Positions 1-32,000 of a DNA stretch of 32,000 nt are shown here, one piece after another (position 1 is the stretch's first letter; every line of letters starts with the position of its first letter). The notes beneath the pieces are model-generated. The model did not search any database, had not been told where the DNA came from, and saw only the letters and a program-made list of their open reading frames with translations. The position numbers and the translations under genes are program-made. Origin of the DNA: Candidatus Saccharimonadota bacterium (GTDB lineage Bacteria; Patescibacteriota; Gracilibacteria; UBA4473); NCBI GenBank assembly GCA_963677105.1, contig OY781871.1:300001-332000 (forward strand), read 5' to 3'.

Positions 1-1179
1 GAATTATTGATTATGGCATCAAAGTCTCTGCGATCAAATGGCGCACGAACATTGTTGTCAATGTTGGGAATTGTGATTGGAGTAGCAACCGTTATTGCGG
101 TAGTTGGAATTGGTGTGGGCGCAAAAAAAGCAATTGAAGCACAGTTTAAAAATTTATCAGTAAACACGCTGATCGTTATGGGATCTGGTGGAAGAGGTGC
201 TAGTACACGGGTTGGGGAAGAAGATGTTCCTTTCGTTTTAGGAAAAGCAGAGTTGATCAAAAAGGGAACAGCAATGGTTTCAGGAAGTTCAACTGTAACG
301 TATGCCAAGGAAGAAGTTTCTGGAACAATAATTGGAGCACAATCAAGTATTTTCGATTTACAAAACTTGGAATTAGAATTTGGTCGATTATTTACAAATG
401 CTGAAGTGAGTTCACGCGCAAATATAGCAGTAATTGGATGGAATATGGCAGAAGAATTGTTTGATGAGATACCAAAAAATGCTGTTGGGAAAACGATAGC
501 AATTGGGTCTCGAAAGATCGAAATAATAGGAGTTTTAAAGGAAAATGGTTCAGGAATGGGAAACCTAAATCCAGATAGTACAATTTATATGCCATATAGT
601 ACTACGCAAGCACGAATACTAGGAAGGAATGCGCGAGTGATGTTAATGTTTCATGCACAAAATCCAGACGTAATTCCGCTCGCACAGGATGAATTAAAAC
701 AATTATTGCGAGAAAATCACCGTTTACGAGATTCTGTAGATGATGATTTTCGAATTATGGATGCAGGATCGATGGTTTCAAGTGCGACAGAATCTACTGA
801 CACAATGTCGTTTTTACTTACTTCAGTAGCAATTATTGTACTTCTGGTTTCAGGAATTGGAATCATGAATGTAATGTTTGTAACTGTTGCAGAACGAACC
901 AAAGAGATTGGAATCATGAAAGCAATTGGTGCACGACAACAAGATATTTTATTACAGTTCTTGTTAGAAGCTATTGTATTATCGATGGTGGGAGGATTAA
1001 TAGGTGTTGTATTGGGATACAGTATCCTACCATTTTTAGGAGATTATGGCGCAACAATTTCAATTAACGGAGGTTTACTCGGATTTGGATTTTCTGTAGT
1101 GGTAGGAATTATCTTTGGATTTGTACCAGCACTTCAAGCGAGTAAATTAGACCCCGTTGATGCACTAAGAAACGAATAG
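1..1179 (+). CDS. ABC transporter permease, MacB/FtsX family (5' end probably cut by window edge)
   Basis: The frame is open from nt 1. It has an N-terminal TM helix (LLSMLGIVIGVATVIAVVGIG), a ~230-aa extracytoplasmic MacB-like core and a C-terminal FtsX-type TM bundle (AERTKEIGIMKAIGARQQDILLQFLLEA). It ends in the canonical KLDPVDALRNE tail. Confidence 0.85.
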   Translation, partial: ELLIMASKSLRSNGARTLLSMLGIVIGVATVIAVVGIGVGAKKAIEAQFKNLSVNTLIVMGSGGRGASTRVGEEDVPFVLGKAELIKKGTAMVSGSSTVTYAKEEVSGTIIGAQSSIFDLQNLELEFGRLFTNAEVSSRANIAVIGWNMAEELFDEIPKNAVGKTIAIGSRKIEIIGVLKENGSGMGNLNPDSTIYMPYSTTQARILGRNARVMLMFHAQNPDVIPLAQDELKQLLRENHRLRDSVDDDFRIMDAGSMVSSATESTDTMSFLLTSVAIIVLLVSGIGIMNVMFVTVAERTKEIGIMKAIGARQQDILLQFLLEAIVLSMVGGLIGVVLGYSILPFLGDYGATISINGGLLGFGFSVVVGIIFGFVPALQASKLDPVDALRNE

Positions 1180-1239
1180 ATTAGTGACTTTAAACCTTGC
1201 TCTCTAAAATGAATAATCTCGATTTCATATATGAATCCT

Positions 1240-1719
1240 TTATAAGCGCTTGTGACTATTTTTAACTTCATTAATTATCCGAAGAAAATCTTCAGGATAA
1301 GAAATTCGACGTAAACAATATTCTCGATTTGCAAATACAAGTCGTACCGTTCCAAAATTAAAAATCCTTCCTAATAAACTTTTAGAGAAAGTTGCCGCTT
1401 CCACCTCTGGTAATATATATTGCTGAGTACTGGTTAAAAAAACACCTTGATGACACATCAGTAAATTATCTTCAAACCAATAATAATTGAACATCCATTG
1501 AATAAATATGTGAAACGTAAGTGCAAACTGCAAAAATAAAATTACAAAAAAGAATTCTTCTTTAGCCGTTAGTGTAGTTATTAAAAAACTTTCTTTCGGG
1601 GAAAAATCAATAAAAATTACTATAAATAGAAAAAATATGTCAGAAATGATCAATAATGAAAGCACCTGTAAAAACAAGGTTACAGGATTTCTATAAATAC
1701 GAATTATTTTTGGTTTCAT
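1240..1719 (-). CDS. Membrane protein with bacterial PH-like (bPH_2/YdbS-like) C-terminal domain
   Basis: Two N-terminal TM helices are followed by a soluble domain (EDNLLMCHQGVFLTSTQQYILPEVEAATFSKSLLGRIFNFGTVRL) that resembles membrane-flanked bPH domains. I prefer the ATG at 1719 over the TTG at 1734. Confidence 0.5.
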   Translation of the reverse strand: MKPKIIRIYRNPVTLFLQVLSLLIISDIFFLFIVIFIDFSPKESFLITTLTAKEEFFFVILFLQFALTFHIFIQWMFNYYWFEDNLLMCHQGVFLTSTQQYILPEVEAATFSKSLLGRIFNFGTVRLVFANREYCLRRISYPEDFLRIINEVKNSHKRL

Positions 1720-1745
1720 ATGAAAATTTCTCAAAAATATATGTT

Positions 1746-1780
1746 CTCCTCCCCCACTAAAAAATTTTGTAAGGGAGGAG
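1746..1780 (-). terminator. GC-rich hairpin between hsp20 and the downstream gene (CTCCTCCC / GGGAGGAG stem, 19-nt loop)
   Basis: A perfect 8-bp inverted repeat (1746-1753 and 1773-1780) begins 13 nt after the hsp20 stop on the minus strand. The following tract is AT-rich but not a clean U-run. Confidence 0.4.
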
Positions 1781-1792
1781 GACTAAAAATAT

Positions 1793-2269
1793 TTATTTAA
1801 TTTTTTTTATCTCAAGTAATTTTTTCTTATTCTGTTTTTTCTTTGGCACTAAAATCGTTAAAACCCCGTGTTTTGAACTACATTCTGCTTTATCAAGATC
1901 AGCAGTTGAAGGGAATTGAACTTTTTGATAAAAACTTGCTGTTGATCGATCACTTCGAAGATATGTTCCTTTTTTATCCTTTTCAGAAGAATCTTTTTTA
2001 CCACTCAGAACTAAAAAATTATTTTCTATTTCAACTGAAACATCTTCTGGATCAAATCCTGGAAGTTCTACCTCAGTAATAAACTGATTCTCCTCTTCTA
2101 TTACATCCATAAGTGGAATCCATTGTGATTGAGTTCCCCAATCTGGTAAAAGAGAATTAGTAAAAAATGGAGACGGTTCCCAAAAATCTCCAAAAAAATT
2201 TCCCAAACTCGCGTCAAAAGGAGCGAGAGAATTTTGAGAAGGCCGATGCCGGACAATTCTGCTACTCAT
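1793..2269 (-). CDS. Small heat-shock protein, Hsp20/alpha-crystallin family
   Basis: It has an alpha-crystallin domain (PLMDVIEEENQFITEVELPGFDPEDVSVEIENNFLVLSGKK ... FYQKVQFPSTADLDKAECSSKHGVLTILVPKK). Start taken at the ATG at 2269 (MSSRIVRH). Confidence 0.9.
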   Translation of the reverse strand: MSSRIVRHRPSQNSLAPFDASLGNFFGDFWEPSPFFTNSLLPDWGTQSQWIPLMDVIEEENQFITEVELPGFDPEDVSVEIENNFLVLSGKKDSSEKDKKGTYLRSDRSTASFYQKVQFPSTADLDKAECSSKHGVLTILVPKKKQNKKKLLEIKKIK

Positions 2270-2295
2270 TATGAATAGGGTTAAGAAATAATAAT

Positions 2296-2322
2296 CTAGC
2301 ACTCTCGATATTAGACTGCTAA
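2296..2322. promoter_or_regulatory. CIRCE-like inverted repeat (HrcA operator) upstream of hsp20
   Basis: The minus strand reads TTAGCAGTC-N9-GAGTGCTAG, against the consensus TTAGCACTC-N9-GAGTGCTAA, with one mismatch per arm. It overlaps the predicted -10 box. Confidence 0.65.
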
Positions 2323-2336
2323 AAGTGAGAAGTCAA
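2308..2336 (-). promoter_or_regulatory. Sigma70-type promoter of hsp20 (TTGACT-N17-TAATAT)
   Basis: The minus strand has TTGACT (2336-2331), a 17-nt spacer and TAATAT (2313-2308), about 40 nt upstream of the ATG. Confidence 0.5.
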
Positions 2337-2443
2337 ATTTTTTCGATAAAACTAAAAAACATTTCTATAAGCTACTTAATCATGAATAATGGTCTCAACT
2401 AGCAGAATAACTTAACTGCAATTATTTTTACCAAAATATATAT

Positions 2444-3004
2444 TTAGCAAAACGGATCATAGGCCCATTGCAGTAAAGCCTGTCTTTGTTTAGGACGACA
2501 ATATAAATTTCCCGGTTCACAGTTTTTTAGTACTTGACCTCGATGTCTCGCAAATGCTCTCCAACGTTTTATTTGTCTTTCATCTAATGATGGATCTCTC
2601 CTCCCCAAATAATATCGACAGTACCACTGAAACCAGCCTCGAACATCTGGATCATTAGGAGTAATCCATCCATTCTCTTGCCATACCTGAAGAGACTGAC
2701 GAGATTTAATTTGAAAATAATTTTTATTTATATCCGATTTTTCTGGAGAAAGCTTATTCATAGCATTTTCAAACCACTCTCGAGGAAATTCAGAAACACA
2801 ATCATTAAGATATTTTCCTTCAAAAACTCCAAGCGCCAACATTTTATCCGGTGAAATGTTTGGCTGAAAATCAGGAGAAAAGTTTTTTCCAACAGGTTCG
2901 CCTAATTGGTATTCATATCCAGACTGCATAGAATCTTCTACGAAAATTGTTTTTCCAGGAGTAAACCAGTTAAGTGATTTTGAATGAGAAATATCTATCA
3001 TCAC
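2444..3004 (-). CDS. Conserved hypothetical protein (GWFQWYCRYYLGRR motif family), function unknown
   Basis: This is a 186-aa uninterrupted ORF with Trp/Cys/Arg-rich motifs that are not low-complexity (WQENGWITPNDPDVRGWFQWYCRYYLGRRDP...RQIKRWRAFARHRGQV...RQALLQWAYDP). I recall similar unnamed proteins in diverse bacteria but cannot name a family. Confidence 0.65.
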   Translation of the reverse strand: MMIDISHSKSLNWFTPGKTIFVEDSMQSGYEYQLGEPVGKNFSPDFQPNISPDKMLALGVFEGKYLNDCVSEFPREWFENAMNKLSPEKSDINKNYFQIKSRQSLQVWQENGWITPNDPDVRGWFQWYCRYYLGRRDPSLDERQIKRWRAFARHRGQVLKNCEPGNLYCRPKQRQALLQWAYDPFC

Positions 3005-3169
3005 TCAACACTTTAAATTATCATCAAAAACTTGACCACATTTTATCTCGGTCATGCTTCAACTTTTCATTTTAAAAACTTACATACTTCAAAAAACTCT
3101 GACATTCAATCGGGTGTCGGAGACTCGAATGGAGGGAGTATAGGTCTGGTATCTTTCTTTTTGACTTAC

Positions 3170-3203
3170 GAAAAGAATCCTGAAATCATCAGGGTTCGAT
3201 TCT
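3170..3203 (-). terminator. Possible terminator after tRNA-Trp
   Basis: The minus strand has AGAAT..CCTGA-tgatt-TCAGG..ATTCT, a compound hairpin, followed by TTTTCG. Confidence 0.4.
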
Positions 3204-3207
3204 TATC

Positions 3208-3281
3208 TGGCAGGCGCGGTAGGAATCGAACCCACGTCAAGGGCTTTGGAGACCCCTGTACTACCATTGTACGACGCGCCT
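3208..3281 (-). tRNA. trnW: tRNA-Trp (anticodon CCA), 3' CCA encoded
   Basis: Manual cloverleaf: acceptor AGGCGCG/CGCGCCT, D stem GTAC/GTAC, anticodon stem GGGGT/GCCCT with loop CTCCAAA, T arm GTGGG-TTCGATT-CCTAC, discriminator G73, then CCA. Confidence 0.93.
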
Positions 3282-3342
3282 GCATCGCTCGGGAACATTT
3301 TTCCCTCTTCGTAAAAACAACGAAGCTCCAAATAGCACGAGA

Positions 3343-3370
3343 ATTGTACAAGCCAAAACGTGAAAATCAA
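3343..3370 (-). promoter_or_regulatory. Promoter for tRNA-Trp (TTGATT-N16-TACAAT)
   Basis: The minus strand has TTGATT (3370-3365), a 16-nt spacer and TACAAT (3348-3343). A ~60-nt leader with two small hairpins precedes the tRNA. Confidence 0.5.
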
Positions 3371-3371
3371 G

Positions 3372-3399
3372 TTGCTTTTCCGGAAACTGTCACTACAAT
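3372..3399 (+). promoter_or_regulatory. Promoter for the metK leader (TTGCTT-N16-TACAAT)
   Basis: TTGCTT (3372-3377), a 16-nt spacer and TACAAT (3394-3399) lie immediately upstream of the riboswitch P1. Confidence 0.55.
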
Positions 3400-3410
3400 C
3401 CTTATGCAAT

Positions 3411-3502
3411 TTTCATTGAGAGGTGGCGAGAGGTACAACTTCACGACCCACCAGCAACCTGCCAACCGAATGGCAAAGGTGCTCCACTTGTACGGGATGA
3501 GG
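3411..3502 (+). promoter_or_regulatory. SAM riboswitch aptamer (SAM-I clan, apparently lacking an internal P4)
   Basis: P1 is TTTCATT/GATGAGG. The core matches the SAM-I consensus: GAGAGGTGG...CCACCAGCAACC...AAGGTGC. P3 is TGCC-aaccgaat-GGCA. The P2-loop GTACAA (3433-3438) is complementary to TTGTAC (3488-3493), the expected pseudoknot. It sits directly upstream of metK. Confidence 0.7.
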
Positions 3503-3511
3503 TTTCATGAA

Positions 3512-3535
3512 GTTGCGCCATTCGTAACTTTTTTT
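3512..3535 (+). terminator. Riboswitch expression-platform terminator
   Basis: The hairpin GTTGCG-ccatt-CGTAAC is followed by T7. The segment GCCATTCG (3517-3524) is perfectly complementary to CGAATGGC (3467-3474) in aptamer P3, which suggests alternative pairing. Confidence 0.5.
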
Positions 3536-3540
3536 AAAAA

Positions 3541-4656
3541 ATGAAAACATTTTTCACTTCGGAATCAGTCACCGCCGGTCATCCAGATAAATTGGCTGAC
3601 CAAATTTCTGACGCTATTTTAGATGAAATTTTAACACAAGATCCAGAAGCTCGTGTTGCTTGTGAAACATTGGTAAATACTGGACTCGTGATTGTCGCAG
3701 GTGAAATTACTACAAATTGCTACGTCGATGTGCAACATATTGCTCGACAAGTAATTTTGGACGTTGGATATGATTCTGCCGATGTTTGTTTTGATGGAAA
3801 AACATGTGCGATCCTCAATGCTATCGAAGAACAATCTCCTGATATTGCACTTGGTGTAAATACTGGTGGAGCTGGCGATCAAGGATTAATGTTCGGATTT
3901 GCGTGTGATGAAACGCCTGAATTAATGCCAATTCCTATTTCTTTGGCACATAAATTATCTACTCAAATCACAAAAGTACGCAAAGATAAAACTCTCTCAT
4001 GGTTGCGTCCTGATGGAAAATCTCAAATCACAATGGAATATAATGACGGTGTTCCTACGCGAATCGAAGCAGTGGTAATTTCAGCTCAACATAATCCGGA
4101 AATTGAATTAGAAAAATTACGAACAGAAATTAAAAAACACGTTATTGATCCTGTTTGTGGAAATTTGATTGATGAAAATACTAAATTTCATATAAATCCA
4201 ACCGGACGATTTGTTATTGGTGGACCACAAGGAGATTGTGGAATGACGGGACGAAAAATTATTGTTGATACATATGGTGGATATGGTCGTCATGGTGGAG
4301 GGGCTTTTAGTGGAAAAGACCCAAGTAAAACTGACCGAAGTGCTGCTTATGCAGCACGTTGGGTTGCAAAAAGTATTGTTGCAGCAGGACTTGCAAAAAA
4401 GTGTGAAGTTCAATTAGCGTACGCAATTGGTATAGCAAAACCTGTTTCTATTTATGTTGATGCATTTGGAACCAGTGAAAAAACTGCAGAACAATTAGAA
4501 AATATTGTACGTAAAAATTTTGATCTCACTCCTGCTGGAATTATTGAAACATTACAACTAAAACGGCCAATATATCGTGATACAGCTGTTTGTGGACACT
4601 TCGGACGCACTGATATTAATTTCCCTTGGGAAAATCCTTTTCCACTGAAAAGTTGA
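3541..4656 (+). CDS. metK: S-adenosylmethionine synthetase
   Basis: [57 protein letters not shown] and [23 protein letters not shown] are all MetK hallmarks. Confidence 0.97.
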
Positions 4657-4687
4657 CCTAGAAGAGAAACTATTTACAATCCGGCAG

Positions 4688-5986
4688 ATGAATTTTGTAC
4701 AAAGACCCATTAAGAAACCACGCAATAAAATGTCTCCAATCACAAAGGGAATTTTTCTTGGAATTCTAATTGTGACTACATTTTGGGGAGGTGTCATAGC
4801 CGTTCAATCTGGACTACTTGGAGAAAAAGTTCGTCGAGTAATTTCATTAAATCCATTGAAAACTGATTCAAATGGACATACCAATTTATTATTACTCGGG
4901 GTTGCTGGAAAAACTGAACAAGGGGGACATCTTTCAGACTCGATTATGATCGTTTCTATAAACCCAGTGCGTCCTAGTATTTCTGTTTTAAGCTTGCCTC
5001 GAGATCTGTATATTTCATCAAAAGTAGGTGATCGAAAAATAAATGAAATATATGCTGCTGCACAATATAAACACGGTGAGCCAAAAGGATTAGAAATTGT
5101 AAAAGACGCTATTTCAAAGTTTACTGGAATTGAAATTCATTATGGTGCAGTTGTCGACTTTGCATTATTTAGAGATAGCGTTGATTTACTTGGTGGAGTA
5201 GATGTATTCGTTCCACAGGATATAAATGATGAACATTATCCAGATGAAAACTTTGGATATCAAACATTTGTTATTCGTCGCGGACTACAACATCTGAATG
5301 GTGATATGGCATTAAAATATGCGCGAAGTCGAAAAACTACTTCTGATTATGATCGAGCAAGACGTCAACAAGATTTAACACTCGCAATTCGACAAAAAAT
5401 CGAATCAAATGGATGGGTAGAAAATTCTCAGAAATTACGTGAATTCTATGATTTATTTCGACGAAAAATAAATACTGATTTAGATCTCACAACACTTATG
5501 GCGTTGATTAAAATTGGAATGGGAATTGATTATGGAGATATCGTTTCTGCTGTATTAAACGATGATCCAACACAACGTGGAGGTCTTTTATATGCACCAG
5601 CTCGTGAATTTTATAATGGACAATTTGTTCTCTTGCCACAATCTATGGCAGACACACAAGCATTTCTTGATCTGGTTCTTCTCCATCCAGAAGTATTATT
5701 GGAAAATGCGCAAATTTCAGTATTGAATGGAACAGGCGAAGAAGGATTAGCAAGTAAAGCTGCCTCAAGATTACGTCGTCTTGGATTTCATGTAATTGAA
5801 ATTGGAAACTATGAAACGGAGACTGGAAATGATGTGGCAACCACATTTCTTGAGTTAGCCCCAACGGCAAAAATTCCTGAAAGTAAAAATTTCCTAGAAT
5901 CATTTTTTAATACTTCAGTTGTGCGTACTTCTGACAAGATTCCACCTGAAAGCATGATTGATATTCAACTCGTACTGGGAAATTAA
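4688..5986 (+). CDS. LytR-CpsA-Psr (LCP) family cell-envelope phosphotransferase with C-terminal LytR_C-like domain
   Basis: It has an N-terminal TM anchor and an LCP core (NLLLLGVAGKTEQGGHLSDSIMIVSINPVRPSISVLSLPRDLYI ... MALKYARSRKTTSDYDRARRQQ). An alternative start is the ATG at 4730. Confidence 0.85.
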   Translation: MNFVQRPIKKPRNKMSPITKGIFLGILIVTTFWGGVIAVQSGLLGEKVRRVISLNPLKTDSNGHTNLLLLGVAGKTEQGGHLSDSIMIVSINPVRPSISVLSLPRDLYISSKVGDRKINEIYAAAQYKHGEPKGLEIVKDAISKFTGIEIHYGAVVDFALFRDSVDLLGGVDVFVPQDINDEHYPDENFGYQTFVIRRGLQHLNGDMALKYARSRKTTSDYDRARRQQDLTLAIRQKIESNGWVENSQKLREFYDLFRRKINTDLDLTTLMALIKIGMGIDYGDIVSAVLNDDPTQRGGLLYAPAREFYNGQFVLLPQSMADTQAFLDLVLLHPEVLLENAQISVLNGTGEEGLASKAASRLRRLGFHVIEIGNYETETGNDVATTFLELAPTAKIPESKNFLESFFNTSVVRTSDKIPPESMIDIQLVLGN

Positions 5987-6024
5987 TTCTATTGCTAAAT
6001 CTCTGAAGCAATGGCACAATTTTG

Positions 6025-6471
6025 ATGATGAAAAAATTATGTCTTATTCTCTTTTTCGGTCTGATCCTTTTGAATGGGAAAATTATCACACAAGTAGAAG
6101 CTGCAACTGATGCTCCTGACTGTAAACAAGGAGAATTTAATGCTGATTGTCTCTTCCCAACATGGCAAAGTGAAGAAAATCCAACACAATCTGAAGACGC
6201 TGTTGTTCAAGGTGTTATTGGAACAAATCATGATGGAGGATTTATTATGACGTATATTCCAACTATTATTGATATTCTTCTAAAATTTGTAGCTCCTATT
6301 GTCACAATCATGCTGATTTGGACAGGAGTACTTTTTGTTATTTCTCAAGGTGACGATGATGGACTGAGTAAAGCAAAAAACTTTTTTATATATTCCGTTA
6401 TTGGAATCGCATTTATTGTACTCAGTTACTCAATACTAAAATTCATATATTTCTTGGTTGCTCGCGGATGA
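6025..6471 (+). CDS. Secreted small protein with C-terminal two-TM pilin-like hairpin (TrbC/VirB2 / T4SS-pilin-like)
   Basis: It has a signal peptide (MMKKLCLILFFGLILLNGKIITQVEA). The C-terminus reads TM, SQGDDDGLSKAKN, TM, the topology typical of VirB2-like pilins. Confidence 0.6.
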   Translation: MMKKLCLILFFGLILLNGKIITQVEAATDAPDCKQGEFNADCLFPTWQSEENPTQSEDAVVQGVIGTNHDGGFIMTYIPTIIDILLKFVAPIVTIMLIWTGVLFVISQGDDDGLSKAKNFFIYSVIGIAFIVLSYSILKFIYFLVARG

Positions 6472-7661
6472 AAAAACTTAAAATTCTCAATTGTATTCTC
6501 GGATTATTACTTGGATTGTTCCCTTCTCTGGTAAATGGGAAAAATGCTATTTGTGAGATGAAAGCTCCAGCATCATGTTATCGAGCAGTTGCTATTGCTA
6601 GTGGAACTGGACAACAAAGAAAAGAGGGAGGATCTGCTCCTCTGAAACATTGTAAAACAAGCGCTGACACAGATCGTTTATTTGGACTCAAAGATGGATC
6701 TGTACTCTCTGCTGTTAGTACTTCTTTAAACGTTGATGATGTTGCTACTAAATCTGGAATGAGAAAATTGCAACAAGCATTGTTGATTTCGTGTAAAGAT
6801 CATCCAAACAAAAGCTGTGCACCAACTGATGGAGAAGAAGTTGCAGAAAATAATGCTAACCCGGTCAATGGAGCATTAAAAATAAAATGTAATCCAGATC
6901 TCTTAAGCGACGGAAAATATGGAATTTGTACGGCTGAAGCAGTTCGTCGATATATAGAATATATAAAAGCAACAACAAAAAAATGTGATAGTGAAATAAC
7001 AGTCACCCTAACTCCCCCTTCAGGAGATATTATTGAAAATAAAGATACTGTAATTGAGGTAGTAGCAACGAAAAGCGGAGATGTATATACCTGGGATAAT
7101 AAAACCGAATTCACTACAAAAAAAATGGATTCTATTGTGCTTGAAAATGCTCATTTCACAGTAGTAGACCATGATGATATAGCAATAGATAATCAAGATA
7201 TAACTGTAGGAACTCCTACTAAGATTTCAGGGAAATTTCCTGCTGGAGAAATAAAAATAAAAGTAAATGAAGCTCCTGTAAAAGAAAAACCTGTTCTTAA
7301 GTCTGTATCAACCCCCGTTGTATTTGATGTAAAAAAATTAGAAAATCCGAAAAATATTTCTTGTAAACAATTATTACCAAAATATCTCATCGGAGCTCGT
7401 TGTGACAATAAACTTCATGGAGACGCGCGCGATATTACGTATTGGATTCAAAGATTTTCTGGACAAATTACTTCTTTTATTGCAGCTTTCGCAATATTAA
7501 TGATCGCATGGAATGCGTTTGGATTAGTAATGGCCTCTGGAGACAGTGATAAAATCGCAACAAATAAAAAAGCTCTTATGTGGATAGGAATTGGACTTCT
7601 CCTTACTATATTTGCATATGTAATTGTGAAAACTATTATTTCACTCTCCTTTCTCAAGTAA
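6468..7661 (+). CDS. Large secreted Cys-rich protein with the same C-terminal pilin-like two-TM hairpin
   Basis: It overlaps the previous gene by ATGA. It has a signal peptide, a ~300-aa extracytoplasmic region with multiple Cys, then ITSFIAAFAILMIAWNAFGLVMASGDSDKIATNKKALMWIGIGLLLTIFAYVIV. Confidence 0.6.
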   Translation: MKKLKILNCILGLLLGLFPSLVNGKNAICEMKAPASCYRAVAIASGTGQQRKEGGSAPLKHCKTSADTDRLFGLKDGSVLSAVSTSLNVDDVATKSGMRKLQQALLISCKDHPNKSCAPTDGEEVAENNANPVNGALKIKCNPDLLSDGKYGICTAEAVRRYIEYIKATTKKCDSEITVTLTPPSGDIIENKDTVIEVVATKSGDVYTWDNKTEFTTKKMDSIVLENAHFTVVDHDDIAIDNQDITVGTPTKISGKFPAGEIKIKVNEAPVKEKPVLKSVSTPVVFDVKKLENPKNISCKQLLPKYLIGARCDNKLHGDARDITYWIQRFSGQITSFIAAFAILMIAWNAFGLVMASGDSDKIATNKKALMWIGIGLLLTIFAYVIVKTIISLSFLK

Positions 7662-7675
7662 ATAAACGCAAGATT

Positions 7676-7695
7676 AAAAATAGTCACTATTTTTT
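7676..7695. terminator. AT-only palindrome between convergent genes (possible bidirectional terminator)
   Basis: AAAAATAGTCACTATTTTT is a perfect palindrome flanked by A and T runs. The stem is weak because it is all A/T apart from one G-C pair. Confidence 0.3.
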
Positions 7696-7723
7696 AGTTT
7701 GATCTTTGTAGTTTGTAATTTAA

Positions 7724-8137
7724 TCAGAGTCCCATTTTTGCTTTCAGTGCTTCCGCTGCTGCTGCATCTTCATCTGCTTCTGATGATTCCTCTACCCGAA
7801 TCTTTTCCATTTCTAATTCTTTTTCTCGTTGTTGTTTCAGTTTTGCAACATCATCACCAAATTCTTTTTCGAGTTCCGTAAATTTCACTTTTTCTTCTTC
7901 AAAAATACTAATGAGTTCATTAATCTGTTCAATAGAAAGTCGAGGAATAGCTGTTATTACTCGTTTCTTTTCTTCAAGTGTAAGAGAAATAGACCCTTCC
8001 AATAATGTTAAAAAACGCGCCTCATCAAAGGTTGTATTTGGATGAGCTGGAATAACGAAAGAATGTCCTGAATCACTGGCAATAGACGATTGTCTATTAT
8101 CCTGTTTTCCTGCCGGAATTGTATTGTCGTCCGTCAT
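7724..8137 (-). CDS. Hypothetical acidic coiled-coil protein
   Basis: This 137-aa ORF lies directly downstream of rplU on the same strand. Its helical Glu/Lys-rich C-terminal half is SIEQINELISIFEEEKVKFTELEKEF...KQQREKELEMEKIRVEE. I recognise no family. Confidence 0.5.
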   Translation of the reverse strand: MTDDNTIPAGKQDNRQSSIASDSGHSFVIPAHPNTTFDEARFLTLLEGSISLTLEEKKRVITAIPRLSIEQINELISIFEEEKVKFTELEKEFGDDVAKLKQQREKELEMEKIRVEESSEADEDAAAAEALKAKMGL

Positions 8138-8161
8138 AGTGTTTGAAAAATCACGTCGAGC

Positions 8162-8614
8162 CTACTTTTTCTCTGTTGGTTTTGCAACTTTTTTCGCAAC
8201 CGTCTTTTTTGCTGGCACCTTTGCCGGAGCTTTTTTAGCTACAACTTTTTTTGCTGCAGGTTTTGTTGCTTCTTTTTTTACTACTGGTTTTGCGGCAGTA
8301 GTTGCACCAATAGATGTAATAGTAATCACTGTGTAATCTTGTCTGTGTCCGTGTAAACGACGATATCGTTTTCTTGGTTTCATCTTAAACACACGAACCT
8401 TTGCTCCACGTATATGTTCAATAACTTTTGCTTCCACTTTCACTCCATCAAGTAATGGCGTTCCTATCTGAAAATTTTTTCCATCTTCTTCACTCACAAG
8501 AAGTGTATCGAATTTAATTTTCTTTCCTGCTTCCACAGAAAGCTTGTCTACTTCAAGTGTATCTCCTACTTTCACAATAGCTTGATGTCCGCCAATTTTT
8601 GCAACTGCAATCAT
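8162..8614 (-). CDS. rplU: 50S ribosomal protein L21 with Lys/Ala/Pro-rich C-terminal extension
   Basis: The L21 core is MIAVAKIGGHQAIVKVGDTLEVDKL...VRVFKMKPRKRYRRLHGHRQDYTVITI. It is followed by a ~48-aa tail, AAKPVVKKEATKPAAKKVVAKKAPAKVPAKKTVAKKVAKPTEKK. Confidence 0.95.
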   Translation of the reverse strand: MIAVAKIGGHQAIVKVGDTLEVDKLSVEAGKKIKFDTLLVSEEDGKNFQIGTPLLDGVKVEAKVIEHIRGAKVRVFKMKPRKRYRRLHGHRQDYTVITITSIGATTAAKPVVKKEATKPAAKKVVAKKAPAKVPAKKTVAKKVAKPTEKK

Positions 8615-8697
8615 TTTAAAATGGATTATTTTTTCGTCCTATAGGTCAGCAATGCTGTTAAAACCCACGGACAGATCGATCGGATTTTGCGGATTTT

Positions 8698-8725
8698 TTG
8701 AAAAATGTCAATATTTTCGTACACT
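8698..8725 (+). promoter_or_regulatory. Candidate promoter of ruvA (TTGAAA-N16-TACACT), -10 ends 7 nt before ATG
   Basis: TTGAAA (8698-8703), a 16-nt spacer and TACACT (8720-8725) are followed by tcaaata and the ATG at 8733. Confidence 0.4.
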
Positions 8726-8732
8726 TCAAATA

Positions 8733-9302
8733 ATGATTGGTTTTCTGTCTGGTACCGTTACTGCTATTTCTCCACAAAAAATTCTTGTACTTACTTCTGG
8801 TGGAGTTGGATACAATGTCATTCCAGCTGGATCATTGCTGACGAATGTTCACGAAGGAGATACTTTTTCTGCTACGATTTTTACAATCGTACGAGAACAG
8901 GAAATTACGCTCTATGGATTTGGTTCAGATGTTGAAAAGAATTTATTTGAAAAACTTATCAACGTCTCTGGAATCGGTCCCAAAACTGCAATTGCAATGG
9001 TTTCTACGCCCGTGGAACAATTTCAAAATGCTGTATCACAAGGCGATGTTGCGTTTTTAACTAAAATTCCTGGTTTAGGGAAAAAAACAGCAGAACGATT
9101 GATTGTTGAATTGCGAGGAAAATTAAATCTCAAAACAGCTGGAACATCTCATACGACAAAATCAACTGCCGAAACCGAAGCTACTGATGCATTAAAAAAC
9201 TTAGGATATGATCCAAATACTATCCATGAAATTCTGAGCGATGCTCACAAAGACGCCTCTACTGAGGAATTAGTAAAATTCTTTCTTTCAAGTAATGCAT
9301 AA
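8733..9302 (+). CDS. ruvA: Holliday junction branch-migration complex subunit RuvA
   Basis: MIGFLSGTV...VGYNV...LYGF is the N-terminal OB domain. LINVSGIGPKTAIAM and IPGLGKKTAERLIVELRGK are the tandem HhH motifs. The longer ORF start at 8652 is not supported. Confidence 0.9.
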   Translation: MIGFLSGTVTAISPQKILVLTSGGVGYNVIPAGSLLTNVHEGDTFSATIFTIVREQEITLYGFGSDVEKNLFEKLINVSGIGPKTAIAMVSTPVEQFQNAVSQGDVAFLTKIPGLGKKTAERLIVELRGKLNLKTAGTSHTTKSTAETEATDALKNLGYDPNTIHEILSDAHKDASTEELVKFFLSSNA

Positions 9303-9333
9303 ATATTTCTCTAATTGCGCATCGTAAAATTTA

Positions 9334-9672
9334 ATGAAATTCTTCATTGCCCTTCCCTTGTTTATCGATAAAAAAATTGCACAATTTTTCGTCCTATTAA
9401 TCCGTGGATATCAAAAAACTTTTTCTCCCGATCATTCTTGTATTGGAAAACTGAACCCAACTTCTGGCTGTAAATTTTTTCCTACTTGCTCAGAATACTC
9501 GCGTATTTCCCTGGAACGCAATGGTTTTATTTGTTCTTGTGGAAAAATTATATGGAGAATCTTACGTTGTACGCCATGGAATAAAGGTGGAATAGATCTT
9601 CCTTCTGGTGTCTCAGTTGACGATCCCATTTTACAAAGTACACTACCTCCGAAGTTTTTATATAAAAAATGA
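9334..9672 (+). CDS. yidD: Membrane protein insertion efficiency factor YidD (with terminal extensions)
   Basis: LIRGYQKTFSP...CKFFPTCSEYSRISLERNG...RILRCTPWNKGGIDLP is the YidD signature. Confidence 0.88.
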   Translation: MKFFIALPLFIDKKIAQFFVLLIRGYQKTFSPDHSCIGKLNPTSGCKFFPTCSEYSRISLERNGFICSCGKIIWRILRCTPWNKGGIDLPSGVSVDDPILQSTLPPKFLYKK

Positions 9673-10547
9673 TTTTTGTTTCTATTCTTGTTTTCTTGTT
9701 GGTTTTTTCTTCATTAATATTGGTGCATGAAGCAGGACATTTTTTCACTGCGCGCTGGTCTGGTGTTCAAGTTCTCGAATTTGGTCTTGGATTTGGAAAG
9801 AAACTCTGGAAAAAAAAGAAAAATGATGTGGAATATTCTGTTGGAATAGTTCCTTTTGGAGGATATGTCCGCATGCTCGGAGAACAAGAAGAATCTGACT
9901 CGCCCGATTCTTTTGAAAAAGCAAAACTCTGGAAACGTATGGCCATTACTCTTGCTGGAATTTTTATGAACTTTGCATTTGCCATTGTTCTTCTTTCTGG
10001 ACTATTTACTATTGGATCAACTCCAATTCTGATTTCTGAATCAGATGTTGATAATGCCGTAGAACAAGGACTTATTGTTCTGGGTGAAATAAATGAAAAT
10101 GGTGACCAAGAAATTCTAGAAATTCTCAAAATAAAAATTCCATTTCCTCAATCCATTGGATTTGCCGTGAAAGAAACATGGCGTATTTCATTTGCTGTTA
10201 TAGAAAAAGCGGCTGAAATTCCTGTAAAACTAATATCTACTGGAACTCTTCCAGATGGACTTGCTGGACCCGTCGGAATTGCTGAAGCAACGCACCGCAT
10301 TATTCCTGCAGGATTAGCTGCTGTGTTAAAACTCACTGCATTACTCTCAATTTCTCTCGCGGTAATGAATCTTCTACCCATACCAGCCCTTGATGGAGGA
10401 CGATTCCTGTTTCAAATAATTGAACTTATTGTTCGAAAAAAAATACATGCTAAATTTGAAATGTGGGTTCATACTATTGGATTTGCTCTGCTAATGCTTC
10501 TTATTGTGGCAGTAACATGGCAAGATTTGATAAGAATTTTTAGTTGA
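9669..10547 (+). CDS. Site-2 (M50) intramembrane zinc metalloprotease, short RseP-like
   Basis: It has the HEAGH zinc motif (LVHEAGHFFTARWSGV) and the C-terminal NLLPIPALDGG motif. At 292 aa it is much shorter than E. coli RseP, so the PDZ region is reduced. It overlaps yidD by ATGA. Confidence 0.85.
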   Translation: MIFVSILVFLLVFSSLILVHEAGHFFTARWSGVQVLEFGLGFGKKLWKKKKNDVEYSVGIVPFGGYVRMLGEQEESDSPDSFEKAKLWKRMAITLAGIFMNFAFAIVLLSGLFTIGSTPILISESDVDNAVEQGLIVLGEINENGDQEILEILKIKIPFPQSIGFAVKETWRISFAVIEKAAEIPVKLISTGTLPDGLAGPVGIAEATHRIIPAGLAAVLKLTALLSISLAVMNLLPIPALDGGRFLFQIIELIVRKKIHAKFEMWVHTIGFALLMLLIVAVTWQDLIRIFS

Positions 10548-10551
10548 AAAC

Positions 10552-10579
10552 TTGACAGCAACCCACGAACTCGTAGTAT
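10552..10579 (+). promoter_or_regulatory. Promoter of rplY (TTGACA-N16-TAGTAT)
   Basis: TTGACA (10552-10557), a 16-nt spacer and TAGTAT (10574-10579) lie 42 nt before the ATG. Confidence 0.6.
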
Positions 10580-10621
10580 TCCGCCGCCTTACTCTGTGTG
10601 AGGATTGAAATTTCGAATAAA

Positions 10622-11284
10622 ATGGCAGAAAAATTCACATTGTCGGCAACAAAACGTACATCAGAAAAAGCAGATCGTCGCGAAGTTCGTGCAGCAGGAA
10701 GTGTTCTTGCAGTAATGTACGGACACGGAATTGATCCAATGGCTATTGCTGTTAATGCGTCTGAAGCTCTTCGAATGTATCGAAAAGCTGGAACTTCAGG
10801 ATTAATCGAACTTCAATTGGATGGAAAAAAATATCCAGCAATTATTAAAACTGTTGATATTCATCCCGTACGACATGAACTTGCTCACATAGATTTCTTT
10901 GTTGTGAATGAAAAAGAAACAAATACTGTAACGGTTCCTATTAATTACATCGGTGAATCTGCTGCTGTAAAATTAGGTGGAACATTTATCGTGAAATATC
11001 ACACGATTGATATTCGATGTCTCCCTGCAGATATTCCTGCTTCATTTGAGTTAGATATTTCTGGATTAGAAAATATGAATGATCATTTATCTGTAAGTGA
11101 TTTAAATATCGATGAAAAGAAATTTGAAATCATGGGACTTACTCCAGAAATAGTTATTTGTTCTGTTGCAGGACACGCCGAAGAAGAAGTAGAAGAAGTA
11201 GCTGAGGCGACTGACGAACAATCTGCTGAGGTTGAAGTAGCAGGAGAAGAAAAAGAAGCTTCGTCAGAAGAAGAGGAAAAATAA
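10622..11284 (+). CDS. rplY: 50S ribosomal protein L25 / general stress protein Ctc, with acidic C-terminal tail
   Basis: The sequence MAEKFTLSATKRT...RAAGSVLAVMYGHG...HPVRHELAHIDF gives the L25 N-terminal domain, and it also has a Ctc C-terminal domain. The tail is EEEVEEVAEATDEQSAEVEVAGEEKEASSEEEEK. Confidence 0.9.
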   Translation: MAEKFTLSATKRTSEKADRREVRAAGSVLAVMYGHGIDPMAIAVNASEALRMYRKAGTSGLIELQLDGKKYPAIIKTVDIHPVRHELAHIDFFVVNEKETNTVTVPINYIGESAAVKLGGTFIVKYHTIDIRCLPADIPASFELDISGLENMNDHLSVSDLNIDEKKFEIMGLTPEIVICSVAGHAEEEVEEVAEATDEQSAEVEVAGEEKEASSEEEEK

Positions 11285-11302
11285 GAATTAAATATTTTAA
11301 AA

Positions 11303-11328
11303 AATTCTGTGAAAACAGAATTTTTTTA
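11303..11328 (+). terminator. Rho-independent terminator after rplY
   Basis: The hairpin AATTCTGT-gaaa-ACAGAATT is followed by a T-run. Confidence 0.7.
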
Positions 11329-11383
11329 TTTCCCTTTTTTTAGATTATTTGAACTTTAAACTTTTATTGCTACTCTTTCAGTA

Positions 11384-12376
11384 ATGAATTTGGTAATGCT
11401 TGCTATTTACGGAATATTCACTGGAGCACTGTGTATATTTTTAGCAATAAAAATATTTCCCATATTAAAATTACTCGATTTTCCCGAACGATACGGATTA
11501 CAACGAAATAAAATCCCTTACCCAGGAGGAATAATATTATCAATTCTTGCTATTATTTTATGTGTGTATTTTCAATGGTATGGCATTGCTGGCGCAATCG
11601 GAATTACCACTATTATTTCTTTCTTTGATGACCTCTTTCAAATTCCTGCAATAATACGACTCATTACACAACTAATTATTGCTGGAGGAATTACAATTAT
11701 TTTAGGTATTAAAATTCAACAAATAGGAAATCCATTAGGAACAAACGCCTTTATTTTACCGGCTACTCTTTCAACACTTGTTACTATCGTGTGGATTGTT
11801 CTCGTGCAAAATGCACTCAATTGGTTCGATGGACTCAAGGGATTATGTGTCGGAATTTCTGGTGTAGGATTCATTGCGCTCGGTTTATTTGGACTTATTC
11901 GACCTGAAGTAGCGTGGGAAGCAGATCTTCCAACTTTTTTAAATATAACTTTCGCATTATCTGGATTATGCGCTGGATCATGGTTCCTCTTTTTTCGTGG
12001 AAAAATTCTTTTAGGAGATTCTGGATCACAAGTGTTAGGACTTCTTTTAGGAATTCTTTCTATTGCTGCTGGAACAAAACTCGCAACGACATTGCTTGTT
12101 CTAAGTTTACCATTATTAGACGCAACCGTAGTCGTATTACGACGCATTTTCTTAGATAGAAAATCTCCTTTCACCGGCGATCAACGTCATATTCATCACA
12201 CGCTCGCAAAACAAATTGGTGAAAAGAAGGCCGTTATTCTCTTATTATTTTGTTCTTCAGTTCTTGGAATTGGATCCATTTTCCTTTCTGGATGGGGGAA
12301 AATAATCGGAATTATTGTTGTTGGCGGAATACTTCTTGTCATACATTTTCAGGTTAAATCAAAGAAATTGATCTAG
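11384..12376 (+). CDS. Polyprenyl-phosphate sugar-1-phosphate transferase, MraY/WecA (glycosyltransferase family 4)
   Basis: It is a polytopic membrane protein with FFDDLF, NALNWFDGLKGL and LGDSGSQVLGLLLG motifs, which are typical of MraY/WecA/TagO. I cannot separate MraY from WecA by eye. Confidence 0.85.
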   Translation: MNLVMLAIYGIFTGALCIFLAIKIFPILKLLDFPERYGLQRNKIPYPGGIILSILAIILCVYFQWYGIAGAIGITTIISFFDDLFQIPAIIRLITQLIIAGGITIILGIKIQQIGNPLGTNAFILPATLSTLVTIVWIVLVQNALNWFDGLKGLCVGISGVGFIALGLFGLIRPEVAWEADLPTFLNITFALSGLCAGSWFLFFRGKILLGDSGSQVLGLLLGILSIAAGTKLATTLLVLSLPLLDATVVVLRRIFLDRKSPFTGDQRHIHHTLAKQIGEKKAVILLLFCSSVLGIGSIFLSGWGKIIGIIVVGGILLVIHFQVKSKKLI

Positions 12377-12384
12377 AAAATAGC

Positions 12385-12416
12385 TCTCTTTATTTTTAAA
12401 GAGACTTGATTTTTAT
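12385..12416 (+). terminator. Terminator after the GT4 gene
   Basis: The hairpin TCTCTTTA-tttt-TAAAGAGA is followed by CTTGATTTTT. Confidence 0.5.
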
Positions 12417-12509
12417 ATAATTTTATGTTATTTTATTAATATAGTAGTAATAACAAAAACAAATCTTCAAAAACAAAACACCTTTTTTTCGTGACCCAAG
12501 CGTATCTAT

Positions 12510-12776
12510 ATGAAAAATATAAACATTTTTTTTGGTGCCATCATTCTTGTGTCCTTTGTAGCTGGGGAAAATACCTCATTCCCAAAAAAGGAAATTCCCG
12601 CATTGATAGCAGAAAAAAACGAATCTAATGCTTCTATTAATTTTGAAAAATCTTTATTCGCAAATTCTTTTCAAGAATTTCACTCAAGCGCGCCAAAACC
12701 AAATACTACCTTTTGTAAATATACGCCCAATTCTTTTACTGAAGTTCAGGAATATTGGAACACTTCTTCGTTGTAG
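12510..12776 (+). CDS. Hypothetical small secreted protein
   Basis: This 88-aa ORF has a signal-peptide-like N-terminus (MKNINIFFGAIILVSFVAG). There is no other support. Confidence 0.3.
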   Translation: MKNINIFFGAIILVSFVAGENTSFPKKEIPALIAEKNESNASINFEKSLFANSFQEFHSSAPKPNTTFCKYTPNSFTEVQEYWNTSSL

Positions 12777-12780
12777 TTTT

Positions 12781-13605
12781 CTAATCTCTTCCTAAAAACA
12801 CATCAACTGCTTCTGTCCATGGTCTCATTTGACGTGGAAGTTTTGTGTTACTCAACAATGAATTTTTAGGGCGACATGCTGGTCGAACTATTGCATCGGC
12901 TGGAATATTTTTCACTTCTGTATTTGCTCCAGTCCGCTCTAATACATAGCGTGCCAAATCTGCCCAACTACAAGGTTCTCCTGTGTTTTGTAAGTGATAA
13001 TGTCCATTTTCTTGCGTTTTATTCACAAATTCTTCTATAACAAATTTGGCCAAATCTCGTGTAAATGTCGGCCTTCCAACTTCATCAGATACTACTCGCA
13101 AAGAAGGTTCTGTTTTCGCTTTATCTAAAATTGTAGAAATAAAGTTCTTTCCATTTCCAAAAAGCCACGCTGTTCTAATGTTCCACCATCTCCCCTTATA
13201 TTGCTCTAATAACTTCTCTGCCTGCATTTTTGTTTCCCCATAATAATTTAATGGAGACCGAACGGAATCTTCTTTAATTGCTACATTTATTGGCGCATCA
13301 AAAACATAATCTGTTGAAAAATTAATAACTGGCTGACGATGTGCTAATAATGTTTCTATTACTTGAACATTCAACTGTTTACAACGCCCTTTTTCTGTTT
13401 CAGCTAAATCCACTTGAGTGTATCCCACACAATTAATAATTCTATCAAAAAAGTTTCCTACCAGAAATTCATCAACCGCAGATACATTTAATAAATCTAG
13501 TTCTCTATGTGTTGGCGCAAAGAGCTCAATATCATCGCGCACAGAAAGAAGATCGAAAAATTCCGACCCCAATAGTCCCGTTTTACCAAGAAGTAAAATG
13601 CGCAT
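12781..13605 (-). CDS. rfbD: dTDP-4-dehydrorhamnose reductase
   Basis: MRILLLGKTGLLGSEF is the Rossmann motif. STDYVFD and YGETKMQAE form the SYK catalytic triad region. Start taken at the ATG at 13605. Confidence 0.9.
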   Translation of the reverse strand: MRILLLGKTGLLGSEFFDLLSVRDDIELFAPTHRELDLLNVSAVDEFLVGNFFDRIINCVGYTQVDLAETEKGRCKQLNVQVIETLLAHRQPVINFSTDYVFDAPINVAIKEDSVRSPLNYYGETKMQAEKLLEQYKGRWWNIRTAWLFGNGKNFISTILDKAKTEPSLRVVSDEVGRPTFTRDLAKFVIEEFVNKTQENGHYHLQNTGEPCSWADLARYVLERTGANTEVKNIPADAIVRPACRPKNSLLSNTKLPRQMRPWTEAVDVFLGRD

Positions 13606-13730
13606 TACTCGATTTGTAGCAAAAAAAACAGAATATAGCAAGGCATTCGTTTCGCTCCTTTTCATATTCCAATTTTGAACTTTGTAGTTTTATCTTTGTG
13701 ATTTGGAGCAACGCGACTTTGTCGTTTGAA

Positions 13731-13757
13731 TAAAAAACCCGCCGATAAATCGACGAG
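13731..13757 (-). terminator. Rho-independent terminator of rnpB
   Basis: The minus strand has CGTCGAT-tt-ATCGGCG followed by GGTTTTTTATT. Confidence 0.6.
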
Positions 13758-13758
13758 T

Positions 13759-14136
13759 TTGCTCTGAATGGAATAAGCCGCGTTCTGTCGAGGATTATCA
13801 TTTCTCTTATCCCGAAAATCACTTTTCGGTGTCATCTGCAGGACCGAAGTAAAACTCAAATGTGGGAACAACACCACTTGTTTTGTTCGGGCCACCTGCA
13901 TCTCCGCCAAAAGGGTTTACCGCCAACTTGCCTTGCGACAAATTGCTCTGCAAGCATCACCTCACAGTCTTTTCACCGGAACTCCGCGAACGGAGGCGTA
14001 TAGTTTCTGTGGCACTTTCCCTCCCTTATCTTCGCAAATAAGGGGATCGGCCGTGAGCCGTTTTTGCTTTGTTCGTGCGGCGCGGACTTTCCTCTCCCTA
14101 CGTGTGCAAGGAGCGATAATCAACCAAAAGAGCAGA
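13759..14136 (-). ncRNA. rnpB: RNase P RNA (bacterial type A); ends approximate
   Basis: The minus strand carries GAGAGGAAAGTCCGCGCC (CR-I, 14096-14079), ACAGAAAC..., GGTAAACCC and ACAGAACGCGGCTTA (13788-13774). The terminal stem is TGCTCT/AGAGCA. The region is locally much more GC-rich than its flanks. Confidence 0.9.
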
Positions 14137-14139
14137 AAG

Positions 14140-14167
14140 AATGTAGCAGTTTTAATAATAATTGCAA
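14140..14167 (-). promoter_or_regulatory. Promoter of rnpB (TTGCAA-N16-TACATT)
   Basis: The minus strand has TTGCAA (14167-14162), a 16-nt spacer and TACATT (14145-14140), a few nt upstream of the P1 5' strand. Confidence 0.5.
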
Positions 14168-14185
14168 AAGCTCTCTCTATCGAGA

Positions 14186-14626
14186 TCAAAATCCTCCCAT
14201 TAGTCCGAAATATAAACCTAACACAAACACAACTAAGCCACAAATAGACATAAAAATAGTTATCACAGAAAGAATCGTTTTTTTATATCCAGCCAGCTTT
14301 GACGTACAAGATTTTAAATTAAGAACAAAAAGAAAAAACATGTACATCATCGTTATTCCCATAAAGAGATAATAAAATTGATGCAAATTTCTAGGTATTT
14401 TTATGTTCTCAAAAAACAAAAGGAGAAGAAGTAAACCATTAAGAATAATAGAGAAACAAATATATTTTTTAAAAATAAAATTAGAGATAAAAATTGGCAA
14501 CAAAAACACAGCTAGAAACAATACATATGGAAAAAGTCCCTTATTAGAAATTACTATGAAAAAGTATGAAAGTAATATAATGGAAGCGAAAAAACACCAC
14601 ATCAGTTTATTTTCTTTAAAACTCAT
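14186..14626 (-). CDS. Hypothetical polytopic membrane protein
   Basis: A 146-aa ORF is unusually long for DNA this AT-rich. It has 4-5 predicted hydrophobic helices and no recognisable family. Confidence 0.4.
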   Translation of the reverse strand: MSFKENKLMWCFFASIILLSYFFIVISNKGLFPYVLFLAVFLLPIFISNFIFKKYICFSIILNGLLLLLLFFENIKIPRNLHQFYYLFMGITMMYMFFLFVLNLKSCTSKLAGYKKTILSVITIFMSICGLVVFVLGLYFGLMGGF

Positions 14627-14734
14627 CTTAATGAAATTAAATATTTTTACTGTTAAATACTATATTCTTTCATTTTTTAATGCAAAATGAATAAAAAATC
14701 CATCATCCATAAAGGATAGTTATTTTTGATTTTA

Positions 14735-14808
14735 TGGTGGTCCCAGCAAGAATTGAACTTGCGTCGTCGGTTCCGCAAACCGATGTTCTTCCACTAAACT
14801 ATGGGACC
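14735..14808 (-). tRNA. trnR: tRNA-Arg (anticodon GCG), 3' CCA encoded
   Basis: Manual cloverleaf: acceptor GGTCCCA/TGGGACC, D stem GTTT/GAAC with loop AGTGGAA (an A at the A20 position), anticodon stem TCGGT/ACCGA with loop TTGCGGA (U33, GCG, G37), T arm GCAAG-TTCAATT-CTTGC, A73, CCA. Confidence 0.88.
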
Positions 14809-14822
14809 TTGAGAGCCACGAA

Positions 14823-14850
14823 ATTCTAATGAGAGAAGTGCTTTTGTCAA
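14823..14850 (-). promoter_or_regulatory. Promoter of tRNA-Arg (TTGACA-N16-TAGAAT)
   Basis: The minus strand has consensus -35 TTGACA (14850-14845), a 16-nt spacer and TAGAAT (14828-14823), 14 nt before the tRNA 5' end. Confidence 0.65.
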
Positions 14851-14865
14851 TTTTTTGATAAAACC

Positions 14866-16044
14866 CTATTGAACAATCTTTCCCCAATTTCGTTTTCCAA
14901 CTTTCAAAACATGTTCTCCTGAAATCTGAATCATAACATTCGGATCAGTCACTTTTTCTCCATCAAACATAACAGCTTCTTGTTGCACTAATCGTCGCGC
15001 ATCTGAATTTGATTTTGTAAATTTACACACAGCAGTAATCAATTCTAAAATTCCAATTTCTGATTTCCCAACTGAAAATTCTGGCATTTCATCTGGCACT
15101 TCTTTCTTTACAAACTTTTGTTCAAAATCTCGTAACGCCTCATCTGCTGCATCATCTCCATGATACAATCGAACAATTTCTTGCGCTAAAAACACTTTTG
15201 CATTGCGCGGTGATTCTTTAATTTTTTTCTCCGCTACAGATAAATCTATATCTGTACATAACTCAAAATAATTCATCATTACTTCATCCGGGATCGACAT
15301 TGTTTTCCCAAACATATTAACCGCTGAATCGTTCAATGCAATATAATTTCCTAAACTTTTCGACATTTTATCATGTCCATCTGTCCCCACTAAAATAGGA
15401 ACTGTTAAAACATGCTGTGGTTTTTGCCCATATTTTTCTTGAATTTTACGACCAGCAAGGTTGTTAAATAATTGATCCGTTCCTCCTAATTCTAAGTCTG
15501 ATTGTATTTCAACAGAGTCATATCCCTGCATTAATGGGTAGAAAAATTCGACTAAATTAATCTCTTTCCCTGATTTAATTCGTTCTTGATACATTTCTCG
15601 TTCTAACATTTGAGAAACAGTGAATGTACCAGCTAACTGCAATATGTTTTCAAAATTCATTGGAGAAAGCCATGTTCCATTTTCATGAATCTCACATTTT
15701 GAAATATCTAAAATTTTTCCTGCTTGGTCTTTATACGTCTTCATATTTTTTCGAATATCGTCCTCTGTCAGCGCTGTACGTGTTTGAGATTTTCCTGTTG
15801 GGTCACCAATCCTTCCCGTAAATGTTCCAAAAATAAGTACCACTTGATGTCCTGCATCTTGAAACTGTTTTAATTTTCGAAGCACAACAGCATGTCCAAG
15901 TGTGAGATCAAATCCTGTTGGATCAATCCCCAACTTCACACGTAGCTTTTTCCCTGATTGCAATTTAGATTCTAATTCTTTACGAATAATTACATCTGCC
16001 GTTCCTCGATCAAGAAGTTTTGAAATCAGTTTGTTGTCTATCAT
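14866..16044 (-). CDS. tyrS: Tyrosine--tRNA ligase
   Basis: GIDPTGFDLTLGHAV is the HIGH-type motif and KMSKSLGN is the KMSKS motif. The C-terminal S4-like domain contains SNSDARRLVQQEAVMFDGEKV. Start taken at the ATG at 16044. Confidence 0.95.
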   Translation of the reverse strand: MIDNKLISKLLDRGTADVIIRKELESKLQSGKKLRVKLGIDPTGFDLTLGHAVVLRKLKQFQDAGHQVVLIFGTFTGRIGDPTGKSQTRTALTEDDIRKNMKTYKDQAGKILDISKCEIHENGTWLSPMNFENILQLAGTFTVSQMLEREMYQERIKSGKEINLVEFFYPLMQGYDSVEIQSDLELGGTDQLFNNLAGRKIQEKYGQKPQHVLTVPILVGTDGHDKMSKSLGNYIALNDSAVNMFGKTMSIPDEVMMNYFELCTDIDLSVAEKKIKESPRNAKVFLAQEIVRLYHGDDAADEALRDFEQKFVKKEVPDEMPEFSVGKSEIGILELITAVCKFTKSNSDARRLVQQEAVMFDGEKVTDPNVMIQISGEHVLKVGKRNWGKIVQ

Positions 16045-16064
16045 GTATAAGGTACAATTTTTGT

Positions 16065-17276
16065 ATGAAAATTGTCCCAAAAAATCTTGAAGAAATCAAC
16101 TTTAGAGCACTGAAACTCGAAATTTGGATTTGGATTATTGGAGGAATTTTTCTTTTTTCCCTCGCAAAATCATGGGATCTCAATATTTTTTCTTGGATTG
16201 ATACACACCTTCGTTCTGCAATATTAGATAAATGGATTGTTTTTGTCACAGAAAAAGGAATTTGGTGGATTTTAACAGGATTTGGAATAATTACTGCGTG
16301 GCGTGTATGGAAACATGAAAACCACAAATCGCGACTTCTCCCTGTTTGTTTTGCTGTTGCTACTGCTGCCATAATTTCTGCGGTTTTAAAGAGCTTATTC
16401 GACGTTCCACGTCCATTTATAGAACTCGGATTAAGTCCATTAGTAGAACAACGTATTTTTAATTCTTCTGGACTGCCTTCTCTTCACACTGCTGTTGCGT
16501 GTGCTGCACTCGTTCCTCTCTGGAGAATTAATAAATCACTCGGTATTAGTTGGGCATTATTTTCAATTTTTATTGGTTTTAGTCGTGTATATGAAAATGT
16601 ACATTGGCTTTCAGATATTGTAGGAGGATTTTTTATTGGAGGAACAATTGGCGTTATCGCCAGTAAACCAGAAACAGAACTCGCCCTGAAGATTGCGTGG
16701 AGAAAATTAGAATTTCGGCGTCAATCACTTCACTTTTTAGCCGGATTTCTAGCGGTATTTACGCATTGGATTGGAATTTTGCGACTTCGCGAAATCGCGG
16801 TATTACTCTTTATTGGATTATTAACTTGTTTGTTCACTGTCCGTGGAAATTTACCATGGATGGCTAATTTTCTTCGCCAATTTGATCGTCCACGTGCGTA
16901 TGATTTCCCAGGAAGTGGTCCTTTTTACTTTCTTCTCGGAACAGGAATAGTATTTCTCCTTTTCCCGGTAAAAATAGCGTATGCGGCTATTTTAATCCTT
17001 GCTGTGGGAGATTCTTTTAATCATTTATTCACAAAACGATTGCCCAAACAATTAAATCTTCCTTGGAATCGTAGAAAAAGCATTACTGGAGTTGCTCTTG
17101 GAATTATTCTTGGAACATTTGCCGCACAGTTTTTTGTTCCATTGTGGGCAGCATTTATTGCTTCTTGTATCGCAATTGGTCTGGAAACATATCCGTGGCG
17201 TCTCGGAAAATTTTTCATTGATGATAATATTGTCGTTCCAATCGCGGCAGGAAGTGTGTTGTTTTTACTCGCTTAA
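16065..17276 (+). CDS. Fusion membrane protein: N-terminal PAP2 lipid phosphatase + C-terminal dolichol/polyprenol-kinase-like (CTP-dependent) domain
   Basis: The PAP2 motifs are KSLFDVPRPF, SGLPSLH and SRVYENVHWLSDIVGG. The C-terminal half has ILAVGDSFNHLFTKRL...RKSITGVALGIILG...DDNIVVPI, like the DolK/phytol-kinase family. Start at ATG 16065, because the track start at 16020 overlaps tyrS. Confidence 0.7.
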   Translation: MKIVPKNLEEINFRALKLEIWIWIIGGIFLFSLAKSWDLNIFSWIDTHLRSAILDKWIVFVTEKGIWWILTGFGIITAWRVWKHENHKSRLLPVCFAVATAAIISAVLKSLFDVPRPFIELGLSPLVEQRIFNSSGLPSLHTAVACAALVPLWRINKSLGISWALFSIFIGFSRVYENVHWLSDIVGGFFIGGTIGVIASKPETELALKIAWRKLEFRRQSLHFLAGFLAVFTHWIGILRLREIAVLLFIGLLTCLFTVRGNLPWMANFLRQFDRPRAYDFPGSGPFYFLLGTGIVFLLFPVKIAYAAILILAVGDSFNHLFTKRLPKQLNLPWNRRKSITGVALGIILGTFAAQFFVPLWAAFIASCIAIGLETYPWRLGKFFIDDNIVVPIAAGSVLFLLA

Positions 17277-17339
17277 AACTACAAAAAAAGCACAAACATC
17301 ATTTGATCTTTGCACTTTGCTATTTATTGTTTGAAACTT

Positions 17340-17717
17340 CTATGAAACCTCACACAAAACCTCGCCTCCGATTTTTCGTGCTCGTGCTTCATATCCAGTC
17401 ATCACTCCCTGTGAAGTAGAAATAATAGAAACTCCATATCCGTTTTTAACTTTCCAAATAGAATCTGTTCCTGTGTAAATACGTTGTCCACATTTAGATA
17501 CACGTTTTAATTCTAATTTTTTCTCAGGAAGGGTCACAACTAAAACAGGAAATTTTCCGCTATCGTCTTTCTTTACTTCTACAAGAAATTTATTTTTTAA
17601 CATTACTTTCGCAATATCGTGTTTTACTCGAGAATACGGAAGCTCTATTTGCGTAAGACGCGCCATTTGGGCATTACGCATTCGAGTCAAGAAATCGGCG
17701 ATTGGATCTACTACCAT
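17340..17717 (-). CDS. rpsH: 30S ribosomal protein S8
   Basis: It begins MVVDPIADFLTRMRNAQMA and has the S8 C-terminus ...GYGVSIISTSQGVMT...ARKIGGEVLCEV. Confidence 0.96.
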   Translation of the reverse strand: MVVDPIADFLTRMRNAQMARLTQIELPYSRVKHDIAKVMLKNKFLVEVKKDDSGKFPVLVVTLPEKKLELKRVSKCGQRIYTGTDSIWKVKNGYGVSIISTSQGVMTGYEARARKIGGEVLCEVS

Positions 17718-17732
17718 AATGTTATAATTTTT

Positions 17733-17957
17733 TTACCAAGAAGATTTACGAACACCCGGAATTTGGGCTTTGTCTGCTAATTCACGAAAACAACATCTAC
17801 AAATACCAAAATCGCGCATATATCCATGTGGACGACCACATTTTTCACAGCGATTGTACGCACGAGTTCCCATGGCAATTTTTCGACCTTCTCTTTTTGC
17901 AAGAAGATATCTTTCCATGAATTTTCGTGATTTGTGAACGATTGCTTTACGTGCCAT
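17733..17957 (-). CDS. rpsZ: 30S ribosomal protein S14 type Z (zinc-binding), with internal insertion
   Basis: [39 protein letters not shown]. It is 74 aa, against about 61 aa typically. Confidence 0.93.
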
Positions 17958-18526
17958 TAGTCAGTTTTTTTAACAGTTTTTTTAAATGGGAAACCAAATT
18001 CCTCTAAAAGACGTTTGTTTTGTTCCACATTAGAAGTCTTAAATACAATAGTAATCTGAAGTCCAAAAATACGTCGAGAATCGTCTAAACGTGGTGCTTC
18101 GGGAAAAACCGTATGATCGTTCAAACCGAAAGAACAGTTTCCGTCTTTATCAAACGTATTTGCCGCTACTCCACGAAAATCTCGAACACGTGGATACACA
18201 ACATTAATCAATTTGTATAAGAAATTATACGCTGCTTCTTTTCTCAATGTCACAGACATTCCTACGGGCATTCCTTGACGAAGTTTAAAGTTCGATACAG
18301 ATACTTTTGCGTTTCTCACCACTGGAACCTGTCCTGTAATAAGTTTTACATTCTCTGTAACAAGTGAAAAATCTTTTGAACCAAGTTTCTGGAGATAAGA
18401 CCCCATTCCAACATTGATACAAATTTTTTCAATAGCAGGAACTTGCATTGGGTTTTTAATACCAAACTCCTTTTGAAGTTTTGCTCGAACCTTCCCCTGA
18501 TACTGTTCTAATAATAAAGATTTCAT
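17957..18526 (-). CDS. rplE: 50S ribosomal protein L5
   Basis: [38 protein letters not shown]...DFRGV...DGNCSFGL. Confidence 0.96.
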
Positions 18527-18888
18527 TTCTCAATTTTTTCAGAAGCGGCTTTCTTTGCCGTAGTTTTTTTTGCTTTTGCAACTCCCAAAATCACTTCACC
18601 TGATTTTTTAGCAATGCGATTTTTAGTCTTCCCTTCTACTTTATATCCAACCCGTGTAGCTTTTCCTAATTTTGGATCTGCAATTGCAATATTTGAAACG
18701 TGAATCGGGGCAAAAAACTCAACTCGTTCTCCACTTTGTCCTTCACGTCCTTTAACGTGTTTAATGTGTTTATTTACACCCTCAACAATAATACGATTTT
18801 CTGCTGCAATGATTTTTGTCACTGTCCCAGTTTTCCCTCGGTCAGCACCTGAAATCACGATTACGGAATCACCAATTCGAAATTTCAT
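18523..18888 (-). CDS. rplX: 50S ribosomal protein L24 with Lys/Ala-rich C-terminal tail
   Basis: MKFRIGDSVIVISGADRGKTGTVTKI is the KOW motif. The tail is [20 protein letters not shown]. Confidence 0.95.
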   Translation of the reverse strand: MKFRIGDSVIVISGADRGKTGTVTKIIAAENRIIVEGVNKHIKHVKGREGQSGERVEFFAPIHVSNIAIADPKLGKATRVGYKVEGKTKNRIAKKSGEVILGVAKAKKTTAKKAASEKIEK

Positions 18889-18889
18889 T

Positions 18890-19258
18890 TTATAATACTT
18901 CAGGAGCTAAAGAGATAATTTTTTGATAACCAGCTGCACGCAATTCACGAGCAATCGGACCAAATACACGCGTACCTTTGGGTTGACCTTCTGGATTAAT
19001 AAGAACCACTGCGTTCTCATCAAAACGAAGTACCGAACCATCTGGTCGTCGGATTGGAGAATTCTGTCGAACCACCACCGCACGTTGAATAGATTTTTTC
19101 TTAACAACACCTCGTGGCGCTGCATCTTTTACTGAAACAATAATAACATCTCCCACTTGTGCATAACGACGTTTTGATCCGCCTAACACTTTAATGCAAC
19201 ACACTTGTTTTGCACCAGTGTTATCTGCAACACGAAGCCAACTCATGTGTTGAATCAT
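18890..19258 (-). CDS. rplN: 50S ribosomal protein L14
   Basis: It begins [17 protein letters not shown]. The start at 19258 forms an ATGA overlap with the rpsQ stop. Confidence 0.96.
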
Positions 19259-19485
19259 TTCACTATTGATTGAAGTTCCCAATGTTTTCTCTTTGAAACA
19301 GGTCTACATTGTTGAATTAATACTAAATCGCCAACTTTAGCGACACTTTTTTCATCATGAACCAAAAACCCTTTTGTAATTCGGTACATTTTCTTGTATT
19401 TCGAATGTGCTCTACGTTCTATCACTTCTACACGGATAGTTTGTGTTCCTGACACTTTTGTTACCGTACCTTTTTTAGTAATCAT
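19255..19485 (-). CDS. rpsQ: 30S ribosomal protein S17
   Basis: [42 protein letters not shown]. Confidence 0.95.
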
Positions 19486-19688
19486 TTTTTTGTAATATCA
19501 GCAAGTTTTTGCTCGTGGAGCAATGTTTTAATTTGAGCAATTTGCTTTCGCATATTCTTCAATGCTGCAGAGTTTTGATTTTGCCCAGTAGTAAGACGAA
19601 AACGTGTCGTAGAAGCCTCTCGTTTTGTCTTTTTCAACAATTCAATGAGCTTTCCTGTTGTCATTTGTCGTAATTCTTGGATTTTCAT
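19482..19688 (-). CDS. rpmC: 50S ribosomal protein L29
   Basis: [36 protein letters not shown]. Position in the operon is also consistent. Confidence 0.92.
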   Translation of the reverse strand: MKIQELRQMTTGKLIELLKKTKREASTTRFRLTTGQNQNSAALKNMRKQIAQIKTLLHEQKLADITKK

Positions 19689-20104
19689 CAGATTTCGGTG
19701 GTAACAATTTTACACTTCACTGGCAATTTATATGTAGCCAATTTAAGAGCTTGTCTCATTAAGTCCATGTCTGCACCAGCCATTTCAAACAAAACTCTTC
19801 CTGGTTTTACCTGACTTACCCATTTATCGGGAGAACCTTTTCCAGATCCCATAGGAACCTCTGCTCCTTTCGCAGTAAGAACCTTATCTGGGAAAATTCG
19901 AATCCATACTTTTCCTCCACGCTTAACAGCTCGTGTAATCGTTCGACGTGCAGCCTCAATTTGTCGTGCTGAAATTTCTCCCGCAACAACTGTCTTGATA
20001 CCAATTTCTCCGAACGAAACAGCTGCTCCTCGTGTAGCAATCCCCTTGCTCTGAGAGCGAAGGCGGTGCTGTTTTCGATGTTTTACTCGTTTTGGTTGTA
20101 ACAT
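19688..20104 (-). CDS. rplP: 50S ribosomal protein L16
   Basis: [14 protein letters not shown]...[33 protein letters not shown]. Confidence 0.97.
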
Positions 20105-20129
20105 TTTCTAGTGCTCAAAAAGCTGTCGG

Positions 20130-20157
20130 ATTCTAGGCATTCAGTACCTCGTGTCAA
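20130..20157 (-). promoter_or_regulatory. Internal promoter in front of rplP (TTGACA-N16-TAGAAT)
   Basis: The minus strand has TTGACA (20157-20152), a 16-nt spacer and TAGAAT (20135-20130), 25 nt upstream of the rplP ATG. Confidence 0.65.
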
Positions 20158-20240
20158 GTTTTTTCTCTGTACTTTTTTATGTGTCAAATTTCACATAATT
20201 TCCCTTTTTATTTGTTTTGTAAAAAATAGAAAAAATATGA

Positions 20241-20269
20241 AAATAAAAAATCTCGCCAAAGCGAGATTT
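20241..20269 (-). terminator. Rho-independent terminator immediately after rpsC
   Basis: The minus strand has AAATCTCGC-tttg-GCGAGATTT followed by TTTTATTTT. The hairpin starts about 25 nt after the rpsC stop. Confidence 0.65.
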
Positions 20270-20294
20270 CTAATTTATTTTTCAGAAGAATAGA

Positions 20295-20942
20295 CTAGTT
20301 CAATTCTTGATTTTTGAACACTAAACCATGGTATACCCATACTTTAATTCCAATTGCTCCGTACATTGTTCGTGCTGTTGAAGTAGCATAATCAATATTT
20401 GCTCGAAGTGTGTGAAGTGGAACAGTTCCAAAAGTGTACATTTCGCTTCGTGCAATATCTACTCCATTTAAACGACCTCCAACTTTGATTTTTATTCCTT
20501 TCACTCCTGCTTCCTGAGCACGTTCTAATGCCATTTTACAAACTCGACGATAGGGAAATCGACGACCAACTTGTTCTGCAATATTGTCTGCAATTAATTG
20601 TGCGTTTGCATCGGGTTTTCGAATCTCTTGAACTTGTACAGAAATTGTATTGTCTCCATACTTCTCACGAAGTTCTTTTGATAAGTTTTCAATATTTTCT
20701 CCACTACGACCAATAATGATTCCTGGTTTTCCCGAATGAAGAATTACTGAAGTTTTCCCTCCTCCTCGCTTAATCTCTACTTTTGCAAGTGAAGCTTTTT
20801 CAAGTTTTTGGGTAAGATATTTACGAATCTTAATGTCTTGCATTAACTTGTTTTTGAAGTCCATACCGGTTGCAAACCAAGTAGAATCCCATTTTCGTGT
20901 GATTCCGATACGAATTGAATGCGGTGAAACTTTTTTTCCCAT
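20295..20942 (-). CDS. rpsC: 30S ribosomal protein S3
   Basis: MGKKVSPHSIRIGITRKWDSTWF, a KH domain, and ...GRLNGVDIARSE. Confidence 0.97.
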   Translation of the reverse strand: MGKKVSPHSIRIGITRKWDSTWFATGMDFKNKLMQDIKIRKYLTQKLEKASLAKVEIKRGGGKTSVILHSGKPGIIIGRSGENIENLSKELREKYGDNTISVQVQEIRKPDANAQLIADNIAEQVGRRFPYRRVCKMALERAQEAGVKGIKIKVGGRLNGVDIARSEMYTFGTVPLHTLRANIDYATSTARTMYGAIGIKVWVYHGLVFKNQELN

Positions 20943-20948
20943 AGAGAA

Positions 20949-21275
20949 TTATTTATCTGTAAGTTCAACTGTAATATGTGCAGTTGGTTTATGAATACGA
21001 AGTGCTCGTCCTCGTGTCGATGCAATAAAACGTTTATTGAACGCTCCACGATTAACAATTACTTGCTTAATGATTAAATCTTCTTGTTTTTTCCCATCAT
21101 TATGAACTGCATTTGCTGCTGCTGATGTTACCACCTTGAAAATCACTTTTGCAGATTTCTTTGGTGTAAATTTCAAAATATCAAGTGCTTCATTCACAGA
21201 TTTTCCACGAATAAGTCCTGCGACAATGTTCGCTTTTTTTGGTGAAATACGGATGCCGTTCAAATGTGATTTCAT
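20949..21275 (-). CDS. rplV: 50S ribosomal protein L22
   Basis: IRISPKKANIVAGLIRGKSVNEALDILKFTPKKSA. Confidence 0.95.
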   Translation of the reverse strand: MKSHLNGIRISPKKANIVAGLIRGKSVNEALDILKFTPKKSAKVIFKVVTSAAANAVHNDGKKQEDLIIKQVIVNRGAFNKRFIASTRGRALRIHKPTAHITVELTDK

Positions 21276-21289
21276 TATCTAGTCAATTT

Positions 21290-21556
21290 TTAGCGATCTT
21301 TTCCTCCGTGAGCACGGAATTTACGTGTTGGAGAAAATTCTCCTAATCGGTGCCCTACCATCGCTTCTGTACAGAACACTGATATAAACTCTTTACCATT
21401 GTGAACACCAAACGTGTGTCCAACAAACTCTGGTGAAATCACGCATGCACGTGACCAAGTCTTTATTACAGACTTTTTTCCAGAAGCGTCCATTACTTGT
21501 ATTTTTTTTACAAGGCGTGGATCAACATACGGTCCCTTTTTCGCTGAGCGAGTCAT
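21290..21556 (-). CDS. rpsS: 30S ribosomal protein S19
   Basis: [15 protein letters not shown]...[23 protein letters not shown]...[13 protein letters not shown]. Confidence 0.97.
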
Positions 21557-21567
21557 GGTAAATTAAA

Positions 21568-22410
21568 TTATTTCTTTTTTGCACGATGGCGAGATTTGAG
21601 AATATATTTCTCAGTATCTTTATTCGTTCTTGTTTTTACTCCAAGAGCATGTGCTCCCCATGGAGTTTTTGGATAAGCCATTCCAATTGGAGAAGCGGCT
21701 TCACCTCCACCATGTGGATGATCACATGGATTCATAACTTTACCACGAACTTGTGGTCTTCGTCCGCTGTGTCGTACTCGACCAGCTTTTCCTATTTTCA
21801 TCAAACTTCGTTCCTCGTTTCCAAGTGTACCAAGTGTTGCAAAACATGTTTTTCGCACCAAACGAATTTCTCCAGATGGAAGCTCTACTTGAGCCATTTC
21901 ATCATCAATAGAAATCAATCGAGCACTCTGTCCTGCTGCACGAATAAATTTTCCGCCAGCATTTTCTTGCACCTCAAGATTGTATAATTCAAATCCAATA
22001 GGAATATTTTTCAATTGAATACGATTTCCATTTGTAATTTTTGCTTTCAAATCACATACAACCTCATCTCCAACCGAACAACCTTTCCACATCAATACAT
22101 ATCTTTTTTCTCCATCTACGTAGTTTATTAATGCTACGTACACATTTCGATTTGGATCATACTCAATAGCTGCTACTTTCCCCGGAATTCCAAGTTTATC
22201 TGTTCGTTTAAAATCAACAGGTCGGTATCGTGCTCGAGTTCCTCCTCCTCTGTGACGAATTGATATTTTTCCATTATTCCGTCCAGTAATCTTTTTTCCT
22301 ACTTTTAACATAGATTTTACCGTCGGTTTTTTTGCTGTAAGCTCAACTCCGTCCAACACGCTCATGTCGCGTTGTCCGTTTGTCATCGGTTTCAAATGTC
22401 GAAGTCCCAT
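21568..22410 (-). CDS. rplB: 50S ribosomal protein L2
   Basis: ...RHRGGGTRARYRPVDFKR...VMNPCDHPHGGGEA... Confidence 0.97.
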   Translation of the reverse strand: MGLRHLKPMTNGQRDMSVLDGVELTAKKPTVKSMLKVGKKITGRNNGKISIRHRGGGTRARYRPVDFKRTDKLGIPGKVAAIEYDPNRNVYVALINYVDGEKRYVLMWKGCSVGDEVVCDLKAKITNGNRIQLKNIPIGFELYNLEVQENAGGKFIRAAGQSARLISIDDEMAQVELPSGEIRLVRKTCFATLGTLGNEERSLMKIGKAGRVRHSGRRPQVRGKVMNPCDHPHGGGEAASPIGMAYPKTPWGAHALGVKTRTNKDTEKYILKSRHRAKKK

Positions 22411-22703
22411 TATTTAATAGCGTTAAAATCCAACGTCTTTCCTTTTTGCAATGTAACAATTGCCTTTTTTGTTGGTCGACGACGAGTCATTTCTTTTCCT
22501 CGTCCAATAATACGTGTCTTCTTCGGAAGATTCACAATATTTACTGAATCGACCTCCGCTCCATAGAACTCTTTCAGTGCAGCTATAACATCTGGTTTTG
22601 ATGCTTTTCCATGGATAATGAAGGTATATTTACCACCTGTTTCCATGCCAACTGATTTCTCAGTCTGCACTGGTTTCACGAGAACGTCCTCGATACGAAT
22701 CAT
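22410..22703 (-). CDS. rplW: 50S ribosomal protein L23
   Basis: VLVKPVQTEKS...YTFIIHGKASKPDVIAALKEFYGAEVDSVNI. Position in the operon is also consistent. Confidence 0.93.
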   Translation of the reverse strand: MIRIEDVLVKPVQTEKSVGMETGGKYTFIIHGKASKPDVIAALKEFYGAEVDSVNIVNLPKKTRIIGRGKEMTRRRPTKKAIVTLQKGKTLDFNAIK

Positions 22704-23335
22704 TTTTTCTCAGACAAAAAAGTTTCTTCTAATTTTTTCATACCATCTGCAACAAAACAGACTTTGTGAGCATGAAGAACATCATATGGATTAAGATATG
22801 ATGCAAAAATCACTTTCACATTTGGTACATTTGCGGCTGATTTTTCAAATACTTCATTTCGTCCAGCCAAAACGAATAAGTAATTTTTTGATTCAGGTAA
22901 TTTAGACAAAAGCTCTACAAATTTCTTTGTCTTTGGAGCTTTTTCTGAAAATCCTTCAAGAGCAAGGATGTTTTTGTCTTTTGCTTGTGCTGAAAGAGAT
23001 GAGAACAACGCTGCTCGTCGTTCTTTCTTTGGCATCATTTTTGAAAAATTTCTATTGTTTCGTGGTCCATGAGTTACTCCTCCACCACGAACGATGTTCG
23101 TTGACAAAGCTCCTCGACGAGCATTTCCTGTTCCTTTTTGACGAAAAGCTTTTTTCGTCGTTGCAGAAACTTCTCCTCGAGTAAGTGTGTGAGCAATATT
23201 CAATCGGCGATTTGCCAATCTCATAACTACTGCCCGATGCATTAGATCAGGATTGATTTTTGCTTCGAAAAGAGTTTTGTTCAATGTAACATCTCCCTTT
23301 TTCGCGCCGGTTGCGTCATATAAATCAATTTTCAT
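22700..23335 (-). CDS. rplD: 50S ribosomal protein L4
   Basis: ...RQKGTGNARRGALSTNIVRGGGVTHGPR... Position in the operon is also consistent. Confidence 0.95.
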   Translation of the reverse strand: MKIDLYDATGAKKGDVTLNKTLFEAKINPDLMHRAVVMRLANRRLNIAHTLTRGEVSATTKKAFRQKGTGNARRGALSTNIVRGGGVTHGPRNNRNFSKMMPKKERRAALFSSLSAQAKDKNILALEGFSEKAPKTKKFVELLSKLPESKNYLFVLAGRNEVFEKSAANVPNVKVIFASYLNPYDVLHAHKVCFVADGMKKLEETFLSEKK

Positions 23336-23919
23336 TAGTTAGCGCGAATAAAAATATATGAATTCTTTGCTCCAGGAACGCCTCCGCGCACTGCAACTAA
23401 TTTATTCTCTTTATCAAGCTCTACAATTTCAGACCGAAATGTAACTTGTGCATTTCCGTATTGTCCAGGAAATTTCTTTCCTTTCAAGATTCGTCCTGGT
23501 TTTGCACACATTCCTGAAGAACCTGGTTCTCGGTGGTGACCAGAACCGTGTGTTTCTCGTCCACGTTGAAAGTTCCAACGTTTAATTACACCGGAAAATC
23601 CTCGTCCTTTTGAGGTTCCAGTTAATTTAATCTTTGTTACATCGTCTAAAAAATCTATAGATAATATATCTCCTTTTTTTACTTCTTCTCCCTCAAGTGG
23701 TAATTCTTGAATGAATTTAAATTTCTTGTTTTCGTTTTTTCCAAAATTCTTACGCTCAAATGCACCAAGAACTGCTGCAGAATATCCATCTGCTTCTTGA
23801 GTTTTCACTTGCAACACTGAACATTCAGGAACCAAGAGTAATGTCACAGGAGTCATTTTTCCAGTTTCCTGATTAATGACACGTGTCATACCGATTTTTT
23901 GAGCGAGAACACCTTTCAT
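23335..23919 (-). CDS. rplC: 50S ribosomal protein L3
   Basis: MKGVLAQKIGMTRV...SKGRGFSGVIKRWNFQRG..THGS..HREPGS. Confidence 0.96.
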   Translation of the reverse strand: MKGVLAQKIGMTRVINQETGKMTPVTLLLVPECSVLQVKTQEADGYSAAVLGAFERKNFGKNENKKFKFIQELPLEGEEVKKGDILSIDFLDDVTKIKLTGTSKGRGFSGVIKRWNFQRGRETHGSGHHREPGSSGMCAKPGRILKGKKFPGQYGNAQVTFRSEIVELDKENKLVAVRGGVPGAKNSYIFIRAN

Positions 23920-23921
23920 TT

Positions 23922-24344
23922 TCAGAGCATTTTAATTTCGACATCTACTCCACTTGGGAGAGATAAGTTTTGAAGCGATTCAATCGTCTTCGCTGTTGGC
24001 TCCTTAATGTCAATCAACCGTTTGTGGATTCGCATTTCGAATTGGTCTCGAGCATCCTTATTAACGAAGAATGAACGATTAACCGTGTATTTTTTAATTT
24101 TGGTTGGAAGTGGAACAGGTCCTGCGACCAATGATCCTCCTCGTTCCGCGGTTTCGTAGATTGACCGAGCAGCTTCGTCGATCACTGTATAATCAAATGA
24201 TTTCACAATGATTCGTACTAACTGTGGAGCAGCAACTTGTGATTTTTTAGCAGCGGTTTTCTTTGGTGCTTTTTCAGCTGTTTTAGGAGCTTTCGAAGCG
24301 GTTTTTTTCGCTGCGGCTGAAGTCGTTTTCTTTGCAGTTGCCAT
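23922..24344 (-). CDS. rpsJ: 30S ribosomal protein S10 with ~38-aa Lys/Ala-rich N-terminal extension
   Basis: The S10 core is VRIIVKSFDYTVIDEAARSIYETAERGGSLVAGPVPLPTK...RSFFVNKDARDQFEMRIHKRLIDI. It is preceded by MATAKKTTSAAAKKTASKAPKTAEKAPKKTAAKKSQ. Confidence 0.95.
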   Translation of the reverse strand: MATAKKTTSAAAKKTASKAPKTAEKAPKKTAAKKSQVAAPQLVRIIVKSFDYTVIDEAARSIYETAERGGSLVAGPVPLPTKIKKYTVNRSFFVNKDARDQFEMRIHKRLIDIKEPTAKTIESLQNLSLPSGVDVEIKML

Positions 24345-24371
24345 TCACTTTTGTGTCAAAAGAGCTCGCGG

Positions 24372-24399
24372 ATTCTAAGAGAAACGCCTTACATGTCAA
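24372..24399 (-). promoter_or_regulatory. Promoter of the rpsJ operon (TTGACA-N16-TAGAAT)
   Basis: The minus strand has TTGACA (24399-24394), a 16-nt spacer and TAGAAT (24377-24372), 27 nt before the rpsJ ATG. Confidence 0.65.
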
Positions 24400-24512
24400 A
24401 TCTTTTTTGAGAAAAATACATTCTGTTCTTTTCTACAATTTTATACATATATAAAGGAATCTACTCTTTTTTAGATTTAACCTCTTTGTTCTCTATTTAC
24501 GAACGTGTAAAT

Positions 24513-25847
24513 TTAATCAAAATAATGTCTTCTCACTGATTCCGTGTTCGCAAATGGCTGACAAGAATCAATTTCATCGAGTAAAATATTACCAAAAGAA
24601 GTGTGTATACTTTCTCCTAATTTTTCACGCAATACTTCGTTTTTTTCAAAGAAAGAAAATGCTTCCCATAATGTACGAGGCAAAAGCTCTAGGTTTCTCG
24701 ATTGCAATTCCTTTCGGTTTAATGCATATAAATTTTCATCATAAAATCCATCAAATGATAATTCTTTTTTCAATCCATCTAATCCTGTTGCAATAAATCC
24801 TGCAGCCAAAAGATACGGATTCGCCATCGGGTCTGGAAAACGAAATTCTGCACGAATAGCTTTTGACCAAAGTTTGTCATCCGCAACTGCAGGAATACGA
24901 CATAATGCTGAACGATTACAATCTCCCATTGCCACAACACACGGCGCTTCAAATCCTGGGACTAATCGAGCATAAGAAACTTCTGTTGGGTTTGCAATCG
25001 CTGTTAATGAACGAGAATGTAATAAAATTCCTGTTGAAAATTGAAGCGCTTTTTTTGAAAAATTTTTAAATTCCGTTCGTTTCGAATCATAAAATAAATT
25101 ACCTGTTTCATTTCCAACAGAAATATGACAATGCATTCCTGATCCATTTCGTGTTGGATATGGTTTTGGCAGAAACGTTACATCAAATCCGTAATTCCGT
25201 ACTACTTTATGTGAAATTAATTTAAAATACTGGATTCTGTCTGCCGTTCGTTCTGCAACATCAAATCGCCAATTTACTTCAAACTGCTCATCACCAACTT
25301 CCGCATGAGCACGTTCAACTTCAAATCCCATATTTCCAATTACACGAGCAATTTCTGCAATAAGAAAACTTTTAGGATCACGAGGATTAAAATAGTTTGA
25401 ATTTCCTCCATTCGCTGTTCCGACATATTCTTTTTTTTCTATAAAAAAGGCTTCTGGCTCTGCTCCCATCATCATTTGTCCACCATTCCAAACTTTGGCT
25501 AACTCATTTTGTAATTTCTGCAATTGACTTCGCGCACAATTGGAATGTGGTTTTCCTTTTGTATCAATAATGTCACAAATAATCCAAAACTCTGTTTTAT
25601 CAATATCTGCAATCGATTCATCTACTTTCACTAAAGTTCGTGGATCTCCTTTCAAAATCGAATCACTCGAATTTATGTCATTCACTCCTATAAAACTAGA
25701 TCCATCGTAGGCAACTCCTGTTGAACACAGCTCAATAAGCGTTGAAATCGGAAAAATTATTTCTCTCAAACCTCCTGATAAATCTGTTACTAATGCCTTT
25801 AAAATAGCATCTTGTTGTGCTGCGTCTTCAATTGAAAATTCTCCCAT
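24513..25847 (-). CDS. glnA: Glutamine synthetase family protein (type I-like)
   Basis: Catalytic-domain motifs are AHAEVGDEQFEVNWRF, KPYPTRNGSGMHCHISV and NRSALCRIP. Start taken at the ATG at 25847 (MGEFSIED). Confidence 0.88.
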   Translation of the reverse strand: MGEFSIEDAAQQDAILKALVTDLSGGLREIIFPISTLIELCSTGVAYDGSSFIGVNDINSSDSILKGDPRTLVKVDESIADIDKTEFWIICDIIDTKGKPHSNCARSQLQKLQNELAKVWNGGQMMMGAEPEAFFIEKKEYVGTANGGNSNYFNPRDPKSFLIAEIARVIGNMGFEVERAHAEVGDEQFEVNWRFDVAERTADRIQYFKLISHKVVRNYGFDVTFLPKPYPTRNGSGMHCHISVGNETGNLFYDSKRTEFKNFSKKALQFSTGILLHSRSLTAIANPTEVSYARLVPGFEAPCVVAMGDCNRSALCRIPAVADDKLWSKAIRAEFRFPDPMANPYLLAAGFIATGLDGLKKELSFDGFYDENLYALNRKELQSRNLELLPRTLWEAFSFFEKNEVLREKLGESIHTSFGNILLDEIDSCQPFANTESVRRHYFD

Positions 25848-26013
25848 AAATGAAATAAAGATTAAAAATACGTGCAAAGTTTGGAATCATTTTCTGTCTT
25901 CGTCGAGAGAAATTTTTGGTGAAAAATAGTCTGTTAAAAAAAATTTCATACTTGATTTTTGTTTAGAAATACATAGCTTTTAATTGCTGTAGAAAAAAAT
26001 TACAACTTGCAAA

Positions 26014-26751
26014 ATGAATGAAAAAGTATTGAAACATCTTACGGACGTCGGACTTTCAGAAAAGGAGGCTTTAATTTATTTATCTACACTTGAATGTGGA
26101 ACAAGTCTCGTTTCAGTAATCGCCTCTTCTGCAAAATTTAATCGAATTACAACCTACACAATATTAGAAAAACTTCTCATACGGGGTCTCGTTACAACGT
26201 CTATTCGTGATGGAGCAAAACATTTTACTGCTGTTTCTCCAGAAATTTTTTCAGAAAGTATTCGCCAACGAGCCAAACGATTAGAAAAATCTGTTCCTCA
26301 TCTTCTCGCTCTTGCCGGGGACAACAACGCTCGTCCTATTGTACAAATGTTTGAAGGATTAACAGGCGTAAAACGAGCTTATAAAGAGACATTTCAGTCG
26401 TCTGGAGAAATACTTAATTTTGCAAACTCAAAAGGTCTCCGCGAAAACTGGCCGGAATACGACATAGAATATGTAGCCGAACGTGCACGAAGAAAAATAT
26501 TTCTTAGAGGAATAGCTCCCGATGACAAACCAGGAAAATTAGTACAAAATGAAAATGAAAAATTTTATCGAGAAATACGCTTACTTCCACAAAAGAAATT
26601 CGAAGTCGAGAATGAAATTAATATTTTCGATGACAAGCTTCTCATTACATCATTCGAACCAAAAGTATTTGCGATTTTAATTCAATCACAAGCAGTCGCT
26701 GACACTCAACGACAAATATTTGAAATGATGTGGAAATTTTGTGAGAAGTAG
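26014..26751 (+). CDS. TrmB-family transcriptional regulator
   Basis: The N-terminal winged HTH is LTDVGLSEKEALIYLSTLECGTSLVSVIASSAKFNRITTYTILEKLLIRGLV. The C-terminal domain has TrmB-like length. It is divergent from the glnA-like gene. Confidence 0.8.
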   Translation: MNEKVLKHLTDVGLSEKEALIYLSTLECGTSLVSVIASSAKFNRITTYTILEKLLIRGLVTTSIRDGAKHFTAVSPEIFSESIRQRAKRLEKSVPHLLALAGDNNARPIVQMFEGLTGVKRAYKETFQSSGEILNFANSKGLRENWPEYDIEYVAERARRKIFLRGIAPDDKPGKLVQNENEKFYREIRLLPQKKFEVENEINIFDDKLLITSFEPKVFAILIQSQAVADTQRQIFEMMWKFCEK

Positions 26752-26781
26752 AGAATGTTTTATAAATAGTACTTGACGATC

Positions 26782-26802
26782 GGGGCATCCTACTACCGCC
26801 CC
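26782..26802. terminator. GC hairpin between convergent genes (GGGGC-N11-GCCCC)
   Basis: This is the only GC-rich element in the 70-bp gap between the TrmB-like gene and the 201-aa ORF. There is no clear U-tract on either strand. Confidence 0.3.
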
Positions 26803-26820
26803 TTAAAAAACTTCAGTAAA

Positions 26821-27426
26821 TTATTCTTTTGGTAACAGGATTGACCACTTTATTCCTTCAAAAACATTCAGCCTTTGAAGAAAATCAATAACTTCTTCTT
26901 GTATTATAACTTCTTTATGATTCTCTATAATTATTGAGTAATCCTTGTTGTTTCTTTTATCTAAACCAACCTGTATGTTTTCATGCCCTTTGAGATCTTG
27001 AAAATATATTTCCAAAATGTCTCTCATGAATTCATAGAAAAGGTCTCCTTGTTGAATTTTTGAAATTTGTTTTTGAGTAATGAAATGGAGAAAAAACCCA
27101 ACCTTTTCATTTAAACAAACATCTAATATTGATTCTTTCTTATCCTGACACATGCTTATCATATGGAAACGCTGCAAGAAAAACTCAAGTTCTTCTATAT
27201 CAATATGTGCTTTAATGTTAAGTATTATTCCATAGTAGTCGTTCACACAAATTCGTTTTTTGTATTTACCGGACAATTCGAATTTTACTTTTTCATTCGA
27301 TATATACTGAAAATATATGTTCAGTAATTTAGTTACAAAGGTTAACGGTTTTAAAAATTCCCTTTCTGTGTCTTCTTGGACACGAAATATCGATGCAATT
27401 CTTTTTCTGTATTCCCATTTGTTCAT
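26821..27426 (-). CDS. Hypothetical protein (201 aa), last gene of orphan operon
   Basis: It is a long ORF in AT-rich DNA. A strong SD (GAGGGAGGAATA-ATG) sits inside the upstream gene, and a TAATG stop/start overlap couples it to that gene. I recognise no family. Confidence 0.6.
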   Translation of the reverse strand: MNKWEYRKRIASIFRVQEDTEREFLKPLTFVTKLLNIYFQYISNEKVKFELSGKYKKRICVNDYYGIILNIKAHIDIEELEFFLQRFHMISMCQDKKESILDVCLNEKVGFFLHFITQKQISKIQQGDLFYEFMRDILEIYFQDLKGHENIQVGLDKRNNKDYSIIIENHKEVIIQEEVIDFLQRLNVFEGIKWSILLPKE

Positions 27427-27800
27427 TATTCCTCCCTCAACATTTCCATTTCACAATTGTGTTCTTTTAAAAGTGTTCCCATTTCTCTTTCATCAAAATC
27501 AATAACATTGATTTCTTTTAACGAAAGTACCGCAACATTTCTAATGACATCATTAATCAAATCTATGACCTTTGTTATCTCCTCAAAATTTCCTGTAAGG
27601 ACAAGTTGAGTTCCATCCTCTTTTACATTAACTTGATTTTCAAACATCTTCTTCAACACTGCATTTCCATTTCTGTGAGAAATAGTTATAGATTGTTCTC
27701 CTTTTAATTTTTTTGATTTCACTAAATACAAAAAAATTTTATAGGGATCACCATTTTCTCTTCCTTTCTGAATCTTTACTTTTGTTACTTTTTTTCCCAT
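27426..27800 (-). CDS. Hypothetical protein (124 aa), orphan operon
   Basis: Start taken at ATG 27800 (MGKKVTKVKIQ), preceded by AAAGGAGGAAGA. I recognise no family. Confidence 0.6.
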   Translation of the reverse strand: MGKKVTKVKIQKGRENGDPYKIFLYLVKSKKLKGEQSITISHRNGNAVLKKMFENQVNVKEDGTQLVLTGNFEEITKVIDLINDVIRNVAVLSLKEINVIDFDEREMGTLLKEHNCEMEMLREE

Positions 27801-27866
27801 TCTTCCTCCTTTTTCATTGAAGTAATCGGGGACAACTAAATGTCCCCACAAGTGTACAAGTTCTAA

Positions 27867-28028
27867 CTAGTGATTAATCCACCAGTTATCAATTGCTTTT
27901 TCTCTTCTTTTTTCTCTTTTTTCTTCTTCACAGTCTGGACAAAATCTTCCATTGTAGTGCCCATGTTTTCTACACCACTTTTACTGATCAATTAATTGTG
28001 CTTGTTCTTTTTTTTGAATTCGACTCAC
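27867..28028 (-). other. SD-led mini-ORF (15 codons) + in-frame TAA + 37-codon Zn-ribbon-like frame
   Basis: The minus strand reads AAGGAGGGTATT-GTG, then SRIQKKEQAQLIDQ-TAA, then KWCRKHGHYNGRFCPDCEEEKREKRREKAIDNWWINH-TAG, all in one frame. There is no ATG, GTG or TTG in that frame after the TAA. Confidence 0.3.
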
Positions 28029-28110
28029 AATACCCTCCTTTCTTAAAACTCATTAAAGCAACTTTTTCAGTTTGATTTTGAATTTAAAGCAGAAATAACC
28101 CTTTATGTTG

Positions 28111-28139
28111 AAAAAATTCGGGAATACAAAAGTATTCCC
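28111..28139 (-). terminator. Rho-independent terminator/attenuator after the 97-aa gene
   Basis: The minus strand has GGGAATAC-tttt-GTATTCCC, a perfect 8-bp stem, followed by GAATTTTTT. The hairpin starts about 10 nt after the stop. Confidence 0.6.
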
Positions 28140-28148
28140 TAACTACAC

Positions 28149-28442
28149 TTATGACATTAATACTTTGACAATTAACATGTTTCTTTTCTCCGAATCCATA
28201 TGAAATTCGGCCTTGATGTTCATTCTTTCTAAAACCTTAGTTATATCCTGTTCACATTCTTTCATAGTATGTGAACAACAACGAACCCATATTTTACTAT
28301 CATACTCTTCAACGACGAAGTTGCCTTTGTTGTACCCAGGCATTCCAAAATAAAACATCAAACGCAAGACCTCTAAAACAAATTCAACTAATTTCTTTCC
28401 CCCTAACTCCTTGATCTCATTTCCTGTGACGATAATTTTCAT
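28149..28442 (-). CDS. Hypothetical protein (97 aa), first gene of orphan operon
   Basis: The ORF is preceded by an SD (ATAGGAGAAATTAT-ATG) and followed by a strong terminator. I recognise no family. Confidence 0.55.
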   Translation of the reverse strand: MKIIVTGNEIKELGGKKLVEFVLEVLRLMFYFGMPGYNKGNFVVEEYDSKIWVRCCSHTMKECEQDITKVLERMNIKAEFHMDSEKRNMLIVKVLMS

Positions 28443-28630
28443 AATTTCTCCTATTTTTTTTTATTTATCATAATTTCCCTTTTAAAAAAGGGCGCCTCTT
28501 TCCCAAACATAGAAAGACTAAATCTCCAATCTCACCATGATTGGAAAAGAAGCTTATTTATAAACATTCTCCGACTTCTCAAAGATCAGATTTTCTGAAT
28601 TTTTTTCAAAAGAACAGAAAATACTGTGGT

Positions 28631-28659
28631 CTTTTACATCAAATTAATTAATTCGTCAA
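28631..28659 (-). promoter_or_regulatory. Weak candidate promoter for the orphan operon (TTGACG-N17-TAAAAG)
   Basis: On the minus strand, the -35 is good and the -10 is poor. It would give a ~190-nt leader containing several small hairpins. Confidence 0.25.
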
Positions 28660-28675
28660 TGCATTGTGAATTACT

Positions 28676-28700
28676 AAAAAAACCCTGAAAATAATTTCAG
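28676..28700 (-). terminator. Terminator after the 63-aa ORF
   Basis: The minus strand has CTGAAA-ttat-TTTCAG followed by GGTTTTTTT. The stem is short and AU-rich. Confidence 0.45.
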
Positions 28701-28730
28701 AGCTCTTTATTATTGTGCTTTTTTCTGCAC

Positions 28731-28922
28731 TTAATCTTTCTTTTTATCGAGAACAAGAGCAACTCCTCCTGCTGCTGTTTCCTTAATTTTATTGCTTTTC
28801 TCACAGAATACTTCTGTTGGAATATCTGGATTTCCTAAATCTTCTATTAATTGTTTTCCTTCTTCTGTAAGCGTTCCTACTCCTTCACCTGTTAATGATG
28901 GTTGTTTATCTAAACCTGACAT
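28731..28922 (-). CDS. Hypothetical small protein (63 aa)
   Basis: Support is the ORF and a downstream terminator only. It has no SD and no recognisable family. Confidence 0.3.
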   Translation of the reverse strand: MSGLDKQPSLTGEGVGTLTEEGKQLIEDLGNPDIPTEVFCEKSNKIKETAAGGVALVLDKKKD

Positions 28923-29034
28923 TATACTATTTTTAAAAGGTAATTAACTGATACTGATTTTTCTTCATTTATCAAAACAAAATTAAAAATATTTTCTTGC
29001 TTCACAACAAAATCTATTTAAATTGACTGTAAAA

Positions 29035-29544
29035 ATGTCTTCTATTTATTTTATTGGATTTCGAGCGAGCGGAAAAACTTCTCTTGGAGAATCTGTTTCT
29101 AAAATATTAGAAATTCCGTTTTATGATCTTGACCATATATTTGAAGAACGATTTGGAAATATTTCCGAATACGTAACAAAAAATGGTTGGGAACATTTTC
29201 GTGAAAAAGAGACTAGACTTCTACAGGAATATAAAAATACTCCTGCAATTATTGCTACAGGTGGAGGAATTATTGAATCACAAGAAAACAGAAATTTTCT
29301 CCAGAAATCTGCTTCGATTTTCATACACGCTCCGATTGAAATTCTCACAAATCGCCTTTCTTCTACTGAAAATAATCGACCAAGATTGATTCCAAATATT
29401 TCTCCGGAAGAAGAAATTATTCAGACATATACAAAAAGACTTCCTTTGTATGAATCCGTTTCTGAACTTCAATTCGTGCCGACTGGAAAGTTGGAAAATG
29501 ATGCGAGAAACTTAGCAAAACAAATTCAAACTTCTGTTTTATAA
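29035..29544 (+). CDS. aroK: Shikimate kinase
   Basis: The P-loop is IYFIGFRASGKTSLG. It also has YDLDHIFEERFG, REKETRLL and IATGGGII. Start at ATG 29035. Confidence 0.9.
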   Translation: MSSIYFIGFRASGKTSLGESVSKILEIPFYDLDHIFEERFGNISEYVTKNGWEHFREKETRLLQEYKNTPAIIATGGGIIESQENRNFLQKSASIFIHAPIEILTNRLSSTENNRPRLIPNISPEEEIIQTYTKRLPLYESVSELQFVPTGKLENDARNLAKQIQTSVL

Positions 29545-30521
29545 ACAAACACCTTTCCAAGTGTTTCTGGAAGAATCAGTGAAATTGTTTCTCCTGAACG
29601 TTTTTTATCAGATTTGAAAACTTCCCATAACTGATCACGAGAATAAGGACATTCTTGGGGAAATAATTTTCGAACGCATTTTTTTATTCGCTCAACCGAT
29701 TCTGATTTCATTTTTCCGAGAGAACAAGAATATTCTGCTGCAAACATTAATCCGTGCGCAATCGCTTCTCCATGAGAAATTTCGTATTCAGAAAGCGTTT
29801 CTATCGCATGACCAAACGTATGTCCTAAATTTAATTTCATTCTTTCTCCCGATTTTTCTTTTTTATCCCGCATAACAATATTTAATTTTATTGCCTGCGA
29901 ATCTTTTATAAAAGGAATAATATCTCTCCATGTAAATCCTTGATTTATAATTTTTTCTAATGCTGAAAAATGTTTTTCTGATGCAATAATTCCATGTTTC
30001 AACATTTCTGCTAAACCATTTTTTATTTCTGCCTCTGGAAGTGTTTCCAAAAATTCTGTGCAAATTTCAACACTCACAGGAGTATAAAATGTTCCAAGTT
30101 GGTTTTTTCCATGAGCTGTATTCACGCCAGTTTTCGCTCCGATTGAAGCATCTACCATTCCTAACAATGAAGTTGGAACGAGAAGAACATCAATTCCTCG
30201 CTGATATATACTCGCGACAAACGCTGTAATATCCGTAACTATTCCTCCTCCAACACCAATTAATAAACTCTTTCGATCCATTCCTTGCTCTGCCATTTTC
30301 TGAGAAATATGCAAAGCTGTTTTCATGTTTTTATTTTTTTCTCCTGGTGAAATTTGAAGTATTGAAACTGATTTCAAAGACGTAAAAATTTCTCTTTGAG
30401 CCGTATATACATTTTCATCTGTTATACAAATTACCTGCGTGTATTTTGCAGAAACTTTTGCCAAATATTTTTGCAAATCCTTTTTGTTCTCGTGCCAATG
30501 AACAGGAGAAACTTCTTTCAT
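29526..30521 (-). CDS. aroB: 3-dehydroquinate synthase
   Basis: [57 protein letters not shown] and [12 protein letters not shown]. Confidence 0.92.
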
Positions 30522-31534
30522 TTAATTGGGGATGTTGTAGCTCGTGATCGAAGAACATGATCAAGCAATACATGCGCACACATTGCTTCTACAATTGGAA
30601 CTGCTCGAAATACAACACATGGATCATGTCGTCCTCCAGGGTTTTCAAGTGTAACTTCTTCTCCGTTTTTATTTACTGTTTGCTGTAATTTTTGAATAGT
30701 TGATGCCGGTTTAAACGCTACACGAAAAACAATGTCTTCGCCGTTAGAAATCCCACCAAGAATTCCTCCTGCATTATTCGTAAGAAAAACGGATTTTCCC
30801 TGCTTCATTTCCATTTCATCATTATGTTCACTTCCTTTCATACGAGCAGACGCAAATCCACTTCCAATTTCAAATCCTTTTGTCGCTGGAATACTCAGCA
30901 TCGCTTTTGCTAAATCTGCTTCTAAACGATCAAAAACTGGAGCACCTAAACCAATTGGAATATTTTTCACTCTACATTCAATAATTCCTCCCACGCTATC
31001 TCCTTCTTTTTTTGCTTGTAAAATGGCTTCCTTTTGTGCTTCTGGAGAAATTTCTCCACCTATTTCTTGTATCTGTGAATCTATTTGTATGTCATGCCAT
31101 TGTTGCAATATCTGTTGCGCAAACGCTCCCGAAACAACTCGTGCAACCGTTTCGCGCGCACTTGATCGTCCTCCTCCACTTTCTGCACAAATTCCATATT
31201 TCATTTGGTATGTGTAATCCGCGTGTCCTGGACGAAATATGTCTTGCAACGCGTCATAATCTTCAGATTTAATATCAGTATTTCGTACCAAAAATCCTAT
31301 CGACGTTCCAAGCGTTGTATTTCCTCGAAATCCTGACAAAATTTCTAAACGATCTTTTTCGTTTCGCGAAGTAGTCAATTCACTTTTTCCTGGACGTCGA
31401 CTATCAAGTTCTTTTTGCACAAGATCTAAATCGATTTTTATTCCCGCTGGAATTCCATCAATTATTCCACCAATGGCTGCTCCATGAGATTCTCCAAAAC
31501 TCGTAATTCGATACAAAAGTCCGAAACTGTTCAT
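30518..31534 (-). CDS. aroC: Chorismate synthase
   Basis: [34 protein letters not shown] and GGRHDPCVV. Confidence 0.95.
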
Positions 31535-32000
31535 TCTAAAAGTTGTTTAAGAATCGCTACGTCAATCTGTCCAGATGCTATCACATGCTCTCGTGAGCTT
31601 GCAAACGTTCCAAATCCAAGCGTCGCAGAAAGAAGTCGCGCCACTTTTCCCATTCGTCCCATTCCCATCAAAAACCATTTTTCTGTTGGTAAATCTTTCG
31701 TGAGTTTCGCGAGGGAAAGAAGATCGTCGAGCGTTTCCTGTTCCACAGACAATTTATAATATTTCGCATTATGAAGCTTCATTTCCTCAATCACTTGTTT
31801 TAATTTCGAACGAGAAAATTCTCCATACTGATGATAGGAAAGCATTGTGTTTTGAGAGGAAATTTCTGAAATATTTTCAATGTCCGTGTTGATGAGATCA
31901 AATTCTGAACATTCAATCTCTTCCTCTGATCGATTCGTAAACAAAACAATCGCTTCTGCAGGAAAAAGAGAACGAAATGAAATCCCTTCCTTTAAAATCT
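31531..32000 (-). CDS. aroD: 3-dehydroquinate dehydratase, type I (N-terminus lies beyond the window)
   Basis: The frame stays open upstream of the TTG at 31944 all the way to nt 32000. YYKLSV carries the Schiff-base Lys context, and the tail is ...[25 protein letters not shown]...ASGQIDV. It overlaps aroC by ATGA. Confidence 0.78.

Follow-up and report, generated by a model that had tools for sequence, protein, structure and literature searches.

A small minus-strand block of orphan genes led by Shine–Dalgarno sites in a Shine–Dalgarno-scarce Peregrinibacteria-group genome

Genes and signals of the block

The block spans about 26.77–28.55 kb (approximately 1.8 kb) of the window, the 32,000-nt stretch of DNA that we analysed, and carries three orphan genes and one broken gene on the minus strand. 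The block and its immediate surroundings comprise the following features, given in window coordinates (SD, Shine–Dalgarno site).

26742–26768, plus strand: left arm of an inverted repeat; its first 10 nt hold the final codons and the stop of trmB
26782–26802, strand not assigned: hairpin with a GC clamp (GGGGC...GCCCC) where trmB and p201 converge; read from the sequence
26821–27426, minus strand: p201, 201 aa, from the ORF list; ORFan with two diverged tandem domain copies
27426–27800, minus strand: p124, 124 aa, from the ORF list; ORFan, predicted to be coupled to p201
27431–27438, minus strand: SD of p201, GAGGGAGG; GGAGG core at 27435–27431, 4-nt spacer AATA
27805–27811, minus strand: SD of p124, AAGGAGG; GGAGG core at 27809–27805, 4-nt spacer AAGA
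27828–27847, minus strand: hairpin GGGGACA-TTTAGT-TGTCCCC in the interval from the broken ORF to p124; read from the sequence
27867–28028, minus strand: broken ORF; SD AAGGAGGG, GTG, 15 codons, TAA, 37 codons, TAG
28120–28139, minus strand: intrinsic-terminator-like hairpin after p97, an 8-bp stem followed by a T-run
28149–28442, minus strand: p97, 97 aa, from the ORF list; ORFan with a weaker SD (AGGAG) and 5-nt spacer
28451–28471, minus strand: mini-ORF MINKKK*, six codons; read from the sequence
28555–28581, minus strand: right arm of the inverted repeat, 113 nt upstream of the p97 start

A sequence-only reading of this DNA had described four consecutive reading frames forming one operon. 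The 97-, 124- and 201-aa frames are present where it placed them, but its mini-ORF at 28028–27867 holds an in-frame TAA (27983–27981), reached after 15 open codons following the GTG. The 37 codons past this TAA encode a zinc-ribbon-like motif (C-x2-H...C-x2-C), and judging from the sequence the frame is probably a 53-aa gene inactivated by a nonsense mutation. With the stop replaced, the ORF gave zero Pfam or NCBIfam matches, and shifting its A8 run by +1 or −1 base did not restore the frame. The mini-ORF MINKKK* ends in a TAG that overlaps the SD of p97 (TAGGAG).

The stop of p124 and the start of p201 overlap as TAATG, with nucleotide 27426 in common, as had been claimed, and the SD of p201 sits within the final codons of p124; from this arrangement the two genes are predicted to be translationally coupled. 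p201 contains a repeated domain of approximately 60–90 aa, and its N- and C-terminal halves are related (Smith–Waterman z 5.2; hhalign 78%, E 1.8e-5). This internal duplication indicates an evolved protein. p97, p124 and the p201 halves were also considered as mutual paralogues and rejected as such, relatedness being found only between the two halves of p201. The AF2 model of p124 (pLDDT 73, pTM 0.65) predicts a generic ferredoxin-like alpha/beta fold; a designed ferredoxin comes closest in the PDB (TM 0.45), TM is below 0.5 to everything, and a search of BFVD gave zero matches. The p201 model is poor and unreliable (pLDDT 52), and a fold search with it returned zero matches. p97, p124 and p201 look like small, soluble cytoplasmic proteins of undetected family.

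The hairpins reported earlier are present at about 26782–26802, 28120–28139 and 28676–28700. Terminator-like hairpins follow both p97 (28139–28120) and the broken ORF (27847–27828) and split the block, so that a single operon is not supported and only p124 and p201 are coupled. The block would thus comprise at least two to three transcription units, with p97 on its own and p124 coupled to p201. The intergenic regions contain no Rfam element. We considered the hairpins as integron attC sites and rejected this by eye, since they are simple 7–8-bp GC-clamped stems and not attC-like.

Shine–Dalgarno sites in an SD-scarce host

The host is placed in the Peribacteria/Peregrinibacteria group of the CPR. 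Amin et al. (2018) are said to have described SD-scarce lineages in which the anti-SD is degenerate or unused. A search found no 16S gene in the 32,000-nt window. Peregrinibacteria are SD-scarce (7% of genes in Peribacter riflensis), and their anti-SD is mutated to CUUCC (PMC10783764, Table 4/S4); published 16S tails of the group are ACUUCCUUA, AUUCCCUUA and ACCUCUUUU (PMC10783764). Ribosomal protein bS21 is often missing from this clade (PMC9297842). As an SD-less background is an already published Peregrinibacteria trait (PMC10783764), it is no discovery here.

Within 26760–28710, the minus strand contains exactly three GGAGG motifs (27431, 27805 and 28034), which lie 4–5 nt before an ATG, an ATG and a GTG, respectively. 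The GTG is that of the broken ORF, preceded by its SD AAGGAGGG; in p97, AGGAG precedes the ATG by 5 nt. All four starts therefore carry a GGAG(G) motif as claimed, at a spacing of 4–5 nt where 4–7 nt had been given. p124 and p201 have a GGAGGAA motif with identical spacing (GGAGGAA-N2-ATG) in common.

Such sites, defined as a GGAGG-type motif 4–9 nt 5′ of a real ORF start, are confined to the block. None was found at the roughly 45 other genes of the window, in agreement with the claim that conserved genes there have no SD, or at about 70 ORFs from three related genomes; among the 123 ORFs of the window and the three related loci, only p201, p124 and p97 are SD-led. The other hypothetical genes of the window have none, and core-gene leaders in the window and the relatives are A/T-rich and SD-free. 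Another 49 GGAGG sites occur in the window, and not one of them leads the first start of a non-shadow ORF (Fisher p = 4.5e-5). GGAGGAG at 1748, a candidate SD of a bPH_2 gene, was rejected because it is the terminator stem after hsp20. The SD-led share of the window, 3/51 ORFs (6%), is close to the published 7%.

Pairing to the canonical anti-SD ACCUCCUUA gives −11.4 kcal/mol for p201, −11.6 for p124 and −7.3 for p97, and the true starts of conserved genes mostly pair more weakly than −4 kcal/mol. With the tails ACUUCCUUA/AUUCCCUUA, which are published Peregrinibacteria sequences from which the host's own may differ, the values are −9.8/−9.7 (p201), −8.9/−4.8 (p124) and −4.8/−3.9 kcal/mol (p97). 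GGAGG could still pair with a CUUCC tail at about −9 to −10 kcal/mol, with one G-U wobble.

Composition, synteny and homology searches

The impression that the block is more AT-rich than its neighbours is borne out. Its GC content is 0.313 (0.363 ± 0.018 for the window), the lowest of 134 same-size window segments; its dinucleotide distance delta* (133.8 versus 63.9 ± 18.7) and tetranucleotide distance (0.336 versus 0.225 ± 0.020) are the highest of the 134. Low GC runs past the block to about 29.2 kb. In synonymous codon usage, p97 has a z of −5.1 and p201 one of −3.8, both outliers, but p124 stays host-like at z −1.0. The codon likelihood of p97 and p201 is far below that of every conserved gene, and measured against the host their codon choice is close to random; GC3 of p97 is 0.40 versus 0.22 ± 0.04 in the host. 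Other Pfam-less ORFs of the window have codon z values of −2.8 to +0.3, and the neighbouring p63 is host-like (+2.4).

The block sits at a synteny breakpoint, right after glnA-trmB. This gene pair is kept in three related genomes (GlnA identity to the host 85%, 80% and 65%), the DNA past trmB differs in all four, and the block is absent from the syntenic site of each relative. The question of whether the trmB junction is empty elsewhere is thus answered by unrelated DNA beyond trmB in all three; as these relatives are distant, the absence says little on how recently the block arrived. A metagenome scan with AroK for nearer relatives yielded only a 34%-identical locus, and no second trmB remnant was found upstream of p97.

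The orphan status of p97, p124 and p201 holds in the databases searched. A word-indexed search against 5.8 billion clusters returned only the query proteins themselves, as did full HMMER of p201 against 1.84 billion representatives; the three are singletons, present on one contig only. Pfam and NCBIfam scans of the four ORFs gave sub-threshold noise only. PADLOC gave zero hits for the block ORFs, so they match no toxin–antitoxin or defence system by this search; PHROGs matches had E ≥ 0.02 only and point to no prophage or moron gene; no tblastn match to phages fell below E 0.1, and no plasmid match was found. Two IMG/VR loci for p124 were rejected, the match being a chance 8-mer (GNFEEITK) inside a 946-aa phage protein. 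We found no integrase, transposase, tRNA or direct repeats, and no donor homologue. The proposal of a phage, plasmid or defence cassette is accordingly unsupported: the searches gave no donor, phage, plasmid or defence homologue, and the locus has no integrase, tRNA or target-site duplication. The sequence-only reading had also staked its case on conservation of the ORFs in some relative, and on this point they fail, being conserved in none. Because of this lack of conservation in relatives, the coding status of the genes rests on ORF length (all three are longer than chance allows, P ≤ 0.0005), on the SD with its start, on translational coupling and on the internal duplication.

The two 27-nt arms of the inverted repeat are imperfect, with 25/26 aligned bases identical and two 1-nt gaps. 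A whole-region null is inflated by local hairpins, so we used a null for distant repeats, which gives P about 0.015; 2/91 real-sequence controls score as high. At a P of approximately 0.015 and with two of 91 controls equal or above, the repeat is only suggestive. Neither the window nor the related loci or viral contigs yielded a further copy. By the features of IS elements and MITEs, the locus has no target-site duplication, no extra copies and no transposase domain.

Origin of the block and comparison with known systems

With modest confidence, we favour the explanation that the block is a small accessory islet specific to the species or strain, horizontally acquired from an SD-using donor and partly decaying. 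Its insertion point would lie immediately past the conserved glnA-trmB pair, and its GGAGG sites would be donor-type ribosome-binding sites that the present host may still use; if the host 16S tail is of the Peribacteria type (ACUUCCUUA), GGAGG may pair via one G-U wobble. We infer the foreign origin, the donor type and present-day SD use, the last from pairing energies to alternative tails. Horizontal acquisition, which had been proposed earlier, agrees with the composition, the codons of p97 and p201, the synteny break, the ORFans and the broken gene, but neither a donor nor mobility genes were found. The other option of that earlier reading, a specially translated module, may also hold. The one nonsense-interrupted zinc-ribbon gene suggests weak selection on the islet and decay in part of it.

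Several observations run counter to acquisition. There is no donor or homologue and there are no mobility genes, the inverted repeat is marginal, the p124 codons are host-like and low GC extends beyond the block. A lineage with 7% SD-led genes would also give about three per 50 genes anyway, not necessarily clustered.

It is a real but rather unlikely alternative that the genes are native, fast-evolving and lineage-specific, belonging to the approximately 7% SD-led minority, and that the SD opens a separate channel of translation to them, possibly a high or conditional one, by analogy with the few SD-led genes of Bacteroidota, such as rpsU. The share of SD-led genes (3/51, 6%) fits the 7% of Peribacter riflensis, the codons of p124 are host-like, GGAGG can still pair with CUUCC (−9 to −10 kcal/mol), and the clade often lacks bS21 (PMC9297842); GGAGGAA with equal spacing in p124 and p201 suggests that the signal is maintained. 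Yet the synonymous codons of p97 and p201 are clearly non-host, no same-size segment of the window is compositionally more deviant than the block, other hypothetical genes of the window have no SD, and the block genes are conserved in no relative.

We regard as doubtful the broader idea that Peregrinibacteria keep residual SD pairing as a dedicated channel for a few accessory or newly acquired genes. In such a channel GGAGG would pair by a G-U wobble and GGAAG by Watson–Crick pairing, and GGAGGAA-N2-ATG of p124 and p201 would not be a donor leftover but a working signal under selection in the host.

A non-autonomous mobile or invertible cassette, bounded by the 27-nt inverted repeats and served by a recombinase elsewhere, is very unlikely. 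The 25/26-identical repeat, unique in the window, encloses precisely the SD-led genes and leaves the host-like p63 just outside, but its P is only approximately 0.015–0.02 at the region level, real controls match its score and its outer 8–10 nt belong to conserved codons of trmB; a target-site duplication, recombinase and transposase are all lacking, and no other copy turned up in the window, related loci or viral contigs. An artefact or junk, i.e., a chimeric assembly insert or decaying DNA with ORFs no longer expressed, would account for singleton proteins on one contig, a broken ORF and near-random codons in p97 and p201, but is very unlikely as well: three long ORFs in an SD–start–terminator layout, with TAATG coupling, would hardly arise by chance (P ≤ 0.0005), the p201 duplication marks an evolved protein, and the block is embedded between host genes in a 962-kb contig.

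If the SDs of the acquired islet are donor relics, the locus is a clean small case of foreign DNA retaining its translation signals in an SD-scarce CPR bacterium, and SD presence would be a cheap marker of recent acquisitions in such lineages. If they work in the host, selective SD-dependent translation would persist despite a mutated anti-SD, which bears on initiation in CPR bacteria with reduced ribosomes.

The block does not amount to a novel type of system and is best seen as a curiosity; the present data reveal no new mechanism. Like toxin–antitoxin and defence two-gene modules, p124 and p201 are small, adjacent and joined by a stop–start overlap (TAATG), but they have no PADLOC, Pfam, NCBIfam or PHROG match and no toxin-like fold; stop–start coupling alone is not diagnostic of such a module. 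As far as the summary in PMC10783764 goes, rpsU (bS21) of Flavobacteriia is subject to SD-led autoregulation (Jha et al. 2021; McNutt et al. 2023), and on that account it resembles the block in having a rare strong SD in a non-SD genome, possibly a special translational signal. The block genes, however, are neither ribosomal nor conserved, and bS21 is frequently absent from the clade (PMC9297842). Compared with SD-scarce lineages (Bacteroidota; Peribacter riflensis, PMC10783764), core leaders here are equally SD-free and the SD-led share is similar (approximately 6% versus 7%), but the published values are genome-wide percentages, whereas here the SD-led genes are clustered in a compositionally foreign ORFan islet. 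Set against known ORFan islets, the block has no integrase, tRNA, direct repeats or recognisable mobile-element genes and no identifiable donor. Nevertheless, it shares with horizontally acquired ORFan islets its low GC, deviant oligonucleotides, atypical codons in p97 and p201 and lack of homologues, and likewise lies at a synteny end beside a conserved gene pair, with a pseudogenised member.

Layout and homology of the orphan block

The block of minus-strand orphan genes (about 26.77-28.55 kb of the window) lies between glnA-trmB and the shikimate cluster. The sequence-only reading had described it as an operon of four reading frames with Shine-Dalgarno (SD) sites; the observation is real, with the exception of its mini-ORF, which is not open, and of the operon label.

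Features of the block
28442-28149, minus strand: p97, orphan protein of 97 aa (ORF listing)
28139-28120, minus strand: terminator-like hairpin with T-run, 3' of p97
28028-27867, minus strand: broken ORF (the mini-ORF); SD-led GTG, 15 codons, in-frame TAA at 27983-27981
27847-27828, minus strand: terminator-like hairpin, 3' of the broken ORF
27800-27426, minus strand: p124, orphan protein of 124 aa (ORF listing)
27426-26821, minus strand: p201, orphan protein of 201 aa (ORF listing)

Since terminator-like hairpins follow p97 and the broken ORF, the block is not a single operon. Coupling is restricted to p124 and p201, which share nucleotide 27426 in the TAATG stop/start overlap already proposed. 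The hairpins at 26782-26802 (after p201), 27828-27847 and 28120-28139 have one common design on the minus strand (GGG(G) clamp, AT-rich loop, CCC(C) clamp, then GA), with a T-run only after the last; they may be candidate terminators or a candidate small repeat family. An upstream ORF of six codons (MINKKK*; 28451-28471, minus strand), whose TAG stop overlaps the p97 SD, could encode a leader peptide or couple translation. Its surroundings include a short direct repeat, made up of the contexts AGGGAAATTATG and AGGAGAAATTATG.

Beyond its TAA, the broken ORF reads KWCRKHGHYNGRFCPDCEEEKREKRREKAIDNWWINH* in translation, with a C-x2-H...C-x2-C zinc-ribbon-like pattern. Because a one-base change of the A8 run does not rescue the frame, it looks like a nonsense-inactivated gene of ~53 aa.

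The three orphans show no detectable relatedness to each other. They gave only self-matches in a database of 5.8 billion clusters, and HMMER, run with p201 against all of 1.84 billion representatives, likewise recovered p201 alone. Pfam, PHROGs, PADLOC and NCBIfam contained no match to the three; they are thus ORFans, in agreement with the lack of a recognisable family noted earlier. The proposed check for the proteins in other genomes or phages gave no homologue in clusters, phages, plasmids or IMG/VR, and two IMG/VR loci were rejected as a chance 8-mer inside a 946-aa protein. Single-sequence AF2 runs gave a usable model for p124 only (pLDDT 73; that of p201 is poor). The fold predicted for p124 is a generic beta-alpha-beta ferredoxin-like sandwich; the PDB structure nearest to it is a designed protein (TM 0.45), and a BFVD fold search gave no match.

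SD sites in the window and in the lineage

For all non-shadow ORFs of the window we extracted the sequence 5' of the candidate starts and calculated how strongly it pairs with the anti-SD (the complementary 16S 3' tail). Between 26760 and 28710, the minus strand contains exactly three GGAGG motifs, every one 4-5 nt before a start codon; the p97 SD is AGGAG with a 5-nt spacer. The contrast with other genes described from the sequence is directly observed: pairing amounts to -11.4 (p201), -11.6 (p124) and -7.3 kcal/mol (p97), whereas conserved-gene starts in the window are generally weaker than -4 kcal/mol, and the leaders of conserved genes (r-proteins, metK, tyrS, glnA, trmB, aroK/B and others) are A/T-rich and poor in G. 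Of the GGAGG sites, 3/3 inside the block and 0/49 elsewhere precede a gene start (Fisher p = 4.5e-5). Among 123 ORFs of the window and three related loci (~90 kb), the first start is SD-led in the three orphans only. TGA is a stop in many conserved genes of the window, and the genome therefore uses the standard code.

The SD-free background is a known trait, since the lineage is already published as SD-scarce. The MAGs closest in GlnA carry the labels Candidatus Peribacteria (85% and 65% identity) or Gracilibacteria (80%), and the contig of the window measures 962 kb, a usual size for CPR bacteria. Candidatus Peribacter riflensis has 7% SD-led genes and is among organisms without conserved CCUCC (PMC10783764 Table 4); published 16S tails are GAACACTTCCTTA in three Peribacteria, GAACATTCCCTTA in a Peregrinibacterium of 33% GC and GATTACCTCTTTT in another (PMC10783764 S4 table). 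bS21 is frequently absent from Peregrinibacteria, Gracilibacteria and Absconditabacteria (PMC9297842). The SD-led share in the window (3/51 ORFs, 6%) is close to the published one; the remaining point of note is that the genes concerned lie next to each other and that every one of them is an orphan. The window holds no 16S gene, and pairing to the published tail ACUUCCUUA, which may not be the host's own, is -9.8 (p201) and -8.9 kcal/mol (p124) with one G-U.

A GGAGGAG near 1748 was rejected as an SD: it is the 3' arm of the CTCCTCCC...GGGGGAGGAG terminator hairpin after hsp20 (1740-1790, minus strand, T-rich tail), which resembles a strong SD placed 13 nt ahead of a TTG. For the nearby bPH_2 membrane-protein gene, the SD-less ATG at 1719 is the likelier start; with hsp20 this gene occupies a second low-GC stretch (~30%, 1000-2500). 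A class A bacterial RNase P RNA (13765-14126, minus strand, 115 bits) makes the ORFs called on either strand at 13662-14247 spurious. The 170-aa ORF at 3032-3544 (plus strand), which has no family match and overlaps tRNA-Trp (3208-3281, minus strand) on the opposite strand, is probably not a gene.

Composition, codon usage and synteny

We compared the block, taken as the 1786 bp enclosed by the arms of an imperfect inverted repeat, with 134 same-size window segments.

Composition: block; other segments; rank of block
GC: 0.313; 0.363 ± 0.018; lowest
Dinucleotide delta*: 133.8; 63.9 ± 18.7; highest
Tetranucleotide distance: 0.336; 0.225 ± 0.020; highest

The block is extreme in all three measures, and what had appeared by eye as slightly more AT-rich has the lowest GC of the segments. 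Low GC extends beyond the block as far as ~29.2 kb, which blurs its compositional limit on that side. Synonymous-codon likelihood was trained on 28 conserved genes, with amino-acid content controlled.

Codon z
p97: -5.1
p201: -3.8
p124: -1.0
p63 (63-aa ORF, 28731-28922, minus strand, outside the block, without SD): +2.4
Other Pfam-less ORFs of the window: -2.8 to +0.3

The codon-usage deviation thus holds for p97 and p201, which lie under every conserved gene, but not for p124, which is inside the host range. p63 separates the block from aroK; its codon usage is strongly host-like, although it has no family match and forms a singleton at 90% clustering, and it may be a real small protein of the host.

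All three relatives have the divergent glnA-trmB pair.

glnA-trmB pair and DNA beyond trmB
Window, 24513-26751: orphan block, then p63 and shikimate genes
L001, 9127-11365: tRNA-Gln, methyltransferase, alaS
L002, 9117-11356: bPH_2 membrane protein, efflux system
L003, 3350-5596: DUF389 gene

As the pair is kept in all four genomes while the surroundings beyond trmB differ, we predict that TrmB regulates glnA in this lineage. The DNA beyond the trmB 3' end is unlike in each genome, which places the block at a synteny breakpoint. None of the three relatives, which are rather distant, has the trmB-aroK junction itself.

Origin of the block

On balance we lean towards a small, horizontally acquired accessory islet, which is the most economical reading. 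Its genes would have come from an SD-using donor, which we infer together with the foreign origin; donor-type SDs, which may still function in the block genes today, would have been retained in a host where SDs are seldom used, and the islet would now be partly decaying. The horizontal acquisition suggested from the sequence is partly supported: the SD contrast, composition, the codons of p97 and p201, ORFan status, the synteny break and the broken gene agree with it; the lack of a phage or plasmid homologue does not.

The main rival, possible though clearly less probable, is that the genes are native and evolve fast, and belong to the minority that is SD-led in this lineage, the SD serving them as a special signal for translation. 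Such genes would fit the host-like codons of p124 and the GGAGGAA-N2-ATG arrangement, which is identical in p124 and p201; they would not fit the foreign codons of p97 and p201.

A mobile or invertible cassette is improbable. The top-ranked repeat of our search is inverted (26742-26768 / 28555-28581; 25/26 identical, two 1-nt gaps) and has exactly the SD-led genes between its arms, with P ~0.015 against a null for distant inverted repeats (6/400 and 3/200 shuffles); 2/91 real-sequence control pairs score equally high, and on its outer side the repeat consists of the conserved final codons of trmB. We found no target-site duplication, further copies or recombinase, and the repeat is suggestive only.

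That the block is an artefact or junk is similarly doubtful: ORFs of 201, 124-141 and 97 codons each have P <= 0.0005 in shuffles of the AT-rich block, and the internal tandem duplication of p201 (N versus C half, Smith-Waterman z 5.2; hhalign 78%, E 1.8e-5) argues for an evolved protein.

As an islet, the block would be of a kind already known, namely a probably foreign ORFan islet in a lineage published as SD-scarce.
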